A stretch of DNA of 63,694 bases, counting the filler, from Octopus bimaculoides (taxonomy: Eukaryota): assembly GCF_001194135.2 (NCBI RefSeq). It is 8 parts of 8 records of this genome, joined end to end, with 100 filler letters (N's around TTAATTAATTAA, not from the genome) between each part and the next. Parts side by side here need not be neighbours in the genome. Positions count along the whole stretch, not along the records: positions 15,951 to 30,973 come from NC_068983.1; 7 more parts are not named here. One strand, 5' to 3'. Below, piece by piece: positions 1-63,694 of the stretch (the first letter of the stretch is position 1; every line of letters begins with the position of its first letter). Both the position numbers and the translations under genes were made by a program. A model generated the notes under the pieces. It made no database searches and was not told where the DNA came from. It saw only the letters and a program-made list of their open reading frames with translations.

Positions 1-884
1 CAGCAACTTTAAGACTAGAAATTTCAAATTAAAATCTGAAAGCAAACATTCTTTTTAAAGAGAATACTTTTTGAATTCGTATTCTTCTTAATAGCATGAA
101 TTAAAATCATTGTATAAATTTCATAGTGAATTAAATTTTCGTCTGGTTTCGAGGATATTATTCACCTATCCCTGATTAGAGAATAGAAGAGAGTAAATAA
201 ATTTTTGTTATTTCTACAAAATGGGAAGACGGTCGAAGATGGGAAACTAATAATCCAACAAAAAAATAATAGAGTTTCTTAGGAAAATATTATAAAGATA
301 GATATTTTGTATGATATTATTTATTTAGTCTACTGTCCTAAACTGTTATCTGTGGAATCTTATCTTCTTTTTATGTATGTGTGTGTGTGTGTGCATATCT
401 ATGTCTGTGTGTCTATGTGTGTATGTATATATGTTCGCAACTTATTTGAAAGTAACATTAGAAAACTAACTCTAAGGGTATTTACGATAACAATGAGCGG
501 TACAAAAATGTGCGGGTGAAAAGAAAGTAAGGAAGATTTTTCGAAATATATTAAATTATAATGAGAATATCTTAAACAATATTGGAATCAATGTCAAGCA
601 GTGCATAGTTTTTAAAAAGGCTGGCGTAAATATTGTTTTGAAGGAGTCTTTCTTGGGATTGATGTATAAAAGTGAAACGATTCAAATTTAAGGAAATGAT
701 GTTGAAAAACTAGATTGCTGTTTTGTATTATTTAAATAATACAAATATATAGTATCTATAAAACTGTATTCTGAGAAATTCATCCAAGTTGTAAGATGAT
801 GCCCAGAAGTGTAAACACGTAAAATATTGCGTAACTTACATAAGACTCTTCATTTGCAGATGCAGTGTATGATAGTGTGTGTGT

Positions 885-926
<42 letters not shown>

Positions 927-1071
927 ATAGATAGATAGATAGATAGATATGCAGATATATATGTATGTATGTATATATNNNNNNNNNNNNNNNNNNNNNN
1001 NNNNNNNNNNNNNNNNNNNNNNNNNNNNNTATATATATATATACATTTCTATATATATATGTATATATATG

Positions 1072-1114
<43 letters not shown>

Positions 1115-3279
1115 GTTACGTATATAATTATATGCATTAAAACCACTTATGGAGCAATATATTTAGAAAAGCACCGGTTAAGTTTGTTGTGAACTATTCC
1201 TCTACATGTTAAGCTGTTAAGATGAAGAATATGAAATATATATGAGGTATGCAGGATAGTGTCACATCATATCTGTCTTTATAAATTAATTGTTTCCGTC
1301 ACGAATTCGTTTTATTTTATACAGTGGTATTATTAAATTGTAAAGATACTTTCTTTTGGTTGATAGTTGTTTACGTAAAGTAAAAACGAATGAAAGAATG
1401 TGAAAAACCTTCAAAACGATTATCTGTGTATAGGTGTTTCCTTATTTCGTTGAGAGATATATAGATCTAAGAAAAATTATTCATATTTAGAAACGGCCAA
1501 ATAATACAAAAATATAACATCTGCGTACAGATGTTAAGAAGATTTATATTCACAAGATTTAATATACCGATTGCATAATATGTAAAACTTTTCATGCAAA
1601 TATGTAAGCAGTTTCGTTAGATGTGTTAGAAGAAATTTGTGATGAAATTCATTGTCAAATAAATAGAATGAAACTTAATTGAGTAAGTAACTGTTCACAA
1701 ATTATATAATTAAATGCATATACTAACCTCCGTAAAAAATAAAGTTTTAAGAAATTCAATATCGGAATAAATGGCAAAATGTTACTAAAATACAAATATC
1801 TTGGTTTATTAGCATTTATTGTCTAGTCACACTTATTGAGTCCTCTCTCAAGTTTTAGTATTTATAGAGACGGTTGCTAAGTTTTGATGGCATATAACGG
1901 ATCGAGACTACCACATACCCCATGAACGGGACACTACTGTCGCAGGGTTTTCAGCTGAGTGGAATGAAGTAATGTGAAATAAAGTGTTTTGTTCCAGGTC
2001 TCCAACCACCGCTTGCTCCGGGTATCAAGACTAAACTTACAGTCGTGCGTGCAACAGCCTAATCATTAGTCCCTGCGTAACTCCCAACATTTTTCACGTT
2101 TTACAAGCAATCAATTTGTCTTCTCTACTTTCAATTTAATTTTGTTGAGAATGTCTTCAGAAAATTGAGTAATCATCAGTTATTTATTTGCTTTATTTTC
2201 ACTTGTTTGCTCACTTAAAGGAACCGCCTTTTCCTAGTGGTTTTTCATGTCAGCTGGTTTATTGCACGAAAAACAGCCGTAAGAACATATTTGACCGCGA
2301 ATGCACGTGGTTGATTACAATTAATTAAAGTTATAGTGATATCAATTTTTTAGCCGCTTACAAACGTGTATTAACACAGGAATGTATACGGTTGTTCGTG
2401 GTCTAATATTTAAATCAAAGTGAGACTGCATTTACAAACAGCAAGCTCTGTTTACATATATCTGTCATGTAAATGTGAAAACGTAGAAATGAATTGTTTA
2501 GAATGTCGATTAATGAACAGGATGGCGGAAGAAACAGGACAAAAAGATTACAAAAGTTTCGATTCTCTCTTTGAAACTGAGAATTTTGAAAATCTTTTTA
2601 GATTACGAAACGCCCCGCTCACTCATGTGTCCATCTTTAAAATTTCAGCGCGATCGGATGAAAAAATATTCGAGTTATAAGCGCACAAAGAACACAGACA
2701 AACAGAACGGGATTTATCATATATACATANNNNNNNNNNTATATATGGGTCTTTATATTGTTATTCCTTCTACATTGGCGTTAAGGATAGATTCTCTAGC
2801 TACTGTCTCTGTATATTTAGAAAAGGGCCAACTGACATAGAATTGAGACAATCATCTGTCAGCTCTATGAACGTATGTATGTATGCGTGCGTAAGCATGC
2901 ATGTGTATGTGAGTTAGTATAGCAGAAGGGGGAATTTCGCTTCATTTATCCATTCCATGCTGTGACGTCTTCGCTATGACATTCCTCTTCATTGGATTTC
3001 AATACGGTTCCAATGTTATCGATCTTTTTCGTAATTCATAAATATATATCAGCCAGTTTGCCACTGAAATCTGGAGGAGTGTGATATACTAGAAAGTCTT
3101 AGAATCTATTCTCTGTATGTGTATGAGTGTGTGAGTACGTATGTGCATGTGTGTGTGCATGCACATGTGTTTGTGTGTGTATTAAGATAGATACAATTTT
3201 ATCTCATACAAATATGGATACACGGTCCTTCTCACACATATTGTGTTGAGTCAAATGTGTAGGCCATTGTATTTCTCTG

Positions 3280-3800
3280 TCTGAAGCCACCCATCTGCCA
3301 GTTATTTGATCCCACGCTCAAACTAGTTCTTGATCTTCGCAGCGAAAAATTCCTTCAATGAATCTTCCACCTTCGCTTAGTTGATGAAGCATCATTTGCG
3401 AAGGCAATGAGCCATAAATCAGAACAATAATCTGAGTGAAATATTTTCCCGCAGTCTAGGCATGCAATCTTAGCAAGTAGTGTTTAAGCAAAGGCCAGCA
3501 TCTGGAATATATCGCCAAACATGGCCGTTTCGAATACAAGGTGAAGCTCTGTGTTTGGTGGAATTACGGGTGGATAATTGAATACGAGTTCGTTCTGGAC
3601 GATGGAATCATTGATGCCAACCTGCACTCTAAACAGCTGGTGCAGATGTATGCCATTTTACAGCAAACATACCAGGCATTGGTTAAAAGAAAGTGAGCTC
3701 ATCTGCAGCAAGACTACGCAAGACGTCATATTGCTCGAATGTCCCGGACTAAACCTCGGGAACTGGAGGGAATCAAACGTGGAAAATTAATGGAATCAAC
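3280..3800. mobile_element. Decayed mariner transposase in two oppositely oriented pieces
   Basis: Plus 3450-3800 reads KVKLCVWW..EFVLDDGIIDANLHSKQL..LQQDYAR.H. Minus 3280-3450 reads SDY..MAHCL..EFFAAKIKN.FERGI..LADRWLQT. Confidence 0.75.
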
Positions 3801-4196
3801 CACCGCTCCTTGAATTCCTACCTTTTAATCTCGTCATCAATTTTCAAAATTTGAATGCTTAACACCCAATGTTTTAAAGCAGGTACATTTATGTATTATA
3901 CGCTTTCCTGATGTATATATTTGTACATGAATTGATATTTCATATGGATATGAGTATGATGCCAGTGATTTAATTTGATTAAGGGGCCTGACCTTTGAAA
4001 TTTGTCCTCCATTCTTGCCTATATTCTTATTGCTCCTTAAAAGCGCTAATGCGTTGCGCTGTGTTAAAGGATATCCATTTGATATATTTCTCATAATTAT
4101 AAATATATAAAGTAAATAGAAAATGGAGAGATATTGATCAACAAAAATTGACTAACATCAATTATTACTTTTTAATTCAATACAAATAGATTGTAG

Positions 4197-4312
4197 CCCA
4201 TCTAACAGCTGTTTCTGCTTCCAATGTATTGCCATTGAAACTTCTAAAAATAATAATCATCATATTTGGTAATACATCCGATCTGGAATATGGAGCGTCA
4301 TCAGAGTGAAGG
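4197..4312 (-). mobile_element. Penelope-like pLTR remnant with degenerate hammerhead core
   Basis: Minus strand CTGATGA (4298-4304) ... GAAAC AGCT GTT agat (4215-4200), with palindromic ACAGCTGT. Confidence 0.4.
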
Positions 4313-5437
4313 AATGAAATGTTTAATATATTTAAATCATACCATTTTGCAAAGTAGATGACTAAACTTAAAATAGTAATTCGTGGGTTAATTTTTCTAT
4401 GGGGATAATAGAGTGGATAATTAATTAAAAAGTAAAGCAAAAAATTTACGATAACGGGATACGCCAATAGGTTTAGTCAAAAAGTGAGTGAGTGTGCCAT
4501 AACGTTTTGAAGTATAGTAGTAATTAACAGTTTATCATCATAACGTGCCCAACAATTAATTTCAACTATTTACTGATATGCTGTAAAGTCCAACCACCTG
4601 TTGCCCGTAATGAGATTGACCAAAGTTCAGCGTTCGATATAATTGGTCGGTTGAATTTAAAAACAAAGGGTTAGTTATTAATACCGTTATACGGGTAGAT
4701 ATAAATAAATAAATAAAAGTATGGAAAAGTAACTGATGTAAGTCAATTGTTGTTGATCAATATTTCTCCATTTTCTGTTTACTTTAAATTTGATTCCTGA
4801 TAAACTCATGTTTATCTTTGTCATTGCATGTATCCTATGAACATAATATGCTTGCATATGTATGCCCAGGGTTAGCATAGGTAGTATAACGGATATTTTT
4901 ATCCCTTAGACGGTTATATATACTAACCTTATATATATGTATATGTGTGTGTGTCAAAGAAGCAGTAGAAAGGTGACTGCAGACTGTGCAACATGATGGT
5001 CTCTACTTCGAATGTTGTGATGCTTTTGAGAAATAAATCAAATGAATTACCTAAGTAAGACAAACACTTGACTCAACACATTAAATGCGCTTAACGTGGA
5101 ATATTACACTCTCCGAAAATATTATCCCTCTTTGGGCACGAATGGTAGGCATTACACAACGAAGAACAAGTATATTGTTAGCATTCTGCGTTACAATAAC
5201 AAAGAATTATCTACTATATATCATTAAAATATATCAACAATCATAAAGAATTTGCTTTGTAGAGTTGACTTGTATTCGTAAACAGCATAGTCGTTAGTTG
5301 CTCCTCTAACTTCCTGCAAAAGACACATGCAGCTGCAAACCGACTCATTAATTTCAGAGATATGTCCATATCAAATGTACTTTTGTTAATACGTGTGATT
5401 GTGCGCTGATCTACGACCCTACACGTACGTGCTTAAG

Positions 5438-5490
<53 letters not shown>

Positions 5491-5638
5491 ATGTGTGTGT
5501 GTGTGTGTGTGTGTGTCTGTGTCTGTGTCTGTGTGTGCGTATGTCTGTGTGCTTATATATATTTACACCAACACATATACACACAGACACATAAATACAC
5601 ACACGTATGCACATGCACACACTCACTTACACATAGGG

Positions 5639-5699
<61 letters not shown>

Positions 5700-5719
5700 G
5701 TATACATACACATACATAT

Positions 5720-5830
5720 ATATCTAAAACTGAGTATGTGTGTCTATCTATCCGTGTGAATCGAGAACTATCCAACCGATTGCATCTAAATTTTACACAT
5801 GCATCACCCCATGAATATCAACATGTCATT
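5720..5830 (+). mobile_element. Helitron-like non-autonomous 5' fragment
   Basis: tctaaaactgag.atgtgtgtc..cgagaactatccaaccgattgcatctaaattttacac. A related start lies at 56210-56272 and a possible 3' type end at 2630-2730. Confidence 0.35.
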
Positions 5831-8800
5831 TTTTTTCATTTCGATTAAAACAATATAACACATAATCATTATAGTGACCTATAGTAGAAGACATTTTATA
5901 TGAGTGTATATGTGTCAGATTGTGTGTTTGCGCAGTCGATAGTACGAGATAGTTATTGATATTTTATACCACGATGACGACGACGTTACATATACGAGTC
6001 TGTATGTGCCTGTGAGTGTAAGTATGTGTGTGCATGAGTGTGTATGTCTCTTTCACTCTGTCTGTGTTTCCGCGTTAGGTACGATATTAAACACACAAAT
6101 CTGCTCATGCATATACACGTGATGACTGACATGCGTGAATGTATGTCTGCATGTGTCTCTCTTACTATATGCATGTAACTGTGTCTGATACTATGAGTGT
6201 ATCATCACATTGTGTGTATGAATATGTATGTGTCTGTGAATGTGTGTGTGTGCTTGTGCGCCCTTTACGTACATTATTAAGTACACATACGTCTATACAT
6301 ATACATATGTGACGAGAACGGCTGGAAGTGAAACTCTTAACAAAAGACAATTACATGGCTGGTTAAGGTATATAAAAATACACATCTACCGTTCAATTAA
6401 CAGTTCATAATTATGCATATCATCTGATCTTCACTTTAGTCTTATCATCTGATTTCTCTCCTCGCATATTCTGTAACCTCATCGGTAATTTTCAGGATCC
6501 TTCCTATCTCTTCTCCTTTGGTCTTGTCATGTCTATTCTATTTCGGCTTTCTGCCAAATATTAATATATGTATATATATATATATATATATATGCATCAC
6601 ATAAAACAATGCATTGATCGGAGCAGACAATAATCGTGTGTCAGGAAGCCGGAATTCCCATGTCAGGTAATTCTGCTAAAAATCATCAGTGGGAAGTGTC
6701 CGGCCACCATTTACCAGTAAGATCTCTCTGCTACAACATACATAAAATAGTAGCCTCTTTTCAGACACTGGTGTCGCAAGTAGCAAACAGGCTTATTAGA
6801 AATTAATAATAAGCTACTCATATATTTAACAATTTCGAAGATTTGAAAAATTAGATATTAACAATCCCCACTTTATGATTTAAGAATGTAGTTTTAGTGT
6901 CTGCTCCATCTTATCAACGAAGATCATGCTTTCTACCTGAAAAAATCGCAGCTTGTTATGTTCAGATCCATAATTATATAAAAGAATCATTCACGAATTA
7001 AAATTTCATTGTTTTCAAACAACTATTACAGAGCTTCCCTTTGACCTTTTGTTGACAATGTGATAAAGTTAAGCTTTTGTTTAACTGGCATGATCTTTGT
7101 ATTGTTTCGTTCTGGATTTCTTAATGTTAACTAACAACTATATAACAGTCTGCTCCAATATTTATGTCTCTTACACACACACACACACACTCTCTCTCTC
7201 TCTTTACTTCTCTCTCTCACCCAAACGCCCACTCTCATTTTATTTGTAAATTGTGTTATAATCCATGATTTAGTTTGTCAATCTCACAATTGCACAACAT
7301 TGAAATTCTCATCGATTGGTAAATGTGAGACAAAACGACAAAACTTGATCATGGACCAATATGTCCGACATTTCATGTATTCTACAACAACCTTCAAATG
7401 ACCTTACATACGAGACATTTTTCTTGAGAGTCTACGCTGTAAATCATTCGGAATCTTTCCATACACAATGCATTTTTTCGCATGCATTATCAGCTTATCT
7501 TAGCGACTGCATTTACTTGTGCAACAAACCTCCATTAACATAACGTAAGGTCATATGTTAGTACAATTAATGTTTTGCTTGTTTCTTCGGCCAGTAATTA
7601 ATCAATACTTTTGGAATATAGTTAATTGAACTATTGGAAACAATTTTGATAAACCACAGATGACTTCAATTTAACAATCTAAGGATAACATAAAAGCCGG
7701 TGTGACGCTGATGTTTTTCCTCGTCTGAAAACTGAAAGCAAATACCAACATGATAAATGGCTTTCACTATTACGAATGAACGAACCTAAAGAAGTAAAGT
7801 GTGTTAAAAAAATAGAGACAGTTTAACTCAATAAGATAAAGCAAATTATATTAAATACACACTAAAATAAAATATACAATGTTTTTAATTAGATAATTCT
7901 CCTAACACTATCTTCTGTCTCTTCTCTCTTTCTTTCTCATCAACTCAAGTTACTTGCCGAGATAAATTTCCATTCATTGTACTTTTTGGAGATACCCGTT
8001 ATTTAATTTTATAAGCCAAGAACCAGTTTTGCTAAGAATAGAGAGAATCAGCTAAACTGACCCACAAATTCAATATAGCATCTTAGGGTATCAATGACAA
8101 CATCTAAAACGGTTTTCTCTGAGTTTACTTCGATGTGTTCGCAATTAGAACTACATATTGGCATATATAAGGAGAGGGAGGAAGAAGAAGAGAGAGAGAG
8201 AGAGAGAGAGAAAGAAAGGGAGAAAAAAGAGAGAGAAAGGTGTATGTGTGTATGTATGTATTTATGTCTGTGTATGTATATTTGTGTGTATGTGTATATA
8301 TATGTGCTTGTATGCACCTGAGGAGATGGGCGTACATTGCGGACCCACGGATGTTTAAGTCACATTAACATATATCAACACGGTAGTAAGAAACTTGCTT
8401 GTCAACCACATGGTTTCGGGTTCAGTCGCAGTGCGTGTCACCTTGGGCAAGGGTCTTCTGCTATAGACTCGGGCCGACCAAAGCCTGTGAGTGGATTTGG
8501 CAGACGGAAGCTACAAGAAGTCTATCGTATATATATATGTATATATATATATATNNNNNNNNNNNNNNNNNNNNNNNNNNNNNNNNNNNNNNNNNNNNTT
8601 AATTAATTAANNNNNNNNNNNNNNNNNNNNNNNNNNNNNNNNNNNNNNNNNNNNAAAGCAAAATAAAATAATTTTTAAAAGTATATTAGATTACCACGAA
8701 GAAAGACAATACATAGCTCTTTAATGAAAAGCTCTGATAAAAAAAACCAACAAAACACCAACGTAATATAAATCTTTTGTAATATTTTTACTCTTTCATT

Positions 8801-9424
8801 GTTTTGTTACTGTTAGAGTATTGATTTCTTCTAATCTGGTCCAGTATATTGATTTGGTTTCTAGTGATTATTTTCGATTATCTGTCAGCATCAGTCAGTT
8901 CCTTGTTTGCTGTTACTTCGTTTCTGATGTATTTCTATTCAAAGCAAGGAGTGTTTTGCAGATTGATTTACCTTTCATTATACAGTTCGTTTTTTTTTTT
9001 TTGTTATGGACATTTAGTAATTTACAGTTATCTCCTCTTGAGATAACGTTATATGGGAAGAACTCCCAACGAAGCCAGTCTCGCAGGAATAAGCTTTATA
9101 TATCATAAATTTTAAAACATGGAAATAACTAACCGGTTATCATTCAATTAATTTCCTGTCTATGAACCTGATGTCTTCCATTATGACCTATAATTTGATA
9201 ATGGTTTCTAATCTCGACACAAACCCAGCAGTTTTGAGGGGCTGGGATTAGTCGATATGATCGGCCCCAGCACTTGAATGATAATTTTCTCGACACAAAG
9301 AAATAAAAAGCAAACTTGGCCTCGGCGGTCAGAACATAAAGAACCGGAATAAATACCACAAAGCATATTTTTTTTTTCTGAGGGCTCCAACGATTCTGCT
9401 TGCTTGCCACCTTGATTTATGCAG

Positions 9425-10030
9425 TGAATATATTGTCATCTAAATTATGCAAAAATGAAAATAACACTGACATCTCATTTTAACAGATATATTTACCAAA
9501 ATTACATTAAAATATTTTGAAATACTAAAGAGTAAATTCATTCAATAAAATCGCCATTGGCTTCAACCAGGGCCTCCAGACGTCTCCTGCAACTCTTCTG
9601 GACGTTCCCTTTGTTCAAGTTGCTGAATGCTGCGATAATCCTTGTATTCAGTTCATCTTTGGTGTTACAAAGAGTTTTGTTGGTCTCTCGCTCAACTGCG
9701 CCCTACACATAATAATCAAGGGATTTGCATCCTGGGGAGTTAAGTGGCCAAATGTTAGGGTGATGTGGTCACAGAAATTGTCTGACAGCCATGGCTGGGT
9801 TCTCCTGCTTGTGTGGCATGGTGCAGAGTGCTGTTGTCAGACATAGGGTCTTCTCGCAGGCACCCACTTAACATAGGGCAGTTGATGTAGGCCTCCATAT
9901 TGAGTCTGAGGCCGTGTGGGAAGATGAATGGTGGCATAACGTTGCCATCACTAGTGATCACTCCGAACACCATGATATTGATTGGGTACATGTTTTGGGG
10001 ACTCAGATTGACACCTAACACTCTGAAATA
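9425..10030 (-). mobile_element. Tc1/mariner-superfamily (maT/DD37D-like) 3' half
   Basis: INIMVFGVITSDGNVMPPFIFPHGLRLN..QQHSAPCHTSRRTQ.WLSDNF..IWPLNSP..LDYYV..VERETN..EANGDFIE*, with stops and frameshifts. Confidence 0.85.
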
Positions 10031-10088
10031 ATTTTTCATTTGTAAGCATAAGCACTTGCAAGCAATAATCTCCACTAACACTGAACTC

Positions 10089-10122
<34 letters not shown>

Positions 10123-10267
10123 CATACACAAATGCACTTATACAATTACACCCAACCACACATACACACACACATGCACATATACATTTACACTCAATCA
10201 CACACGTGCACGCACGCACACACACACACACATCTTAAACTGCCTTACAACAAAATGAGTGACTTAC

Positions 10268-10324
10268 CTTTAAAAATGCAAGAGCTTGTGCACTAATAGA
10301 GGGAATTTTATCTTCTAAGGTTTC
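10268..10324 (-). CDS. CDKL1: Single internal exon of a CDKL1/CDKL4-like (KKIALRE-type) kinase, ETLEDKIPSISAQALAFLK
   Basis: Polypyrimidine tract + tttcag| acceptor, 57 nt, phase 0/0, AAG|gtaagt donor. The peptide aligns without gaps to recalled CDKL4 ETLEEKFSDVHPVALNFMK and CDKL1 EPLELKFPNISYPALGLLK. Assignment is family-level and from memory; not searched. Confidence 0.7.
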
Positions 10325-10670
10325 CTGAAATTGTAATTTGTGCAAAAAACAAAATAAAATAGAAATACGAACAAACAAATGAAATAAAGTGGTCATATAT
10401 TAGTAAGATGGAAGTCTGATACACACAACTATAATTGTGATCTCACTTGTCCATCTTACACACACAGCTGACAGTATTTGCAGTAAAGTCCAGAATCAAG
10501 GAAGCTAATGATGGCCTGTTTCAGCATCAAATAGACCCATAGGGAAGTTTCATGGAACTTACCAAACTGTTCTATGAACTTACATAGAGTTTTTCAATGT
10601 AGATTTAAGATTTCTTAAAACATTCTGTCTGATGTTTTTATGAGTTTGTTAATTCCCCACCTAGACTTGC

Positions 10671-11055
10671 GTGGAGGCACAATGGCCCAGTGGTTAGGGC
10701 AGCAGACTCGCGGTCGTAGGATCGTTGTTTCGATTCCCAAATCGGGCATTGTGAGTGTTTATTGAGCGAAAAACACCTAAAGTTCCACGAGGCTCCGGCA
10801 GGGGATGGTGGCGAACCCAGCTGTGCTCTTTCACCGCGACTTTCTCTCACTCTTTCTTCCTGTTTCTGTTGTACCTGTATTTCAAAGGGCCAGCCTTGTC
10901 ACACTCTGTGTCATGCTGAATCTCCCAGAGAACTACGTTAAGGGTACATGTGTCTGTGGAGTGCTCAGCCACTTGCACGGTAATTTCATGAGCAGGCTGT
11001 TCTGTTGATCGAATCAACTGGAACCCTCGTCGTTGTAACCAACGGAGTACCAACA
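10671..11055 (+). mobile_element. Full-length tRNA-derived SINE (family C)
   Basis: A box TGGCCCAGTGG, B box GTTTCGATTCC, short CAA tail, exact 12-bp TSD ACCTAGACTTGC (10659-10670 and 11056-11067). Confidence 0.9.
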
Positions 11056-11875
11056 ACCTAGACTTGCTTAATGATTTCATGTGAGGGTTGGAAAATGTTA
11101 CCTAAAACTGGTAGAGTTAGAACCAGTTAGCTGGTGTGTAAAGTACCTAAAAATTTTGAGGGAATATGGTGTTGTGGAACACATTGATGTGTGTGATATG
11201 TGAGGCATTTCAATTAGTTACATATCCAGCGATCATGTAGAGACAGAGGGTGTGGTGGTAGAATAAGGGTGGGATTTAGAGTTAAGGATGAAGTTAAGAG
11301 TGTTTGATATGTCAGGGCTGCAAGTGAGAATACCAATAGTTGTTGACATTTCAAGATGACAATAATCCTAGCTTCTGTACCTGCAGTAATGGTATAGGAA
11401 GGATGAGAAAACCAGCTGGAGTTATGTGCATGTAAATTATTTGATATGTTATATATATACATGTATATATATATAATAAATTCTATTCAAAATGATATTA
11501 TGTATATATATATATATATATATATATAGTATATAATCTGAATTAAATTAAGAGAAGAAAATGTAAAGTTAGTGGTTAATATTTATTTATTATTAAATTG
11601 ATAATCAAATGACTTGATTATCAATTTATTCTTCTCTACTCTCAGCACAAGGCCCAAAATATTTGGGGAGGGGCCAGTCAACTGGTACTTAATTTATCGA
11701 CCCTGAAAGGATGAAAGACAAAGTCAACCTTGGCGGAATTTGAACTCAGAACATAAAGCATTTCACCCGGTATGCTAACAATTCTGCCAGCTTGCTGCCT
11801 TTGATTATCAATTATTAATTTGGTATTAATTGGGTTAATTTATAGTTGATTCTGGTTGAGTATATTTCAGCCATG

Positions 11876-12299
11876 CAGGGCTGGATCAAGACCCATCAAG
11901 GCCCCAAGCATTTAAAAGATTTTGGTGCCCCCCCCCCATAATAGATTATGTAATTCAAAATATAAACAGTAACAAACCATAAAATAGATTTTTATTTTTT
12001 AAAACAAAACAAAACAGTAAGAGGGAAAATAATGTTTATTTTTTATAACTTTACTTTATTTATATTTGAAAAGTTTCCTCCTACTCTTTTGAATTGCAAA
12101 GTCTTTGATCAGATTAATCTTAGGTAACACAACAGCATTTATACTTAGTAGAGATAAAGGCCTGCCGAATATTATTTTAGTAAATTTAAAGTGATTTCTT
12201 TTGTGCCATAAGCCATTTACCATTTCTGCAGTGCCCCCCCCTCCTTCCCTTGATGCCTTAAACACGTGTTTATTTTGATAAATGGTTAATCCAGGGCTG
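11876..12299 (-). mobile_element. Non-autonomous hAT deletion derivative, 424 bp
   Basis: Exact 8-bp TSD CAGCCATG (11868-11875 and 12300-12307). TIRs CAGGGCTGGAT / CAGCCCTGGAT. Retains the transposase C-terminus LSLLSIN..LIKDFAIQKSRRK. Confidence 0.9.
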
Positions 12300-12682
12300 C
12301 AGCCATGACCAAATTATTTTCTCTCTTTCAGTCAGTGTCTATCTAGGACTACCTTATCTAATCTGCCCTTTTATTCTTTAAGATGATAGGGCGTGAATTG
12401 AAGATTTGGTTGCTATTTCTAGCCGGCTATGTGTCCACATAAGCCTTCAGCCATGTTTATGCTACAGGTGTTGACCTCCAGATGTTTAAACTGAACTCTA
12501 TTGACCTCTACAATCTACAAAGGTCAATAGTGTGAGCAGCCCTTCCTTCACCCCTACTAATTAATAAAAGAAACAATTAACCTACATATCTCATGGTTGC
12601 TTGGAAACAGCTCTAGCTGGTTTAAACCAGCCCAGACCAGGCCAGGCCAGGCCAGGAAAGAGATAGATAGATAGATAAATAG

Positions 12683-12725
<43 letters not shown>

Positions 12726-14107
12726 AGTGACCCTACTGAACACTGTCAGAATATAGTTCAAACTATCACCACTACAATCAAAGCCCTTACCACTGTCATC
12801 ACCACACCACACCACCCACCTGCCTACATGCATACACACCACCACCACTACCACCGCCGCCGGGGAGAGAAACAGGAAGTTAGAGATAGATAGATAGAGA
12901 GAGAGAGAGGGAGAAAGAGAGAGAGAGGTATAATTTATAATACTTAAAGTAGAACAAACTCATCATCACCACCACCACCACCAACACTGCTGCCGCCACC
13001 GCTGCCTCCCCACCACCATTTAGTATCCATGTTTCATGCTGGTTGGCAGGTTAGACTATTTGGCATAACCTGATAGGTCCCAGGGGTTGTATTGTGCTTC
13101 ATTGGTAGCTTCAGCATGATTTCTACGTGGTTTCTACAGCTGGATGCCCTTCCTAATATTAATCACTTTACAGCATGTACAGAGTACTTTTTGCTTGCAA
13201 GATTCACAAACCACGAGGGGCCATATGGATGAGGAAAACTGCATAAAGAAGCACTAAGCTCTAATTGTGGAGAGTACCTGTGGAAGGGGTAGACTCAGGA
13301 ATATGTGGTATGAAGTAGTGAGAAAGGATCTTCGGATGCTGGATCCCACTAAGGAAATGACAAGGGACTGGGAGGTTAGTTGAAATCTCTTTAACCCTTT
13401 CATTACCAACCTGGCTGAAACCGCCTCTGGCTCTGAGTACAAATGTGTGAGATAGAGAATGGGTGAGGAGAGGGGAGGTGGGTGACAACTGTAAAGATTG
13501 GGGTGAGCTGAAGGGTAGATGTAGGGAATGATGAATAAAGGGTGTGGGTGATGATCAATTAAGCATGAACTGAAAGAAATAGGTGGGGTGGCGGAGATAT
13601 CCGACAGTACGGAAAAGCAGGGCTGAGAGGGGGAGAGAGAGAGAAGGGGGGAGAGTTGTCACGTGGTTGGGTAAGTTACAGAAGTGGAGAATGTGTGATC
13701 AGTGTAAAATGTGGGTGGAGAAAACAGTATTAATGGATGAAGTTTGGGTAACAAGTGCAATGGTTTCTGGTGGTAATAGAAATAAGTGGTATGAATGGTG
13801 AGCTGGAGTTAGAAAGATGATAGACAGTGAGGGTGTCTTGAGGAGGAAATTGGGTGAAGGGTCCAGTGTGTGTGTGTGTGTGTGTTATGAGTATGTTTGT
13901 AGAGGAGTGTGTTGCATGTATATATATGTAGAGGTGTTTGTATTAGAAGTACATCAGAAGTGTGTATGAAGAAGTTTGAATGTGTGTGTGTACAAGTGTG
14001 TATATATGAGTGTTTATATGCATCTAAAGCTGTGTGTCATATGTATGTATACAGAGCTATGTGTGTGTGTTCTGTGAGTATGTAGAAATGTGAGCATTGT
14101 ATGTATG

Positions 14108-14170
<63 letters not shown>

Positions 14171-14325
14171 GTTATGAGAGGTAATGGTGTCAAGAAGACC
14201 CAAAGGTGTCAGGTAATGCAGAGTAAGTGCTATGGACAGACTATAGTTAAGCTCCAGGTTTGGTGATTATGCAAATGAGGAGTCCAGTGTAGGTCATATA
14301 TCAGCATATGTATATATAAAAAAAA

Positions 14326-14369
14326 TTAACTATTGCTTAACTATTGCTTAACTATTGCTTAACTATTGT
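14326..14369. repeat. 11-bp tandem repeat (TTAACTATTGC) x4
   Basis: Three perfect units plus one with a terminal mismatch, adjoining the split hammerhead. Confidence 0.9.
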
Positions 14370-14375
14370 CTCACA

Positions 14376-14827
14376 CCGTCTCCAATGAAGGGATACTCTT
14401 TTACTTTTTTACTTGTTTCAGTCATTTGACTGTGGCCATGCTGGAGCACTGCCTTTAGTCGGGAAAATCGACCCCAGGACTTATTCTTTGTAAGCCTAGT
14501 ACTTATTCTATCGGTCTCTTTTTTTCTGAACCCCTAAGTTACGGGGACGTAAACACACCAGCATCAGTTGTCAAGCGATGGTGGGGGGAGCAAACACTGA
14601 CACACAAACACACACATAATACATATATATGACGGGCTTCTTTCAGTTTCCGTCTACCAAATCCACTCACAAGGCTTTGGTCAGCCCGAGGCTATAGTAG
14701 AAGACACTTTCCCAAGGTGCCATGCAGTGAGACTGGACCCAGAACCATGTGGTTGGTAAGCAAGCTACTTACCACACAGCCACTCCTGTGTCTAATATAA
14801 AAAATATCCCGGAAACAGCTGTAACAG
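14376..14827 (+). ncRNA. Degenerate hammerhead core split by a SINE insertion in stem II
   Basis: CCAATGA (2 changes from CTGATGA)-AGGGATA at 14382-14395, then a SINE, then TATCCC-G-GAAAC-AGCT-GTA at 14805-14823. GGGATA/TATCCC pair as stem II. Confidence 0.45.
14396..14792 (-). mobile_element. tRNA-derived SINE (family A), full length, with internal microsatellite
   Basis: Head ggagtggctgtgtggtaag..ggttc..cagtc, body ccttgggaaagtgtcttctac, tail ccagcatggccacagtcaaatgactgaaacaagtaaaa. Confidence 0.9.
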
Positions 14828-15054
14828 CTGTATTTTTTTATCTCATTCTGAAAAAGATTTTATATATATATATATAAATATATATGCAGACCAGTGAAGT
14901 GCCTATTGTTTCTTTAAGAAAAGAGAAATAAACATATCTTGTATTGCTAAGTTGAGATAAGAGGACTAAGTATGAGAGTGTTTTCTTTAGGATTATATAT
15001 CTTTGGCATTTCCACTCTCTGTCTGTCTGTTTGTCTATCCATCTATCTACGCAC

Positions 15055-15091
<37 letters not shown>

Positions 15092-15219
15092 TACACACAC
15101 ACACTCATACATACACACAAACACACACACATGCATACATATATATGTTTATATTTTGAGTTATAATAAAAACAATTTCTAAGTTAAACTGAAGGATTAC
15201 TCAGTACTTCTTTGTAGAG

Positions 15220-15272
15220 TATGTACAGTGACTTCAATGTTTCGGTCAGTTAGACTTCATCAGACAGTCATA
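15220..15272 (-). ncRNA. Minimal type-I hammerhead ribozyme motif (Penelope-like element associated)
   Basis: Minus strand: UAUGACUGU CUGAUGA AGUC-UAACU-GACC GAAAC AUUGAA GUC^ACUGUACAUA. Both core boxes and the GUC cleavage triplet are present; stem I has 8 WC pairs, stem II has 3 pairs plus an A.C mismatch. Confidence 0.65.
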
Positions 15273-15558
15273 TGAAGGATAACAGGCCAAAACTTCAAAG
15301 TCAGTCACTACAATTCTCGCAAAAATATAAAATAAAATAAAATAAAATAATATAATATAATATAATATATTATATGCGCAGGAGTGCCTGTGTGGTAAGA
15401 AGCTTCCTTCCCCACCACACAATTCTGGGTTCAGTCCACTGTGTGGCACCTTGGGCAAGTGTCTTCTACTATAGCTTGGACTGATCAAAGTCTTGTGAGT
15501 GGATTTGTGGATTTGGTGGATGGAAACTAAAAGAAGCCTGTCTTATATATATATATAT

Positions 15559-15850
15559 AACATAAGAAGCATCAGTTGTGGTGTGCAAGAGAGACGGTTG
15601 CGCTGGTTTGGACATGTGGTGAGAATGAATGAGGATAGCTGCGTGAAAAAGTGCCACACCCTAACAGTTGAGGGAACCCGTGGAAAAGGTAGGCCCAGGA
15701 AGACCTGGGCTGAGGTGGTGAGGCAAGACCTTCGAACATTGGGCCTCACCGAGGCGATGACTACTGACCGAGACCTTTGGAAATGTGCTGTGCGTGAGAA
15801 GACCCGACAAGCCAAGTGAGATCGTTGCCAGTGCCCCTGGACTGGCTCTT
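15559..15850 (+). mobile_element. 5'-truncated RTE-clade LINE (ORF2 C-terminus), young
   Basis: VQERRLRWFGHVVRMNEDSCVKKC..VEGTRGKGRPRKTW.EVV..DL..LGL..DRDLWK* with no internal stop; begins at (TA)n and is cut by a gap. Confidence 0.9.
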
Positions 15851-15950
15851 NNNNNNNNNNNNNNNNNNNNNNNNNNNNNNNNNNNNNNNNNNNNTTAATT
15901 AATTAANNNNNNNNNNNNNNNNNNNNNNNNNNNNNNNNNNNNNNNNNNNN

Positions 15951-15991
<41 letters not shown>

Positions 15992-16169
15992 TAGATAGAT
16001 GGCTATGCGTATATACTTTAAGATTATATGTATATTTATGAGTGTGTATAAATGTCTATATGATTGTGTGTGCTTGTATATATGGATAAGTGAAGTGCAT
16101 ATATGTATCTAAGAAGTTGTATCCATTCACAATAGACGATGGTGAGAAGGACAAACGCACACATATCCA

Positions 16170-16200
<31 letters not shown>

Positions 16201-17083
16201 TCAACCTTCAGCAAAAATAAGTCATGTATACATCTTGAACAGACATAAGTACATAAATACACGTTCACATGTACATACACATGTACACACACACGTCTAC
16301 ACATTTACCTAAATACTCACATACATACATACATACAGGCATGCACACATGCATACGCATGTACACACACACACACGTCATGAACTAACTATTACTTTCT
16401 CAGATGCAGCACGGGATTTTGTCAGTGAACAGGTCGCGGTCTCAAAGCGACGAAAATATTTTGGCAAATTAAATTTAAATGTTGAAGTAAATCTAACGGT
16501 TTTTGTGTGTTTTTAAATGGCTTATAAACACCTTCCACGCTGCAATTATATATATATATATAAAACAAATAATAAATGAGTATATGCATATATACGTACA
16601 GGTATGTGCATACCTACGTCTACCTGTATATATAGGTGCATATCTGGGTACAGGACATTGCAAACAAAACGTAGACAAGAAAATAATAATAACCAGAGTA
16701 CAGAAAACACACAAGCCACATAGAGAACATTTTCCTTCATCAGCTNNNNNNNNNNNNNNNNNNNNNNNNNNNNNNNNNNNNNNNNNNNNNNNNNNNNNNN
16801 NNNNNNNNNNNNNNNNNNNNNNNNNNNNNNNNNNNNNNNNNNNNNNNNNNNNNNNNNNNNNNNNNNNNNNNNNNNNNNNNNNNNNNNNNNNNNNNNNNNN
16901 NNNNNNNNNNNNNNNNNNNNNNNNNNNNNNNNNNNNNNNNNNNNNNNGGCGTTTCGAAGTCAGGAAAACAAACGGAAAAGAAAACAAGACAGGAAAACAA
17001 ACGGAAAAGGCTATGCGGCCAGACGTGAAAAATTATGTGTATATGAACGCTGTGAGGCACGAACTGAAAAAGACGGGACGAAG

Positions 17084-17123
<40 letters not shown>

Positions 17124-17833
17124 GAAATTTACAAAAAAAACAAAAGACGAAGACGTGTATAAACAACAAGCAGGTGTATTAGTTTGACGCTCGGGAAGGT
17201 GAGAAAGTCTTATACTTCATTATTAAAGCTGCAAAAACATCACAAAAATATCACAAAAAAACTACAACTCAGTGTTTCAAGTTCCTGTTCGTCGGGCAAT
17301 TGTGATCAAGAATGGAATAAAAATTGTGATTTTACGTATAATATACATTTTCATAGGATTCAAATTGACAGATACACATTTGAATTTGATTGGTTGATTT
17401 CACTAACGGTCTTTCAGAGACATGCAAATTAAGACAGTAAATATAAAAATAAAAAAATAGAAATGCATAAATATCGTGTTATATAATATCGAAGGAATCC
17501 TAAAGTTGGGGAAAAAATCTTGAGTCTAAAAGTAATCTAACCTATAACGAGGCATGTACACGAGGTAAACAAAAGGAAAAACAATACAAACGAATAAAGA
17601 TTAAATCAATTTTAATGCAGGATATTACACTTTGAAATGCACTACAAGATTTCTTGGCAGTACATACGAGATAATAATCGGATAGATGTACAACACATAC
17701 AAAAGCAGGATACATTGAAAGATACAAGCAGAGATATTTATGTGTATGAGCAAACAGGCGCATGCTAAAGCAGTGGCAACAGCGTCATCGAGGTCGGGGT
17801 AAAGAGAAGCGTCGTTGGACTGTGGTAGAGTTA

Positions 17834-17867
<34 letters not shown>

Positions 17868-18724
17868 NNNNNNNNNNNNNNNNNNNNNNNNNNNNNNNNN
17901 NNNNNNNNNNNNNNNNNNNNNNNNNNNNNNNNNNNNNNNNNNNNNNNNNNNNNNNNNNNNNNNNNNNNNNNNNNNNNNNNNNNNNNNNNNNNNNNNNNNN
18001 NNNNNNNNNNNNNNNNNNNNNNNNNNNNNNNNNNNNNNNNNNNNNNNNNNNNNNNNNNNNNNNNNNNNNNNNNNNNNNNNNNNNNNNNNNNNNNNNNNNN
18101 NNNNNNNNNNNNNNNNNNNNNNNNNNNNNNNNNNNNNNNNNNNNNNNNNNNNNNNNNNNNNNNNNNNNNNNNNNNNNNNNNNNNNNNNNNNNNNNNNNNN
18201 NNNNNNNNNNNNNNNNNNNNNNNNNNNNNNNNNNNNNNNNNNNNNNNNNNNNNNNNNNNNNNNNNNNNNNNNNNNNNNNNNNNNNNNNNNNNNNNNNNNN
18301 NNNNNNNNNNNNNNNNNNNNNNNNNNNNNNNNNNNNNNNNNNNNNNNNNNNNNNNNNNNNNNNNNNNNNNNNNNNNNNNNNNNNNNNNNNNNNNNNNNNN
18401 NNNNNNNNNNNNNNNNNNNNNNNNNNNNNNNNNNNNNNNNNNNNNNNNNNNNNNNNNNNNNNNNNNNNNNNNNNNNNNNNNNNNNNNNNNNNNNNNNNNN
18501 NNNNNNNNNNNNNNNNNNNNNNNNNNNNNNNNNNNNNNNNNNNNNNNNNNNNNNNNNNNNNNNNNNNNNNNNNNNNNNNNNNNNNNNNNNNNNNNNNNNN
18601 NNNNNNNNNNNNNNNNNNNNNNNNNNNNNNNNNNNNNNNNNNNNNNNNNNNNNNNNNNNNNNNNNNNNNNNNNNNNNNNNNNNNNNNNNNNNNNNNNNNN
18701 NNNNNNNNNNNNNNNNNNNNNNNN

Positions 18725-18787
<63 letters not shown>

Positions 18788-19559
18788 CGCGCATATATGT
18801 ATATGCCGTTTAGTGATTAAAAAAATTATTTCGCGGAGACAAAGCTGGTGACAGCGGGCGCCGGGTGAGTAACGCAGGGAGCCCGTCAATGATGTTTCAT
18901 TTAATGTTGGTGAATCATTCCGGAGCTCAGAAAGTTTTCGGGGGAAACAAAACAGAGATGGAATTATCTCCAACCCTGTATCTCAGAAAATGCATATTCT
19001 CTGTGTACCTTCTTTTGAAGTCATTGATCGTCATGCTCCTGTACAGTCTTTTGATGTCATTGGATTGTTTCAAGGTGTCTCTATATACTATAGCACATCA
19101 GAGGCAGGATCTTGCCTGAAGGCAGGTAGTAATGTTTTGACAATCACTAGCTGGCTGTTGTGTGGAGGCATGTTTGAGTTTGTTGTAGTGTGCGATGTTA
19201 GAAACAATATAGTCGATACACACACATACATATGCATGTACATACACTAAAGTTAGAAGACATGTAGACGATATATACATATATTCAAATATAAATACAT
19301 ATATACATTACCGTGCCATGAAACGTCTGGACATACCAGTATATGGTTATGAAACTATTTAGCATATAGTAATAGTCGGCGATATAGCTTGCAGCAAGTC
19401 TCGTTCAGTACGCGGCATTGAAAAGTTACAACAATGACGAAACATCGATGTGAGTTGTCTTGCTTGCAGGTGTTTTTAACACAGCCGCATTGAGAATATA
19501 TTTTCTTACACCTAAACTGCAGCCGACTCGCGAACCAACAGCACACGCAAGCCTTGTGT

Positions 19560-19965
19560 GCGTATAGGCGTGGCTGTGCGATAAGAAGCTTGCTTCCCAA
19601 TCATTCCGAATCCAGTCACACTGTGTGACACGTTGGGCAAGTGTCTTCTACAGCCTCGGGCCAACGAAAGCCTTGTGACTGGATTTTGATAGATGAAAAC
19701 TGAAAGAAGCTCGTCGTGTGTTTGTGTGTGTGTCCGTGCGGGTATTTGTGTGTGTCCGTGCGTGTATTTGTGTATCCGTATTTGTCCCCCAAATCGCTTG
19801 ACAACCGATGCTGGTGTGTTTACATCCCCGTAACGTAGCGGTTCGCTCACTAGAGCCCGATAGATTAAGTACTTGGGTTAAAAAGAATAAGTCCTGGGGT
19901 CGTTTTGTTCGACTAAAGGCGGTGCTACAACATCGCCGCAGTCAAATTACTGAAACAAGTAAAAA
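19560..19965 (+). mobile_element. SINE family A, full length, CpG-retaining
   Basis: Same head, body and tail as 14396-14792. Partial copies at 8382-8530, 15376-15545, 28425-28655, 29282-29590, 39165-39424, 46800-47010, 50715-50935, 53870-54030, 54250-54515, 54925-55240 and 55945-56160. Confidence 0.9.
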
Positions 19966-20351
19966 AAATGTATATATCCCATTTATCTATACAAATCCTG
20001 ATTAATAAACTATGTACAAAGTGCCTCTACCAAATGTAAATTTTGGAATTTTTGACCCTATGTCTGAAAAATTTCTAACAGGTTATTTCTTCTCGTGTTT
20101 ATCCTACATGTACAATTTTTTGACTCCTTTTAGCGTGTAAAAATAAATTATATCAAGAAATTTTCCCACACTTCTGTTTTGATGTGTGTGCGTGTGTGTG
20201 TGTGTGTGTGTGCACGAGATTCATGTAGGAAGTTTGTAAGCTTCGAGCAGTCCGTGGTAGGTATTAAAACAATGTTCAGGATCAACAGGAACGATAATTA
20301 TTTGTTGCCGTCGAAGGTTGGCTTTTCTCATATCGAGGTTCGAGAAACTGA

Positions 20352-20557
20352 TGTGTAATTCTCCGTCACAGCATATGAATGAGAAAGGGAGGGGTTTATA
20401 GATGAATAAGGAAGGAAGGTGTGATGGCAAATTTGGTAGTGGGATAATGGAAGTTTGTGTCTTTCTCCGTCACAACATCTGAATGAGAAAGGAAGGGGTG
20501 ATGGCAAACTTGGTAGTGGGATGATGGAAGTCGTACAGTGAAAAAAAAATCAAACAG
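20352..20557 (+). repeat. ~205-bp direct repeat, copy 1, with internal duplication
   Basis: ttctccgtcaca.catat.aatgagaaaggga..ggcaaa.ttggtagtggga occurs twice within the copy; second copy at 22814-23018. Confidence 0.9.
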
Positions 20558-20589
20558 CGAGTCGACTGAGTGAGTATATGTGTGTGTAT

Positions 20590-20929
20590 GTAAAATCCAG
20601 GCTACATATATTTCTTAAAACTATCAGATCCTCTATTATGATAATTACTCAACGACGGGTACTCAACTACCTATTTATTAGGGTGAAGATATCTTAGTTG
20701 TGTAAAGGTGACATTGTCGGTAAAGAATCCCAAGTTAACTCGCAGGAAGAAACAAATTTGAAAGTTTCAAATTTTATCTTCAGTGACTTAACTCGAAATT
20801 CCTTAATGTCAATGTAACCATTATACAATTAAGGTCTCTTCGGCCAGATGAGTAGGTAGTTGTGTACCCCTCGTTATTATTATATCAGAGGATCTGCTAG
20901 ATAAGAAACATATGTAGCCTGGATGTTAC
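20590..20929. mobile_element. MITE with ~100-bp imperfect TIRs
   Basis: GTAAAATCCAGGCTACATATATTTCTTA pairs with the reverse complement of TAAGAAACATATGTAGCCTGGATGTTAC. No TSD recognised. Confidence 0.7.
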
Positions 20930-20992
20930 CTACTCCACTCCCTCAATTTGGATATAGAAACACACACACACATATATATATATATATACATA

Positions 20993-21116
20993 CAGGATGT
21001 CCACAAGGTCTGGGTACATGGAGTAAATAAAATCATAACAAACAATTAAATATAAGAAATAATAATTTCTTAAAGTATGTGTTAATCCCATGTACCCAGA
21101 CTTTGTGGACACCCTG
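20993..21116. mobile_element. 124-bp Tc1/mariner MITE
   Basis: TA|CAGGATGTCCACAAGGTCTGGGTACATGG ... CCATGTACCCAGACTTTGTGGACACCCTG|TA. Confidence 0.85.
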
Positions 21117-21224
21117 TATATAATTTAAATAATAAGGGTGAAAAATTGAATATCAATTTAAAAATTAGTGGTCTAACATATTGAAAAATCTGAAGATTCA
21201 GAAAAATTATATTACATACATATA

Positions 21225-21377
21225 AGAGGGATGACCACTAAGTGGACATCCATTATGCTTTGCTCGCTTACGTTCTGGCGTTTGCTGAATTTTCTTGAGA
21301 ACAATCTTTTCTTAGTGGTAAGACCATAGGGGGTCGACTTCTAGCATAATGGATGTCCACTTAGTGGACATCCCTCT
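21225..21377. mobile_element. 153-bp TA-flanked MITE, superfamily unassigned
   Basis: 35-bp TIRs AGAGGGATG(A/T)CCACTAAGTGGACATCCATTATGCT with one mismatch, flanked by TATA. Confidence 0.8.
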
Positions 21378-22097
21378 TATATATATATGTGTGTATATAT
21401 ATATATATNNNNNNNNNNNNNNNNNNNNNNNNNNNNNNNNNNNNNNNNNNNNNNNNNNNNNNNNNNNNNNNNNNNNNNNNNNNNNNNNNNNNNNNNNNNN
21501 NNNNNNNNNNNNNNNNNNNNNNNNNNNNNNNNNNNNNNNNNNNNNNNNNNNNNNNNNNNNNNNNNNNNNNNNNNNNNNNNNNNNNNNNNNNNNNNNNNNN
21601 NNNNNNNNNNNNNNNNNNNNNNNNNNNNNNNNNNNNNNNNNNNNNNNNNNNNNNNNNNNNNNNNNNNNNNNNNNNNNNNNNNNNNNNNNNNNNNNNNNNN
21701 NNNNNNNNNNNNNNNNNNNNNNNNNNNNNNNNNNNNNNNNNNNNNNNNNNNNNNNNNNNNNNNNNNNNNNNNNNNNNNNNNNNNNNNNNNNNNNNNNNNN
21801 NNNNNNNNNNNNNNNNNNNNNNNNNNNNNNNNNNNNNNNNNNNNNNNNNNNNNNNNNNNNNNNNNNNNNNNNNNNNNNNNNNNNNNNNNNNNNNNNNNNN
21901 NNNNNNNNNNNNNNNNNNNNNNNNNNNNNNNNNNNNNNNNNNNNNNNNNNNNNNNNNNNNNNNNNNNNNNNNNNNNNNNNNNNNNNNNNNNNNNNNNNNN
22001 NNNNNNNNNNNNNNNNNNNNNNNNNNNNNNNNNNNNNNNNNNNNNAATATGACTATCATACACGCAGTAGAACAATGTAACCTGAATTGGCTAAAGC

Positions 22098-22802
22098 GGA
22101 TCTTTCTGATTCGACGGGCAACACTTGTTTTCTTAACGAAACACTTTCAAACTTGGGACACTGGTAGAATGTGTCATATAAAACATCTTTTTCTCTTAGC
22201 TTTCTTAACAAAAATTTATATATTGCAAGTTATTTCATGTTAAAGTTGTCGTATTTCTGTAATTTCAACCAATCACTGACGTCTATTCAGCTGAATACAG
22301 TTACTGCTCTTTTTATAAACAATACTTTTTGCCGGTGTCAAGAGTGTTATTCCCTGTTTAATTATATTATTATTCCCTAGTAAGGGTTTAGAGTTAGGGT
22401 TGGGGTTACGGTTAGGGTTATGAGTGAGGTTATGGCAAAAATAATCATAACCCCAACCGTAATCCTAAAACCAGTACAAACGCACGAATGATGTCAAATT
22501 ACAGTAACACGGATAGTTGTTGTTGACAAACAACGGCACTAATTTTATTCAAGGGAAAAGATCCCATGACACCGTTGTTTACATTCCACGGCAGTAATTG
22601 TTTTCACCTGAATAGACGTCAGTGATTGGTTGAAATTACCGAAATACGACAATTTTTTACATGAAATAACTTCGAATACAAAATTTTTTATCTGTTCTAT
22701 AACACAAAATATACAAGTATAAGAAGTTTGAAAGTGTTTCGGTACCAAAAACACTACATAAAACATTAATGAAAAGTGTTGCCCGTCAAATCAGAAAGAT
22801 CC
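22098..22802. mobile_element. Merlin-like foldback MITE, 705 bp
   Basis: Exact 8-bp TSD GCTAAAGC (22090-22097 and 22803-22810). GGATCTTTCTGAT termini, ~200-bp imperfect TIRs, degenerate TTAGGG/CCCTAA core. Confidence 0.8.
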
Positions 22803-22813
22803 GCTAAAGCTAC

Positions 22814-23018
22814 TGTGTATTTCTCCGTCACAACATATAAATGAGAAAGGGAGGAGTTTGTAGATGAATAAGGAAGGAAGGGGTGGTGGCAAACTTGGTA
22901 GTGGGATAATAGAAGTTTGTGTCTTTCTCTGTCACAACATCTGAATGAGAAAAGAAGGGGTGATGGCACACTTGGTAGTGGGATGATGGAAGTCGTACGG
23001 TGAAAACAAATCAAACAG
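22814..23018 (+). repeat. ~205-bp direct repeat, copy 2
   Basis: Highly similar to 20352-20557; starts 3 bp after the Merlin-like TSD. Confidence 0.9.
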
Positions 23019-23654
23019 AGGTTCATCGAAAAAAAAAAAAATTCCAATAAATCCGGGGCCGTAGGGGGGTCCCATTCACCATCCCCCTACCTTTTCTCGA
23101 ACCAAAATAAGGGATTTGCAGCTTATTAAGTCAGGGATTCCACACAAAAAAGTTTTTTTTTTTTTTTTTAGTGAAAATCGTGCGGGTGTTACTCTGAAAA
23201 ATTACCCAATTAGCCGTCATTTTTGTTGGCACGGGGCAAGATAGTATTATAATAATTTATCTGTGTAAACACATGAAAGTACTTAGCAATGAGAGAGGGA
23301 AAGTGGCAAAGAGAGTGCCAATAACGAATATAAAACTCATATGAATTATACTACACTAATCTTGGGATTGCCGGTAAAGTTCAAATACTTTCTCTTGAAA
23401 ACATACCCTCCTGAGACATGATAAATAGAAATTAGTATCAAAGATCCTCGTGATACTTGAGTGCCACAACGAACGCAATTTTAAGTTGTTAGTAATGTCT
23501 CCTCAGTTTACTGGTGTGTACAGTTTGACTGGAAGGCCGGTTTATAACGCGAGTTTAAATTTTACGTCTGCTTCCAATTACATATATTACGATAAGTGTC
23601 AAAAACAAGCACATGACAACGACTTCCATTACGTTGTCATAATTGAATGTAAAG

Positions 23655-23682
23655 ATTGCAAGCAAGAACAAACAAATTTAAT
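23655..23682 (-). terminator. Putative polyadenylation signal of the CCP gene
   Basis: Minus strand: TAA tgtac ATTAAA tttgtttgttcttgcttgc, i.e. a variant hexamer followed by a U/GU-rich tract. Confidence 0.35.
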
Positions 23683-23687
23683 GTACA

Positions 23688-25172
23688 TTAATCATTACAC
23701 TGCAGAACACAACAATGAGTAACTAATGAACCAGCATATATTTCTGATGTTACATTGTTAAAACCTACATTGACACAATGAAAGCGGGAACGAAACCCAC
23801 AGTTTACCCATTCGCATGATATCTGTCTGTAACCAAAGAATTCGCAAGTGTAATTTGTTTCACAAACAAAATGATTTGACGATTCATGGGTAAAAATGAC
23901 TTTGGAATCTATCAGCCGAATATCTGCATATGAACAGCGTGGTTTGGGGGTCAATACACCATTTTGACATATCACGTTATCGTTGGTGTTATTCACATAA
24001 GGAAGTTGACATGAATAAGTAACATTCGTGTTTTCTGTGACTGTGCTGCCAAACGGAAGATATTTCAAAGTGTCTGAATTTCGGTAGCCATATATGCCAA
24101 ACTCGGGTAACAATTGACAGTTCTTTACACACTGTGGAAGTTTTCCACTCCACGTTCCATTTTCTAAACAGGTTCTTTTAGAATCTCCCAGCAAAGTTTC
24201 TCCTGCTGAACAGCTATATTCAATAACTGAAAAATTATGTGACAAAATAAAATTTAATCCATGTAGTTTCTCAATTTTACACGTTTTTCTGCATTTTATG
24301 TCTGGGTACCATTTACCTGATAAGCATTGAACGACACCAAACGCGACAGGCATGAAAGATCGTTTGCAAGAATATAACACTTTCCCTCCTTGATTGATTA
24401 AGGTTCTTGGTTTTAAAATTGTACCTTCAGAAATAGTCACAACTCTACCAGCAATTTCAGGTACGACACATTTCAAAGTGCAAACAGGTGTCGGAAAGTT
24501 CCAGCTACCGTCTCGAAGACAAGTTAATACAGATTCACCTTTCAGATTATATGGTTTTAAGCAAGTGAAAGAAACTGTTTCGTTAACTTTAACTTCATTT
24601 GTATTGTTTATATTGCCATGTTTGGGTGGATGCAGTAGGAGACATTTAACAATTTCACAAGCTGGTGGTAGAGACGACCACTGCTGATTTTCTTGACACC
24701 GTATTGAATTGTTTCCTCGCAAAATATAATCAGAAACACAGGAAAAGTGAATAACAGAGTTATATGTGTATGCAACATTTGTCATGAAACTGTGTGCAGG
24801 TTTATGAAAAATGGGGCAGGTTATTAACTTACATTTTTTATCTTCATACATCCATTTACCATTCCAACAAATAATATCGGCCGTATTCTCTACGCTTGCT
24901 TCAAAATTGCGGTTGCACTTTTGTTGCAGGTGTATTTTTTCCTCTTCCCATTTCAAAGTATATTGTATTCGACTGTTGTTCAATTTCGGTAAAGGACCAC
25001 AGTTTAGGAGTTTTATCATTTGTTCAAAAAACCACGGAGCGTAGTTGTTGCAGGTTGACGTCGAATTACTGTATTCCGACACAATCTTTTTCATAACATT
25101 TCCCAACGTATTATTTTCACTTTTCACTGTTAATATAATTAAGAAAAGGAAAAAAAATGTCCTGGATACCAT
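23688..25172 (-). CDS. Intronless secreted protein, 494 aa: signal peptide + 6 CCP/sushi (SCR) modules + Cys-rich C-terminal domain
   Basis: Uninterrupted 1485-bp ORF. Hydrophobic N-terminus MVSRTFFFLFLIILTVKS/E. Six modules with the CCP pattern C...C...C...W...C (e.g. CPIF..FSC..IRC..QQWSSLPPAC; CLLL..FTC..LTC..GSWNFPTPVC; CKIE..YSC..RTCLENGTWSGKLPQC). 12 N-x-S/T sequons. No C-terminal TM or GPI stretch. Start context gagATGG. Confidence 0.92.
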   Translation of the reverse strand: MVSRTFFFLFLIILTVKSENNTLGNVMKKIVSEYSNSTSTCNNYAPWFFEQMIKLLNCGPLPKLNNSRIQYTLKWEEEKIHLQQKCNRNFEASVENTADIICWNGKWMYEDKKCKLITCPIFHKPAHSFMTNVAYTYNSVIHFSCVSDYILRGNNSIRCQENQQWSSLPPACEIVKCLLLHPPKHGNINNTNEVKVNETVSFTCLKPYNLKGESVLTCLRDGSWNFPTPVCTLKCVVPEIAGRVVTISEGTILKPRTLINQGGKVLYSCKRSFMPVAFGVVQCLSGKWYPDIKCRKTCKIEKLHGLNFILSHNFSVIEYSCSAGETLLGDSKRTCLENGTWSGKLPQCVKNCQLLPEFGIYGYRNSDTLKYLPFGSTVTENTNVTYSCQLPYVNNTNDNVICQNGVLTPKPRCSYADIRLIDSKVIFTHESSNHFVCETNYTCEFFGYRQISCEWVNCGFRSRFHCVNVGFNNVTSEIYAGSLVTHCCVLQCND

Positions 25173-25269
25173 CTCTATGTTTTGATAAACTTTTTCTTAC
25201 ATGAAAAGGACTGTGGTTTGTAAAGTGTAGCTGCTTGCTCGTTTTAATTTCAATGTGTTTTTTAGTGCG

Positions 25270-25278
25270 CCTTTTATA
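25270..25278 (-). promoter_or_regulatory. TATA box of the CCP gene
   Basis: Minus strand reads TATAAAAGG about 100 nt upstream of the ATG at 25172, with a CATT initiator-like site near 25254. Confidence 0.55.
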
Positions 25279-25929
25279 CGCTCGCTAACCTTCCTCTCCT
25301 CCAATCCACAATTATTTCCGAGAAAACAATTTCGTTCAGTTTTGTTTTGAAATTGTGTCATTTTTCAGTTAGAGGGAGAATAGGGTGTATGAATAAAAGT
25401 AGTGGACGAGATTTCGACCAAGACTGTTTAACGTTATAGTCTGGCTTATGTTATAGCAAACCCTATTTTTACAAATGTTAGTGCGCACCATATTTGTACA
25501 AACTAATTTATATATGTTTTACGAATTATATTACCATTAGAACATCGGAATAAATTCCTTGTAGTATTTGTTCTGACTTTATACGTTCTGAATTCAAATC
25601 ACGCTAATATCATTTTTGCCTGTCATCCTTTTGGGGTCGACAAAATAAAGTATCATATAAATACTGTGGTCGATGCAACCGACTCATCCCTATCCCCTCA
25701 AAATTATTGAGCATGTGCCTAAATGAGAAGCCATAGCCCTTGTGGCCAATAAAACGAATTAATTATATTAAACAATATTTAGTGGTTCTGCTTTAGTTAA
25801 TGTGGATTAATGAGTGACTAGAGATCGTCTGAGTGGAAGTGGTATATGACCAGGTAGTTCTAACGGGTTAAATTCATAGGAATAATGGTAGAAAACGCAG
25901 GTAGAGAGGAAATATATTTGTGGGTCAGA

Positions 25930-27880
25930 CAGTAGCAGATCTGCTATAAAACTAATGAACCTTAAGATTCAGGGCCCCTTATTCTGGAGGGGCCCCTCTG
26001 AAGCAACTTAATTTTTTTCGTTCTGTCAATTATTATTTTTTTATTTTTTTTTTTTGTATTTTACCATGCAGTTTGCGTCTTAGTGGACGTCATCTCATAC
26101 TCCTACACAGTCTGCTGGTGTGGATTAACATAAAAATAAAGTACAAACGACTGACAGATGATTTGCTTTACTTGAATTATTTTGGAAACTTCAGCCCTAC
26201 CCCTCCCACTGTCAAATATGTCTACTACTACATCAGCACGGTAGAGGTAAGAATTCTTATTTTCACACCATTATTTAATGACCATTGAAAGGGTCTGCCT
26301 CCTAATTTTGGACTTCAGTAACAAAGCATTTTTTCTACTTTAAAAATTGTTTGAATATTACCTTGTACAAAATGAACAACTCTTCATTTATGACTATATA
26401 TTAAATTGTGGACCCTTAACTTCATCGATCTGTCTCACTGTGGCTAATGAAAATGGTACCCAATTTTTTTCACAGAGGTCTAGGCCCCAAGAGGAATAGC
26501 AATGTCTTCAAGAAAGTACTTAAGCGGATACCAGAAACGCCAACTCAAGGAAAAGCAATCTAATGAGATTTCTAAATGTCAAAAACTATCAAACTATTTT
26601 ACAATGTCAAGTAAAAGTTTGTCATCACCTGCAACTGAAACAACCCATACAAGAACCAGTGAAGTCAATGATAGGGTACAAACCACAAGTGCTCTGTTTA
26701 GCAATAATCAACCTACTCTTGACACTTTTGGTGCAGATAATGATCACGGTGGTCAAGAACTTCAAGAAAAGAGAGAGCAGAAAAGGGAAACAGGAAGCAA
26801 ATTTAGTCATTTCAAAGAAAACAGTGACCTGGCAAATTGGCCTGTAACAATTGATAATGATTTCATACAAAACTGTTTAATGCAAGACATCAGTTTTTTT
26901 TTGTTTTTTTTTTAAATAAAATAAAACAGATAATGTATATATTGAATCCAACAAGATTTACAAACTGCAAAATCGAAGTTTCTTAAAGTACTTTGAAAAA
27001 AAAATTGAAAAATGGTCAGACTGTGATGAGATCCTGGTTAGTTTACTCAAAGAGCAAACTCTTTTCTAAATGCCAAATATCACTTACAATGGGTGGGTTT
27101 TCTGATTGGATGAATATACTCAGAACTCTAGAAAATCATGAAGACAGCATGGAACATAATAGGGCGCTGTTGAGCTGGCTAACACAAAAGTTAAATAAAA
27201 ACACTATGGATCAGCAACTTAAGGAACAGTTGAGAAAAAACATGCAGCACTATTTTGAAGTACTAAAAATAGTTGTAGCAGTTATAAAGTTCTTAAATGA
27301 AATGGGTTTAGCATTTAGAGGTCATGAAAAAAAGTGGGGCTCCACCACAAAGAATGGAAATGTCTTGGGGGTCATTGAGTTTATTCCAGAATTTGACCTA
27401 TTTTTACATGAACATTTAGAGAAATGTAAAAATGAAAAAGTAAATATTACTTACCTATCCAAATCTGTGTATGAAGAATTGATAGAAATCATGGGAAAAT
27501 GTGAAACAGGAAGTGGTGAATCAGATCAACAACCTAGACATCAAATACAACTCAGTTATTGTTGACTCTACACTTAACACAACACATGTTGACCAGCTGG
27601 TAATTGTGGTTCGATATTGTTATAATGGAAAACCCTGTGAGAGATTTTTAGCATTTCTACCAATAGAAAAACATTAATCTCTGACTTTGTTCAACAAAAT
27701 GACAATTTCTGAGGGAGCATAAGCTTTCAATTGAAAATATCCGTGGTCATAATGCTTTCAACATGATAATGCTTTCAACATGAAGGGCTCGTAGAAAGGG
27801 CTGCAAGCAGTTCTTAAAAACATTAACAGGTATGCAGACTATGTACCATGTGCAAACCATTCACTCAGCCTTGTTTGGTA
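25930..27880 (+). mobile_element. hAT transposon (ZMYM1/DUF4371-like transposase), 3'-truncated and decayed
   Basis: TIR-like CAGTAGCAGATCT at 25930. MSSRKYLSGYQKR, GLAFRGH, NGNVLGVIE, YLSKSVYEELI, SVIVDST..HVDQLVIVVRY, DNAFNMKG, YVPCANHSL (CxxH), with stops and frameshifts. Confidence 0.9.
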
Positions 27881-29899
27881 TGGGTGAGAGCAGTGCAGCA
27901 AAGAGGATTTCCTTGGTGTTTGTGAATGGTTAGTAATGTTTCATACTGAATATTTTCTAATCATGAAGAGCACCACCAACATAGATAGTTTGTGATGGTG
28001 AAACTTAGACGTAGTAGCAATCTTCAAAGTTTTAAGTATATTAACTTCTTGACCAGGAGAGAGTTTCCTTGTTGCCTTGAAAGATGTGATTTTCTTTACT
28101 CTACACTGATGAAGTACACTAGATTGATATCACCCCCATTGGAGTATGTTTTCGCGGACTTTGTTCACCAAGTCAGTGCAGCTTTGGTGTGAGGTGTCTG
28201 GATTGCATGTTAATGACACATCGATGTGGAAGGCAAGGGAGAAAGAAGAAATGACGGCAAGTTGGTAGGTCATTGATTTGTATAAGGAAGATTCTTGAGA
28301 GATGAAACCAAAGATCAGTCTGCAGCAGAGGGGATAAAATATGGTTCTACAAATAGAATCTGCGGTAGTGCAATCAGACAGGAAACCACATCTACAATAA
28401 AGCTATTTATTTATAATGTGTGTGCGAGTGTGTTGTGTGTGTGGGAGATCTGTCTTTGTCCCCCACCACCGCTTCACAACCGGTGTTGGTTTGTTTACGT
28501 CTCTGTAACTTAGCTGTTCAGCAAAAGAGGCCGATAGAGTATGTATCAGGTTTCGAAGAAAATAAGTAGTGGATTCGATTCATTCAACTAAATGTTCTTC
28601 AAAGCAGTGCTCTAGAATGGTCGCAGTTTCATGACTAAAACAGACAAAAGATAAATGTGTTGTTGACATAATAGGAATTTATAAACATTCTAGAGAATGT
28701 GAAATAATTCATTTTTGAAATTGCTTTTCAAAGTACATATAAGTTTTCAACAGCATGTAAATATTAGTTTGAAAAACCCTTTTCAGAGATATTGATTTCC
28801 TGAGTATATTATTGATAAGTTTATGAATTTATTAATAATATAAAAACACATATATACACATTTATTTGCTCAAAATAATTGAGCACTCAATATAAGTTCA
28901 GTTATATATTCTTTTAGAATATTACTTATAAAAGGAGATGTAGGTTCATGTTCCAAAGGCAGACTTCGACTTCAATCCAGAACGGGGATTTTAACTAAAT
29001 ATCTACATGCTATTATTTGTAGCCTTATATGTACTTCCAGAAGCGATTCCAATTTGACCTACATAGATATATTATACCATTTTGGAATCAGAGTGGTCCC
29101 GGGATTCAAAATCTTCCCTTCATAGGTATATGAAATTAGTATTTCACCACAAGAATGGGGAAAACGCCAAGATCTTCTGTATATATGTATGTATGTATGT
29201 ATGTATGCATGCATGTATGTGTGTATGTACGTATGTATGTATGTGTGTATGTGTGTGTGTATATATGTATGTATGTATGTATTCTTACAAAGAATAAGCC
29301 CTGAGATCGATTTCTTTGACTAAAACCCTTTCAGGTGGTGCTCCAGCAAGGCCGCAGTCAAATGACTGAAAGGAGTAAAAGAGTAAAAGAATATATGCGT
29401 GTGTGTGTGTGTGTGTGTGTGTGATAGGAGTGTTACGCCCCAGTAACTTGGCGATTAGGCAAAGAGACACGAAAGTATAAGAACTACGCTTTAAAAAATA
29501 AGTATTGGGGCCGATTCGTGGAGCTATAAACCTTCAAGGCAATGCCCCAATATGGTCGCAGTCCAATGACTGAAACTAGTGTGAAAGATGTAAAGACACC
29601 ATAAGGTACAGGTGTCTATCGTAAACGCTACGGATAAAGGTAGATAACTAAATGAGAACAGAAAGTTATTTCCCTTGAATAGTTCGGCTTTGTAAAGAGC
29701 ATTCATCGCTGTTTAAAACGAAAAACAGTTATGGCTGATGTTAAAAACGTGATAGAATATATGGTGACAATATTGCAGAGAACGGGCAAGTTGATAAAAC
29801 AAAAACAAGGAAAATGAAATCAGAGCAGCACGAGAAATAGGTAAACGGTAATAAACATCGCTATCATGCGGCTTTTCAAACATTTTAGTTGGTTAGATC

Positions 29900-30068
29900 T
29901 CGGTGGTTGTCTACTCCTCACACAGAGTTTGACCACTTCCTGTACCTATACCTTAGCCCTTTCATGGCGTCTGATGTGGCTTTTTAAACCAGAGAGTGTT
30001 TTGAAAAAACACCCACACAGATTGCACCTCTGATTTGCACTACCAATACCTGCAAGTAAGTTCTGCTC
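29900..30068 (-). mobile_element. RTE-type LINE 3' end with C2H2 finger
   Basis: CNLCGCFFKTLSGLKSHIRRH followed by a stop, isolated between microsatellites. Confidence 0.55.
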
Positions 30069-30112
30069 ATACATACATACATACATACATACATACATAC
30101 ATACATACATAC

Positions 30113-30219
30113 AAAAAACCCGTTGATATTGTTGAAATTCCAATGAAGAAGCCTGATTTAGATTAGAAATCGGCTCTTTCTCTTTGGAAAGAAATCTTGT
30201 AATAAAACTGAATGATGAC
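30113..30219 (-). repeat. ~110-bp interspersed core embedded in (TATG)n
   Basis: Matches 57321-57435 on the opposite strand; both copies are flanked on both sides by (TATG)n. Confidence 0.7.
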
Positions 30220-30253
30220 ATACATACATACATACATACATACATACATACAT

Positions 30254-30292
<39 letters not shown>

Positions 30293-30399
30293 CATACATA
30301 CATACATACATACATTACATGCATACAAACACACATAATTTCCACATAGACATAGACGTAGACCGACTCTACCTAGAACGAAAACAAGGTAGTAGAGGT

Positions 30400-30775
30400 T
30401 TAACATGAATCCAAAATGCCTTTGAATGTCGTATCATATCCATTCGGCAACTTCTTTTAACCGCCAAGTCTTAAAGTACATCCCTTGACTAAGTTTCCAT
30501 ACATGAGGCTGATTACATCATAAGACTTGGAAAGCAACTCCTTGAGCAACATTCCTTGTCTGATAGCCTAAAAATACATGCCCAAACAAGTCGCACAACT
30601 CTACCGCAACATATCGTCAGATGAAAGGATGGGACTATTTGAGCAGAAGACTATGTATGGACATGTGAGTAGAAAGCTCTGAGATGGTAGTAACATTGAT
30701 CATCAAAGCAGTGTATTATGGACCAATAGCCGGATTACTACCTCCCACTTTGAAGGGTATGATTTTGCAATCCAA
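30400..30775 (+). mobile_element. R4/Dong-like (RLE-type) LINE fragment
   Basis: KTMYGHVSRKL*DGSNIDHQSSVLWTNSRITTSHFEGYDFAIQ resembles the post-RT HG..W..EG..AIQ region of R4/Dong ORFs. Confidence 0.55.
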
Positions 30776-31094
30776 TATATATATACATATGCATATGTAT
30801 ATATACATATATATACATATATATATATATATATAAATATATATATATGTATATAAATATATATATATACATCATCATCATCATCATCATCGTTTAACGT
30901 CCGCTTTCCATGCTAGCATGGGTTGGACGATTTGACTGAGGACTGGTGAAACCGGATGGCAACACCAGGCTCCNNNNNNNNNNNNNNNNNNNNNNNNNNN
31001 NNNNNNNNNNNNNNNNNTTAATTAATTAANNNNNNNNNNNNNNNNNNNNNNNNNNNNNNNNNNNNNNNNNNNNTAACACACACACACACTAATA

Positions 31095-31324
31095 AGGCGG
31101 TGAGCTGGCAGAATCGTTAGCACGCCGGGCGAAATGCTTAGTGGTATTTCGTCTGCCGCTACGTTCTGAGTTCAAATTCCGCCGAGGTCGACTTTGCCTT
31201 TCATCCTTTCGGGGTCGATTAAATAAGTAGCAGTTACACACTGGGGTCGATATAATCGACTTTATCCGTTTGTCTGTCCTTGTTTGTCTCCTCTGTGTGT
31301 AGCCCCTTGTGGGCAATAAAGAAA
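31095..31324 (+). mobile_element. SINE family B, young copy
   Basis: aggcggtgagctggcagaatcgttagc..gagttcaaattccgccgaggtcgac.. flanked by an identical 21-bp TSD TAACACACACACACACTAATA (31074-31094 and 31325-31345). Confidence 0.9.
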
Positions 31325-31550
31325 TAACACACACACACACTAATATATATCTATAAGTCTGGTTTTCACGTTTTATTTCTAATTTTTACAATTTTACAAT
31401 ATTGAAATAAACTAGTACTTTTATGCATTACACAACTATCAAGACTGTAGTGACAGTCGTCTTCCACAATCTTCTATACACCAGCATATGAACTCGGATA
31501 TCTATCTGTCTGTCTGTCTATCTATCTATCTAACTATATATCTAACTGTC

Positions 31551-31593
<43 letters not shown>

Positions 31594-33133
31594 NNNNNNN
31601 NNNNNNNNNNNNNNNNNNNNNNNNNNNNNNNNNNNNNNNNNNNNNNNNNNNNNNNNNNNNNNNNNNNNNNNNNNNNNNNNNNNNNNNNNNNNNNNNNNNN
31701 NNNNNNNNNNNNNNNNNNNNNNNNNNNNNNNNNNNNNNNNNNNNNNNNNNNNNNNNNNNNNNNNNNNNNNNNNNNNNNNNNNNNNNNNNNNNNNNNNNNN
31801 NNNNNNNNNNNNNNNNNNNNNNNNNNNNNNNNNNNNNNNNNNNNNNNNNNNNNNNNNNNNNNNNNNNNNNNNNNNNNNNNNNNNNNNNNNNNNNNNNNNN
31901 NNNNNNNNNNNNNNNNNNNNNNNNNNNNNNNNNNNNNNNNNNNNNNNNNNNNNNNNNNNNNNNNNNNNNNNNNNNNNNNNNNNNNNNNNNNNNNNNNNNN
32001 NNNNNNNNNNNNNNNNNNNNNNNNNNNNNNNNNNNNNNNNNNNNNNNNNNNNNNNNNNNNNNNNNNNNNNNNNNNNNNNNNNNNNNNNNNNNNNNNNNNN
32101 NNNNNNNNNNNNNNNNNNNNNNNNNNTATATATATATATATGGGTGGCTAATTTGCAATTTCATAACCTAAAGGCAGAAATGTATATGCTGATTAGTGAC
32201 AAAGGGCACTAATCAGCACCAGTATTGCTAGAAATAACAGTCAAAACAACTCGGTAGCAACAGAAAGCACTATCTAATGACTGACAAGGGAAGCAAGCTC
32301 CCTATAGCAGCAGACATAGTCAGATTATCAATGATTTCGCATTTTGATGTTTACTTGTCTTAATGCTCATTGATGGCTTTCACATCACCTAGGCTATATA
32401 TGAAATCATCATTTAACATTTATTTGCCATGCTAGCATGGAATGGATGGCTTGATAGGATTTAGAAAGCTGCAAAACTTCGTTGAGTCTCAATATCAGCT
32501 TTGGCATGGTTTCTATGGTTGGATGCCTTTCCAAATGTAAACCACTTTGGAGATTGTACTTGGTGCTTTTCTCATATTACCAAAATTAGTTAGGTTTCCA
32601 AGTAACTTGAATGTCAAAGAGCAGGAAAAGTAGAGAGAGAAAGCGCCCTTGATTGAGATGTAGGTTGATGGTAGGGGTTGAGAGGGGAAGTTGGCTTAAT
32701 GCCTGGCATTGGTGGTAATGATTGGGTGCCAGAGTAAGCCCTCAAGGTACAAGAAGGTGAACCTAAGAGAGCATACAAACAGTCAATCAGAGTTAATTTC
32801 ATAAGTGTGTGAGGGCAGAGTGACAGATGCTGGAGAAGGGGGTAAGATGAATGTAGTGAGTGGTGGACATGGGTGGAGGTGCAGTTGATGGAAAATACCA
32901 GTACAGACATGGAGGGGGATTACTCAGCTCATTCATTGATGAAGAGCACAGCTATGCACATGAATTGATGTGAATTGCAAGACTTCTTGAACACTGATAC
33001 TTTGAATGCATGTTGCAGCCCTAGGGTGCCATTGTCTCCGGGCCCTGTCCAGTCAACACTTTTTTTGTATATATATACATATATATATATATACATACAT
33101 ATATACATATATATAAATATATATACACATACA

Positions 33134-33330
33134 AATGTGCTGTGCGTGAGAAGACCTGGCAAGCCAAGTGAGATCGTTGCCAGGGCCCCTGGACTGGCTC
33201 TTGTGCGGGTGGCACATAAAAGACACCATTTCGAGCATGGCCGTTTTCGTGCGGGTGACACATAAAAGCACCCACTACACTCTCTGAGTGGTTGGCATTA
33301 GGAAGGGCATCCAGCTGTAGAAACTCTGCA
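33134..33330 (+). mobile_element. RTE LINE 3' UTR fragment of the same family
   Basis: Near-identical to 15780-15850 and continues into the UTR. Further 3' ends at 30870-30973 (-, (GAT)n tail), 49675-49885 (+) and 53390-53850 (+, decayed). Confidence 0.85.
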
Positions 33331-33344
33331 GAAGCTCTTTCAAA

Positions 33345-34179
33345 GTTAGATCTTCTGACTTCACTGCACTTGTAATGTTCCAGCCATTTTGTGAAAGCTG
33401 CATTGAAGTCCTCCAAGGTGAAGATGCTGAAGCCCTTGTCACAGCCCCCTTCATCTTCTAAATGTCTTCAAAACAACTGCTCTTGAGGGTTCTCCTTTTG
33501 CTTGGAGAATGACCAAAAGTCAGAGAGAGAAAGGCCTGAACTGTAAGATGGATGAGGGCCAGTTTTGGTACCCATCTCTGTCAAGTAGCTGGTTGCCAGG
33601 ATGCTCGTGACTGAGCAACCTGGGGATAGTACAAATTCTGCTTGTGTTCAGATCTTCATGAATAACTCCATGTATAATTGTGATACCAACTCCAAACTGT
33701 TTGCTTATTGTCTTTATAGACACACAACAGTCTTCATCCAGAAAATTGCAAATTTCCTCAAACAGCTCTAATATTCTGACATCCCTCTTCTGCCCACACA
33801 TTTCATCATCTCTCACCTCCCCTTTATCCTCCTTAAATCTCTTGTGCCAGCAAAAAAATTCACCCTTAAGCAGTCTGGAGCATTTCACGAGTTTCTGTAG
33901 CATTTTTGTCCAGTTTAACACCAAACTATTTTGCATAGAGAGCTTCCAAATTGTCTCCACATCCCATCTGCATTCTGCAAACTAGTCAGCTGTGACAAGT
34001 AATGTTTAGTAATGTGTGTTTAAAGTGCTGTTACAACTGTCTCCTTCAGTCTGGATTAACAGTTGGCAGGTCAACTAATCAGGTCTGTAGTAACGATATA
34101 CTAAAAGTACAATAACCAAGGATGGTTATAACTGCTGCTTCTAAAAATAAAAGTCTCAAAACTTCTGGAATGCACCTCA
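33345..34179 (-). mobile_element. Internally deleted mariner
   Basis: TIR-like TA|TGAGGTGCATTCCAGAAG at 34179. N-terminal WHKRFKE..VRDDE..VSIKTISKQFGVG..IHEDLN is joined to C-terminal SSD.SPCDFW..WLEHYKC. Part of the 5' region is duplicated at 34200-34345. Confidence 0.75.
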
Positions 34180-35011
34180 TAGCAGGCTGTGACAGTGTTT
34201 AGTACAGTGTATGCAAAGTGTTGTTACAGTCATCTCCTTCAAAGTTGGCAGGTCAGATTATTTAGATGTATAGTAATAATATGCTAAAATTGCAATAACC
34301 TAGGACAGTTATTATAACTGCACATGCATTTTAGGAAGTTAATTGTTATGGCTGATCATGGAATAACCATTGGTTTTTGCACTTGTAAAGCACTTAACTG
34401 TATAGGTGAGTCATCAGACACAGTCACTCTATGACTAGCCATAGCAATTAATTTCCTAAAAAAATATATATTACTGGTCTAATGTTTTAGAGTGTGCTTT
34501 TTGGGGATATGAAAGCTACTGACTGATATATATATATATATANNNNNNNNNNNNNNNNNNNNNNNNNNNNNNNNNNNNNNNNNNNNNNNNNNNNNNNNNN
34601 NNNNNNNNNNNNNNNNNNNNNNNNNNNNNNNNNNNNNNNNNNNNNNNNNNNNNNNNNNNNNNNNNNNNNNNNNNNNNNNNNNNNNNNNNNNNNNNNNNNN
34701 NNNNNNNNNNNNNNNNNNNNNNNNNNNNNNNNNNNNNNNNNNNNNNNNNNNNNNNNNNNNNNNNNNNNNNNNNNNNNNNNNNNNNNNNNNNNNNNNNNNN
34801 NNNNNNNNNNNNNNNNNNNNNNNNNNNNNNNNNNNNNNNNNNNNNNNNNNNNNNNNNNNNNNNNNNNNNNNNNNNNNNNNNNNNNNNNNNNNATATATAT
34901 ATATATACTTATAAGATAAGGATATAATCATAAAAATGATTATATCAGTGGTCTAGCACATAAAAATAACCATACAGGTAACATTAATTTTTTACGTGTA
35001 TAATTCTAAAA

Positions 35012-35499
35012 TATAATTATAGTTAAGGGCTACTGGAAATGACTATCTCCAATGCTAGAAGTAGATGTCAAATACCTACAATCCACTCTAAAATTTGTTC
35101 TCTGTATTCAACCACAGGTATGAACGCGAGGGAATGAGCAAGAAAATACAAAAAATATTGGATAATTCTATATCTCGAGATTTCACGCTCTGCAAACATT
35201 GCTTTACAATCTTCAGTAGTATATACCATTAATATATAAACGAGAAATATACATACCCACTGATAAATTGACCCATAGATACCAATGTACACATACATTT
35301 CTCACGTATACATTTCATCTTCCAGCCCATCTCGACCGTGTGGATAATGTCAGAAGTCATTATCCAATATTTTTTTGTATTTTCTTGTTCATTCCCTCAC
35401 GTTCATACCTGTGGTTGAACATAGAGAATTTTTAGAGTGGATTGTAGATATCTACTTTTAGCATTGGTATGGTCATTACCAGTAGCCCTTAATTATAAC

Positions 35500-35503
<4 letters not shown>
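35012..35503. mobile_element. Foldback MITE with ~150-bp TIRs
   Basis: TAAGGGCTACTGG..CAATCCACTCTAAAA..CAACCACAGGTATGAAC..GGATAAT is mirrored on the opposite strand; right end lies in (TA)n. Confidence 0.8.
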
Positions 35504-35530
<27 letters not shown>

Positions 35531-35591
35531 TGTATTGTTCCATGATGGTATAAGATAAACAAAAAAAGTACTCCATCTGGTGAGAGGTAAA

Positions 35592-35763
35592 TATCTAATA
35601 GACACAATACATGTTTTTGTGTTAACTAATAGTTTCTTGTGCTGAGAACATGCCAAATAATGTGCAACATTTCGTCAAATCACATAGCATAACAAATTAT
35701 TTAGCATGTTCTCAGCGCACAAGAAACTATTAGTAGCACATAAAAACATATATTGTATCTATT

Positions 35764-35768
<5 letters not shown>
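35592..35768. mobile_element. MITE with ~70-bp TIRs
   Basis: AATAGACACAATACATGTTTTTGTG..CTAATAGTTTCTTGTGCTGAGAACATGC is mirrored at 35698-35768. Confidence 0.75.
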
Positions 35769-35798
<30 letters not shown>

Positions 35799-36199
35799 AT
35801 TCTGGCACACACCTACATCTACATATGTATGTGTAAGTGTATATATGCACACACATCTCTCTCTCTCTCTCATGCATGCCTCTGTCTCTCTCTCACATAC
35901 ATGTTTCTGTCTCACACACACACACACCAACACAACAGCAACACTGTTATAGATAAATGCTATTACTGAAACCAATATGTCACCATCTCTGCTATCATTA
36001 CTGGCACTACCTCCACACTACACACCCTCACAACCACCACCACACCACTACTACTACAATCCTTATCACTCAACCTGACTAGAACAAATGTTACTGATGG
36101 TCGGTGGGGGTTGGTCGTTTGCAGGGGTCGTCGATACGGAACATCAGTAAATGACAGACTTACAAAAGAGACAAGGTAAGGAACATACCCGACCTCTAC

Positions 36200-36810
36200 T
36201 TTCTTCTGACCCTTGTTAACAATCCTTGCTGGAGAGTTTTATTGAGGACCTTTCATACTGACCCTTTCTGAACACATTTATTAAGAAACCTTATTAACAA
36301 TATTGCTGAAGACCTATAGAAAGGACCTTCATTAAGAGCACTTAAGGATTTTGTTGAATAATATTAGTTAAAAAACCCTTTTAAATGACTTTTAAGGACA
36401 CTCAATAAAGAACTTTTTCTCTTATTTAGGGTTTATTTGAAGAAACCCTTTTTAAGGACTCTTATTAAGGATCTTGCTGTGGATCTTTGAGTCAAAAGAC
36501 CCTTATGTTGCCGACCATTAAGGATCTGATTGTAGATCCTTATGAAGGATTTTGTTGAGAACCTTTGCTTCAAGACTCTTGTTGAAGACCCTTATAAAGG
36601 ACATCTGTTAAGGACCCTTATAAAGGACATCTGTTAAGGACCCTTATAAAGGACATCTGTTAAGGATCCTTGTTAAAGACCTTTATTGAGGATCTTTGTT
36701 ACTGAACCTTTTTCAACAACTCTTTTTGAAGACCTTTGCTAACCCTTATTGAAAACCCTTTGGGTAATGTTATGTATAACCCTTAAGAACCATTATTGAG
36801 GACCCTAATT
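36200..36810. repeat. Decayed 13-bp minisatellite with a perfect 26-bp x3 higher-order block
   Basis: GACCCTTATAAAGGACATCTGTTAAG x3 at 36587-36664, surrounded by degenerate aaggaccctt.tt units. Confidence 0.85.
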
Positions 36811-37304
36811 AGTTTGTAATGTTACAGTAGTAGTTGTTGTTGTTTACTCCAGGTGAGCCCTAATCCAGTTCACAATGTTCCATTTCAATCCACCCACGAC
36901 CATCCCTTCTTTTAAAGCATGTATTTAGATACATTATCAATGGTGTCCTCTCTAGTATCGGTAATTAAGGAGACTTGTTGCTGACTCTTGTTAAAGGCTC
37001 TTGTTAACAAACATTCCTACCCCTACATCAAGCTCTATAATCTGAATTTTAACTCAATTACTGCTTAATTTTTAAGGATTGGTGCTACTATTACTACTAC
37101 TGCTTTTGCTGCTAATGTCATTACTATGCCTGCTATTACTGCTACACTACAACTATCTTTCCTATTGTTGATGCTGCTGCTACTACTACTACTACTACTG
37201 CTGCTGCTGCTGGTGTTGCTGGTGTTGCTACTACTGTTGCTTTTTGAGATGTTGGCTGTTTTAGGACACATGTACACACATACATAGACAGAAACACACA
37301 CAGG

Positions 37305-37840
37305 TGTGGCTGTGTGGTAAGAAGCTTACTTTTCAACCACATGGTTCCAGGTTCAGTCCCACTGTATGGTACCTTGAGCAAATGTTTTCTATTATAGCCT
37401 TGGGCAAACCAAAGCCTTGTGAGTGGATTTGGTACACAGAAACTGAAAGAAGCCCTTCCTATACGTATATAGGTGCAGGTGTGACTGTGATAAGAAGCTT
37501 GCTTCCCTACCACATAATTCCAGGTTCAGTCCCACTGCATGGAACCTTGGGCAAGTGTCTTCTATTATAGCCTCAGGTCGATCAAAGCCTTGTCAGTGGA
37601 TTTGGTAGATGGAAACTGAAAGAAGCCTCTCTGTGTGTGTGTCTCACCACTGCTTGACAACCAGTATTGGCATGTTTACATCCCTGTAACTTAGTGGTTC
37701 GGGAAAAGAGACCGATAGAATAAGTATCAGGCTTCACAAAAAATGAGTGTTGGGGTTGATTCATTCAACTAAAAGAAGTCTTGAAGGTGGTGCCCCAGCA
37801 TGACCACAGTCTAGTAAATGAGACAAGTAAAAGAATAAAA
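37305..37840 (+). mobile_element. SINE family A tandem: 5' half followed by a full copy, CpG-depleted
   Basis: Two consecutive heads (about 37305 and 37471) and a single tail. Confidence 0.85.
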
Positions 37841-37913
37841 GTTAGACTAACACACATACATGCACAGATCAAAAAGACTTTCTGCTGTGACCATCTTATT
37901 AAACATGCCTGTG

Positions 37914-37964
<51 letters not shown>

Positions 37965-38269
37965 ACACCTTCTTCTTGACTTACCTATGCAACTTATGGC
38001 CGTTTGTACTTGCAACGACAAAAAATTTTTAAATAGATTTTCAGACATTGGGTCGCTGCACATACAGTAACTATGGCAGCATCTGGCAACGCAGGCCTCC
38101 CTCAGACCCAGGCATCCACTGCCTGCTACTATCTCTCACTCGCTTTCAAGCACCAGTTGTTTTTGAATGAAAATAGTGTTGGAAAATATAAATCTGACAT
38201 ATGACCAGATTGACTTACAACCAGTCAGTTAGAACGGAACTTAACCATAAGTTGAGAAGAAGGTGTATA

Positions 38270-38910
38270 TTTATATGTGTGTTTGTGTGTACATGTATAT
38301 ATGCATGTATAGATATATATGTGTGGGTGTGTGAGAGACATGTATATATACATCTATGTGCATGTATATGTGTGTGTATGTTTGTGTCCATGTATATTTG
38401 TGCATGTTTGTGTGCATCTGTGTGTGCATGTATATATGTGGGGGGAATGTATATATACATCCATGTACATGTGTGTGCATGTATATATGTATGTGTGCAT
38501 TTGTGGGGTGGCATGTATATATACAACCATGTGCATATGTGTGTGCACATGTGTGCATGTATATGTGTGTGTGTTTGTGTCCATGTATATTTGTGCATGT
38601 TTGTGTGCATGTGTATATGTATGTGTGCATCTGTGTGTGCATGTATATATGTGGGGGGAATGTATATATACATCCCATGTACATGTATGTGTGTGCATGT
38701 ATATATGTATGTGTGCATCTGTGGGGGGCATGTATATATACAACCATGTGCTTATGTGTGTGCACATGTGTGCATGTATATGTGTGTGTATGTTTGTATC
38801 CATGTATATTTGTGCATGTATGTGTGCATCTGTGTGTGCATGTATATATGTGGGGGGGGGGATGTATATATACATGCATGTGCATGCATGCATGCATGCG
38901 TGTGTGTGTG
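38270..38910. repeat. Purine/pyrimidine-alternating complex repeat, ~200-bp unit x3
   Basis: ccatgtatatttgtgcatg..gtgggggg.atgtatatatacat recurs near 38385, 38580 and 38800. Confidence 0.8.
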
Positions 38911-39524
38911 CAAGACAGCTTTCGAATGAAAGTAACCAAAGATGGGAAAAGAAAAGGAGGAAGACTGAAAAATACATGGTGCAGAGCATTCATGACCAAC
39001 ATGAGTGTGGCAAATATCATATGGATGTAGATAAAACTGCAGCCACCAGAAACCGATGGCATCCTCTTGCTATTCAATGTGTCTGTGAGCACAGGGGAGC
39101 TGATACTAATCCATGCTAGCATGGAAAAATAGATGTAAAGCAAATGCATATGTACACACATTGTTGCAGGCATGGCGTATTGCAAAAAGCTTGCTTCCCA
39201 GCCTCATGGTTTTGGGTTCAGTCCCACTGCATTGTACCTTGGGCAGGTGTCTTCTGTAACCTGGAGCTGATTCAAGCCTTGAGTGAATTTGGTAGACAGA
39301 AACTGAAAGAAGCTTGTCGTGTGTGTGTGTGTGTGTGTGTGTTTATGTCTGTGTTTGTCCCCCACCACTGCTTAACAATCGGTGTTGGTGTGCTTAAGTT
39401 CCTGTGACTTAACGGTTTGGCAAANNNNNNNNNNNNNNNNNNNNNNNNNNNNNNNNNNNNNNNNNNNNTTAATTAATTAANNNNNNNNNNNNNNNNNNNN
39501 NNNNNNNNNNNNNNNNNNNNNNNN

Positions 39525-39560
<36 letters not shown>

Positions 39561-40623
39561 TCTCACACACATGCATATATATGTACTCACGTACGCAAAT
39601 ATACACACCTATTCATTCGCATACATACCTACAGTCTTGCATATATACATACGTTCATACGAATATACATACATACATACATGCATGCATACATACATGC
39701 ATACAAGCATTTCTATGTGTATACATAGATGCACGCATGCAGGGAAGTGGGAGGCGAGAACCGTATATCGCATACATGATGTGTTCTGCGCCTTGTAATA
39801 ATATTGAAAATAAAAAAGTATTTAAAATATGAAAAACCGTTAGCAGTAACAACGATAAGAACTGTGATATTAATAGTATTTTAGTATTGTCTATAAATAC
39901 AGCAATATTAGTTAGTAGTTACATTTATGGTAGTAGTATTGCTCATCGTGATATCCATATCCATATCAGTAGTAATAATAGTAGTAACTATATAATTTGG
40001 AATAGTGGTTATGATATTGTTAATAGTTATGTGAACATGTTTGTAAGTATGTATGTATGTATATACACATATATATATATCTATATATGTTTGTGTGCGT
40101 GTGTGTGTGTATGTGTGTGTGTGTATGTACATGATTTCTATCATAGGCGCCAGACCACAAGGTTAGTAGAGGTGGGATAGAGAGTTTCTATTTATTTTAT
40201 TTAACCCCCGAAAGGATGAAAGGCAAAGTTAACCTCCCCAAGACTTGAACCCTTAACATAAAAACTTGTAACTAAATACCACACGGTATGCTGTCCGACG
40301 CTCTATCGCCTGTTGCAATACATTGCCTTAGTTATAATAACCATAATACCATCAACAACAACACTAGTAGTAGTAGTAGTAGTAGTAAAAACGGTCAGTG
40401 TCGTTAGAAACTGTTAAACAAGCCGAGGGCCTGGACCCCTGAATATTACTGGTATATACTTTATGGAACTTTCTTCGCCTCCAGGCGGATCCCAAAGGCA
40501 AAGTCGACCCTGGAGGTAGATATGGAAGGTGGTGGGAGTTGAACAGAGAAACTTGACACACTAAACAGAATTCTATAAAACGGTGAACCCGAACTGAATT
40601 GTCGCTCACCCAAAACCTACCTC

Positions 40624-40661
<38 letters not shown>

Positions 40662-40689
40662 NNNNNNNNNNAATAATAATAATAATAAT

Positions 40690-40907
40690 CCTTTCTACTA
40701 TAGGCACAAGGCCCGAAATTTTGAGGGAGGGGGCCAGTGGATTACATCGACCCCAGTGCTTAACTGGTACTTATTTCATCGATCCCCCGAAAGGATGAAA
40801 GGTAAAGTTGACCTCGGCGGAATTTGAACTCAGAATGAGAAAAGACGGACGAAATACTGCTAAGCATTTTGATCGGCGTGCTAACGATTCTGCCAAACTC
40901 GCCGTCT
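40690..40907 (-). mobile_element. SINE family B embedded in (AAT)n
   Basis: Reverse complement of the 31095 family. Other copies at 11635-11800, 25555-25750, 40190-40320, 43555-43790, 44040-44225, and a tandem pair at 58022-58440. Confidence 0.85.
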
Positions 40908-41195
40908 TAATAATGATAATAATGATAATAATAATAACAATAGCAACAACAACAACAATAACAACATAATGATGTACTTCAATGAGATGATGATAATAGT
41001 GATGATGGTGATAATAATAATAATAATAAAACTCAATAACAACAATAACAATGCGAAACAACGCTTTCGGACAGAGGTTCACGGGTATAAATTTTCAGGG
41101 TGCAGAAGTACAGGGGACTGGTACCTATTTGATTGACAGGATAGAGAAAAAACTCTAGGGGCTATTGGAATAGAATATATACGGTAAGGCAATCA

Positions 41196-41261
<66 letters not shown>

Positions 41262-41941
41262 NNNNNNNNNNNNNNNNNNNNNNNNNNNNNNNNNNNNNNN
41301 NNNNNNNNNNNNNNNNNNNNNNNNNNNNNNNNNNNNNNNNNNNNNNNNNNNNNNNNNNNNNNNNNNNNNNNNNNNNNNNNNNNNNNNNNNNNNNNNNNNN
41401 NNNNNNNNNNNNNNNNNNNNNNNNNNNNNNNNNNNNNNNNNNNNNNNNNNNNNNNNNNNNNNNNNNNNNNNNNNNNNNNTGATGATGATGGGGATGATTA
41501 TGATGATGATGATGATGATGATGATGACGACGCCAAAAATAAAAATAAAACCAAGCGATGCGGACATTAAATGGTTGGTAGCTAGTGTGATATATTTTTT
41601 CAACTCTGAAAGGATAACAGGCATAGATGGAGAGAGTGGGTACTGAACACAGAAGCTTCGTTCCTTTTTTTAGTTATGTAGATGAAAATAACTAAAAAAC
41701 AAAAGCTTTTTACTCGAGCCTCCAGTTATCTACACCGCGTTCCTATATATATACACATACACACATATATATATACATATATGTGTGTGTGTGTGTGTGT
41801 GAGCGTGTATGTGCACGCACACACACGCAAATACACACACACACAAATACATATAAACCGCTCTCTTCCTTTCCTTCTCTCTGTGCATATCTATGTACAT
41901 ATATACACGTATGCATATACATATACTTACATATATATGTA

Positions 41942-41979
<38 letters not shown>

Positions 41980-42792
41980 GATATATATTCATTATATACC
42001 AATACAAGTAGGCGAGAAAGAGACCTAGTTAACCAGCTATGTAACTGTAAATATGTATACTGATGCCCCTTTAAATGCAAATGTAAAGCCGAAGCCTTAG
42101 TACACCAAGCTGTTTTGAATTCTGATCATCAAAGTATGAACTGCACCAAATCATATATAAGAATACATGGAAGTGCTTTTATGACAAGGGAGACAAATCA
42201 AAATCCACCTTTAAAGTCATAAGTAAAACGAAATCCAAGTCCATTTTGAACTGTGCATAGAAATTAAAAGAACACTGCTTTTAAAATTTAATGATATATC
42301 TTTACCTAAATCAAAAAATATTTTGACGAAAGAATTTTCTGCAACCACTACAACGAGGAAAAATAACAAACATGAGTTATTCTAAATAGAAAGTCCGAGT
42401 TGATAAGTAAATGTTGTAAGAGGACGATATCCCATAATATATACTATATATGTTTTATCTATATTGAATAATAAAATACTCAAACCGAATTTAGCTATCT
42501 GCAGTAGATCGTTACTGATCCGAAGATACACAATAGACAATCCGGATGAAGCTAAAGGGACACATCATATAATTAATGGCGTATTAGTGACATTCACAAA
42601 GCTCACATCACCAACCATATTTGTCAGAATATGGACTCAAGAAATGAAATTGTGAGTAACGGGATGCAAAGTGCCCTGAAGTAAAGTATTTACTAATTCA
42701 TAACTTTATTCTATACTGCGTTTTCAGTACTATTTACTTTCACCATACAGTCATTGTGTTCCGATCTCTTTCTCCTTCTCTCTAGCTCTCTC

Positions 42793-42840
<48 letters not shown>

Positions 42841-43626
42841 NNNNNNNNNNNNNNNNNNNNNNNNNNNNNNNNNNNNNNNNNNNNNNNNNNNNNNNNNNNN
42901 NNNNNNNNNNNNNNNNNNNNNNNNNNNNNNNNNNNNNNNNNNNNNNNNNNNNNNNNNNNNNNNNNNNNNNNNNNNNNNNNNNNNNNNNNNNNNNNNNNNN
43001 NNNNNNNNNNNNNNNNNNNNNNNNNNNNNNNNNNNNNNNNNNNNNNNNNNNNNNNNNNNNNNNNNNNNNNNNNNNNNNNNNNNNNNNNNNNNNNNNNNNN
43101 NNNNNNNNNNNNNNNNNNNNNNNNNNNNNNNNNNNNNNNNNNNNNNNNNNNNNNNNNNNNNNNNNNNNNNNNNNNNNNNNNNNNNNNNNNNNNNNNNNNN
43201 NNNNNNNNNNNNNNNNNNNNNNNNNNNNNNNNNNNNNNNNNNNNNNNNNNNNNNNNNNNNNNNNNNNNNNNNNNNNNNTATATATACGCATGTATTATTT
43301 CTGTGTGTGAGCATCTATATATCTATACACTTGCTAATACTGTAAATATATTATTTGTTAGTTGGCTTCTAAATACATCACACATTTTTGTATGGTTATA
43401 ATGAATTTGATGATGATGACGATGATGATGATGACGATGATGCTGACGATGGAAATAATGGTGATAACAGTAACAGTAACAAGGAGGAATGAGAATGATC
43501 TTAAGAATATACAAATAAAAATAATCATATTAATTTTGATGTATGATCAGCAATTTCAGGGGAGGGCTTAGTTATCAGCTCCACTACTTGACTGGTATTA
43601 TATTCTGCTGACCCCACTGGACCACT

Positions 43627-43675
<49 letters not shown>

Positions 43676-44528
43676 CCCGAAAAGCAAAAGTAGCCTGGTG
43701 GTATTTGAACTCATAACGTAAAGAGGAGTCAGAAATACCAAACATTACTTATTCCGGCGCTGTAACGATTCAGCCGATTCGCCTTATAACAAGAGCAACA
43801 ATAATAATCTTTAAAATAATTGTTTCTAATACTGGAAAACCAAAAGACTTGAAATTTGGGAATTTAGTGGTCGGTCCTTTATTTTATTACCTAGGAAGGA
43901 TGAAAGACAAATATCTCCTCAGTGGGGAAAGCCAGAACAAATTCCACCAGGCACTGCGATTGACGGGACGCTTTTTTGACAACCTATCACCCATAAAAAT
44001 AACAATAACAGCTTAAAGTTATGTATAACCAGTAATTTTGAGGGGGATGGGGGAGGGAATTTGTCAATATCGTCGACTCTGTTGCTTGAAAAGTACCTTA
44101 TTTTATTGACCCTGGAGGGATGGAAACCAACGTTGGCCCTGGAAGCGGTATTTCAACCGAGAACGTAAAGAGACAGAAGTGTCTTTAAAAGATTTTTCCG
44201 ACACTCCAACGTTTCTGTCGCGTTCGTAAAAATTACTAACAGTACAATGAAAAATAATAGAAACTTTATACTCTTATAAATATTATGTATGACGTTAATT
44301 TGTCTGTAAAATGTTATCAATATTTTCTCTACTGTACCAAAATACTATATATCTCATTCTGTAAAAATAAAAAAAAAGAAATATCATAAATGTTATCACA
44401 TGCAGAGATAAGACTCAACCATGTACATACGCCCACACTCATACAATATACACGCATACACATAAAAGCGTCCATGAATATATATATATATATATATATA
44501 CAAACACACACATACGTATATATATATA

Positions 44529-44559
<31 letters not shown>

Positions 44560-44583
44560 GCAAAAATATAGATATACATACGT

Positions 44584-44614
<31 letters not shown>

Positions 44615-46505
44615 NNNNNNNNNNNNNNNNNNNNNNNNNNNNNNNNNNNNNNNNNNNNNNNNNNNNNNNNNNNNNNNNNNNNNNNNNNNNNNNNNNNNNN
44701 NNNNNNNNNNNNNNNNNNNNNNNNNNNNNNNNNNNNNNNNNNNNNNNNNNNNNNNNNNNNNNNNNNNNNNNNNNNNNNNNNNNNNNNNNNNNNNNNNNNN
44801 NNNNNNNNNNNNNNNNNNNNNNNNNNNNNNNNNNNNNNNNNNNNNNNNNNNNNNNNNNNNNNNNNNNNNNNNNNNNNNNNNNNNNNNNNNNNNNNNNNNN
44901 NNNNNNNNNNNNNNNNNNNNNNNNNNNNNNNNNNNNNNNNNNNNNNNNNNNNNNNNNNNNNNNNNNNNNNNNNNNNNNNNNNNNNNNNNNNNNNNNNNNN
45001 NNNNNNNNNNNNNNNNNNNNNNNNNNNNNNNNNNNNNNNNNNNNNNNNNNNNNNNNNNNNNNNNNNNNNNNNNNNNNNNNNNNNNNNNNNNNNNNNNNNN
45101 NNNNNNNNNNNNNNNNNNNNNNNNNNNNNNNNNNNNNNNNNNNNNNNNNNNNNNNNNNNNNNNNNNNNNNNNNNNNNNNNNNNNNNNNNNNNNNNNNNNN
45201 NNNNNNNNNNNNNNNNNNNNNNNNNNNNNNNNNNNNNNNNNNNNNNNNNNNNNNNNNNNNNNNNNNNNNNNNNNNNNNNNATATATATATATATATATAT
45301 ATAGTATACACACACATCAACACATACTTACATATTGACATACATGCAATCACATTGTTCTATAGAGAATTATAGAGTGATAGGACCGACTATTCATGTC
45401 TTGTGCTTTTCAGTCTGATTAGCTAAATATATTAATAAAACCAGAGTAAAAAAATGGCAACCGTACATCATACATTGAATGTGTATGTATGTGTCTATGT
45501 ATATACATAAATGTATATAAATATATATGAATACATATATTAACAGATATGTACATATATATAGGTACATACATACAATATATGTGTCTATATATGAATT
45601 AAATAGAAATCATACGCATATGCATACATATAAAAATGCATATACATATACATATATATATATACATGTATCACATAGCAAGACACACACATACACACAC
45701 ACTGACACATACATACATATATGTATATATAATCGTGTATGTGCGTGCGTGTACAGGTGTGTGTGTATGTGTGCGTGTGTGCACAATTTCATACCCATAC
45801 ATTACATATATGTATATACATTATATATACAATATACATGCATCATATGTGTATATACATAACATAAATATATGTAGTGTATACAAAGAAAAGCATGCGA
45901 CAGTGTTATGACGCATGCTTAGGACTGGTAAGATCATACTAAATATAGAACACCAGTAATATCTACGTTCCGTGCAATATACAGAGCAGCGTCTAAGTAA
46001 AGTTGTATCGAAAATAGTATATATATATATATATATATATNNNNNNNNNNNNNNNNNNNNNNNNNNNNNNNNNNNNNNNNNNNNTTAATTAATTAANNNN
46101 NNNNNNNNNNNNNNNNNNNNNNNNNNNNNNNNNNNNNNNNATATATATAGTTATTTGTATTCCATTAGGAACATGTTAGGATACAGTATAGACCTCGTCC
46201 ACCTTCAGAATAACCCACTAGTAAAGGTTGTATTATTATATACTTCGAACCCTAAAATTGGGCATTTGACGTGTGTGAATATAAAATTGAAGAAAGTGGA
46301 GTCAGGAAGAGGGAATACGTTTGGACATTTGTTTATTATTTGCTACAATTATTTTAACACAACGTGGTGAGAGGGATAACTTCCCTTGGCAAACAGGACA
46401 CAGTCGTGTGTCGATAAGCCAGCTGGAGGAGATGTCCTCCTGGGGCTAAAAGCAACAGTAGCATCCACCCCTAGGGGTCAGCCACACTTAAGTGGCAATA
46501 TACTA

Positions 46506-46535
<30 letters not shown>

Positions 46536-46540
<5 letters not shown>

Positions 46541-46647
46541 CGAGTTAGAAAACAGAGCAATCTAATGGATACATAATTTATTAATTGTTAATTAATTAAT
46601 AAATTAATTTGTATCCATTAAATCTCTTTGTTTTCTAATTCGATAAT
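46536..46647. repeat. 112-bp hairpin (palindromic mini-MITE)
   Basis: ~48-bp arms ATTATCGAGTTAGAAAACAGAGCAATCTAATGGATACA and its reverse complement, with a short AT loop. Confidence 0.7.
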
Positions 46648-47565
46648 GATATTCTATAATATTCTATATAATATATTCATTGAAGAAATATCTCTTCAAT
46701 ACATAATATATCAGACCAGTGTATTTTAGATGAAAATATCCCTATAAGGTGTTTAAATATCCTCATTGTGACTACATATACATACATACATACATTATAT
46801 ATATACACACACACACACACATATATATAGTGTGTGTTGACATCTGGTTCTGGTTTCTTTATATTCCTGTAACTTAGCAGTTCAGCTTTCAATACTGATA
46901 GAATACCAGACTCAAAAGATATATAAATACAGGGATCAATTCATTGGACTAAACTCTTCAAAGTGGTGCCCCAGCATGGCCACAGTCCAACGACTGAAAC
47001 AAGTAAAACAAAAGTTAATAAACACATTGGTAACTACTCACTATTAATGGACAGAATAATTCTACCTGAGTATAGATGACACATTCCTTTTTTCCCCACT
47101 TCTTTGTCGGGTGCTAACCACAATACCAATTAAATTATCAATTATCAACTATTATCTTAACGAAACACTCATATAGAAAAAAGAAAAAAAAAACTAGCTC
47201 CAACTGAATGCAGTATGAAATAAAATGAGGAATGTTTCCTTCATACTGATTTAAATATAAATAATAATTGATTACGCAGTATAATGAAGCTAATTATAAG
47301 GTAGACCGTGTAAGAAAGTAAAAGTGGTCTTTCTTTTTGTTGAATTGGAAACTGACAAAAGTAGTTGGGAATGGACAATGAGTCATAATACTACAATTAT
47401 TTAATGGTTACTAACATTTTACGAAAGACAATAATATAATTTTTTTTAAAAATCATTTACTGATATCACTTATAGAAAACCATTGAGGTTCTGTGATGAG
47501 TTGCAGCTGAAATCTCAAACCAACATCTATACAAGTCATCATCATTATCATCTTCATTGGTTTAG

Positions 47566-47776
47566 CCATGCAGCATCGGAACTGACCATATCAGACCAAA
47601 GTATTTTACGTAATTTTTCCAGTTGACTAGATCTGGCCTCTCACACCTGCTCTACATTGTAAAGATAAACAATCACATTATCAAAATCTCAAAGCTACAA
47701 GATAATGCAGGATTAATTCAAAACAGTGTGAATAAATAAACATTATATTTAACAGAGTAATCTTAATGCCAAAGGA
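47566..47776. mobile_element. Degenerate piggyBac-like (TTAA) MITE
   Basis: ttag|CCATGCAGCAT ... ATGCCAAAGGA|ttaa. A 5' stub of a related TTAA|CCCTTTC element lies at 13391-13445. Confidence 0.45.
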
Positions 47777-48239
47777 TTAATGCTGAATTTTCCATGCCTG
47801 CATGGGTCAGAGGGAATATGTCGAGGTAGGTTTTCTACAGCCAGATGCCCTTCCTGTCACCAACCCTCACCAGTTTTCAACTAAGGGTAATATTTCCCAA
47901 TGACTGGATGTGTTTTCACAAAAGACTGGAAACAAACGACACAGCTTGAATGACAATGGCACTCGTTTACAACTATTGCATGAAGTCATGGCAAGAAGAC
48001 AGTAACACACACACACAAACACAATACATGCATACACATCACAGTACTGACCAGACTATCAGATACTGTTACACATCACTGGTTGCAATGCGCTTTAATT
48101 CAATGACATTATCATCAGTTTACATTTACTACAGCAATCATCGTCATCATCATCATCAACCCTGGATATTACCGTCTTGAGTCCTAGAACTCACAGAGTC
48201 AGTTACCGGGTTTCCATGGTGTATAAACTGGCACTCTGT

Positions 48240-48550
48240 TGATTGTGACAAGAGTTCCAGTTGATCCGATCAATAGAACAGCCTGCTTGTGAAATTAATG
48301 TGCAAGTGGCTGAGCACTCCACAGACATGTGTACCCTTAACATAGTTCTCAAGGAGATTCAGTTTAAATCAAAATGTAACAAGATTGGCCCTTTGAAATA
48401 TGGGTACAACTTATTTTTGCCAGCTGAGTTGACTGGAGCAACGTGAAATAAAGTGTCTTGCTCAAGGACAGCATGAGGCACTGTCAGGAATTGAGCTCAT
48501 GACTTCATGATTGTAAGCCAAATACCTTAGCCACTTGGCCACCCTGCCTC
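48240..48550 (-). mobile_element. SINE sharing the family C 3' half but with a different 5' body
   Basis: The 3' part matches 10915-11030; the 5' part is ccttgagcaagacactttatttcacgttgctccagt. Confidence 0.75.
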
Positions 48551-51500
48551 CACCCATGGTGTATAAATGACCAAGATCACAGCATCCTCCACAGAACGGG
48601 ATGTCAGTCCATCGCAGAGTTATTCATTTACACCCAAGAGGACTGGGCTGAAGTGAAGCAAAATGTTTTGCTCAAGAACACAACACACTACCCAGTCGGA
48701 GAATTGAAATCACAATCTTGTGATTGTGAGTGCAATATTCTAAGCAGTAGGCCATGCGCTTACATTTACCAGATTACAATAACGAACAAAGAATTTAATA
48801 ATGACAGTATTACCAAACGAAAGTAGTCACTGAAGAGGTGGGAGGGGGCAGGACTTTCACATTCTAAGTCCACCAATTAAAGGATTAACTTTACAATGAG
48901 GTTTACACTAATATAAAATAGCCACTGGTCAATCATTTTAATCTTCTACAGATTGATTATGTACTTTTATCTTTGTTCCAGATTTAAATTGTTTATTGTC
49001 CACTAATTTACTTTAAATCTGTATTAATTTTACCATAAAAATTAAAACCAACCAGCAGAAAAAAAACTCAGTAGTCAATGAAATTTAAATCTTTAATTAG
49101 TTTTAATTAGTTCTTCCTCTGAAAAAACTGATGAAAACAAAAGCTTATTACGGTGATCTCTGTTGGAATAGCATGCCATTTTCACTTTGTCAAACTGCAG
49201 CAGGCATCACTAACTTTCTCGACAGCTGTGGAAAGACATTTTTATATCTTTATGTCCTGCATCCATCTTGTTTGTTGTCAAGGATATTTTGGGGTACAAT
49301 TAAGAATTGTTTTTGTGTTGTGGTTAAGACGGCAACAACAAACATTGTAAACAGTCTAATATAGCCATACCCACCCATGCCCCACACACACATAACTAAA
49401 AATAAGAACACAAAAATAGTTCAACAACAACACGGAAATGAGCAACAAAAACATTACTGAACAAAAACAACAGCAGAAAATGTAATTCTTAATTAAACCA
49501 AATATATCTTGATGACAAAGAGGCCATGACACTGAAAAAAATGATACTGCAGCGACCAAACAAAGTGACTGGCAGCTATCATTTGACATAAATGAAACTG
49601 GTATGTTATTAACAATGATCAACCTCGTTATAATTAAATCATGTGAGTGAATAAATGGAGTGAATAAACAAACTTCACTTTGGCCGTTGCCAGTACCGCC
49701 AGACTGGCCCTCATGCCGGTGGCACATAAAAAGCACCCACTACACTCTTGGAGTGGTTGACGTTAGGAAGGGCATCCAGCTGTAGAAACCTTGCCAGATC
49801 AGATTGGTGCCTGGTGTAGCTATCTGGTTCGCCAGTCCCCACTCAAATCGTCCAACCCATGCTAGCATGGAAAGCAGACATTAAATGTTGATGATGATGA
49901 TAGAAGTGAAGGCCCTCAGCGCCCATTAATGTTTACTACCAATTCCCATATTCAGTATTCATAATGTAAAGAAGAGAGTGTCACTGCTAAGATGGAGAAA
50001 AAAAATGGTCTAAAAGAACAGCAGCTCTAAATATAATCATTGATACGGAGTTGAGCAGACTTGCTAGTGCTGCTGTTGGCATCTTCTCCAGTGCCAGCAG
50101 CAGAATAAAAGACACTCAATCACCATGTTTAGAAAACGGTTGGAGATAGGAAAAAGGATCCAAGCATAAAAAAAAAGAAATGTGCCAAACAAACATGGCA
50201 TTTCTACAACACATTTGGGTTTGCTTGGTGTGTGTGTGTGTGTGCATGTGTGTGTGCGTGCATGAGTGTGTGCCTGAGCTTGTGTGTGTGTGTGTGCATG
50301 CCTGTGTGCATTTGCCTCATAGCAATGATTGCAAGTATTAGCCAGATAGCAAGACTCATCCAGTCCATGCTAGCATAGTAAAACGGATAACGAAGTGATG
50401 ATATGAAACTACAACTACTACTACTACTACCACCACTGCTATCACCATCACCACCACTTTCACCACTACTATAATTACAATTGCTACGACTGCAGAGACA
50501 GAAGAAGTCAGAAATGTCAGTCGTCTGCTCAACTATTAATTGGTTGTTTGTTATTATATTTTAATGTCTTGTGTGGATGAATGTGGGGAGATAGTGTGAA
50601 AGAGAGAGAGAGTGAAACAGAGAGAAAGAGAGTGAGAGATGGTGGTAGTGGGGGGGGGGGTCACTTATGATTGTTTTATACCAATCATTTTCGGTACAAA
50701 ACATGAACACAGTTTTCTTTTACTTTTACTTGTTTCAGTCATTAGACTGCAGCCATGCTGGGGCACTCCACTGAATAACTTCTAGTCAAATGAATCAACG
50801 CCAGTATCTATTATTCTTAAGCCTGATATTTATTTTATCCGTCTCTTTTGTAGGGATGTAAACACACCAACACTGGTTGTAGAGCAGTAGTGGAGGACAA
50901 AGACAGAGACCACCCACCCCCACACGCACACACACATGTAAGANNNNNNNNNNNNNNNNNNNNNNNNNNNNNNNNNNNNNNNNNNNNNNNNNNNNNNNNN
51001 NNNNNNNNNNNNNNNNNNNNNNNNNNNNNNNNNNNNNNNNNNNNNNNNNNNNNNNNNNNNNNNNNNNNNNNNNNNNNNNNNNNNNNNNNNNNNNNNNNNN
51101 NNNNNNNNNNNNNNNNNNNNNNNNNNNNNNNNNNNNNNNNNNNNNNNNNNNNNNNNNNNNNNNNNNNNNNNNNNNNNNNNNNNNNNNNNNNNNNNNNNNN
51201 NNNNNNNNNNNNNNNNNNNNNNNNNNNNNNNNNNNNNNNNNNNNNNNNNNNNNNNNNNNNNNNNNNNNNNNNNNNNNNNNNNNNNNNNNNNNNNNNNNNN
51301 NNNNNNNNNNNNNNNNNNNNNNNNNNNNNNNNNNNNNNNNNNNNNNNNNNNNNNNNNNNNNNNNNNNNNNNNNNNNNNNNNNNNNNNNNNNNNNNNNNNN
51401 NNNNNNNNNNNNNNNNNNNNNNNNNNNNNNNNNNNNNNNNNNNNNNNNNNNNNNNNNNNNNNNNNNNNNNNNNNNNNNNNNNNNNNNNNNNNNNNNNNNN

Positions 51501-51674
51501 NNNNNNNNNNNNNNNNNNNNNNNNNNNNNNNNNNNNNNNNNNNNNNNNNNNNNNNNNNNNNNNNNNNNNNNNNNNNNNNNNNNNNNNNNNNNNNNNNNNN
51601 NNNNNNNNNNNNNNNNNNNNNNNNNNNNNNNNNNNNNNNNNNNNNNNNNNNNNNNNNNNNNNNNNNNNNNNNNT

Positions 51675-51885
51675 AAATCACGCAAAAACAATGAAAATAA
51701 CACTGACATCTCATTTTAACAAATATATTTACCAAAATTACATAAAAATCTCTTGAAATGCTAAAGAGTAAATTTATTCAATAAAATCGCCATTGGCTTC
51801 AACCACAGCCTCCAGATGACTTCGGAATCTCCTACAACTCTTCTGGACGGTCTCTTTAATTAAGTTGTTGAATGCTGCCATAATC
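51675..51885 (-). mobile_element. Second copy of the 3' end of the same maT-like family
   Basis: Highly similar to 9450-9640 (aataacactgacatctcattttaaca...ttcaataaaatcgccattggcttcaacc). Confidence 0.8.
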
Positions 51886-52124
51886 CCCAAAAAATGAAGA
51901 AAAAAGACACGCAAAGAATAAGAACGCAAGGACGTGGAACATGCAAAATATTAACAGACACTCAGGCATGGAAAGAAAGGGTGTTTTATGTTTCAAGCAA
52001 AGCTCTTCTTCAGAAACAGGAGACAGAAGAAAGTTCAAGAGAAAAGGAAGAAGGGAAAAAAAGAATCGCCAACGATCCACATGTAGTTACATATGTTTAT
52101 ATATATTAAGTCTGGAACTTATTC

Positions 52125-52500
52125 TATTGGTTACTTTTGCCAAACCACTAAGTTACGGAGATATAAACAAAACAACAGCAGTTTTCAAGCAGTGATGGTG
52201 GTGGGATGACAAACATAGACACATATGTATATGTGTGTGTGTGTTCATACACACACGCACATATATAGCCACGCACACATATATGACAGGCTTCTTTTTG
52301 CTTTCATCTACACACATGCACACACACACACACACACAATGATGAGCTTCTTTCTGCTTTCATTTACCAGATCCACTGAGAAGGCCTGGGTTTACCAACA
52401 GCTTCAGTAAAAGACACTTTGCCAGGAGTGGTAAGCAGTAGGATTGAACTCAAAACCATGCAGTCAGTAAATCAATGTCTCACCTCCACAGCCATCCCTA
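52125..52500 (-). mobile_element. SINE family A, old CpG-depleted copy
   Basis: Family A motifs in reverse complement with CG>TG/CA changes. Confidence 0.75.
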
Positions 52501-52983
52501 CTTTTAAACGTGACATCAATCAAACTGAAGACAATAACAAGACATCACGATATGGATAATCTAACACTTAAAAGCCATTGCATGAGCAACTGTTCTGACA
52601 ATATGTAAGAGGTCAACGTTTTCTGAAAACTGTTCCACGCTGTTGCAGTTACAGAAAAACACACGATAATAAAACACTAAAAAGGGAAGTAAAACAAAAA
52701 TAAAAATAAAAAATAATAATAATAATAAATCATTATTGTTGTTGTTGTTGTTGTTATTATTATTATTATCATTATTATTATTACTTTATTATTGTTATTA
52801 TTACTTTAAGGCTGTATAATTAAAGATAAGTGTCTGAAATATATAGGGTATAAACACTGACTGGATAGAACATTCAATACGTGTTTAGGCTTTAACATAC
52901 TTCAAAGCATGAAGTGTTTGAACAAGCCACCAGCCACAAAACTTCAAAGTCATTGTCAATAATATAATAAATATATAAATAAA

Positions 52984-53019
<36 letters not shown>

Positions 53020-56000
53020 TGTAGTCGTTTGGTACAGTTATGTAGGACATGTGAGATGAAGCCACTTAAAAACAAACGATTGATTGTAGAGTGAATCAAC
53101 GAGAGACAGTGATGAAAGAAGTTTGGTCGCTCGTTTCAGATTTTTCCATAAAAAATCCAGTGGTACAGAGTGGGTCTTAACTAACATACATTCAGCTATG
53201 GCTACAGCAAGTACACCTATATAAGGGGGTCATTCTGTGCGGTCTGCATGCTCAAGCGCCATGCTCCATGCTCCACCACTGTAAAAAATCTTTATTATTG
53301 CAGCTCCGTATCATTATTTCTATGATGTACAAGTTTATATATATAATCTATCTTCCCAAATGCAAGTACGGTCTAACTTTCTGGAAAGTTTGTAAGCTCT
53401 AATTTTGGAGGAAGCTTGTGGAAGGGATAGACTCAGGAAGACATGGGATGAAGTGATGAGAAAGGATCTTCAGAGATAAAGGATCTTCAGACACTGAGCC
53501 TCACTGAAGAAACCAGGAGTCGTGGCGATTTGCTGTATTTGAGAAGACATTCCAAGCTACCTAAAATCAGTTCTCCATACATACAAACTTGTCCTTTACA
53601 GGTGCCAGTGCCTTGTAAAAAGCATTTGTGCCAATGCTGTACAGGAGGCACTTATGCTAGTGCCATGTAAAATGCACCCAGCACACTGTAAAGCAGTTGG
53701 TGTTAGGAAGGCTATCCAGCCATAGAAACCATATCACAAAAAACAATTGGGGGCCTGGACAACCCCTTGGCTGGCCAGCTCCATGTCAAACCATCCCACC
53801 CATGTCATGGATAATGGACATAAAACGATAATGATGGTGACCATCATTATGCCAACATATCATTCCAGCATGTATGACAGGCTTCTCTCAGTTTCCATCT
53901 AAAAAATCCACTCAGAAGGTTTTGGTCGGCCTGGAACTACAATGGGAGACACTTTCCCAAAGTGCCACACAGCGGGACTGAACCTGAAATCATGTGGTCG
54001 CATAGCAAATTTCTGACCCACACAGCCACACTTTCACCTCAAATACAAAGTTTAAACACCCTAAAGCACCCTGGTCGTCACACTAACACCATTTCCCTTC
54101 CTTTCAGTTAATCTCTCAAGTCGTTGGACACCACAGCAAGGATTTTAGTCACAGTGAGCTTACAATACATTCCAGCTGTTGCTTCCAACAATGACCTACA
54201 GTTTTATCTACCTTACACATACCTTGTACTATTTCCTTAATGTCTTATCTTTTATCTTTTGCTTGTTTCAGTCATTAGAATGTGGCCATGCTGGGGCACT
54301 GCCTTGAAGAATGTTCAGTCAAAAGAATCGACCCCCACCAGGCCTTATTTTTTTTTCAAGCCTGGTACTTTTTCTATCGGTGTCTTTTGCCAAACCACTA
54401 AGTTACAGGTGATGTAAACACACCAACACCAGTTATCAAGCAACGATACAAACAAATACAGATAAACAGACACACACACACAGATATAAACAACAGGCTT
54501 CTTTCAGTTTTCCGTCTCCTTTCTTAACTAATTAAATAATGGCTTCCTAGTGCAAAAGACATACTTTTTATTGTTAATTTCCTCCATTTTCTTATCTATA
54601 CACACACACACAAACAGAGTTCATTATTAAAAATAAATCAGCCCTGTACAGAACAGAATTTGAAGAATTTAAAGTAAACCAACTTACTCAGCATTAGATG
54701 AATCATGAAATTCAGATTTCAGCACATTTTTGTAAATATCAAGAAAATGGTAAGCATAGTCTTCAAAATACTTTTGCTCGTTCTGTAAAAAAAAAAAATA
54801 AAGAAAAGAAATGATTATGCAAGAAAGTATTATAAAGTGAGTAGATTTAAATCTTTAGAATAAACAAGAATTCTACAATTATTTTCCTATGTTTGCAAGA
54901 TATCTTTTACCTTTATTTGTTGTTGGCATGCAGCCATGCTGGAGCACTGCTTTGAAGGGTTTAGCTGAACAAATTGATCCCAGTATGCATTCTAAATATG
55001 GTATTTATTGTATTGGTCTCTTTTGCTGAGCCGCTAAGTAACAGAGACAGAAACAAATGAACTCCAGCTGTCAAGTTGTGGTGGGTGACAAACCAAAAAC
55101 ACATACATATATACACATGTACATATACACAAGCACAAAAAAACATAAGAATTGGGGTTGAAGTTTTTGACAAAAACCCTTCAAGGTGGTGCTCCAACAT
55201 GACCACAGTCCAATGACTGAAACAAGTAAAATATAAAACGATAAACAGACAGTAAGACCTGGACTTCTGGCCACGTGGTCAGTTGTCCTTAATGTAACTA
55301 CAACAATATATATTCTGCTGTAAAAGTAAATAAGTAAATCAATGGAAATCAGATAGAAATGATGGATAGACATATTGATTTTTGGCCTCACATTGACTGT
55401 TACATAAATAAAATCCCATTGATTCAATAAATGATGATATATTCCATGGAGTTTGTAGATGACATAATCATTTTTGAATGGATACTATTCTAATCATTAA
55501 TTGCTCAACCACGAAGTAAAAATGTTACATCTTGCGTTAATAATGAAATAAAATAAGTCTTGTTCAATGACTGTGACAAAAATTGAACTCGCAACATTTG
55601 GATTAGTCTGCAGGTATTTTCACAGGTGTGCAACTGAGTTGGCAGTTTATCAGCAAATCAGACGAGGAATCAAAAACTTGTGTCCCATCACCAGCACTGT
55701 AGTTTCCATTCAGCTATTTTCCATCCAACTGCACCACCATCTTTGTTCATCACTTACTACAGTCACCTGTACCCCCACCCCCTGTCTCCAAACATCTGTC
55801 ACTCCCTCTTTTACACTCTTCTCAAACTGCCCACCCTCACAATCCATTCTTTGTATCCCTCTTATGCTCACCTTCTTGTGCCTTGAGGGTACCATCACCA
55901 TCTTTTCTTCTCGGCTACTCCCCCCCTCCATATATATTCTTTCATTCTTTTACTCGTTTCAGTCATTTTGATTGCAGCTTTGCTGGAGCACCACCTTTAG

Positions 56001-56163
56001 TCAAACAAATCGACCCCAGGACTTATTCTTAGTTAGCCTAGTATTTATTCTGTCAGTCTCTTTTTCTGAACTGCTAAGTTACAGGGATGTAAACACAGCA
56101 GCATCGGTAGTTAATCGGTGGGGAGACAAACACAGACACACAAACATACACATGTGTATGTAT

Positions 56164-56219
<56 letters not shown>

Positions 56220-56873
56220 GAGAATGTCTGTCTGTCTGTCTGTGTGTTTCCCTAAAACTCGAGAACTACACANNNNNNNNNNNNNNNNNNNNNNNNNNNN
56301 NNNNNNNNNNNNNNNNTTAATTAATTAANNNNNNNNNNNNNNNNNNNNNNNNNNNNNNNNNNNNNNNNNNNNATATATATATATATATATATACATACAC
56401 ACATGATATACATATACATGCATATATCTGCACACACAAACCATGTATGCACATATACACATTTAAATTTTTCTCACACTCACATCCACACATTTACACA
56501 GAAAATTATGCAACAAATTTCATTAGCTTATAGCTGTTTCTGCTTTACGATGAGTGCACTCAGGGAGTTGTGCTTGTTCATTGCTCCAGAGTTTATTCGG
56601 AGCTCTTCAAATAGAGCGTAATTTTATTTGCGAAAGCATTTACATACATGGAAAAGACCAGACTGTAAAATATATATATACATCATAAGAAATGGAGCTT
56701 AGAGTTTGAAGGATAAAAGACTCTCCTAGAAATATGCTGAGTAGATAATTGTTTTAAATATTTGTATTTGTTGTGTGTGTTACTGTATGTATGTATGTAT
56801 GTATGTATGTATGTATGTATGTATGTATGTATGTATATATGTATGTAAGTATCTGTCTATCTATCTATCTATC

Positions 56874-56904
<31 letters not shown>

Positions 56905-58453
56905 CTATGCATGCATGCATGCATGTATGTATGTATGTATATTCTTGTGTTTTTTTCATTATTTGAATTCTTCGCTTTAGGAAGGAGCCGATTTCTAAAA
57001 AAAGCTACAAAGTCGCATCGTTAGAATGTTGATAAAAAAGACAACGTCGTATTTTTAAGTTGAGAAAAGTCTTGCATATTTTTACTGTTCCACTTGCAGG
57101 GTGTATTTGTGATAAGCGAGTCAGTTGTTTGATTTCTTTATCTGGAAATCCTTGCTTATCCAGACTGTCACTTAAGGATTTACTCACAAAGCCAAGTGCA
57201 CCATTCATTATTGGTATAAATGTGAATACATAATCTGCACATAGACGCCATTGATATTTACATCAATAGATATTCACATCTGCATGTACATACTTTTTCC
57301 TTCTGTATATGTGTATGTATGTCATTATTCAGTTTTATTTCAAGATTTCTTGCCAACAGAGAAAGGACCAGTTTCTAGCCTAGTTCCAAGGCTTCTTCTT
57401 TGGAATTTCAACACCAACAGCAGAGTATTTTTGTGTCTATGTATATATGTATGTATGTATGTATATATGTATATATGTATGTATGTACGTATGTATGTAT
57501 GCTTGCATGTATGCATGTATGTATACGTGCAGATTTGTATGTTTCTGCTTTATGCATGTCTTCTCGTGCATAGTGTTGCATACCTAGACATGCCCATTTA
57601 TTTATGTGTACACAAAGGCGCATGATAACTCTTCATACACGTACATAAAACATAGACAAAATATATATATTAATACACATTGTACATATATATGACTTAC
57701 TATAAGAACCGAAACAGAAAAAGGCCAATGCTGAGAGACAGAAAGTAGAGAATCTAAAGTGCAGGAAAAAAGAGAGAAAAATGAAAAATGAATAGGGGAT
57801 AAAGAAAGGGTTTCTGTCCGCAAGATTAATAGTTTTAAGGATTCTAGCCAGATTGACAATTAACGAGCTAGTACAAGACCAAATAGATACTCATAAATAT
57901 AGATAACAACACAGACATAGACAAAGCACACCACACATACATTTATACACAGACAAGTATACACCCACACGCGTCGGTTTTTTTCTCTAACTTAATTCGG
58001 CCAATTTAGTGCCCTAATAATAATCCTATCTACTATAGGTACAAGGCCTGAAGATTTAGGACAGGGATTAAGTCTATTATATCGAACCCAATGCTTAAAG
58101 GGTACTTATTTTACCAACACCAAAAAAGGTTAAAGGCAAAGTCTACCTCAGCGGAATTTAAACTTAGAGCGTTACGGCGGACGGAATGCCGTATATTTCG
58201 CCCGGCGTGTTTACGATTCTGCCAGCTAGCCGCCAATATAATGGTTTCAAATTTTGACACAAGAACAGCAATTTCGAGGAAGGGCTTAAGTCGATTACAT
58301 CAACCCCAGTCGTCAACTGGTACTTAATTTATCGACCCAGAATGGAATAAAGGGAAAGTCAACCTCAACGGAAAGGAAACTCAGCAAATAAAGACGGACC
58401 GAAATACCGCAAAAAAATTTGCCTGGCGAACCTAGCATTTTACCACTTTAATT

Positions 58454-58624
58454 GAAGAAGAAGAAGAAGAAGAAGAAGAAGAAGAAGAAGAAGAAGAAGA
58501 AGAAGAAGAAGAAGAAGAAGAAGAAGAAGAAGAAGAAGAAGAAGAAGAAGAAGAAGAAGAAGAAGAAGAAGAAGAAGAAGAAGAAGAAGGAGGAGGAGGA
58601 GGAGGAGAAGAAGAAGAAGAAGAA
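58454..58624. repeat. (GAA)45(GGA)6(GAA)6
   Basis: Counted directly from the sequence. Confidence 0.95.
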
Positions 58625-58722
58625 TGCTTTCTGATTTAGACACAACGCCAGCAAGGGCTAAATGGCAAACTTGATTTCAGTGGAATTTGAAAGTAAAGCT
58701 GGATGCATTTTGTCGACCATAT

Positions 58723-58758
<36 letters not shown>

Positions 58759-58759
58759 A

Positions 58760-59380
58760 CAGTAACGTCTTTCAGTGTGATTGGGTTTCTCTTTCTTTTT
58801 TGCCCTGTTTTTGTCGAAGCAGCGAGTCGGACGGTGTTCCTAGCTGCGATGTACATTCATCTAGTATTGCAGATAAAACTTTATCAAGATTCGCTTCTAC
58901 TTCTTTCAAATCTCTGAGTGCATTTTTGGCAGAATGTTGGATGATTATAGACCCGTGAAATACAAGTTGTAGCGGGTCCTTTCTTCGAGATGAGGTAGAC
59001 AAGACAGTTGATACTATGCAGTGCGGTCCATGTTACTGATTGGCGTAGCTTTCAATTACAAAGTTGAATGCTTTACCTTCCAAGATCTTTTATATCTATA
59101 TCGCTGCATATGCATATCACACGTTTCCTGTAGGAAGTAGAGTTTCACTTCCATTCTCCTCTTTCAGTAACTCATCTGATTCAGCGAGTCGAATTGCTGC
59201 AAGTCCTCCCACTATTTTGACGCTTTGCAGTGACTACAGTTGGGAAGAGTAATCCAGACAACTTAGAATTAAAGTTTACGATAGGAATAGCATGGTTCCG
59301 TTTTTTCTGGATCTGAATGATCTCAGAATCCATCCACCTACTCGGCTTCACTTCTTGTCATCTTGGTAATATGCTTCATT
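58760..59380 (-). mobile_element. CR1/L2-group LINE 3' end, decayed
   Basis: KILEGKAFNFVIESY..HG.HCIV..NILPK..LRDL..LDKVLSAILDE across frameshifts. Confidence 0.6.
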
Positions 59381-59562
59381 ATTCATCAGCCCATCTGTAT
59401 ACTTTTGTATATTGCATGCAAGTTGTTTTGCAGTTTTAGTATATCATCAGTGATGTACAAATGCATATGCACACACCTACATAGCAATATACATTATATA
59501 TGCATACATGTATATAAATACAAGCTCACATACATACCCATACAAAAACATACGGATATATA

Positions 59563-60830
59563 CAGGGTTCTTAGCCTATTTGAGAACAAGATGTGTTTGA
59601 GTTATAACTGTTTTTAAATTAATTTTATATCATTTATGTTTCATTTGTGTTTCCGACACTCAGCTTAGTTAAGAAATGAAGAGGCATGCAGCAACTGCGG
59701 CCTTAAAAGCAACGATTTAGAAATAGCTCAGTTTTTAATAGTCACTAGATCTTCTACAAAGTTTTTAATTGTTTTTAATAGTCACTAGATCTTCTACAAA
59801 CATCAGGAGTTAGAAGCTACAGATAGAAAGGTATCACTAGTGTCGAAATGCAAAAAGGATTCCCAACACTCCGACACTATCAAAACACCCGAATTTATTC
59901 AACAAATTCAGCTAATCATTGACGGAAATCCCAGAAAATCCATGAGGTCATTTGCAAAAGCTCTCCATGTTTCGGAAGGGAAATCAGAGATGTTGTCCAC
60001 GAAGACATACATCTTATAGGATGAGGAGAGATTAATTCATGTCAGCAAAAAAAATACAGAAAATTATTTGATCAGATCTAAAAGGCTATCAGACAAATTA
60101 AAAAACCCACAAGAACATATGATTTGGCTTTTCTTTGATGAGATTAAATTTTCACCAGGACGAGACGATAAATAGAGAAAAATGTTCAGGCCCTCCTCAA
60201 GTTTCAACAGTCATGCACACAAAATTTCCCGCGACTATCATGGCTTTTGCAGTTGTCAGTAAGCAACGATATGTGATACCTCTTCACTTCTTTCCACAAG
60301 GCACTTCAAGTTAAATCTGCTGGCTACATTGAGGTCCTGGAAACAGTTGGCAAGCTCTGGATAAATAGAGTACGCAATGGAAGGTTGTACGTATTTCATC
60401 AGGATTCTGCACCATCACATAAGTCTCAAGCAACCCAAGAAGGGATGGCCGATAATTTTCATCGCCACACAACCCCTAACATTTGGCTTCGAAACTCAAC
60501 ACAATAGTCTATTGGACTACTATGTGTGAAGTGTTGTTGAGAGAGAGAGATTGATCAACTTCCCTGCAACATCAAAGATTCATTGAAAGCGGCTATAGTC
60601 AAAGTAATGTCTGATATGAATCAGGACCATTTAATTCTTACATGGAGACGATTCAGATGTCTGCAGTTATTGATACAGAAATTGGTGACATTGAATAAGA
60701 TTATAAAAACGATAATCTAGTTAATATGTACAAACATTTTTCATTGATAATGTTGCTTTCTGTTATTATATGTTTTCCCCAAAAAGAAAACAAAAATTGC
60801 TCCTCAGTCACCTTACGCACCTTGTGTTTA
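59563..60830 (+). mobile_element. Decayed maT/DD37D-like transposon
   Basis: TPEFIQQIQLII..IWLFFDE..HTKFPATIMAFAVVS..FHQDSAPSHK..LDYYV..VERE. A 30-bp tandem duplication lies at 59731-59800. Confidence 0.8.
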
Positions 60831-60834
60831 AATA

Positions 60835-62112
60835 CAGGGTGTCCATAAAGTCTCTTTACAATTTCAAAAGCATTACAAAAGCAAATACTTTGATAAATAT
60901 GTGGAAACTATTACAGAATGAGGAGCAGATATTGCAGCTCTTTTTGACTCATTTAATACATCTCTATATGGACACCATTAGTCGCATGAAGCACATCAAG
61001 ATGGTAATCAATTTCTTGCCATGTTCACTGTAGAATAGCCTTATCAATGGTGACAAAGGCACCAGAGCTCTTTTGCTTCAGGCCGTTGATATCCCATAGC
61101 TTTGTTCGATACACCATGTCTTTAAAATAACCTCACAGAAATAAAGAGTGATATCCAGGGAACGAGGTGGCTTGGGAATTGGACCATCCCTTCCAATTCA
61201 CCAGTCCAGAAATGTTCGATTTACGAACCCATGAGCATGAAGCCCCCAATGTGGTGGTGCACCATCCTGCTTAAAAATGAAGGTTGGTTGAAGGTCATCC
61301 AGTTTTGGTGCCACATATTCAGTCAAAAGTTCAAGATAAACATTTGCAGAAATTGATCTTTCTGTGAAGGAAAATGGACCAATGATTTCATTGCACATTA
61401 TCCCACACCAGATATTCACATTTGGACTATCTCAGCGAAGTTCCCTAATCACATAGTGGTGTTGTGATCACCAGATCCTCACATTATGTTTGTTCAATTT
61501 TCCTGAAACATAAAAGGTTACCTCATCACTAAAACAAAGTCGGGTGAAGAACGTTGCATCCTCAGTTCATTCCAGCATGTTAACTGCAAACTCTTTTCTT
61601 CTTGGTTTATCTTTTGGTTCGAGTACCCGTAAGAGTTGCACTTTTAGGCGTACATTTGTAAGATATTGTGTAGAACTTGGTGCACTATTGCTTGTGGTAG
61701 CTGTAACTGTGTGGCAGTAGTACATATAGACTTTGTAAGAGAACTAGCAAAGACCTGTTGATGTCCTCCTCGGTTAATTTTGGTCGTGCATTCCTACCTT
61801 TATCCAACACTGCTTCTATTTCATTAAATTCTTTGGGCCATGTTTTCCATACTTAATCCTGTACTTTTGTTGGGTCTACGCGTCCCATTTTGTTTCAATA
61901 AACTACAAAACACATTGTGCCTTTTCGTGAACAATAGCCATGTTTTTCATTTAATAGAACTTCTTCCATCAGCAGAGTACGTGAAAAAACACAGATGCAA
62001 AGTGTTTAGAAACTTTGTTAGCATAGAACATAGAAGAAACCTGATAAAGATAACCCACAATTCCCTTTGAAATACATTTTTGAAGTCATAAAGGGATATT
62101 ATAGACACTCTG
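60835..62112 (-). mobile_element. Full-length decayed Tc1/mariner (Tc3/DUF4817-like) element, 1278 bp
   Basis: TA|CAGGGTGTCCATAAAGTC... and ...ATAGACACTCTG|TA, with ~35-bp imperfect TIRs. Motifs CFSDE, NIWCG..IIGPF, KQDGAPPHW, PPRSLD. Confidence 0.9.
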
Positions 62113-62276
62113 TATATACATATATACACACACATTACACAGGGTACGTAAGATATTTGGGGATAATTCGTTTTTGAAAATCATTCCTATAATATATTAT
62201 ATAATTCATATAATATTATACATACATATTAAGGCGATATTCTTGCACTGGCACAGTTTAATACTGAAACAAGTAA

Positions 62277-62321
<45 letters not shown>

Positions 62322-62484
62322 TGCATATATACATACACCATATATATATATATATACATATATAAATATATATATATATATATANNNNNNNNNNNNNNNN
62401 NNNNNNNNNNNNNNNNNNNNNNNNNNNNTTAATTAATTAANNNNNNNNNNNNNNNNNNNNNNNNNNNNNNNNNNNNNNNNNNNN

Positions 62485-62954
62485 TGAACTAAGCTTTATT
62501 GCCAATTCTTCAACTGATTATGCAGGATTTTCTTGAAGTAATGCCTCAAGGAGCTTATCGTCAACCTCAATTGGACGTCCTATTCGATCTTCATCTTCAA
62601 GGCTGAAATCTCCACTTCTGAATTTTGCAAACCATCTTCTGTAAGTTCTTTCATTCAAGCATTCTTTCCCATAAACTGAGTGTATGTTTCGAGTCGCTTC
62701 CGCTGCAGAGTTTCCTTTTTTGGTCTCATAAAGCATTATGTGCCTTAAATGCTCTTTGGATACTTCCATGTTAGAAAGGGTTTTAATCAAAGAAATTTTA
62801 ATTCTATTATTCTGTAAAATAATATTTAATTAGTTTAAATGTACACAAATGTATAAAAATAACTTTTAATTCCATTAGACATTCTAATATACTATTAAAT
62901 TTCATTCAATTTTAAAAAAAGGTAAAATTGGACAGAACTTATGGGATGACCTGA
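62485..62954 (-). mobile_element. Mariner 5' end (HTH region), cut by a gap
   Basis: TA|TCAGGTCATCCCATAAGTTCTGTCC TIR; MEVSKEHLRHIMLYE.KKGNSAAEATRNI..WFAKFRSGDFSLEDEDR.GRP. Confidence 0.9.
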
Positions 62955-63160
62955 TAGTTCATAGATGAGAATCAGTTATTCTCCATATAGGATACACTTA
63001 GTTGTGCTCAAGAGATTTAAGCTTGAACAGGTTTAGATGCAAATGTAGGGATAAGCAAAATACAAAAAAAATGTATATATGTTTATATACAAAAAGGTCT
63101 GACTTACACAGAATAGAAATCTTATTAAGAATTAAAGGGGTTGAAGAAAAGTATTACAAA

Positions 63161-63600
63161 TCTAACAGCAGTTTCTCGGTGCTTGGTGGGCCAAAATAAT
63201 GTTTGTAGATTTATTCTATCATCAGATGAAACAAGCCTCCATATTCAGAGAATAGATCTTACATTTAAGGTGTTGACAGAAAGAAGTTCAAAGATGGAAT
63301 GATTTTGATGAGAGCTAAGTGTATTAGAGGGGGGAATTGGGGAGGTATTCAGATAGAGAATAGTAAGAGGAGAACATAAATTTCAAGGGTTAGGGATTAA
63401 TAAGGAGGATAGTAGGGAGTTATAGTAGTAGAAAGTAGTGGAAAGTAGGAGGAAGAGGGGGAGGTGGTGTAGGTGGTATGTGAATAGTAATCTATTGTGT
63501 TAGTTCGTATGAAGGCTATAGAACTAATAGTTGAGACAGTGAGAAAGGAATGGCCATTATTTGAGGGAAATAAGTTGACTGGTTCAGTGGCTGAGGGAGA
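63161..63600 (-). mobile_element. Penelope-like remnant with degenerate hammerhead core
   Basis: CTGATGA (63219-63225) ... GAAAC TGCT GTT agat. The plus-strand string tctaacagc.gtttct is shared with 4201-4216. Confidence 0.35.
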
Positions 63601-63694
63601 TTATGGCGTAATGGTCAAGAGCGCCAGCTACTAACTTCAAGATCCCGAGTTCAATTCCAGGCAGTGACCTGAATAATAATAATAATAATAATAA
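63600..63694 (+). mobile_element. Short tRNA-derived SINE head with (AAT)n tail
   Basis: TGGCGTAATGG A box, GAGTTCAATTCC B box, no acceptor stem, followed directly by (AAT)n. Confidence 0.6.

What the first reader, a model, noticed from the sequence alone, without database searches (positions are those of the whole stretch)
23655..25278. Compact intronless gene for a secreted six-CCP protein
Seen: signal peptide, six sushi modules and the stop lie in one 1485-bp ORF, with TATAAAAGG ~100 nt upstream and ATTAAA 5 nt after the stop, giving a ~1.6-kb unit in a genome full of repeat-stuffed DNA. Established: metazoan CCP genes (RCA cluster, factor H, LEV-9/Hig) usually put modules in separate phase-1 exons. 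Inference: a retroposed or lineage-specific gene kept intact while all neighbouring TEs decayed; it may be a complement regulator or a secreted gland, egg or synaptic-matrix protein.
Basis: partly seen in the sequence, partly recalled or inferred. Interest (0 to 1): 0.72.

Follow-up and report, generated by a model that had tools for sequence, protein, structure and literature searches.

The report
Octopus-only intronless six-sushi secreted gene
This is a real, intact, single-exon Octopus bimaculoides gene for a secreted protein made of six sushi (CCP) modules plus a fast-evolving cysteine-rich end-piece seen only in octopods; it belongs to a small family that keeps duplicating, and its function is still unknown.

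Summary
Window 23688-25172 (minus strand) is one 494-codon ORF.

The source is Octopus bimaculoides chromosome CM046603.1. The gene belongs to a family found only in octopods: at least 4 intact copies in O. bimaculoides, at least 8 gene models in O. sinensis and 2 in Argonauta hians. All eight copies examined at the DNA level have an uninterrupted CDS, an in-frame stop just upstream of the ATG, and a TATA-like box 80-114 nt upstream. The ATTAAA after the stop is real but not conserved.

The copies share their promoter, so they arose by DNA duplication. This copy is not a fresh retrocopy. No intron-containing parent was found, so a retroposed founder can be neither shown nor excluded.

Deep dN/dS is 0.3-0.4, which indicates functional genes. 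The tail has no detectable homologue among 1.84 billion protein representatives and evolves much faster than the CCPs (dN/dS about 2.5 against the closest paralogue).

Most likely it is a secreted recognition protein with a conserved CCP rod and a diversifying head. A complement-regulator role is unproven. RefSeq already models these genes under inconsistent automatic names, and no paper found describes the family.

The parts
23688..25172 (-). Complete single-exon CDS: 494 codons plus a TAA stop at 23688-23690
   Evidence: The identical 494-aa protein is on record on O. bimaculoides CM046603.1, with a gene range equal to the ORF.
25119..25172 (-). Signal peptide, residues 1-18 (MVSRTFFFLFLIILTVKS), with probable cleavage after VKS
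   Evidence: It is the only strongly hydrophobic window in the protein, is predicted helical at residues 2-17, and is conserved in the family. The cleavage site is inferred from the -3/-1 rule.
25002..25118 (-). N-terminal non-CCP region, residues 19-57. Predicted as two helices at low confidence. Contains C41, a cysteine unique to this copy.
   Evidence: No Pfam family matches; I30, W47, Q51 and N57 are invariant.
24831..25001 (-). CCP1 (C58-C114), divergent
   Evidence: Cysteine pattern; Sushi 16.7 bits
24657..24818 (-). CCP2 (C119-C172), canonical
   Evidence: Sushi 42.3 bits
24480..24644 (-). CCP3 (C177-C231), canonical
   Evidence: Sushi 43.7 bits
24291..24470 (-). CCP4 (C235-C294), divergent
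   Evidence: Sushi 15.8 bits; all four cysteines and W288 are invariant
24129..24281 (-). CCP5 (C298-C348), canonical and the most conserved module
   Evidence: Sushi 32.6 bits; 63-98 % identity to the other family members
23934..24119 (-). CCP6 (C352-C413), divergent, lacking the consensus Trp
   Evidence: Sushi 16.5 bits
23691..23933 (-). Family-specific C-terminal domain, residues 414-494. It has 8 Cys, a conserved C-x5-C-x-FFGY motif and a CC-x3-C ending, and is otherwise hypervariable.
   Evidence: No Pfam family and no PDB sequence match. Only family members appear among 1.84e9 representatives. Not a CCP by hhalign. dN/dS is 2.5 against the closest paralogue.
25270..25278 (-). TATA box TATAAAAGG, starting 106 nt upstream of the ATG; probable core promoter
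   Evidence: A TATA-like motif lies 80-114 nt upstream of the ATG in all eight copies, including both Argonauta genes.
25305..25311 (-). Second conserved upstream block (TTGTGGA, within ATTGTGGATTGGAGGA), about 33 nt upstream of the TATA box
   Evidence: Present at -113 to -147 in the Octopus copies, as TTGAGGA in the copy on the other chromosome. No function has been tested.
23677..23682 (-). ATTAAA, beginning 6 nt after the stop; candidate poly(A) signal
   Evidence: It is the only canonical hexamer within 700 nt downstream. The closest paralogue shares it, but O. sinensis has CATAAA at that position and deeper paralogues have AATAAA at +90 to +125. The 3' end is unverified.
23033..25396 (-). 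Segment shared at 91.7 % identity with the closest paralogue (XP_014785378.1, about 68 kb away, opposite orientation): from -224 to +655 around the CDS
   Evidence: The upstream limit coincides with a microsatellite and an assembly gap in the paralogue's locus.

Best explanation
The gene is an intact, autonomous, single-exon gene of Octopus bimaculoides. It has its own TATA promoter and encodes a soluble secreted glycoprotein of about 54 kDa before glycosylation. The protein consists of a signal peptide, a short N-terminal region, a rod of six CCP modules, and a unique 81-residue, 8-cysteine C-terminal domain.

It is one member of an octopod-restricted family. That family was already intronless and had already split into two lineages before Octopus and Argonauta diverged. 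It has kept expanding by DNA-level segmental duplication with birth-and-death turnover, and the window copy and its nearest paralogue are O. bimaculoides-specific duplicates.

Inferred mechanism: the protein acts outside the cell as a binding or recognition protein. The CCP rod, under purifying selection, would be the conserved scaffold or partner-binding part. The C-terminal domain keeps its cysteine framework but changes its surface under diversifying selection, so it would be the variable recognition head aimed at a fast-evolving target.

My leaning is humoral immune recognition or regulation. Gamete or reproductive recognition comes second, and a glandular secretion third.

Shown: gene structure, domain content, family distribution, mode of duplication and selection pattern. 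Inferred: secretion, glycosylation, binding role and biological context.
For: - Structure: one ORF with an in-frame stop 27 nt upstream of the ATG. All eight genomic copies in three species have a CDS range equal to the ORF and an in-frame stop 6-57 nt upstream.
- Promoter: a TATA-like motif at -80 to -114 is conserved in all copies although dS exceeds 1.
- Domains: Sushi scores 105 bits, six modules are confirmed, and the AF2 model gives CCP-type beta modules. Foldseek returns factor H, CR2, beta2-GPI and CD46.
- Secretion: the only hydrophobic segment is N-terminal, there is no C-terminal anchor, and there are 12 N-glycosylation sequons, several of them conserved (N313 in 8 of 8).
- Family: 13 hits, with family members at 583 bits or more and the next hit at 317 bits. 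The tree has two clades, each with an Argonauta member.
- Mode of duplication: three copies lie within about 290 kb on one chromosome. Flanks including the promoter are shared, O. sinensis has a tandem pair 6.5 kb apart, and gene fragments lie nearby.
- Selection: whole-CDS dN/dS is 0.29-0.40 in the deep pairs. The tail gives 2.45, 1.34 and 1.46 in the three closest pairs, against 0.42-0.75 for the CCPs. There are 38 non-synonymous and 4 synonymous differences in the tail against the closest paralogue (one-sided Fisher p = 0.043; bootstrap 98 % above 1). The tail's N:S ratio exceeds the CCPs' at p = 0.04, 0.004 and 0.009.
- Integrity: the window copy has only one private change at otherwise invariant family positions.
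- Tail uniqueness.
Against: - I had no expression or protein data, and no paper mentions the family.
- Whole-gene dN/dS against the closest paralogue is 1.16 at dS 0.06. That is also what relaxed constraint on one young duplicate would give.
- The positive-selection signal rests on pairwise counts over 81 codons and is only marginally significant.
- The tail's fold is uncertain: pLDDT is about 84 in the best full-length model, but the five models range from 44 to 78 overall, and the tail modelled alone reaches only 52.
- Non-coding 5' or 3' exons cannot be excluded.
- Absence outside octopods rests on protein databases. I could not search squid, cuttlefish, vampire-squid or nautilus genomes directly.
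Confidence: 0.6

Rival explanations
1. It is a complement regulator in the RCA sense. A secreted CCP string would bind C3b-like opsonins and limit convertase activity in octopus haemolymph, and the tail would be an accessory or oligomerisation piece.
For: The best sequence and fold matches are CR1, CR2, factor H, CD46, DAF and the poxvirus complement inhibitors. The 3-4-residue linkers and the secreted, CCP-dominated architecture fit.
Against: Identity is only 17-28 % and aligns off register, as any CCP string would. No orthology exists outside octopods. The family duplicates and diverges fast, and its most variable part is a non-CCP domain that RCA proteins lack. No C3b-binding test was possible.
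Confidence: 0.15
2. It is a reproductive or glandular secretion (sperm-egg recognition, spermatophore, egg coat, salivary or skin gland) rather than an immune protein.
For: The family shows rapid evolution, lineage-specific tandem duplication, a secreted cysteine-rich product and a hypervariable terminal domain. These are typical of gamete-recognition and secretory-gland gene families (general knowledge).
Against: There is no tissue evidence of any kind. The argonaut eggcase-matrix and genome papers do not mention Sushi proteins. The cephalopod venom preprint reports Sushi only inside much larger multi-domain cephalotoxin-like proteins.
Confidence: 0.2
3. The window copy is a young, functionless duplicate or retrocopy that happens to keep its ORF.
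For: dN/dS against the nearest paralogue is 1.16 at dS 0.062. There is no expression evidence, and gene fragments lie around other copies.
Against: All 24 CCP cysteines and the tail cysteines are intact. Only one private change occurs at family-invariant sites, fewer than in any other copy. The excess of non-synonymous change is concentrated in the tail (dN/dS 2.45) and not in the CCPs (0.75). The TATA box and start context are intact. My own rough estimate is that about 2 stop codons per lineage would be expected under neutrality at this divergence.
Confidence: 0.07
4. The ORF is one large coding exon of a longer multi-exon gene.
For: Octopus genes often have very long introns, so distant exons would not be visible in a 15-kb piece. 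No transcript data were available.
Against: The ORF begins with a signal peptide directly after an in-frame stop and ends in a stop at the same place in every copy. Family gene models in three species are mostly full-length at 483-495 aa, with the gene range equal to the ORF; shorter, partial or one longer (787 aa) automatic models also exist. A conserved TATA box lies about 100 nt upstream.
Confidence: 0.04

Closest known systems
Vertebrate regulators of complement activation (factor H, CR1/CR2, CD46, DAF, C4BP)
   Same: They are strings of CCP modules with short linkers, secreted or on the cell surface, and give the best sequence and fold matches.
   Different: There is no orthology, only 17-28 % generic identity. 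RCA genes mostly have one CCP per exon (established knowledge), whereas this CDS is uninterrupted. The octopus protein carries a non-CCP C-terminal domain and an N-terminal region absent from RCA proteins. C3b binding is untested.
Beta2-glycoprotein I (apolipoprotein H)
   Same: It is a small secreted glycoprotein made of a short CCP string ending in an aberrant, extra-disulfide C-terminal module that carries the specific binding function. It is among the top Foldseek hits (ranks 4-11).
   Different: The last domain of beta2-GPI is a modified CCP. The octopus tail shows no detectable CCP relationship (hhalign probability 0.3 %). Beta2-GPI is a multi-exon vertebrate gene (established knowledge).
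Poxvirus complement control proteins (VCP/SPICE)
   Same: They are compact, intronless genes encoding secreted proteins made of CCPs, and they match in PDB searches.
   Different: They are viral genes of four CCPs with no extra domains. The octopus locus shows no sign of viral origin: no viral neighbours, and family members lie on two chromosomes in three species.
Intronless, tandemly arrayed lineage-specific gene expansions in molluscs (for example nAChR genes, PMC6896357)
   Same: The evolutionary pattern is the same: intron-poor genes, tandem arrays, lineage-specific copies and fast divergence.
   Different: For nAChRs, intron-rich parents are identifiable, so retroposition followed by tandem duplication is supported. 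Here no parent was found and the family is small (about 4-8 copies per species).
Secreted multi-CCP synaptic-matrix organisers (C. elegans LEV-9, Drosophila Hig/Hasp)
   Same: They are secreted proteins built mostly of CCP modules (my own knowledge; not tested here).
   Different: Those are conserved, slowly evolving genes of one or a few copies. This family is young, duplicating and fast-evolving, and no specific similarity was seen in any search.

Membership tests
CCP / Sushi / SCR domain proteins (Pfam PF00084) | Whole-protein HMM score above the curated threshold | tested here: met
   105 bits against a cut-off of 20.7, E = 2.6e-30
CCP / Sushi / SCR domain proteins (Pfam PF00084) | Modules of about 60 residues, each with four invariant cysteines and a conserved Trp between Cys III and Cys IV | tested here: met
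   There are six modules of 51-62 residues. All 24 cysteines are invariant in nine family sequences. The Trp is present in CCP1-5 and absent in CCP6. Scanned separately, three modules fall below the Pfam gathering score.
CCP / Sushi / SCR domain proteins (Pfam PF00084) | Beta-sandwich CCP fold arranged as beads on a string | tested here: met
   The AF2 model has pLDDT about 75-88 over the CCPs. Foldseek E-values fall to 8e-21 against factor H, CR2 and beta2-GPI. This is a prediction, not a solved structure.
Regulators of complement activation (RCA) | Extracellular part composed of CCP modules only | tested here: not met
   The 81-aa C-terminal domain and the 39-aa N-terminal region are not CCP.
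Regulators of complement activation (RCA) | Orthology or synteny with known RCA genes | tested here: not met
   No specific relatives exist outside octopods. The nearest other proteins show only off-register CCP similarity at 24-28 %.
Regulators of complement activation (RCA) | Binds C3b/C4b and has decay-accelerating or cofactor activity | not testable with these tools
   This needs recombinant protein and octopus C3/TEP assays.
Processed retrogene (retrocopy) | No introns where the parent gene has them | tested here: inconclusive
   The CDS is uninterrupted in all eight copies examined at the DNA level, but no intron-bearing parent was found for comparison.
Processed retrogene (retrocopy) | Poly(A) remnant directly after the transcript end, and flanking target-site duplications | tested here: not met
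   No A-tract follows the ATTAAA. The A17 run at +519 has no poly(A) signal in the 30 nt before it and follows a piece that recurs elsewhere. Target-site duplications were not searched for systematically.
Processed retrogene (retrocopy) | The copy lacks the parental promoter, so homology stops at the transcription start | tested here: not met
   Homology between copies runs 160-224 nt upstream of the ATG, past the conserved TATA box, even for the paralogue on another chromosome. This and other recent copies arose by DNA duplication.

The most novel reading that the evidence does not exclude
The family is an octopod invention. It would be a set of secreted recognition molecules in which a conserved six-CCP stalk presents a new, disulfide-framed, hypervariable 80-residue head domain that diversifies by tandem duplication and positive selection. 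That would make it a lineage-specific variable binding system for immunity or gamete recognition in an animal without antibodies.
Probability: 0.3. Interest if true: 0.6.

Novelty: new variant of a known kind. Interest (0 to 1): 0.38.

Why it matters
Cephalopods have no adaptive immunity, and their humoral recognition molecules and gamete-recognition proteins are poorly known. This family has a conserved CCP rod and a fast-diversifying, apparently novel head domain, and it is found only in octopods. That makes it a concrete, easily cloned (single-exon) candidate for either role.

It also adds a small, clean example of an intronless, tandemly duplicating lineage-specific family in a genome otherwise known for huge introns. 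It has a conserved TATA promoter that could be used in reporter work.

In practical terms, the current automatic names (SVEP1, CSMD3-like, factor H-like, P-selectin, clotting factor C) are misleading. They should be replaced by one family name.

Tried and rejected
1. Tail as a degenerate seventh CCP. BLASTP against P0013 laid part of the tail over a CCP. However, Pfam finds nothing in the tail, and profile-profile comparison of the tail alignment with the family's own CCP modules gives probability 0.3 %. Rejected as undetectable.

2. Tail fold identification. The tail modelled alone reached only pLDDT 52. Its Foldseek search gave nothing below E = 3.6, and the PDB sequence-profile search gave a best E of 2.4. 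No fold is assigned.

3. P0012/P0013 as an outgroup or parent. The similarity is generic, repeated CCP similarity without the N-terminal region or the tail, and the source organism is unidentified. Rejected as a parent.

4. A17 run in the 3' flank as a retrocopy poly(A) tail. It has no poly(A) signal just upstream, and the preceding 40 nt recur elsewhere in L002. It is more likely the end of a short interspersed repeat.

5. Literature. Searches by domain, taxon, accession, secretome and argonaut eggcase proteome found no description of the family.

6. Second profile search of the 5.8-billion-protein set. It returned the same 13 proteins, so the word-indexed search is exhausted. I did not use the third search.

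7. Overlapping plus-strand ORFs (23450-23722 and 24394-24687). These are short antisense ORFs inside or at the edge of the CDS. I did not search them and treated them as chance ORFs.
Full report

Yes. Window 23688..25172 on the minus strand is a single ORF of 494 codons plus TAA. At 36 % GC, an ORF of that length has a chance probability of about 3e-16 (my arithmetic from the composition).

Pfam gives Sushi at 105 bits against a cut-off of 20.7. The best PDB sequence matches are CR1, CR2, factor H, CD46 and beta2-glycoprotein I.

The cysteine pattern defines six modules: C58-114, C119-172, C177-231, C235-294, C298-348 and C352-413, with 3-4-residue linkers. Scanned one at a time, every module has Sushi as its best Pfam family. 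CCP2, 3 and 5 score 42, 44 and 33 bits. CCP1, 4 and 6 score only about 16 bits, so there are three canonical and three divergent modules.

TATAAAAGG sits at 25278..25270, 106 nt upstream of the ATG. ATTAAA sits at 23682..23677, beginning 6 nt after the stop.

First, residues 19-57 match no known family. Second, the last 81 residues (414-494) are also not CCP: they form a separate 8-cysteine region with no Pfam family.

**2. Where it comes from, and the family**

The identical protein is on record on Octopus bimaculoides chromosome CM046603.1 at about 98.36 Mb.

Homology searches return only 13 proteins. All the close ones are from Octopus bimaculoides, O. sinensis and Argonauta hians, at 583 bits or more. 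After a gap come two proteins at 317 bits from an unidentified eukaryotic contig. The similarity of those two is generic, off-register CCP periodicity.

Cluster look-ups add more O. sinensis models and an O. vulgaris model. They also show that the automatic names are inconsistent: SVEP1, CSMD3-like, factor H-like, P-selectin and clotting factor C. No paper in the searchable library cites these accessions or describes the family.

**3. Gene structure**

For eight genomic copies in three species, the recorded gene range equals the ORF, at 483-495 codons.

- Every copy has an in-frame stop 6-57 nt upstream of the ATG.
- Every copy has a purine at -3.
- Every copy has a TATA-like motif 80-114 nt upstream.

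This holds even though synonymous divergence between the deep copies exceeds 1. A second upstream block (TTGTGGA) is shared by the Octopus copies.

The gene is therefore a stand-alone unit with its own core promoter, and the uninterrupted CDS is ancestral to the family.

The 3' end is less clear. The ATTAAA is shared with the nearest paralogue but reads CATAAA in the O. sinensis orthologues. Deeper paralogues instead have AATAAA at +90 to +125. Non-coding exons cannot be excluded without transcripts.

**4. How the copies arose**

Three O. bimaculoides copies lie within about 290 kb on one chromosome, in mixed orientation, and a fourth is on another chromosome.

The window copy and its nearest paralogue (86 % aa identity, dS 0.06) share 2.4 kb, from -224 to +655. 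The copy on the other chromosome still aligns to -160, past the TATA box. O. sinensis has two nearly identical copies 6.5 kb apart (dS 0.01). Truncated fragments lie beside two other copies.

A neighbour-joining tree shows two old clades, each containing an Argonauta gene, plus species-specific recent duplicates.

This is DNA-level duplication with birth-and-death turnover, not repeated retroposition. No poly(A) remnant follows the candidate poly(A) signal. The A17 run at +519 follows a piece that recurs elsewhere and has no signal in front of it.

Whether the founder gene was a retrocopy cannot be decided, because no intron-bearing relative was found. The precedent for 'retroposition, then tandem duplication' in molluscs is the nAChR expansion (PMC6896357).

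**5. Selection**

I computed Nei-Gojobori estimates with my own script.

- Whole-CDS dN/dS is 0.29-0.40 for all deep pairs, so the family is under purifying selection.
- It is 0.58 against the O. sinensis orthologue and 1.16 against the nearest paralogue.
- The excess is localised. The six CCPs give 0.42-0.75 in the three closest pairs and the tail gives 2.45, 1.34 and 1.46.

Against the nearest paralogue the tail has 38 non-synonymous and 4 synonymous differences (one-sided Fisher p = 0.043; 98 % of bootstraps above 1). The tail's N:S ratio exceeds that of the CCPs in all three close comparisons (p = 0.04, 0.004 and 0.009).

Amino-acid identity to the window protein is 57-92 % in the CCPs and 22-65 % in the tail. 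Within the tail, C437, C443, F446, G447, C487, C488 and C492 are invariant.

The window copy has only one private substitution at family-invariant positions (P179L), fewer than any other copy. It therefore does not look like a decaying duplicate.

**6. The tail**

The tail has no recognisable relatives:

- no Pfam family;
- no PDB sequence match (best E = 2.4);
- no CCP relationship by profile-profile comparison (probability 0.3 %).

An exhaustive HMM search of 1.84 billion representative proteins returned only family members. The two further hits were spurious matches to short repeated motifs.

In the best full-length AlphaFold model the tail is a beta-rich unit at pLDDT about 84. However, the five models vary widely (mean pLDDT 44-78), and the tail modelled alone reaches only 52. 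Its Foldseek search is empty. The fold is therefore unassigned.

**7. What the protein probably does**

The only hydrophobic stretch is the N-terminal signal peptide, and there is no C-terminal anchor. There are 12 N-glycosylation sequons, several conserved (N313 in 8 of 8). The mature chain is about 54 kDa with a pI of 8.5. It is therefore a soluble secreted glycoprotein.

I infer an extracellular binding or recognition protein. The constrained CCP rod would be the scaffold or the site for a conserved partner. The cysteine-framed, hypervariable tail would be the specificity-determining head.

The pattern fits immune recognition or regulation. It fits gamete recognition nearly as well, and a glandular secretion cannot be excluded. 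None of these is shown.

A true RCA-type complement regulator is not supported. There is no orthology, the protein has extra non-CCP domains, and the similarity is generic. The activity itself could not be tested.

**8. Verdict**

It is not a recent retrocopy, and its function is open.

It is a new variant of a known kind: a CCP-string secreted protein with a new terminal domain, in an octopod-only intronless family. RefSeq already models the genes, but I found no description of the family in the papers I could search.

Interest is moderate. Intronless, tandemly duplicating lineage-specific families are a familiar pattern in molluscs. The diversifying, apparently novel head domain is the part worth following up.

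Noticed in passing
L008:10001-21800 and L009:10001-21800 (ENA assemblies ERZ25072384 and ERZ25073842): An unidentified eukaryote-like contig (36 % GC, up to 718 kb) carries at least three tandem, uninterrupted ORFs of about 600-640 aa. Each has many Sushi modules. They are interleaved with protein-kinase fragments and lie next to an 8092-aa cadherin ORF. Tandem arrays of uninterrupted multi-CCP ORFs therefore exist in another organism.
   Followed up: partly
window 26502-27565 (+): Two adjacent ORFs of 137 and 190 aa. The second has a sub-threshold DUF4371 hit (E = 0.1; from memory a hAT/ZMYM1-type transposase region). They may be the remains of a decayed transposon about 1.3 kb upstream of the gene's promoter.
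   Followed up: partly
L003:5351-6123 (-) and L002:12508-12823 (+): Truncated family copies. One joins residues 7-103 directly to 315-493 (about 49 % identity), 4 kb upstream of XP_014773178. The other holds only the end of CCP6 plus the tail (44-55 %), 1 kb downstream of XP_014785378. They are either debris of birth-and-death turnover or shorter paralogues.
   Followed up: partly
L005:3505-4992 and L005:10001-11485 (O. sinensis CM016861.1): Two nearly identical copies (dS 0.01) lie 6.5 kb apart in head-to-tail orientation. This is either a very recent tandem duplication or an assembly duplication.
   Followed up: no
window 23153-23169 (T17 on the + strand; A17 on the gene strand, 519-535 nt after the stop): An A-run shared by the four closest copies. 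The 40 nt before it recur elsewhere in L002, so it looks like the tail of a short interspersed repeat inserted in the 3' flank before the recent duplications.
   Followed up: partly
window 25050-25052 (codon 41): The window copy has a cysteine at residue 41, where the other family members have D, K, E or N. That gives an odd total of 33 cysteines, so there may be a free thiol or an intermolecular disulfide unique to this copy.
   Followed up: no
window 25197-25202 (gene strand, 25-30 nt upstream of the ATG): A minimal upstream ORF (ATG followed directly by TAA) lies in the presumed 5' UTR. The ATG reads GTG in the closest paralogue, so it is not conserved there.
   Followed up: no
window 29946-30311 (-), and N runs at 16746-16947, 17868-18724 and 21409-22045: An ORF ending in a C2H2-zinc-finger-like fragment (CNLCGCFFKTLSGLKSHIRRH) is embedded in a short tandem repeat that translates as MYVC/VCVC. 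Three assembly gaps are flanked by short simple-sequence repeats (translated as YIYI and HTHT/VCVC runs).
   Followed up: no
window 20439-20557 and 22901-23018: A 119-bp segment is repeated at 94 % identity 2.4 kb apart, downstream of the gene. It is also present in the O. sinensis orthologous region.
   Followed up: no
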